A stretch of 20,000 nucleotides of DNA from an uncultured virus (IMG/VR IMGVR_UViG_3300009169_000018) (IMGVR_UViG_3300009169_000018:55549-75548), one strand, 5' to 3'. Shown: positions 1-20,000, counted from the first letter of the stretch. Notes: generated by a model not told the origin, from the sequence alone. Program-made: numbers and translations.

Positions 1-2
1 TC

Positions 3-668
3 GCATCGGGTGTCATCACCGAAGTCAACATTCTCAACGGTGGATCGGGCTATACCTATGCCGAAGTGGTGGTGAACGATCCTGACCAGTTGCCTACGGG
101 TAATCTAGCCAACCTAGTCGCATCCATTTCTCCTCCGGGTGGACACGGATTCAATCCTCGCAAGGAACTCGGATGTTACTCAGTCATGACCTCGGTTGAC
201 TTTGTGGGAACCGAGACTGACACGATCCCGGTTGGCACGGACGTAGTTCCGTTCGACTTCCGCCAGATTGTTCTGTTGCGCGACCCTATGCTCGCTAACG
301 GTATCTTTGCCAACGGCAGTGTGTATCGCACAACGACCAAACTGAGCCTGACGGACCCCGGTACATCCAACTACACCAACGACGAAACCGTGTACATCGG
401 AACGAGTGAGGAAGACTCCACGTTTACCGCAACGGTGGTCAATTGGGATCCTAATACGAATGAGTTGTTCGTCAACAACATTCGGGGCGAGCCGACCATC
501 GGATCTACCCTGACGGGTGGCGTTTCAGCCGCAACCTCGACCGTTCTTGGAGTCGAAGATCCTACCGTAGCCCTGTTTACGGGAGATCTCCTATATATTG
601 AGAACAGAGACAAAATCGTTCGCGATGCCGACCAGACCGAGCAAATCAGACTCGTTCTATCATTCTAA
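3..668 (+). CDS. gp8: T4-like baseplate wedge subunit gp8, C-terminal part (5'-truncated by the window edge)
   Basis: The frame is open from position 3 (ASGVITEVNILNGGSGYTYAEVVVNDP...), so the GTG at 66 is not the true start. Motifs ISPPGGHGFNPRKELG, DFRQIVLLRDP and the C-terminus GDLLYIENRDKIVRDADQTEQIRLVLSF match the gp8 ending I recall from T4-like/cyanophage homologues (GxxxYIxNRxxIxRxxxQxExIxLxxxF). It lies directly upstream of a VrlC-like gene. Confidence 0.85.
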   Translation, partial: ASGVITEVNILNGGSGYTYAEVVVNDPDQLPTGNLANLVASISPPGGHGFNPRKELGCYSVMTSVDFVGTETDTIPVGTDVVPFDFRQIVLLRDPMLANGIFANGSVYRTTTKLSLTDPGTSNYTNDETVYIGTSEEDSTFTATVVNWDPNTNELFVNNIRGEPTIGSTLTGGVSAATSTVLGVEDPTVALFTGDLLYIENRDKIVRDADQTEQIRLVLSF

Positions 669-679
669 GAGAGTAACCC

Positions 680-3600
680 ATGGAATTCAACGTAGATCCG
701 TACAATGACGACTTCGAACAGAACGCGAGAGATAACAACTATCTGAAGATCCTGTTCAAGCCGGGATTCTCGGTACAGGCTCGCGAACTGACTCAGATTC
801 AGTCGATCCTACAGAACCAGATCAAGGCATTTGGCGACCACATCTTTCAGGATGGCTCACCTGTCATCGGCGGAAACATTTCGCTCGACAACTCTGTTAC
901 GTACATCAAGCTAGATGAAACGTACAACAACGAAGACGTAGAACTCGACCTATTCGTAGGTCAGGTCATTCTGCGCGACTCCGACTCTCTGGTTCAAGCC
1001 AAGGTTCTAGCCTCGTACTTCCCTTCGGGCGGAACGCCTACCCTGATGGTCAAGTACATTTCGGGTGTGGACTTCTCGGACGGTGACGTATTCCGTGTCG
1101 CAGGCACCACAACCCGCGCAAAGCTGATCGACTCTTCCGCATCCGGCAAGGGTACGATTGCATCCATCAACGACGGTATCTTCTACGTTGACGGATATTT
1201 CGTCACCGTGACCCCTCAGACTGCGGTTGTCGCAGCCTACAGCCAGAACGCAAACGTAAAGATCGGTTTGGAAGTAACGGACGAAATCGTTGACTACGCG
1301 ATTGATGCCACGTTGCTTGACCCTGCGCAGGACTCCTTCAATTATCAGGCTCCCGGCGCAGATCGGTATCAGTTCGGGCTGACCCTCTCCACTCGTCCAC
1401 TCGACACCGCAGTTGACGAATCGAAATACTTCGAACTCATGCGCGTAGAGAACGGCGCAGTTACGAAGCAAGTCAAGTACGCAATCTACTCTGAAATCGA
1501 AAAGACGCTCGCACGTAGAACATTTGACGAATCGGGTGACTACACGGTTGTCCCATTCCGCGCATCGGTAGGTCCGTCGCAGGATGCCAACAACTACATC
1601 ATCAACCTTGAGCCGGGAAAGGCTTACGTCAAGGGATTTGAGTTTGAAACCATCGGTACGGTCAAGATGGAAGTCCAGAAGCCTCGCACGGACGGCATCG
1701 ACACTCGTTCGCTTGTGGACATTGACTTCGATACCTCTTACGGCAATTACCTCAAGTTCAAGAACGTCTACGGCTCCAATGCCGCATCGTTCATCAATAC
1801 GACCACGTATGACACGGTAGACCTTCACTGCACGCACGCAGGCAACGTCCATATCGGCAACGCAAACCGCTACGCCAACACGAAGATCGGTACAGCCAAG
1901 ATTCGTGCCATCCGCCGCGACATTCCCGCACAGGACGGTGTAGCCAATGTAGACACCAACGGTGTGTTTGACTTCTACTTCACCGACATGCGCATTCAGC
2001 CTAGAGTGCTTGTGTTGGAAGATGGATCAACCTCGACCACACTCAAGTTCCCTGATGACGCGAGCGTGCGCGAGAACGCATATCAGAACACCACGATTAC
2101 GGTTCTGCCGATTTCGTTGACTCCGTTCAGCACGGTCAACACAGCCAACGTCTACATGAACTCCACTCGCGTCAACGCAGAGTCTTCCCTTGCATCAATT
2201 CAGGTTGGACAGATCATTCGCGTTGCCGACGAAGTTCGCCAAGTCGTCAATGTATCCACCAACCACCTATTCGTCAACTCCGCGTTCACGAAGACAGTCA
2301 TCGGCGGCACACCAAACGCAAACGTCCAGATTCTTCTACAGAACACATACTCTTCGAACGTCACTAACCAGACTCGTAAGATCGTATCCTACGTGGGAGG
2401 CACTCAGACTGCTACCCTCGACCGAGCATTCGATGAAGGCGCGGTTCCTGCGAACAACACCGTCATTCAGTTGAACTTCGGCGTGGGTGATCTTGAGTCT
2501 TGGGTCAAGCCAAACGCAACGTTCGGTGCAGCCAATGCATCCGCAAACATTGCCGTACAGTCCACATTGCTCGACGGTTCCACAGAACTCTTTGAGCCAT
2601 CCGACAAGCGATTGATCTATCCTCTACCTCAGAACACGATCAAGCGTGGCTCGCTCAACAACGTAGACTACAACTCTTGGAAGTATGTACAGGCAACCGG
2701 TGCTGCCGGTGTCTTCACGCTGTCTCTGGAAGCCTACGAGTCGATTCCTTGGAGCATCACTAACTCTAATCTGGAAGACAACCTGATCGTCATCGTCCGC
2801 GAAGCATCGGGAACCTACGCAAATGGCACGGTCCTCAAGCTCAATACGGGCGAAGTCACTACGGGCATCGGAAGCCTTGTGGTCACGCTGCCTGCTACTA
2901 TCGGCAAGATCGACGCATACCTGATCGTCAAGCAGAACGATGCCGAAGATCGTAAGCGCACGAAGACTTTCCGTAGCAATCCTCTAATCACTACGGGACC
3001 GTTTAATGTTCCTACCGATACGGATGTTAACAACGAGCATACCGTAAACGTTCCTAACGTCGGCAACGTGGCTAAGATCAACGTAGCCAACGGGCTGATC
3101 TTCATCATCGAACCATCGGTCACGAACGTCTTCCCCGGCGACTCCATCAGTCTCTATGTTCCCGACGTAGTGAACATCCGTGCCATCCTCAAGGGTAACA
3201 CCACCCATGTTGCAGATGCAACAAATTATGAGGATATCACCGACCACTTCGCAATCGACCTCGGACAGACGGAAGAAGTCTACGAACACGCCAAGATCAC
3301 GCTAAAGAGTGGATACCCTTCCCCTAATGCGCGTCTGACGATTCACTGTGACTTCTACGACCACACGTATCCCGCAGGCGCAACCTACTTCTCGGTAGAC
3401 TCGTATGATCAGACCATCTACGAAGCCGGTCAGATTCCTATCTACTTCTCCGAAGTGACGGGAACCTACTTCCTGCGTGACTGCTTGGACTTCCGTGCGA
3501 CCCGTCGCATCGGTACCGCTGCCGGAACGCTCGACACTGGCATTCTGCCGGATCCTAACTCCGCAACGGAACTGAGCTTCAACTACTATCTCCCTCGCAT

Positions 3601-4672
3601 CGACAAGCTTGTTCTCTCCAAGAACAAGGAGTTCCGTGTGATCAAGGGCGTGTCGTCGCCTGCTCCAATTCCACCGGATGACTCCGAAGACGCAATGACG
3701 CTCTACAACATCTACCTTGCACCATTCTGTGCGTCCACGGAAGATATTCGCCTGCGTTACGTCGAGAACCGTCGCTACACCATGAAGGATATCTCGCGCA
3801 TTGACAAGCGTGTTCAGTCTCTTGAATACTACACTTCGCTGAACAACATTGAAGGGTTGGCACTCGCTGACCCATCCAAGTACGCAGACGGTACGGACAA
3901 GACGAAGTACGGTATCATCGGTGAAGGCTTCAAGAACTTCAACATTGCTGACTACAAGGATCCTGACTTCAACTGCTCCATGGAAGAGGGTGAAATGGGT
4001 CCATACGTGGGCAACATGCCATTCTCGCTCAATGCATTGACTCTAACGGGTCTTAGACAGAATGATCGTACCGTGACCCTCGACTTCACCGAAGAGGAAA
4101 TGCTTGCGCAGCCAGTGACTAGCAACAAGCTTGTCTCCGTGCAGCCGTTCCTGTTCGCTCAGTTCATGGGTGACATGAAGCTTTCGCCTGAAATGGACTT
4201 TTGGGTATCCGAAGAACTCAAGCCTGATGTGCTACGCGCACCAGAGATTGACGACCGTGTACGTGAAATCTACAACTCCGAGCGTGCGGCTGAAAGAGCG
4301 CGGGAACCGGCAGCACAAGCCCAAGTTCCTACACCTACGGTTGACGCGGGTTCGATTATCTCCACGGTTCCGGGTACCAACCCACCGGCTGCGAATACGT
4401 TCTGGAACGTTCCTGTGACTGTACCTACCGCGCCGCCATTGGTTCCTTCTCTTGCATTCCAGCTAATTACAGCAGCGAACGTGAAGAAGAACAAGAAGCG
4501 CAGTCTGTTTGACAACATCAAGCTGCTCTTCCCTGTGGTCAAGAACACGGCACCGGCACCAATTCCGCCTGCACCAAGCTCTTCGCTACCTGTTTACACT
4601 TCGCCAATTCGCATTAGCGGTGGTGGCGGCGGTGGATTCAAGGGCGGAATGACCCAAGTGAATATGGTCTAA
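680..4672 (+). CDS. Large baseplate/tail structural protein, VrlC-like/DUF4815 family (N-terminal half)
   Basis: 1330-aa ORF. The N-terminus FNVDPYNDDF...YLKILFKPGFSVQARELTQIQSILQNQI..FGDHIF.DG, plus APGADRYQ, LARRTFDESGDYTV, PGKAYVKGFE, YYLPRIDKLVL and NRRYTMKDISRIDKRVQSLEYYTSL, are characteristic of the VrlC-like virion protein of T4-like environmental myophages. It ends in a Pro-rich low-complexity tail. Confidence 0.85.
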   Translation: MEFNVDPYNDDFEQNARDNNYLKILFKPGFSVQARELTQIQSILQNQIKAFGDHIFQDGSPVIGGNISLDNSVTYIKLDETYNNEDVELDLFVGQVILRDSDSLVQAKVLASYFPSGGTPTLMVKYISGVDFSDGDVFRVAGTTTRAKLIDSSASGKGTIASINDGIFYVDGYFVTVTPQTAVVAAYSQNANVKIGLEVTDEIVDYAIDATLLDPAQDSFNYQAPGADRYQFGLTLSTRPLDTAVDESKYFELMRVENGAVTKQVKYAIYSEIEKTLARRTFDESGDYTVVPFRASVGPSQDANNYIINLEPGKAYVKGFEFETIGTVKMEVQKPRTDGIDTRSLVDIDFDTSYGNYLKFKNVYGSNAASFINTTTYDTVDLHCTHAGNVHIGNANRYANTKIGTAKIRAIRRDIPAQDGVANVDTNGVFDFYFTDMRIQPRVLVLEDGSTSTTLKFPDDASVRENAYQNTTITVLPISLTPFSTVNTANVYMNSTRVNAESSLASIQVGQIIRVADEVRQVVNVSTNHLFVNSAFTKTVIGGTPNANVQILLQNTYSSNVTNQTRKIVSYVGGTQTATLDRAFDEGAVPANNTVIQLNFGVGDLESWVKPNATFGAANASANIAVQSTLLDGSTELFEPSDKRLIYPLPQNTIKRGSLNNVDYNSWKYVQATGAAGVFTLSLEAYESIPWSITNSNLEDNLIVIVREASGTYANGTVLKLNTGEVTTGIGSLVVTLPATIGKIDAYLIVKQNDAEDRKRTKTFRSNPLITTGPFNVPTDTDVNNEHTVNVPNVGNVAKINVANGLIFIIEPSVTNVFPGDSISLYVPDVVNIRAILKGNTTHVADATNYEDITDHFAIDLGQTEEVYEHAKITLKSGYPSPNARLTIHCDFYDHTYPAGATYFSVDSYDQTIYEAGQIPIYFSEVTGTYFLRDCLDFRATRRIGTAAGTLDTGILPDPNSATELSFNYYLPRIDKLVLSKNKEFRVIKGVSSPAPIPPDDSEDAMTLYNIYLAPFCASTEDIRLRYVENRRYTMKDISRIDKRVQSLEYYTSLNNIEGLALADPSKYADGTDKTKYGIIGEGFKNFNIADYKDPDFNCSMEEGEMGPYVGNMPFSLNALTLTGLRQNDRTVTLDFTEEEMLAQPVTSNKLVSVQPFLFAQFMGDMKLSPEMDFWVSEELKPDVLRAPEIDDRVREIYNSERAAERAREPAAQAQVPTPTVDAGSIISTVPGTNPPAANTFWNVPVTVPTAPPLVPSLAFQLITAANVKKNKKRSLFDNIKLLFPVVKNTAPAPIPPAPSSSLPVYTSPIRISGGGGGGFKGGMTQVNMV

Positions 4673-4675
4673 ATA
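4669..4675 (+). promoter_or_regulatory. T4-type late promoter-like motif CTAAATA
   Basis: CTAAATA overlaps the TAA stop of 680-4672 and begins 35 nt before the ATG at 4704. It resembles the T4 gp55 late promoter TATAAATA and recurs before four other genes. Confidence 0.7.
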
Positions 4676-4703
4676 GATGATCAACGAACAAGGTATTCTC
4701 TAA

Positions 4704-7700
4704 ATGGCTGACCAAACCCAAGCAACAGTAGTAGGCGAATCCACCCTGATTCCGTACATGCGGAGACAGGACGTTGCGTTCGATGCAAACAACCTTCGCC
4801 CTCAGAAGTTGGCTCGACTATTCGTAGATGAAATCGCAATGAATGGCTTCTCGCAGAAGGGCAACAAGATTGTCCTCAACTCCGAGAAGGTTCTGACTGT
4901 TGTTGCTAACTCGGCTTACACTGTTCAAGCCGGGGACTGGCTCTATCAGGGATCGTCCAACGCATCCCCTACCTTCTCAGCCAACCTCAAGTCCTACGTG
5001 TCTGGAACGGGTACGCTGATCATCAATGGAATGAGCGGTAATTTCGATAGTTCAGCCAAGATTTACATCGAAAAGATCAATGGCATCACTACGTTCGAAG
5101 CGACGGTATCCAAGGAAGTCAACTCTAATACGTCTGACATTTTCGTGATGAACGAAGGTCTGATCAACGCGAACACTCGCACCTTCATGAAGTGCATCGG
5201 CTCGTCGGGTGAGAACATCCTGTATGTGTCGCAGAACTTTGTCAACATCAACGTTGCGGTCATCGGCGCAAACTCCATTGCCGCAACCACGTTCGGCGTA
5301 GGTGATCTTGTCTATCAGGCAGCTTCCGGTAGCATGTTCGATACGTCCACGTTCACTGCTAAGGTCGAATACTACGATTCATCCACCGGTTCGCTAGCAC
5401 TCACTCCGTTATCCGGCACGATCAACATTGCCGCATCCCCTACTCAGACCTCGACTCTCTGGAACTCGTCTAACACTTCTTCCAAGGGTATGCGCGTCGG
5501 CGGCTACAAGCAGATCGACATTGCGACCAACAACCGTATCGCGTCTGTCACTACCGCATCCAAGAACGTGTCGGTTGTCACGTATACGCATCACTCTGGC
5601 GCAATCGCAAACGTGGCTGCGAGCCTATCCGAGATTCACCTGAATGCGCTCGCTAACACGGTCGCAGTCGGTAACGTGATCTATCTGACCGCAGGCACAG
5701 GCTTGGGGCAGTTCCGTCGCATCACATCTATCAGTGGCAAGACCGTCACACTACATGCCGACCTGAGTGTTCGCCCTACTTCTAATACCAAATACTCTAT
5801 CGGCAACCACATTGTCGATGAGAATGGATGCCTCAACGGTATCGTCAACATTCCGGAAGAGCCTAACTTCAAGTTCAAGACCGGCGAGCGTCTGATTACA
5901 ATCACCGACGTTGACTACCTTGAGTCTGATGACTACACGATGAAGGCTTCCGCACGGTTTGCCTCGGGTGGTCTGCGCAACTCCATGCAGCGTATCAACC
6001 TTACGCCTATCATGCGTCCATTGCCAGAAGTTCCTGCGGCAATTCCGGTTGTTCCGCCTCCACCAACTTCGCGTCCGATTGCGCCTGCGCCACCGGCTCC
6101 ACCAGTTCCACCTACGCGCCCTGCACCAGTCCGTCCACAGAATCGTGGTAAGGATCCTGTTGCTCAGACCTTCTGGACTCCAAAGCCAGATACCAACAAG
6201 GTTTCGTATGGCGTGTTCGTGACTTCCGTAGACCTGTTCTTCGGTGCCAAGCCATCGGTCGCTCGCGGATCGTTGCAGCTTCCTATTCAGGTCAAGATTG
6301 CCGAAGTCGTCAACGGCTTCCCAACTCAGAACTACCTTGCCGAAGCTACGGTCAAGTGTAAGGACGTAAAGGTTTCCTTCTCTCCTTCGCTAGAGGATCC
6401 AGACACGATCACGAAGTTCACCTTCCGTGATCCTATCTACCTACAGCCAGACACCGAATATGCTCTGATCGTTATCTCCGATTCTCCGGAATACGAAGTC
6501 TATATCGCAGAACTCGGCGGCAACGTGCTAGGCGCAGATCCTCCTCAGAGAATCTCGGAACAGCCATATGCAGGCTCGTTCTTCCGCTCGCAGAACTCTT
6601 CGACTTGGACTCCATACCAGAACGAAGACCTCATGTTCCGCATCAACAAGGCTCGCTTCTCTGGATCGGGTTCGGCATCGTTCAACCTCAAGAACGTGCC
6701 TGACTTCGACATGAACGTAGACCGTATGTTCATCAACGCAGACAAGCTCACGTTCCCTGTCTCGGCAATTGATTTCAAGGTCAAGGGTGTCTTCAAGTCC
6801 AACTCCGCGTTCGACAACTACACCAACATCAAGCCACAAGAAATCTTCAAGTATGGCGACCTGATGGACTCTTCCAACAAGGAAACATCGGGAAGCTTCA
6901 ACAATGCTCGTAAGTTGATGACCGGCAATGCCAACTCGGTACAGATCCTCACGGAACTGGTTACGACGGACCCTGACGTATCGCCAGTGTTCAACATGGA
7001 AACGCTCGCAGTCGTACCGGCTGACCATGATATCAACAATGCCGGTGTCTCCAACACCATCATTTCGATCACGAATCCCGGCGCAGGCTACAACGCAGTC
7101 ATTTCTGCCGCAGATCACACAGCATCCAATCTGGTCATTCGGGGCAGTGACAGCAACAGCATGAACAATGCCGCGCAGTTGTTCCGTGAGACTTATCTGG
7201 CTAACAACTTCAACATCGGCTTCTACAACGTTCGCGTGGATACGGATGGCTATGGTTCGGGTGCAGCAGGCTTCGCAGTGGCAAACACCACCGGATCCAA
7301 CACCGTCGATTACATCGTCATCACTTCCGAAGGTTCGGGCTACCTCAAGACTCCTGTTCTGGATATATCCAACGGCAACGCAGCATCGGGTGTCATTCGG
7401 GCATCGGCTGTCGCGCAGGGTGAAAACGGATCGCGTGGTGGTAACATGGCTTGCCGTTACATCACCCGCCAGATTGCTCTGGAAGATGGCTTCGAAGCAG
7501 GCGACCTCCGCGTGTTCATGGATGCCGTCCGTCCTAACGGCACCGATATCCATGTCTACTACAAGGTTCTAGGATCCGAAGATCCCGGTCGCTTCTCCGA
7601 CAAGTCTTGGGTGCTGATGCACAAGGTCAAGGATACGAAGTCGAAGGATGCCCGTCAGGTCATTGAGCTTCAATTCCGTCCAGACCTTCTTGAGAATGAA

Positions 7701-7844
7701 CTCAAGTACACCGAGAACGGTCAGCAGTACCCAATCGGCGGCAAGTTCAAATACTTCGCAGTCAAGGTCTGCCTCACCGCAGTCGATACCTCCATTGCGC
7801 CATGGATTCAGAACTTGAGAATCACGGCAACGCCAGAAGGCTAA
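4704..7844 (+). CDS. Baseplate/tail structural protein corresponding to the C-terminal half of VrlC-like proteins
   Basis: 1046-aa ORF. Motifs IPYMRRQDV.F....LRP, FKTGER...ITD, DPVAQTF, GVFVTSVDLFF, EQPYAGSFFRSQNSSTWTPYQNEDLMF, YITRQIAL..., DIHVYYK and FKYFAVKVCL....P.IQNLRITA are ones I recall from the distal part of VrlC-like phage structural proteins. It has GAGY/GSGY beta modules and a Pro-rich linker at about 6005-6160. Confidence 0.8.
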   Translation: MADQTQATVVGESTLIPYMRRQDVAFDANNLRPQKLARLFVDEIAMNGFSQKGNKIVLNSEKVLTVVANSAYTVQAGDWLYQGSSNASPTFSANLKSYVSGTGTLIINGMSGNFDSSAKIYIEKINGITTFEATVSKEVNSNTSDIFVMNEGLINANTRTFMKCIGSSGENILYVSQNFVNINVAVIGANSIAATTFGVGDLVYQAASGSMFDTSTFTAKVEYYDSSTGSLALTPLSGTINIAASPTQTSTLWNSSNTSSKGMRVGGYKQIDIATNNRIASVTTASKNVSVVTYTHHSGAIANVAASLSEIHLNALANTVAVGNVIYLTAGTGLGQFRRITSISGKTVTLHADLSVRPTSNTKYSIGNHIVDENGCLNGIVNIPEEPNFKFKTGERLITITDVDYLESDDYTMKASARFASGGLRNSMQRINLTPIMRPLPEVPAAIPVVPPPPTSRPIAPAPPAPPVPPTRPAPVRPQNRGKDPVAQTFWTPKPDTNKVSYGVFVTSVDLFFGAKPSVARGSLQLPIQVKIAEVVNGFPTQNYLAEATVKCKDVKVSFSPSLEDPDTITKFTFRDPIYLQPDTEYALIVISDSPEYEVYIAELGGNVLGADPPQRISEQPYAGSFFRSQNSSTWTPYQNEDLMFRINKARFSGSGSASFNLKNVPDFDMNVDRMFINADKLTFPVSAIDFKVKGVFKSNSAFDNYTNIKPQEIFKYGDLMDSSNKETSGSFNNARKLMTGNANSVQILTELVTTDPDVSPVFNMETLAVVPADHDINNAGVSNTIISITNPGAGYNAVISAADHTASNLVIRGSDSNSMNNAAQLFRETYLANNFNIGFYNVRVDTDGYGSGAAGFAVANTTGSNTVDYIVITSEGSGYLKTPVLDISNGNAASGVIRASAVAQGENGSRGGNMACRYITRQIALEDGFEAGDLRVFMDAVRPNGTDIHVYYKVLGSEDPGRFSDKSWVLMHKVKDTKSKDARQVIELQFRPDLLENELKYTENGQQYPIGGKFKYFAVKVCLTAVDTSIAPWIQNLRITATPEG

Positions 7845-7849
7845 GACCA

Positions 7850-8062
7850 ATGAGAATGAAAGTACGAGAGAATGAGCGTCTGGTTCGGGAATCGTCCAAC
7901 TTCGCCATTCTGAACACCGACAGATCCGCGCTCTCTTCTCATGATCAGAAGATGGCACGGCTTCGCCGGGATCAGGCTCATGAAGAGGAACTAAATAATA
8001 TCAAGCGCGATGTGACAGAAATCAAAGACCTGTTGCAACAACTTCTACAACAGAGTAAGTAA
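7850..8062 (+). CDS. Small conserved T4-like phage protein with C-terminal coiled coil (about 70 aa)
   Basis: The ATG at 7850 (or 7856) follows the 7844 stop. The pattern KVRENERLVRESSNFAILNTD...ELNNIKRDVTEIKDLLQQLL matches the small gene I recall between VrlC-like and fibre genes in cyanophage-type myoviruses. The C-terminus has heptad periodicity. Confidence 0.75.
   Translation: MRMKVRENERLVRESSNFAILNTDRSALSSHDQKMARLRRDQAHEEELNNIKRDVTEIKDLLQQLLQQSK
7991..7997 (+). promoter_or_regulatory. T4-type late promoter-like motif CTAAATA (inside the small ORF, upstream of the fibre gene at 8066)
   Basis: CTAAATA begins 75 nt before the ATG at 8066 and is identical to four other gene-proximal copies. 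Confidence 0.6.
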
Positions 8063-8065
8063 CCC

Positions 8066-10363
8066 ATGACAAGTAGCGTAAACGTTTCCACAGTCGTAGT
8101 CGCCAACACCTTCGACCAATGGCGCATTCAGACGAATCTTCTCAAAGATGACGTAAACGAGATTGCGCGTGGTGATTTCGTCAAGCCTACGGGTAATGTC
8201 ACCCTGACAGTCGGACGTTTGGTTCTTCCTAACGCAACCGGCACCATGTTGGACGTTACGGCTGACGCTCGCGTTTCCGGTAAGATTTCGGTCAAGAACA
8301 TCGAACAGGACGGCGGCGCGGCATACCTCTATTCCGACTCTCTGGATATCAAGTTCCGCGCAGGCGACGGCACGATTCATGCCAACGGCAACACTCGTAC
8401 TCGCTTCCTCTACAACAACACGTTCTTCTCGGCAGCGAACATCAACGCAACCGGCTTCATCGAAACCACAGGCGCATCCAACAACGCTAATCTGTTGATG
8501 AATGTCGCGGGTGTAATGACGATTAGAACGAGTGCCAATAGCGGCAACGTCTACTTCGCAAACAACGTTTCGGTGGCTAACATTGCCACGATTGGCAATG
8601 CGGTCATTACCCTTGCCAACGTTGTGACTCTGAATGCCAATGCTACTGGATCGTGGATCTACGCCGCAAATATCGCAGCGACCAATGTAGCCACACCGAA
8701 TGCTGTGATGACTAGAATCATCGGCACGACGGCTAACATTGCTACCCTGAACGTGGCTGCGACTGGTGCGACAGCCAACTTTGCCAACGTTACACTCGCC
8801 AACACCACGACCACCAATGCGTCAGCATCTATGCTCACGGTTACGACCAGAGCAAATGTGGTTCTGGCTAACATCGTCACCGCAAACGTAGCGACACTGA
8901 ACGTGGCTGCTGCCGGTGCGAGTGCGAACATTGCTAACGCGAACATTGCGAACATCGTATCGGCTAACGTCATTGTGACGGCAGCGCGAGCAACGAACCT
9001 GAACGTAACAACGGGTAACATCGTCACTCTGGCTGTAGAAAGCCTTACTCTTACGAATCCAATTCTCGGTCCTGCTGAGTCTGACGCAGACTCGTACCGT
9101 CTACGTATCGCTCAGACGACTCGCGGCGATGGTAAGTTTGGCGTATTCCAAGGCACGACCAATGGCAACGCAGCCATTGCATTCGCGACTTCTTCGAACA
9201 CATGGCAGGCAACCGCGAACGACCTGACGACCTATCAGACGTTGCTCACAACCGCAAACGTTAAGTCTACTTACGCCAATGAATCGGCTAACGTTGCTTC
9301 GCTTACTCTGGTTAATAGTACAAGACTCAATGTTGAGGCAGCATACGCATCTTCGAACGTAGCTGCGAACACAGTACGTGTCTCGGCACAATCTGCATCG
9401 ACCATTCACAATGCTCAGTTGAACTTCATCAACTCGGCATCCATCAACGTTCTCGTCACTACGGGTGTCACCGGCAACGCAAACATTTCCTTCACCGCAA
9501 ACTCTTCGAACCCTGCATTGCTAGGTCCGCAGGGTATTCAGGGTGTACAGGGAACGCTAGGCGTTCAGGGTTCCGCAGGCTTTGTCGGATCAGACGGTGC
9601 GCAGGGTGCAATCGGTGCACAGGGCAGTGCCGGTTCGAATGGAACTCAAGGTGCAATCGGTGCACAGGGTATTGCCGGATCTAACGGTTCGAATGGAACT
9701 CAAGGTGCAATCGGTGCACAGGGACTTGCCGGTACTAACGGAACTCAGGGTCTTACGGGTGCACAAGGTATTGCCGGATCGAATGGTTCGAATGGTGCAC
9801 AAGGTATTGCCGGATCCAACGGTTCGAATGGATCGCAGGGTGCGCAGGGTGCTGTCGGATCCAACGGAACCAACGGATCGCAAGGCGCGACGGGTGCAAC
9901 CGGTCCATCGACCGCAATCAATGCTTCCGCATATTCGTCGGGAACGCACTATCCGGTCATGGTCGCAGGAACGGGTACCAACCAGACTCCTCGCGCATGT
10001 ACCTCCATCTTCTACTACTCAGCCGGTACCACATACTCGACCGACTTTGCCGCAACCTCGGATGCTCGCCTCAAGACCGTTCTAGGATTCGTGGATGGCG
10101 CAGTCGAGATTGTCGAGCAGTTGAACGGTATCAAGTACGTCTGGAATGACCTCGCAGCAAATCTAGGCTACGAGAGCAGTCATCCGGGTGGAGTTGAACT
10201 CGGTGTCCTCGCGCAAGAAGTCGAGGCTGTATTGCCAGAAGCAGTCTATAAGGACGATAAGGATTATCTCCATGTCTCCTATGACAAGTTGGTTCCTGTC
10301 CTGATTGAAGCTATCAAGGAATTGAATGCTCGTATCAAGGTTCTGGAAGCGGCGAAGGAATAA
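8066..10363 (+). CDS. Tail fibre protein: N-terminal anchor, Ala-Asn-rich beta-repeat shaft, collagen-like tract, C-terminal peptidase S74 intramolecular chaperone
   Basis: 765 aa. It has an N-terminal VVANTFDQWRIQTN anchor-type motif, AN(I/V)xT repeats at about 8430-9060 and a G-X-Y tract at 9524-9910. The C-terminus TSDARLK...GVLAQEVEAVLPEAV...VSYDKLVPVLIEAIKELNARIKVLE is the classic S74 autocleaving chaperone (Ser665/Lys670, Ser codon at 10058). Confidence 0.9.
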   Translation: MTSSVNVSTVVVANTFDQWRIQTNLLKDDVNEIARGDFVKPTGNVTLTVGRLVLPNATGTMLDVTADARVSGKISVKNIEQDGGAAYLYSDSLDIKFRAGDGTIHANGNTRTRFLYNNTFFSAANINATGFIETTGASNNANLLMNVAGVMTIRTSANSGNVYFANNVSVANIATIGNAVITLANVVTLNANATGSWIYAANIAATNVATPNAVMTRIIGTTANIATLNVAATGATANFANVTLANTTTTNASASMLTVTTRANVVLANIVTANVATLNVAAAGASANIANANIANIVSANVIVTAARATNLNVTTGNIVTLAVESLTLTNPILGPAESDADSYRLRIAQTTRGDGKFGVFQGTTNGNAAIAFATSSNTWQATANDLTTYQTLLTTANVKSTYANESANVASLTLVNSTRLNVEAAYASSNVAANTVRVSAQSASTIHNAQLNFINSASINVLVTTGVTGNANISFTANSSNPALLGPQGIQGVQGTLGVQGSAGFVGSDGAQGAIGAQGSAGSNGTQGAIGAQGIAGSNGSNGTQGAIGAQGLAGTNGTQGLTGAQGIAGSNGSNGAQGIAGSNGSNGSQGAQGAVGSNGTNGSQGATGATGPSTAINASAYSSGTHYPVMVAGTGTNQTPRACTSIFYYSAGTTYSTDFAATSDARLKTVLGFVDGAVEIVEQLNGIKYVWNDLAANLGYESSHPGGVELGVLAQEVEAVLPEAVYKDDKDYLHVSYDKLVPVLIEAIKELNARIKVLEAAKE
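9524..9910 (+). repeat. Collagen-like G-X-Y coding repeat (GAQ/GSN/GTQ) in fibre 1
   Basis: Uninterrupted Gly-X-Y triplets; 39-nt identical copies at 9631-9669 and 9685-9723. Confidence 0.9.
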
Positions 10364-10366
10364 TCC

Positions 10367-11359
10367 ATGGCAACGGTAGGCTCTAATCCAACTCTACTAT
10401 CTTCCGTGAAGTCCGTCTTTGGCGGCGCAGCCACCATGCTCGGATACTATCGCGGTGGAAGCAATGTGAAGAACATTGCTAACGCATATCCTAGTGTTGC
10501 GCAGTCTGGAACACTCAGCCTATTGTCGTTTGCGGGTGTGATCAATCCGACTACGTTCCTTACTGCTAATACGGACGCATCAGATTCTCAGAACGATGGA
10601 TCCGGAGCAGATGCGGGGATTTATGCGGGTAATGAGTACGGAAGTAACATACTTCATACTCCCAATGGTGGTAATCCCACATGGCTATTGGCGGGAAATC
10701 GTGGTGACTATGAGATTCAATTGACAAAAACTTCTGGAACCACTCCTACCGGAAGTGCTGTCAATACATGGTTCAATATGGGCAGCACTGGCATTACGTG
10801 GTATCTCTCTCAGACACCAAATAACGGCAGTAAGACCTTCTATGGGCAATTGAAGATTCGTATGTCAGCCTCGCCACAGACGATTCTGAATACCGCAGGC
10901 GTGTATCTATACGTCTTCGCAGCATCAAACCAGTGTCCTCAGTGCTGCTTCACGCCAGATACGCTTATCTCCATGGGCGATGGAACGACCAGAGCAATCG
11001 CAATGGTCATGGTTGGCGACGAGATTCTCGTTCGCGGCGGAACGAAGCGAGTCACGGAAGTCATCACTCGGACGAATCGCGTCATGTACCAGATTCAGTT
11101 CGCAGATGGTCGCGTCCTCAATGCCTCGGAAGACCACCCTCTATACGTGGTGGACAAGGGTTACGCAGCCATCAACCCCGGTGTCGGTGGAGACTACAAG
11201 GACTTGGGTATTCCGGATCAGTTGTACGTGGGCGACCTTGTACTCGACTCGGAAGGCAGAGAGAATCAGATTGTCGATATCATTGACCTTGACTATCCAG
11301 AAACGGTCTACACCTTTGCAGAATCGGAGTTCTACGCGAACGGAATGCTCGTCTACTAA
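10367..11359 (+). CDS. Putative fibre-tip adhesin/receptor-binding protein with C-terminal Hint (intein/Hedgehog-like) domain
   Basis: 330 aa, starting 3 nt after the S74 fibre stop. The N-terminus (LSSVKSVFGG...LGYYRGG...SGTLSLLSFAG) resembles the small attachment domain of adhesins encoded after S74 fibres. Residues 194-330 (10946-11359) are Hint-like: block A CFTPDTLISMGDG..AIAMVMVGDEIL, block B VLNASEDHPLYV, LYVGDLV, block F ETVYTF, block G EFYANGMLVY-stop. Confidence 0.8.
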   Translation: MATVGSNPTLLSSVKSVFGGAATMLGYYRGGSNVKNIANAYPSVAQSGTLSLLSFAGVINPTTFLTANTDASDSQNDGSGADAGIYAGNEYGSNILHTPNGGNPTWLLAGNRGDYEIQLTKTSGTTPTGSAVNTWFNMGSTGITWYLSQTPNNGSKTFYGQLKIRMSASPQTILNTAGVYLYVFAASNQCPQCCFTPDTLISMGDGTTRAIAMVMVGDEILVRGGTKRVTEVITRTNRVMYQIQFADGRVLNASEDHPLYVVDKGYAAINPGVGGDYKDLGIPDQLYVGDLVLDSEGRENQIVDIIDLDYPETVYTFAESEFYANGMLVY

Positions 11360-11363
11360 TTCC

Positions 11364-11370
11364 CTAAATA
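11364..11370 (+). promoter_or_regulatory. T4-type late promoter-like motif CTAAATA
   Basis: Intergenic, beginning 31 nt before the ATG at 11395, followed by a GAGGA Shine-Dalgarno-like sequence. Confidence 0.75.
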
Positions 11371-11394
11371 GGTGGAATCCTCAGAGGAACCTCC

Positions 11395-11724
11395 ATGTAC
11401 GCAGAACTTACCATTGATCAGGGCGCGACTTTCTCCTCGGTCATCAATCTAACGAACGACGACAATTCGGTGATTGATATCACCAATTCCACGTTCTCAG
11501 CCGAAATTCGCAAGTCGTATTACTCGACCAATGCGACAGCCATCATTACCGTGACCAAAGAAGACGCTGCCAACGGCATCGTTCGGCTCGCCATCCCTGC
11601 GGCTAACACAGCCAACATCAAGCCGGGACGCTATCTCTACGACCTCAAGATGACCGATGTATCCAATGTGACTGTGCGCGTCATTGAAGGCATTGTGACG
11701 ATTACGCCACAGGTCACTAGATGA
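11395..11724 (+). CDS. Small Ig-like virion protein, probable fibre adaptor/collar (LtfC/p132- or BppU_N-like)
   Basis: 109 aa. ELTIDQGATF...DIT...FSAEIRKSY...GIVRLAI....TANIKPGRYLYDLKM...RVIEGIVTITPQVTR matches a conserved T4-like environmental phage virion protein. Its stop overlaps the next start (ATGA at 11721-11724), indicating translational coupling. Confidence 0.8.
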   Translation: MYAELTIDQGATFSSVINLTNDDNSVIDITNSTFSAEIRKSYYSTNATAIITVTKEDAANGIVRLAIPAANTANIKPGRYLYDLKMTDVSNVTVRVIEGIVTITPQVTR

Positions 11725-14700
11725 AAGTAGAGATTAAGTCTCAGAACAAAGTCGGTAAGGTTGAAGTTTCTCCGGTAGCATCCGTAGGAACCGTCAGCAT
11801 CAAGACCGGCGTTCCCGGCGCATCAGGCGTTGCGGGAAATACCACTATTGTCAGCGATAGCTTTGTCGCAGGCTCGTCTGAGACTACCTTTCAACTCAGC
11901 TATCAGCCGTATGGCACCGATTTCGTCATCGTCACGCTCAACGGTGTCGTTCAGGTTCCGGATACTCACTACACGATCAGCGCAAATACTCTTACCTTCA
12001 CACAGACACCCGACGAAGGTGATGTGGTCGAAGCCCGTATCTTCACCTCTGTCGGTATCATCGACGGCGTTCAGGGTGCGACCGGTGCACAGGGTTTGGT
12101 CGGCAGTGGAACACAAGGCGTACAGGGTGCGCTCGGAATTCAGGGTTTAGCCGGTGAAGACGGATTCATTGGTTCAGACGGTGCGCAAGGTGCGCTCGGT
12201 GTCCAAGGTTCGCAAGGCGTTCAAGGACTCGACGGAACGGCTGTCGCTCAAGGTGCGGTTGGCGCACAGGGAACCGTAGGTGAATCTGGCGCACAGGGAG
12301 CCGTAGGCGCAGGCACTCAGGGTGCGCAAGGTGCGCTCGGAGTTCAGGGTATCGCGGGTGAAGATGGATTCATCGGCTCTGACGGCGCACAAGGATCTAC
12401 CGGTGCACAAGGATCTACCGGCAGTGACGGTACTCAAGGTCTGACGGGATCACAAGGACTCACCGGATCGCAAGGTCTGACCGGAACTGGCACACAGGGA
12501 CTCACCGGATCGCAAGGTTTGACGGGTACTCAGGGTCTTACCGGTGTTCAAGGCTCGCAAGGCGTTCAAGGAATCATCGGCATCCAAGGTGTCCAAGGTC
12601 TAATTGGTGTTCAAGGTCTGACGGGAACACAAGGACTCACCGGAACTCAGGGTTTGACAGGCTCGCAAGGTCTGACGGGTGTACAAGGCACGCAAGGTGT
12701 ACAGGGACTAATCGGAACGCAAGGTCTGACCGGAACACAGGGTTTGACTGGTGTGCAAGGTTCGCAGGGTGTCCAAGGCACTCAAGGTGTCCAAGGCATT
12801 CTCGGTGAACCCGGTGATCAGTACGTCACAACCTCGTCCACTTCACTTCTAATTTCCGTCGCGCAAAAGACGCTGACGGTAGACACTGGCTTGGCTTACT
12901 CTCCCGGTCAGACGGTCATCATTGCATTCAATTCTGGCAATTCGATGGAAGGTGTCGTCAACTCCTACAATGCCGGAAACGGACAGTTGGTGGTGGACGT
13001 ATCTTCTGTACTAGGATCCGGCACCTATACCTCATGGAGCATCAACCTCGCAGGAACTCCCGGTGCGACCGGTCCTCAAGGCACAACGGGTCTACAAGGC
13101 ACACAGGGTCTAATCGGATCGCAAGGTCTGACGGGAACACAAGGACTCACTGGTGTTCAAGGTTCTCAGGGACTCACTGGAACTCAAGGTCTAACCGGCA
13201 CTCAAGGTCTGACGGGATCGCAAGGTCTGACAGGATCACAGGGACTCACCGGAACTCAGGGTTTGACAGGCGTTCAAGGATCGCAGGGTGTCATTGGAAC
13301 TCAAGGTCTGACCGGAACACAAGGACTCACTGGAACTCAGGGACTCACTGGTGTTCAGGGTGATCTAGGTACTCAAGGTCTAACCGGAACACAAGGACTC
13401 ACCGGAACTCAAGGTTTGACCGGAACACAAGGACTCACTGGAACTCAGGGTCTAACTGGCGTTCAAGGTTCGCAGGGTGTCATCGGCATACAAGGTCTAA
13501 CTGGAATTCAGGGACTCACTGGCACTCAAGGTCTAACTGGAACTCAAGGTTTAACTGGAACTCAAGGTCTGACCGGCACGCAGGGACTCACTGGTGTTCA
13601 AGGTTCGCAGGGTGTCATCGGCACACAAGGTCTAACCGGCGTTGGAACTCAAGGAACCATCGGAACGCAGGGTGATCTAGGAACTCAGGGTGCTACGGGC
13701 GCAGGAACTCAAGGCACTCAAGGTGCTACGGGTGCAGGCACTCAAGGCACTCAAGGTGTCCAAGGTCTTACCGGCACAGGAACTCAGGGTGCGCAAGGTG
13801 TTCAGGGTCTTACCGGAACTGGAACTCAAGGTGCAACGGGTGCGGGAACTCAGGGTGCACAGGGTTCTCAGGGTGTCATTGGAACTCAAGGTCTAACTGG
13901 CATCGGCACGCAAGGCACTCAGGGTGTCCAAGGTCTGACGGGTACTGGAACGCAAGGCACAATCGGAACTCAAGGCGACCTAGGAACTCAAGGCACAACG
14001 GGTGCAGGCACTCAGGGTGCACAGGGTTCTCAAGGTGTCCAAGGTCTAATTGGTACAGGCACGCAAGGTGCACAAGGCGTTCAGGGACTCATCGGCACAG
14101 GCACACAGGGTACACAAGGCGTTCAGGGTGTTCAGGGTCTTACGGGTGCGCAAGGCGTACAGGGAACCTATGGTGAAAACGGTGCGGTACCTTATTCATT
14201 CAACTCTGCTACGGCTGACGCTGACCCCGGCAACGGAAAGTTTGCGTACAACAACGCAACGCCTGCGAGCGTCACGTTCATCTACATTGATGACCTCGAC
14301 AACGAAGGTCACGACAAGACCGCATGGTATGCGCAGTGGGATGACTCGACTACAACTTCGCCAAAGGGTTACTTGATTGTTCGCGGATCGTATGGTTCTG
14401 CGACTTCTCAGGTATTCTCTATAACGGGTGCCGTCACAGACGCAGCCGGATACTTCAAGATTCCTGTTGCGCATCTGAGCGGAACGAATCCTTCTAATGG
14501 AACCATCAAGTCCATCGAATTCTCGCGGACGGGTGATGCCGGTGCGCAGGGAACGCAAGGTGTTCAAGGTCTGACGGGTACTGGAACTCAAGGTACTCAG
14601 GGTGTTCAAGGTCTGACGGGTACTGGAACGCAAGGTGCGCAGGGTGTCCAAGGTCTGACCGGCGCAGGAACGCAGGGAACTCAAGGTGCACAAGGCACAA

Positions 14701-15323
14701 CGGGTGTCGGTACTCAGGGTGCGCAAGGCGTACAGGGACTCACAGGCGCAGGAACGCAAGGTGCACAAGGCACAATCGGTACTCAGGGTGATCTAGGAAC
14801 TCAGGGTGCTACGGGTACGGGTTCGCAAGGTGCACAAGGCGCGACGGGTACTCAAGGCACTCAAGGTGCGAATGGTGCGCAAGGTGTTCAAGGCGTACAG
14901 GGACTCACTGGCACAGGAACTCAAGGCACAACGGGTGCTATTGGTCCGCGCACGATTTCGTTCCTGATTTCGGGCGGCGGCGCAGTCATTACGACAGGCG
15001 CAACCGAAGCCGCTCAGACGAAGGGCTACATCTATACCTCGCAGACGCTTGTGGTGGATTCGTGGACGATTCTATCGAATGCATCCGGCAGCATTGCAGT
15101 CGATGTATGGACAGGAACGTATGGCGCATTCCCAACATTGGTGATCGCATCCGGAACGAATGAACCACTACTCTCAGCAGCATCCAAGAACACTGGATCA
15201 AATACGGGTTGGGGTGTCACGCAGTTCAATGCGGGTAACGTCATTCAGTTCCGTGTCAACTCTAATCCTACGGTGACTGTCTCGGATGTTACGGTGGTGA
15301 TGAATGTTATTGCTACAACATGA
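11721..15323 (+). CDS. Very long collagen-like fibre protein with interspersed globular domains
   Basis: 1200 aa. It has a beta module at 11856-12044 and G-X-Q tracts at about 12066-12821, 13053-14189 and 14532-14951. Globular inserts lie at about 12822-13052 and 14190-14531. The C-terminal domain is RTISFLISGGGAVITTG...WTILSNASGSIAVDVW... Confidence 0.88.
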   Translation: MKVEIKSQNKVGKVEVSPVASVGTVSIKTGVPGASGVAGNTTIVSDSFVAGSSETTFQLSYQPYGTDFVIVTLNGVVQVPDTHYTISANTLTFTQTPDEGDVVEARIFTSVGIIDGVQGATGAQGLVGSGTQGVQGALGIQGLAGEDGFIGSDGAQGALGVQGSQGVQGLDGTAVAQGAVGAQGTVGESGAQGAVGAGTQGAQGALGVQGIAGEDGFIGSDGAQGSTGAQGSTGSDGTQGLTGSQGLTGSQGLTGTGTQGLTGSQGLTGTQGLTGVQGSQGVQGIIGIQGVQGLIGVQGLTGTQGLTGTQGLTGSQGLTGVQGTQGVQGLIGTQGLTGTQGLTGVQGSQGVQGTQGVQGILGEPGDQYVTTSSTSLLISVAQKTLTVDTGLAYSPGQTVIIAFNSGNSMEGVVNSYNAGNGQLVVDVSSVLGSGTYTSWSINLAGTPGATGPQGTTGLQGTQGLIGSQGLTGTQGLTGVQGSQGLTGTQGLTGTQGLTGSQGLTGSQGLTGTQGLTGVQGSQGVIGTQGLTGTQGLTGTQGLTGVQGDLGTQGLTGTQGLTGTQGLTGTQGLTGTQGLTGVQGSQGVIGIQGLTGIQGLTGTQGLTGTQGLTGTQGLTGTQGLTGVQGSQGVIGTQGLTGVGTQGTIGTQGDLGTQGATGAGTQGTQGATGAGTQGTQGVQGLTGTGTQGAQGVQGLTGTGTQGATGAGTQGAQGSQGVIGTQGLTGIGTQGTQGVQGLTGTGTQGTIGTQGDLGTQGTTGAGTQGAQGSQGVQGLIGTGTQGAQGVQGLIGTGTQGTQGVQGVQGLTGAQGVQGTYGENGAVPYSFNSATADADPGNGKFAYNNATPASVTFIYIDDLDNEGHDKTAWYAQWDDSTTTSPKGYLIVRGSYGSATSQVFSITGAVTDAAGYFKIPVAHLSGTNPSNGTIKSIEFSRTGDAGAQGTQGVQGLTGTGTQGTQGVQGLTGTGTQGAQGVQGLTGAGTQGTQGAQGTTGVGTQGAQGVQGLTGAGTQGAQGTIGTQGDLGTQGATGTGSQGAQGATGTQGTQGANGAQGVQGVQGLTGTGTQGTTGAIGPRTISFLISGGGAVITTGATEAAQTKGYIYTSQTLVVDSWTILSNASGSIAVDVWTGTYGAFPTLVIASGTNEPLLSAASKNTGSNTGWGVTQFNAGNVIQFRVNSNPTVTVSDVTVVMNVIATT
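12066..14951 (+). repeat. Three collagen-like G-(T/V/A/S)-Q-G-L-T coding tracts in fibre 2
   Basis: Degenerate 9/18-nt periodic repeats (ggaactcaaggtctgacc and variants) encoding GTQGLT/GVQGSQ, interrupted by two non-repetitive domains. Confidence 0.92.
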
Positions 15324-15337
15324 TAGGGTGATCTGAA

Positions 15338-16087
15338 ATGCCTGCTCCAACTTTTCGTGCGAACTCTACTATTGTCTCTGGTTTGGGTAACATCACAATT
15401 ACCTATCCGGCAGGATATGCTGCGAATGACATTCTTGTTCTTGCGCTAGAAGGCGCAAACCAGTCCAACGCGCAGGCTCACACCAACCTGACGAACAACA
15501 ACTGGATTCGTGTTGCGAACTCTAACGTAACACAAGGAACTCTCGGTGCGACAACGGCTACTAAGGTTGACATTTGGTGGCGGCGAGTAACTTCGAACTC
15601 AAACACCGCAGTAACCATCGTTGACTTTGGTGATCACACGATTGCTGTCATGGCAGCGTTCTCAAATTGCGTAACGACGGGTGATCCATGGGATACAGGC
15701 ACGGCTGCGGGTGTAAACGTTGTCGTCGGAACTGCAACCTCTCAGGTCACGTTCAGAAACGTCACAACCTCAGAAGCGAACACGCTCGTCCTGAACTGGA
15801 TTACTTCTCCGCGTGACGCTGCCGCAGCGCATATCAACGCATCTCCTATCATCATTACTTCTCCTTCGGGCGACGAAACCGATATCACTGAGCGAATTGA
15901 TTGGGGTGCGACCCAAGGTAACGGTGGTTCGATTGCGCTGCTCACCTATCGTAAGCCGTCCGCAGGACAGACCGGCAACCTTCGCGCCAACACTGTCACA
16001 TCGACTACAGGCGCGTTGTGGACGGGCGCATTGCGAGGAATTCCAGACCCACAGGCAAAGCCATGGGCGCGGTCGGTATTCATCTAA
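15338..16087 (+). CDS. Beta-rich virion protein, possible tip/adhesin partner of fibre 2
   Basis: 249 aa, Thr/Asn/Ala-rich and starting 14 nt after the fibre 2 stop. The ITITYPAGYAANDILVLAL...W...WRRV pattern is typical of small phage fibre-associated beta-sandwich proteins. The function is inferred from position. Confidence 0.65.
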   Translation: MPAPTFRANSTIVSGLGNITITYPAGYAANDILVLALEGANQSNAQAHTNLTNNNWIRVANSNVTQGTLGATTATKVDIWWRRVTSNSNTAVTIVDFGDHTIAVMAAFSNCVTTGDPWDTGTAAGVNVVVGTATSQVTFRNVTTSEANTLVLNWITSPRDAAAAHINASPIIITSPSGDETDITERIDWGATQGNGGSIALLTYRKPSAGQTGNLRANTVTSTTGALWTGALRGIPDPQAKPWARSVFI

Positions 16088-16090
16088 ATA
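16084..16090 (+). promoter_or_regulatory. T4-type late promoter-like motif CTAAATA
   Basis: Overlaps the TAA stop of 15338-16087 and begins 30 nt before the ATG at 16114. Confidence 0.72.
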
Positions 16091-16113
16091 CCGGATAACA
16101 CCGGAAGAACAAC

Positions 16114-19100
16114 ATGCCAAACAAGCCTACATCCAAACAAATCTCGCTCGGCACCGGCAATACGCTAGACACTATCGTATACGCGAACGGTGTCATCAAT
16201 GCGGTCGAGATTCAGGTGGGTGGCGTTCCAGTCATCAACTCCGAGGGCTATTTCGTCGGCACAGGCGGCGGCTCGGGTAACGATGGCGCACAGGGAGCGC
16301 AAGGCGTACAGGGAACAGGCTATGTAGGATCAGACGGTGCACAAGGCGCACAAGGAACAGAAGGATTTGTTGGTTCGGATGGTGCACAGGGCGTACAAGG
16401 TCTTACTGGCACAGGCACTCAAGGTCTTACTGGCACAGGCACTCAAGGTCTGACGGGCGCACAAGGCGTACAGGGTCTAGTCGGCGCAGCAGATCAGGAT
16501 ACGCTCGACGGTAAGCGTAATCGCCATGGCTTCCCCTATGACATGGATGATGGATACGAAGTCACTCTATCCTACTCGCGAGTCAATAGACAGGTCACGA
16601 TCACTCCCATTGGCGCATCGTGGAATGTTTGGATTCATGGTGTGCGCAATGAATTCAATACACCGTTAGTTTCCGTCGCACATACGACTGCCACTCAGAC
16701 TCACTACGTCTACTTCGACGGAGTGACGGGTGTACTCACAACTAACACAAGCCCATGGAACATTCTGCGCGATGTGCCGGTCTGTGCTATTGTCTACAAT
16801 GGAGACATTGAGCAAGAGACATTCGCACTCTTCGAACTACATACCGCAGATCGAAATCTTGAGGTTCACTATCGTCTTCACTTTGGCGACGGCACGAAGA
16901 TCGCTTCGAAGCCGGGTGCGCCTGTGTTCACGAACTGGACGACAGGTTCGGACACTACTGCTGCCGTTACATGGGATGCGACAGCCGTTCGCATTCTAGA
17001 CGAAGAAATTGAACTACAGACAGGCACGATCAGTGGCGACTCTGCGACTGCGTATCGTGTGCTATGGAAGAGCAACACATCAGGCGGCTTCATCACCGAA
17101 GTCAATGCGTTCGCAGACACTAAGGGCATTCCGTTCCTCACGAACGGCAGCGTCATCTGTTGGAACCAGTTGAGCGGAAGCGATTGGCTCAAGACTCCAT
17201 TGACCAATGGGCAGTACGTCAACATGTACCTCTGCGCGACGACCGATATCACGCAAGCAAACCGTTACTTCCTCGTCGCAGGACAACGTTTTCACACCGT
17301 ACTGGATGATGCACTGGATGAAGCTCCTTCCGTTCTCGTATGGAGTGGCGCATTCCCCGAAGAACTCGTTGTTCTCGGCAAGTTCACCTATCAGCATCTA
17401 GACACGAACTCGACTAACACTCATAAGGCATTGCTGAGTGCGGTCGAAGTTGTCTATGACAACTACGCAGTCTCTACTGTTACGGGTCAAGCCGGTCCTA
17501 TTGGTCCGCAGGGTGAAATCGGCGTTCAAGGCTCGCAAGGTGTTCAAGGTCTAGACGGTCAGTTCGCAGGGCAGGGTATCACAGGTGCACAAGGACCGCA
17601 GGGTTCGACCGGTACACAAGGTCTGACAGGTACTCAGGGACTTACGGGTGTTCAAGGCTCGCAAGGTCTGACGGGTACTCAGGGTCTTACCGGCGTGCAG
17701 GGATCGCAAGGTGTCATCGGCACTCAAGGACTTACGGGTGTTCAAGGCTCGCAAGGTGTCATCGGAACACAAGGTCTGACCGGCGTGCAGGGATCGCAAG
17801 GTGTCATCGGCACTCAAGGACTTACGGGTGTTCAAGGATCGCAAGGTGTCCAAGGTCTTACCGGCATTGGCACCCAAGGAACGCAAGGTGTCATCGGCAC
17901 TCAAGGTCTGACCGGAACGGGTACTCAAGGAACGCAGGGTGCGACGGGTGCAGGAACTCAAGGTCTGACGGGTGCGCAAGGTGTCCAAGGCGTTCAAGGT
18001 GTCATTGGAACACAAGGTCTGACCGGAACAGGTACTCAAGGTCTGACCGGAACTCAAGGTCTTACGGGTGTGCAAGGCGACCTAGGAACTCAAGGCACAA
18101 CGGGTGTAGGTACTCAGGGTGCGCAAGGTGCAATCGGTATACAAGGTGTTCAAGGTGATCTAGGTGTACAAGGCGTAATTGGCTCTGGCACTCAAGGCGC
18201 AACGGGCGCAACGGGCGGCGCGACTGCCGCAGGCGCAGACACGTACATTCAATACAACGATGGTGGTGTGCTAGGTGCATCAGCCAACCTCACGTTCAAT
18301 CTTTCTTCTAATATCACTTTCATGTATAAGGCTGAAATTGATACGACCATTCGATTGAACAATCAGGCAGAGATACCCGCCGCTCCACCCGCAGGAAATG
18401 TCTCCATCTTCGGTCGCTCGGTGGGTGGACGCATGATGCCTGCGTTCATCGGTCCTTCGGGACTCGACTCCGCACTACAGCCGTTCATCGGACGTAATCG
18501 TGTCGGTATGATTCAGTGGTCTACGACAGGTGCGTTCGCAAACGTCAACTTTGGTCTGCCTGTTCCGACGTATACCGGAACGGTGAACGCAAGGGTTGTC
18601 AACCCCGCGACTCTTTACCTCTCCACCCGAAGAGTCGGATTCGTATCGGCGGCAACTGCGGGTTCCAACGCAGCCGCACGTATCGCGACGGCTCAGTATC
18701 TTCGCGGTAACACCGCAGACATGGGTGGATTCACCTTCTGCCACAGATTCGGTGTGGCTGACGCGGCTCCTGTTGCGAATGCGGTCATGTTTGTGGGTCT
18801 ACACCCAACGACTGGTCAGATCGCGAACAACACAAACACCGCAGCAATGGTGAACGTGATTGGTGTGGGACAGGTTCCACTGTCCAACTCGCTACACATC
18901 ATTACCAACTCTGCATCCGGTGCCGCGCACATCATCGACACTACGCTTCAATGTAATGTCGGCAACACCGCACTATGGGATGTGACAATGTTCGCCGCGC
19001 CTAATGACGATAAGGTTCAGTTCGCGATTCGAAACCTCGCGAACTCTTCACAGACCTTCTCCACCACAGTTACTTCTAATACCAACAATCTGCCGCTCGG

Positions 19101-19200
19101 CAACACCATCCTGACATGGCAGACTTGGAGAAGCAACAACGGTGCGGCAGCAGCAGTCGCAATAGACCTGATCAGTCTGTACATCGAAACAGACCAGTAA
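16114..19200 (+). CDS. Collagen-like fibre protein 3 with large central and C-terminal globular (putative receptor-binding) domains
   Basis: 1028 aa. G-X-Q tracts at about 16276-16491 and 17485-18216 flank a non-repetitive domain of about 330 aa. These are followed by the common fibre motif AGADTYIQYNDGGVLGASANLTFN and a beta-rich C-terminal domain. Confidence 0.85.
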   Translation: MPNKPTSKQISLGTGNTLDTIVYANGVINAVEIQVGGVPVINSEGYFVGTGGGSGNDGAQGAQGVQGTGYVGSDGAQGAQGTEGFVGSDGAQGVQGLTGTGTQGLTGTGTQGLTGAQGVQGLVGAADQDTLDGKRNRHGFPYDMDDGYEVTLSYSRVNRQVTITPIGASWNVWIHGVRNEFNTPLVSVAHTTATQTHYVYFDGVTGVLTTNTSPWNILRDVPVCAIVYNGDIEQETFALFELHTADRNLEVHYRLHFGDGTKIASKPGAPVFTNWTTGSDTTAAVTWDATAVRILDEEIELQTGTISGDSATAYRVLWKSNTSGGFITEVNAFADTKGIPFLTNGSVICWNQLSGSDWLKTPLTNGQYVNMYLCATTDITQANRYFLVAGQRFHTVLDDALDEAPSVLVWSGAFPEELVVLGKFTYQHLDTNSTNTHKALLSAVEVVYDNYAVSTVTGQAGPIGPQGEIGVQGSQGVQGLDGQFAGQGITGAQGPQGSTGTQGLTGTQGLTGVQGSQGLTGTQGLTGVQGSQGVIGTQGLTGVQGSQGVIGTQGLTGVQGSQGVIGTQGLTGVQGSQGVQGLTGIGTQGTQGVIGTQGLTGTGTQGTQGATGAGTQGLTGAQGVQGVQGVIGTQGLTGTGTQGLTGTQGLTGVQGDLGTQGTTGVGTQGAQGAIGIQGVQGDLGVQGVIGSGTQGATGATGGATAAGADTYIQYNDGGVLGASANLTFNLSSNITFMYKAEIDTTIRLNNQAEIPAAPPAGNVSIFGRSVGGRMMPAFIGPSGLDSALQPFIGRNRVGMIQWSTTGAFANVNFGLPVPTYTGTVNARVVNPATLYLSTRRVGFVSAATAGSNAAARIATAQYLRGNTADMGGFTFCHRFGVADAAPVANAVMFVGLHPTTGQIANNTNTAAMVNVIGVGQVPLSNSLHIITNSASGAAHIIDTTLQCNVGNTALWDVTMFAAPNDDKVQFAIRNLANSSQTFSTTVTSNTNNLPLGNTILTWQTWRSNNGAAAAVAIDLISLYIETDQ
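17485..18216 (+). repeat. Collagen-like G-X-Q coding repeat in fibre 3
   Basis: GTQGLTGVQGSQGVI units; near-identical copies 90 nt apart (about 17689-17760 and 17779-17850). Confidence 0.9.
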
Positions 19201-19210
19201 GGTGCAGTGG

Positions 19211-19217
19211 CTAAATA
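19211..19217 (+). promoter_or_regulatory. T4-type late promoter-like motif CTAAATA
   Basis: Intergenic, beginning 34 nt before the ATG at 19245, followed by an AGGA Shine-Dalgarno-like sequence. Confidence 0.75.
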
Positions 19218-19244
19218 GTCACACGCACACCTATAGGATGAATC

Positions 19245-20000
19245 ATGGCAGACTTCCCTTCTAATCCGACTATCGGCACGATCTTCACTTCCAACGATGG
19301 TACGTCTTGGGAGTGGGATGGCTATTCTTGGAAAGCGGGTGGTGGACTCGGCGGTGGCGGTGGAATCTCTGAGATTTTCGTATCCGCAAACTCCGCATCG
19401 ACGGTCAATGCCAATGGATTGAACTTCATCAACACTGCGTCCGTTCTGGTCAGTGTCGTTCAGGGTGTTACCGGTAACGCTAATGTATCCTTCCATGCGA
19501 GCGGTATTCAGGGTGCGCAGGGTACACAGGGAACTCAGGGTCTTAGTGGTATTCAGGGTGTCCAAGGCACTCAGGGTGTGCAGGGAGTTCAGGGAATCCA
19601 AGGCACTCAGGGTGTACAGGGTCTAGACGGTCAGTTCGCAGGACAGGGTGTGACCGGCGCACAAGGTTCGACCGGTGTTCAGGGAACCGAAGGTTCAGCC
19701 GGTGAAACGATGATGTGGACGGATTCGTTCACGGCATCCGCAAACCAATCAGCATTCACTCTCAGCATTGCTCCGAATGACGAGAAGTATACCATCGTCA
19801 CTCGCAACGGTGTTGTTCTTGTTCCGACGACTCACTACACCGTTTCCGGCACGACTCTTACTCTTACCTCTAACACTCAGCTAAACGATATTGTCGAAGC
19901 TCGTACCTTCGAAACGTTGGGTATCGGTGTTCAAGGTGTACAGGGTGCACAGGGATCGCAGGGTGTTCAAGGTGTACAAGGCACGCAAGGTGTCCAAGGC
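19245..20000 (+). CDS. Collagen-like fibre protein 4 (3'-truncated by the window edge; absent from the supplied ORF track)
   Basis: My translation is open to the end: [34 protein letters not shown]...[38 protein letters not shown]...[15 protein letters not shown]...[15 protein letters not shown]...[10 protein letters not shown]. The FPSNPT.G...W.WDG..W start is a common phage fibre motif. It is preceded by CTAAATA and an SD-like sequence. Confidence 0.85.

What the first reader, a model, noticed from the sequence alone, without database searches (positions are those of the whole stretch)
10367..11359. Putative fibre-tip adhesin ending in a non-splicing Hint domain (Cys1 and block-B His intact; no His-Asn, no C-extein)
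Seen: residues 194-330 form a compact Hint domain (CFTPDT...; ASEDHPLYV; TVYTF; FYANGMLVY-stop). The protein stops where inteins and BILs usually have '-VHN' plus a nucleophile, and the usual block-F Asp position is Thr. Known: Cys1 and the block-B His drive the N-S acyl shift, while the terminal Asn and a C-extein nucleophile are needed for C-cleavage and splicing. Hedgehog Hint domains resolve the thioester with an external nucleophile (cholesterol). Inference: this domain cannot splice but may activate the C-terminus of the 193-aa adhesin as a thioester. The tip protein could then self-release, or be covalently joined to a fibre subunit, small molecule, lipid or host-surface group. That would be a Hedgehog-like auto-processing or 'covalent harpoon' receptor-binding system on a phage fibre.
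Basis: partly seen in the sequence, partly recalled or inferred. Interest (0 to 1): 0.85.

Follow-up and report, generated by a model that had tools for sequence, protein, structure and literature searches.

The report
Self-cleaving Hint cap on phage tail protein
A small tail-region protein of an uncultured T4-like phage ends in an intein-like domain that keeps the parts needed to break the bond at its own start but lacks the parts needed for splicing, and the same domain ends many other phage tail proteins.

Summary
ORF 10367-11359 (+) encodes 330 aa. Residues 194-330 are a Hint domain: the AlphaFold2 model has pLDDT 88.7, Foldseek E is 1e-10 to a BIL domain, and a profile search against PDB gives 3e-12.

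The HN-less ending is not a recent defect or a sequencing error. All 78 homologues from the word-indexed search end in Tyr-stop. In a census of 246 Hint domains, 127 end in ...[LM][VAT]Y-stop (one in F). These 127, plus two variants, form one split of the tree (support 98).

In that clade Cys1 is kept in 126 of 127 (the other is cut at its start). Block B [ST]xxHP is kept in 127 of 127. A CxxC-C junction is kept in 117 of 127.

The clade is almost confined to viral contigs and sits on varied cargo: Ig-like domains, Gly-rich domains, a J-like central fibre, and subtilases. Unfused homologues of the N-domain end a few residues before the junction.

Best reading: a BIL-derived module that does only the N-S acyl shift and so removes itself from, or activates the C-terminus of, a tail protein. 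The "fibre-tip adhesin" and "covalent harpoon" parts are untested. I class it as a new variant of a known kind.

The parts
10367..11359 (+). Whole gene: 330-aa two-domain tail-module protein plus TAA stop. It starts 3 nt after the stop of the upstream fibre gene.
10367..10933 (+). N-terminal cargo domain (residues 1-189). It has a conserved about 60-aa leader (MATVxxPxxLSSVKSVFGG..NL..Y.RGG.YV...SG.L.LS.FAG) packed onto an Ig-like beta-sandwich (residues 61-189).
   Evidence: The AF2 model has pLDDT 89.9 and pTM 0.82. Foldseek finds no PDB match at E<=1e-3, and the best VIA Z is 6.1. BFVD gives 15 matches at E<=1e-3; the named ones are uncharacterised proteins of uncultured phages or viruses and several rows carry no name. 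Eleven unfused homologues of 174-206 aa exist.
10934..10945 (+). Junction motif C190-P-Q-C193 (N-extein positions -4 to -1).
   Evidence: C190 and C193 are invariant in 34 sequences. CPxCC occurs in 105 of 127 clade members and CxxCC in a further 12.
10946..10948 (+). Cys1 (C194), the predicted nucleophile for the N-S acyl shift. The predicted scissile bond is C193|C194.
   Evidence: Pfam Hom_end_hint model position 1 aligns to residue 194. C194 aligns to the mutated C1A of BIL2 in the profile alignment. It is invariant.
10946..11356 (+). Hint domain (residues 194-330, 137 aa), BIL-like, ending exactly at the protein's C-terminus.
11126..11137 (+). Block B S254-E-D-H257, the counterpart of intein TxxH, followed by the invariant P258.
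   Evidence: H257 and P258 are invariant. [ST]xxHP occurs in 127 of 127. It aligns with TFDHPFYV of the C. thermocellum BIL.
11303..11356 (+). Blocks F/G remnant TVYTF-AESE-FYANGMLVY. T316 stands where class-1 inteins have Asp. Y330 stands where relatives have the penultimate His. The Asn is absent.
8066..10363 (+). Upstream fibre gene: collagen repeats followed directly by a Peptidase_S74 self-cleaving chaperone domain. It is a syntenic neighbour in the T4-like relatives.
11395..11724 (+). Downstream 109-aa phrog_1084 gene. It is syntenic in the T4-like relatives (L003, L004, L015), and its stop overlaps the start of the next collagen fibre gene.

Best explanation
The gene encodes a tail-module protein made of a variable Ig-like cargo domain (residues 1-189), a CPxC junction, and a 137-aa Hint domain derived from A-type bacterial intein-like (BIL) domains. 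The Hint domain has lost the terminal His-Asn and everything after it.

The domain keeps what the first protein-splicing step needs: Cys1, and block B Ser/Thr-x-x-His. It has lost what the later steps need: the block-F His, the penultimate His, the terminal Asn and a C-extein.

I therefore propose that it performs only the N-S acyl shift at C193|C194. The resulting thioester is then resolved by water or a cellular thiol. That sheds the Hint domain and leaves a roughly 193-aa mature tail protein ending in ...CPQC. In use it would resemble the unrelated Peptidase_S74 self-cleaving chaperone on the fibre gene next door: a conserved, portable, self-removing C-terminal module. The invariant junction cysteines may gate the reaction through redox state or a metal.

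Shown here: the fold, the residues, the conservation, the clade, and the modular spread across tail proteins. Inferred: that cleavage happens, when it happens, and what it is for.
For: Fold and kinship:
- The AF2 model has pLDDT 88.7.
- Foldseek top hits are BIL2 (1.1e-10), the gp41-1 intein, the C. thermocellum BIL and DnaB inteins.
- The profile search against PDB gives BIL2 3.3e-12 and 2lwy 8.9e-10.

Catalytic set for step 1 is under selection:
- C194, H257 and P258 are invariant in 34 sequences.
- [ST]xxHP occurs in 127 of 127 clade members.
- A Cys is the first residue in 244 of 246 Hint domains.

The ending is fixed:
- 78 of 78 homologues end in Y.
- The 127 terminal domains (LVY 111, LAY 6, LTY 5, MVY 2, MAY 1, QVY 1, LVF 1) plus 2 variants form one split with support 98, apart from 117 HN-type or other domains.

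The module is portable:
- The Hint part is far more conserved than the cargo: 60% against 26% mean pairwise identity over 561 pairs.
- P0006 is 94% identical in the Hint part but 45% in the cargo.
- P0016 carries a 90%-identical Hint domain on a Gly-rich protein.
- Other cargos are a J-like central fibre, a tail protein and subtilases.

The junction is a natural protein end. Eleven unfused cargo homologues of 174-206 aa stop a few residues before the column where fused ones read CPxCC.

Known chemistry. BILs form an N-terminal thioester, and cleavage products dominate their reactions (passages read in PMC4031507).
Against: No experiment or proteome shows cleavage.

Thr replaces the block-F Asp in 120 of 127 members, and the block-F His is absent. 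In class-1 inteins these residues help the N-terminal steps, so the rate could be low.

The very high conservation of a domain that is thrown away needs explaining. It fits a retained functional role at least as well.

I could not obtain the genomic context of the unfused cargo homologues, so their orthology to this gene is not shown.

The tree is a FastTree on 149 columns for 246 rows, and many forks are unresolved.
Confidence: 0.55

Rival explanations
1. Covalent transfer. The thioester at C193 is not simply hydrolysed. It is captured by a specific nucleophile, such as a lysine or N-terminus of another virion protein, a host-surface group, or the protein's own Cys190 (giving a C-terminal four-residue thiolactone). 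The Hint domain would then act as a single-use ligase or warhead generator.
For: The best sequence and structure match is Tetrahymena BIL2. Its authors report that it conjugates its N-extein to lysines of other proteins without ATP (passage read in PMC8616854). The invariant CPxC just before Cys1, found as CxxCC in 117 of 127 members, is unexplained by plain hydrolysis. A conserved non-catalytic YKDLG loop and the exactly fixed C-terminal Tyr carboxylate could form a nucleophile-binding site. In P0096 the module sits at the end of a J-like central fibre, which in J-type fibres is the receptor-binding end (the role of that end is recalled).
Against: No acceptor has been identified. Backbone thioesters are labile, so storage in a virion is unlikely. 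The cargos are too varied (tail proteins and subtilases) for one shared acceptor. The thiolactone idea rests on geometry reasoned from memory, not on a computation.
Confidence: 0.15
2. No cleavage. The Hint domain stays attached and serves as a structural, docking or receptor-binding domain. The conserved 'catalytic' residues would be kept for fold stability or for metal or disulfide binding.
For: The Hint part is the most conserved part of the protein, at 60% against 26% identity. The block-F Asp and His are missing. AXH domains, which Pfam matches in 27 of 34 members, are non-catalytic relatives of this fold.
Against: A domain with no chemistry has no reason to keep Cys1, the [ST]xxH block and an exact C-terminal end in 127 clade members. 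A shared docking site is unlikely across myovirus-like, podovirus-like and siphovirus-like tail modules and subtilases. The unfused cargo homologues show the cargo can exist as a separate protein without it.
Confidence: 0.2
3. A decayed intein or BIL remnant, or an assembly or sequencing error at the stop codon.
For: None beyond the missing His-Asn.
Against: The same ending occurs in 78 of 78 homologues and in 127 cluster representatives that form one clade. Downstream sequence in frame holds no HN.
Confidence: 0.01

Closest known systems
A-type bacterial intein-like (BIL) domains. Examples are the C. thermocellum BIL (PDB 2lwy), the Tetrahymena BUBL1 BIL2 (PDB 6y75, 6tmm), and the tandem BIL arrays found here in metagenomic proteins.
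   Same: The Hint fold is shared. Cys1 is followed by F/L-x-x-x-T. The block B motif is DHP[LF]YV. Block G reads F[FY]ANG.L[VA]. There is no +1 nucleophile. These are the best matches by sequence profile (3.3e-12 and 8.9e-10) and by fold.
   Different: A-type BILs end in His-Asn and have a downstream polypeptide. This domain stops at Tyr in the His position, with no Asn and nothing after it. It has a CPxC at positions -4 to -1. It lies at the end of phage tail proteins and forms a separate clade.
Hedgehog/Hog autoprocessing domain
   Same: It is a C-terminal Hint domain that cleaves at its own N-terminus through a Cys thioester and releases an N-terminal cargo, with no splicing.
   Different: It is only a distant relative (profile E 1.6e-3; Foldseek about 1e-5). 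Hedgehog has a sterol-recognition region after the Hint core and uses cholesterol as the nucleophile (recalled), whereas here the protein ends at the Hint core.
Class-1 mini-inteins (gp41-1, DnaB)
   Same: Fold, Cys1 and block B are shared. TM by target is 0.86 to gp41-1.
   Different: This domain has no His-Asn, no C-extein and no block-F Asp or His. It is not inserted in a conserved host protein, so splicing is impossible.
Peptidase_S74 intramolecular chaperone of phage fibres and spikes (present in the neighbouring gene 8066-10363)
   Same: The proposed use is the same: a conserved, portable C-terminal module on varied phage tail proteins that removes itself.
   Different: The fold and chemistry are unrelated (serine-lysine autoproteolysis after trimer assembly; recalled). 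This is an analogy only.
Pretoxin Hint (PT-HINT) of polymorphic toxins
   Same: It is a Hint domain used to release a neighbouring module. Of 34 members, 11 give weak PF07591 hits.
   Different: PT-HINT sits upstream of a toxin domain that it releases. Here nothing lies downstream.

Membership tests
Hint superfamily (Hedgehog/intein fold) | Hint fold | tested here: met
   The AF2 model has pLDDT 88.7. Foldseek PDB gives 57 matches at E<=1e-3. All listed ones are BIL, intein or Hedgehog structures, with TM by target up to 0.86.
Hint superfamily (Hedgehog/intein fold) | Sequence match to Hint-clan profiles | tested here: met
   Single Pfam hits fall below their gathering scores. Even so, 32 of 34 homologues hit Hom_end_hint, and the profile search against PDB gives 3.3e-12 to BIL2.
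Hint superfamily (Hedgehog/intein fold) | N-terminal nucleophile and block B [TS]xxH | tested here: met
   C194 and H257 are invariant. [ST]xxHP occurs in 127 of 127.
Intein (class 1) | C-terminal His-Asn | tested here: not met
   The protein ends ...LVY-stop, as do 127 clade members.
Intein (class 1) | C-extein with a +1 Cys/Ser/Thr, and insertion within a conserved host protein | tested here: not met
   The stop codon follows Y330 directly. The domain is always terminal in the clade.
BIL type A | BIL-type blocks A, B and G, with no +1 nucleophile | tested here: met
   The alignments to 2lwy and BIL2 show them. The nearest non-clade relatives are tandem ...LVHNK|CF arrays.
BIL type A | C-terminal His-Asn (definition as given in PMC4031507) | tested here: not met
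   Y330 stands in the His position and there is no Asn.
BIL type B | No similarity to intein block G (definition as given in PMC4031507) | tested here: not met
   A block G-like F[YF]ANG.LV is retained and aligns with FFANGVLA of BIL2.
Hedgehog/Hog | Sterol- or adduct-recognition region after the Hint core | tested here: not met
   The protein ends at the last Hint strand.
Hedgehog/Hog | Autocleavage at Cys1 with transfer to an external nucleophile | not testable with these tools
   This needs biochemistry.
PT-HINT | Lies immediately upstream of a C-terminal toxin module | tested here: not met
   Nothing lies downstream. PF07591 hits are weak and occur in 11 of 34 members.
Phage tail-fibre tip adhesin | Known receptor-binding fold, or a demonstrated place at a fibre tip | tested here: inconclusive
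   The N-domain is a generic Ig-like sandwich. Foldseek PDB gives no match at E<=1e-3, and the best VIA Z of 6.1 is within the stated background. Only gene order links it to fibres.

The most novel reading that the evidence does not exclude
The terminal Hint domain is a single-use chemical activator on phage tails. It would turn the C-terminus of a tail protein into a thioester. That thioester would then be passed either to Cys190, giving a CPxC thiolactone warhead loosely comparable to the thioesters of complement C3 or staphylococcal AIP (both recalled), or to an amine of a partner virion protein or of the host surface. The result would be a covalent link made without ATP or a separate enzyme. 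The exactly conserved C-terminal Tyr carboxylate and the YKDLG loop would form the acceptor site.
Probability: 0.12. Interest if true: 0.9.

Novelty: new variant of a known kind. Interest (0 to 1): 0.62.

Why it matters
If the module cleaves as proposed, phages would have a second, chemically unrelated self-removing C-terminal module for tail proteins, beside the S74 chaperone. It is spread across myovirus-like, podovirus-like and siphovirus-like tail regions and is almost absent from cellular genomes (1 locus in a scan of 185,579 species' genomes).

For the intein field it would be a natural 137-aa Hint domain committed to the first splicing step only, with a fixed CPxC-Cys junction and a fixed terminal Tyr. 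That makes it a clean system for asking what the N-S acyl shift alone needs. It is also a possible natural counterpart of the engineered Asn-mutant inteins used to make protein thioesters (recalled).

If the thioester is instead handed to another molecule, this would be a new way of building or arming a phage tail.

Tried and rejected
Cultured phages. A tblastn of the protein against 50,697 phage records found nothing at E 1e-5. With the unfused homologue P0146, only the first 50 or so residues matched 6 records. No cultured phage with this gene is therefore in hand.

Context of the unfused cargo homologues. Two alignments were too loose for the locus search (errors). P0113 in viral contigs found none. 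A5 in viral contigs and in metagenome contigs returned only the window's own sequence. A6 in metagenome contigs found none. Whether the unfused forms sit in the same gene slot is therefore unknown.

Names and accessions of the NCBI-sourced members.

Fold of the N-domain. Foldseek PDB gave no match at E<=1e-3. VIA-align over 48,161 chains gave a best Z of 6.1, within the stated background. BFVD gave mainly uncharacterised or unnamed phage proteins. Atlas structure rows show a similar beta-sandwich + Hint layout in Bacteroidota proteins with a NADase_transloc glycan-binding domain (TM 0.49-0.52). That is a lead only, because Pfam finds no such domain in this protein.

Earlier findings of this scan. 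None were found by sequence.

Literature. Searches for 'Hint domain'+'tail fiber'+'phage' (the two most promising of the 4 papers, read in passages, concern terminase inteins; the other 2 were seen as listings only), 'bacterial intein-like'+'phage' (12 papers, listing only), 'Hint domain'+'cyanophage', 'intein-like'+'tail fiber' (0 papers) and 'C-terminal Hint domain' (animal Hedgehog papers) found no description of this family. Subscription journals are outside the library.

Complex prediction was not used. I make no binding claim, and no single partner stood out among four fibre genes.

Rejected readings: recent degeneration or a sequencing error (see rivals), and a hidden HN by readthrough (the frame after the stop reads F-P-K-stop).

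Full report
**What is there.** The window is the tail-fibre region of an uncultured T4-like myovirus. The record is 75.5 kb and is estimated to be 44% complete. On the + strand it carries, in order:
- a baseplate wedge gene;
- two large DUF4815/phrog_358 genes;
- a small virion protein gene;
- a fibre gene (8066-10363) with collagen repeats followed directly by a Peptidase_S74 self-cleaving chaperone;
- the gene in question (10367-11359);
- a 109-aa phrog_1084 gene;
- three more collagen-like fibre genes.

The nearest cultured relatives of the DUF4815 protein are Synechococcus phages and a Pelagibacter myophage, at 28-36% identity. Window G+C is 53%.

The ORF is 330 aa. The quoted motifs lie at 190-199 CPQCCFTPDT, 253-261 ASEDHPLYV, 313-317 TVYTF and 322-330 FYANGMLVY, followed by TAA. 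The protein's only three cysteines are those in CPQCC.

Single-sequence Pfam hits fall below their gathering scores: Hom_end_hint 4.3e-6 at 27.3 bits against a 32.1 cut-off, and Hint 0.0034. The family evidence is strong:
- Of 34 homologues, 32 hit Hom_end_hint, 27 AXH, 25 Hint, 24 Vint, 24 Hint_2, 11 PT-HINT and 3 Intein_splicing at E <= 0.01.
- An 18-sequence profile of the domain hits Tetrahymena BIL2 at 3.3e-12, the C. thermocellum BIL at 8.9e-10, the gp41-1 intein at 1.2e-7 and Hedgehog at 1.6e-3.
- The AlphaFold2 model (34-sequence alignment, mean pLDDT 88.7, pTM 0.59) gives 57 Foldseek PDB matches at E <= 1e-3. The order is BIL2 (1.1e-10), gp41-1 (TM by target 0.86), 2lwy, DnaB and RecA inteins, then Hedgehog at about 1e-5.

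Cys1 is C194. Pfam model position 1 aligns there, and C194 aligns with the mutated C1A of BIL2.

**The ending is a conserved feature, not decay.** The word-indexed search returned 78 proteins at E <= 1e-3 among 1699 candidates. All 78 end in Tyr. The exhaustive representative search found 1071 proteins at E <= 1e-3, 165 at 1e-10 and 47 at 1e-30.

I built an HMM from the domain alignment and ran it over all 213 stored proteins. It found 307 domain hits in 201 proteins. Of these, 246 were near full length, in 184 proteins. They divide as follows:

| Class | Count |
|---|---|
| End the protein in Y (126) or F (1) | 127 |
| Internal, with His-Asn | 78 |
| End in HN plus 1-4 residues | 10 |
| End in other short tails (e.g. 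...LVHSEI) | 16 |
| Internal, without HN | 15 |

Among the 127 terminal domains:
- The last three residues are LVY 111, LAY 6, LTY 5, MVY 2, MAY 1, QVY 1 and LVF 1.
- Block B is [ST]xxHP in 127 of 127.
- The block-F 'VYD' position is Thr in 120.
- The junction is CPxCC in 105, CxxCC in 12, xxxCC in 8 and a lone Cys1 in 1. One is truncated at its start.

I built a FastTree on the domains with their last four residues removed. All 127, plus two variants with altered ends (P0105, P0117), fall on one side of a branch with SH-like support 98, apart from the other 117. This tree has 149 columns for 246 rows and many open forks, so only this one split is used.

**Which residues are kept and which are lost.** The residues known to drive the first splicing step are kept: Cys1 and the block-B Ser/Thr and His. 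The DHPLYV motif is shared with the C. thermocellum BIL (TFDHPFYV).

Three things are lost:
- The block-F Asp has become Thr.
- The block-F His is gone. The segment reads [EN]S[EKR]F where relatives read HNF.
- The penultimate His and the terminal Asn are gone.

Compare ...F[FY]ANG.L[VA]HN-K/C in the tandem relatives and BIL2 with ...FYANGMLVY-stop here. Tyr sits in the His position and the chain stops there. Because the two ends of a Hint domain meet at the active site (established knowledge of the fold), the free carboxylate of Y330 should lie next to the scissile bond. The never-varying chain length then suggests a role for it. This last point is inference.

**A portable module on varied cargo.** Within the 34-sequence alignment, mean pairwise identity is 26% in the cargo and 60% in the Hint part (561 pairs). 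For the 15 closest full-length relatives it is 43% against 78%. P0006 is 94% identical in the Hint part and 45% in the cargo. P0016 has a 90%-identical Hint part on a 552-aa Gly-rich protein.

Other cargos:
- a 1324-aa J-like central fibre (P0096: phrog_31, Phage-tail_3);
- a tail-fibre-like 950-aa protein (P0109);
- a tail protein placed after the tape measure and distal tail protein genes (L006);
- Peptidase_S8 subtilases (P0120, P0196, L013).

I scanned the neighbours in 10 viral loci:
- 8 have tail or fibre genes next door (L003, L004, L005, L006, L008, L009, L015, L016);
- 1 has a DNA-ejection protein nearby (L007);
- 1 is the subtilase fusion beside a 2OG-Fe(II) oxygenase (L013).

In the three T4-like loci (L003, L004, L015) the order is the same as in the window: S74 fibre, Hint protein, phrog_1084 gene, collagen fibre.

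The clade is close to virus-only. A pattern scan of one genome for each of 185,579 prokaryote species confirmed one locus, on a MAG contig. The top Atlas neighbours are clusters listed as 100% viruses.

**The junction is a natural protein end.** The representative search also found eleven proteins of 174-206 aa that match only residues 1 to about 180. In the alignment they all stop a few residues before the column where the fused proteins read CPxCC. Fragments cut by contig ends would stop at scattered places, so these are probably complete unfused forms of the cargo. I could not recover their genomic context.

**The cargo domain.** Folded alone with 30 sequences, it gives pLDDT 89.9 and pTM 0.82. 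It is a conserved roughly 60-residue leader packed on an Ig-like sandwich (residues 61-189). Nothing specific matches it:
- Foldseek PDB gives no hit at E <= 1e-3.
- The best VIA Z is 6.1, within background.
- BFVD gives 15 matches at E <= 1e-3; the named ones are uncharacterised proteins of uncultured phages or viruses, and several rows carry no name.

'Adhesin' is therefore a guess from gene order, not a finding.

**Most likely mechanism.** The steps below are inferred unless marked as shown.
1. The block-B residues promote the N-S acyl shift of the C193-C194 bond onto the C194 thiol. The residues are shown; the reaction is inferred from intein and BIL chemistry. In the passages read from PMC4031507, type A BILs form an N-terminal thioester and cleavage products dominate.
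2. With no Asn and no C-extein, neither splicing nor C-cleavage can follow (shown from the sequence).
3. Water or a cellular thiol resolves the thioester. This releases a roughly 193-aa tail protein ending ...CPQC and a 137-aa Hint fragment.
4. The CPxC next to Cys1 may gate this step. An extein Cys at -3 forming a disulfide with Cys1 is a documented redox trap for N-cleavage, both engineered and natural (passage read in PMC3922620). Zinc activates BIL2 (passage read in PMC8616854). Here the cysteines are at -4 and -1, so this is analogy only.

In use the module would parallel the S74 chaperone of the adjacent fibre gene.

**Rivals.**
- Covalent transfer of the activated cargo to another molecule, or to Cys190 as a thiolactone. 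This has a real precedent in BIL2, the closest solved relative, which conjugates its ubiquitin-like N-extein to lysines. No acceptor is known here.
- A non-cleaving structural role. It fits the high conservation and the lost block-F residues. It does not explain the fixed Cys1, block B and chain end across such varied cargos.
- Decay or sequencing error is excluded by the census.

**Comparison with known families and novelty.** The domain is a member of the Hint superfamily, nearest to A-type BILs. It fails a defining feature of each named subfamily:
- inteins: it has no HN and no C-extein;
- A-type BILs: it has no HN;
- B-type BILs: it keeps block G;
- Hedgehog/Hog: it has no adduct-recognition region;
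- PT-HINT: it has no downstream module.

It works most like Hedgehog/Hog in outline (a terminal Hint domain that cleaves at its own start) and like S74 in use. Five literature searches found no description of a Hint domain on phage tail proteins. The library lacks most subscription journals, and I read only passages of five papers and no supplements. I rate it a new variant of a known kind. It should be of real interest to people who work on inteins and on phage tail assembly, but its function is unproven.

Noticed in passing
window 8066-10363 (+): In this fibre gene the collagen repeats (about residues 484-632) run almost straight into the Peptidase_S74 chaperone (about 649-764). After self-cleavage the mature fibre would end in a collagen stalk with no globular C-terminal domain. 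The Hint-protein gene starts 3 nt after this gene's stop.
   Followed up: partly
window 680-4672 and 4704-7844 (+): Two adjacent large ORFs match the N-terminal part (profile 6-1114) and a later part (1321-1586) of the same 2056-position PHROG (phrog_358, DUF4815/'VrlC'-like). This looks like a single long structural gene split in two in this phage.
   Followed up: no
window 11395-11724 (+); L003 5616-5954; L004 2891-3265; L015 7133-7468: A small phrog_1084/phrog_3304 ('L-shaped tail fiber protein assembly'-like) gene always follows the Hint-protein gene in the T4-like relatives. In the window its stop overlaps the start of the next collagen fibre gene.
   Followed up: partly
proteins P0089, P0090, P0108, P0125, P0129, P0143 (metagenomic): The nearest non-clade relatives are long proteins with 4-7 tandem BIL-like Hint domains joined head to tail as ...LVHNK-(G)CF.... 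Some end in Cys-rich repeats. Their function is unknown.
   Followed up: no
L013 4405-6450; L014 4384-6429; P0120; P0196: The same terminal Hint clade caps Peptidase_S8 subtilases on viral contigs. In L013 the gene lies near a 2OG-Fe(II) oxygenase, outside any tail module.
   Followed up: partly
P0145, P0162, P0202, P0210, P0211; P0161, P0170, P0175, P0178, P0205, P0209: Other protein-terminal Hint endings recur in relatives: ...LVHSEI-stop, and ...[IL][VT]HN followed by K or KL and then stop, in the proteins listed here (two further ones end ...LVHNR or ...LVHNRHD). In the HN-type endings C-cleavage would free only one or two residues. Terminal Hint domains have therefore arisen more than once.
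   Followed up: no
window 10367-10546 (residues 1-60); phage records H1-H6: The N-terminal motif of about 50 residues (..LS.V...FGG.N.L..Y.RGG.YV....SG.I.LS.F.G) recurs at the start of hypothetical or tail-fibre-adjacent proteins of Lentibacter, Rhizobium and Synechococcus phages. It also occurs internally, after a Gly-rich domain, in the 550-aa clade members.
   Followed up: no
Atlas rows: Bacteroidota proteins of 333-394 aa combine a NADase_transloc (glycan-binding beta-sandwich) domain with a C-terminal Hint domain. This is the same two-domain layout, in bacteria.
   Followed up: no
window 19245-20000 (+): The last, open-ended fibre ORF pairs collagen repeats with a weak CBM_X2 carbohydrate-binding match (E 2.4e-5, below the cut-off).
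   Followed up: no
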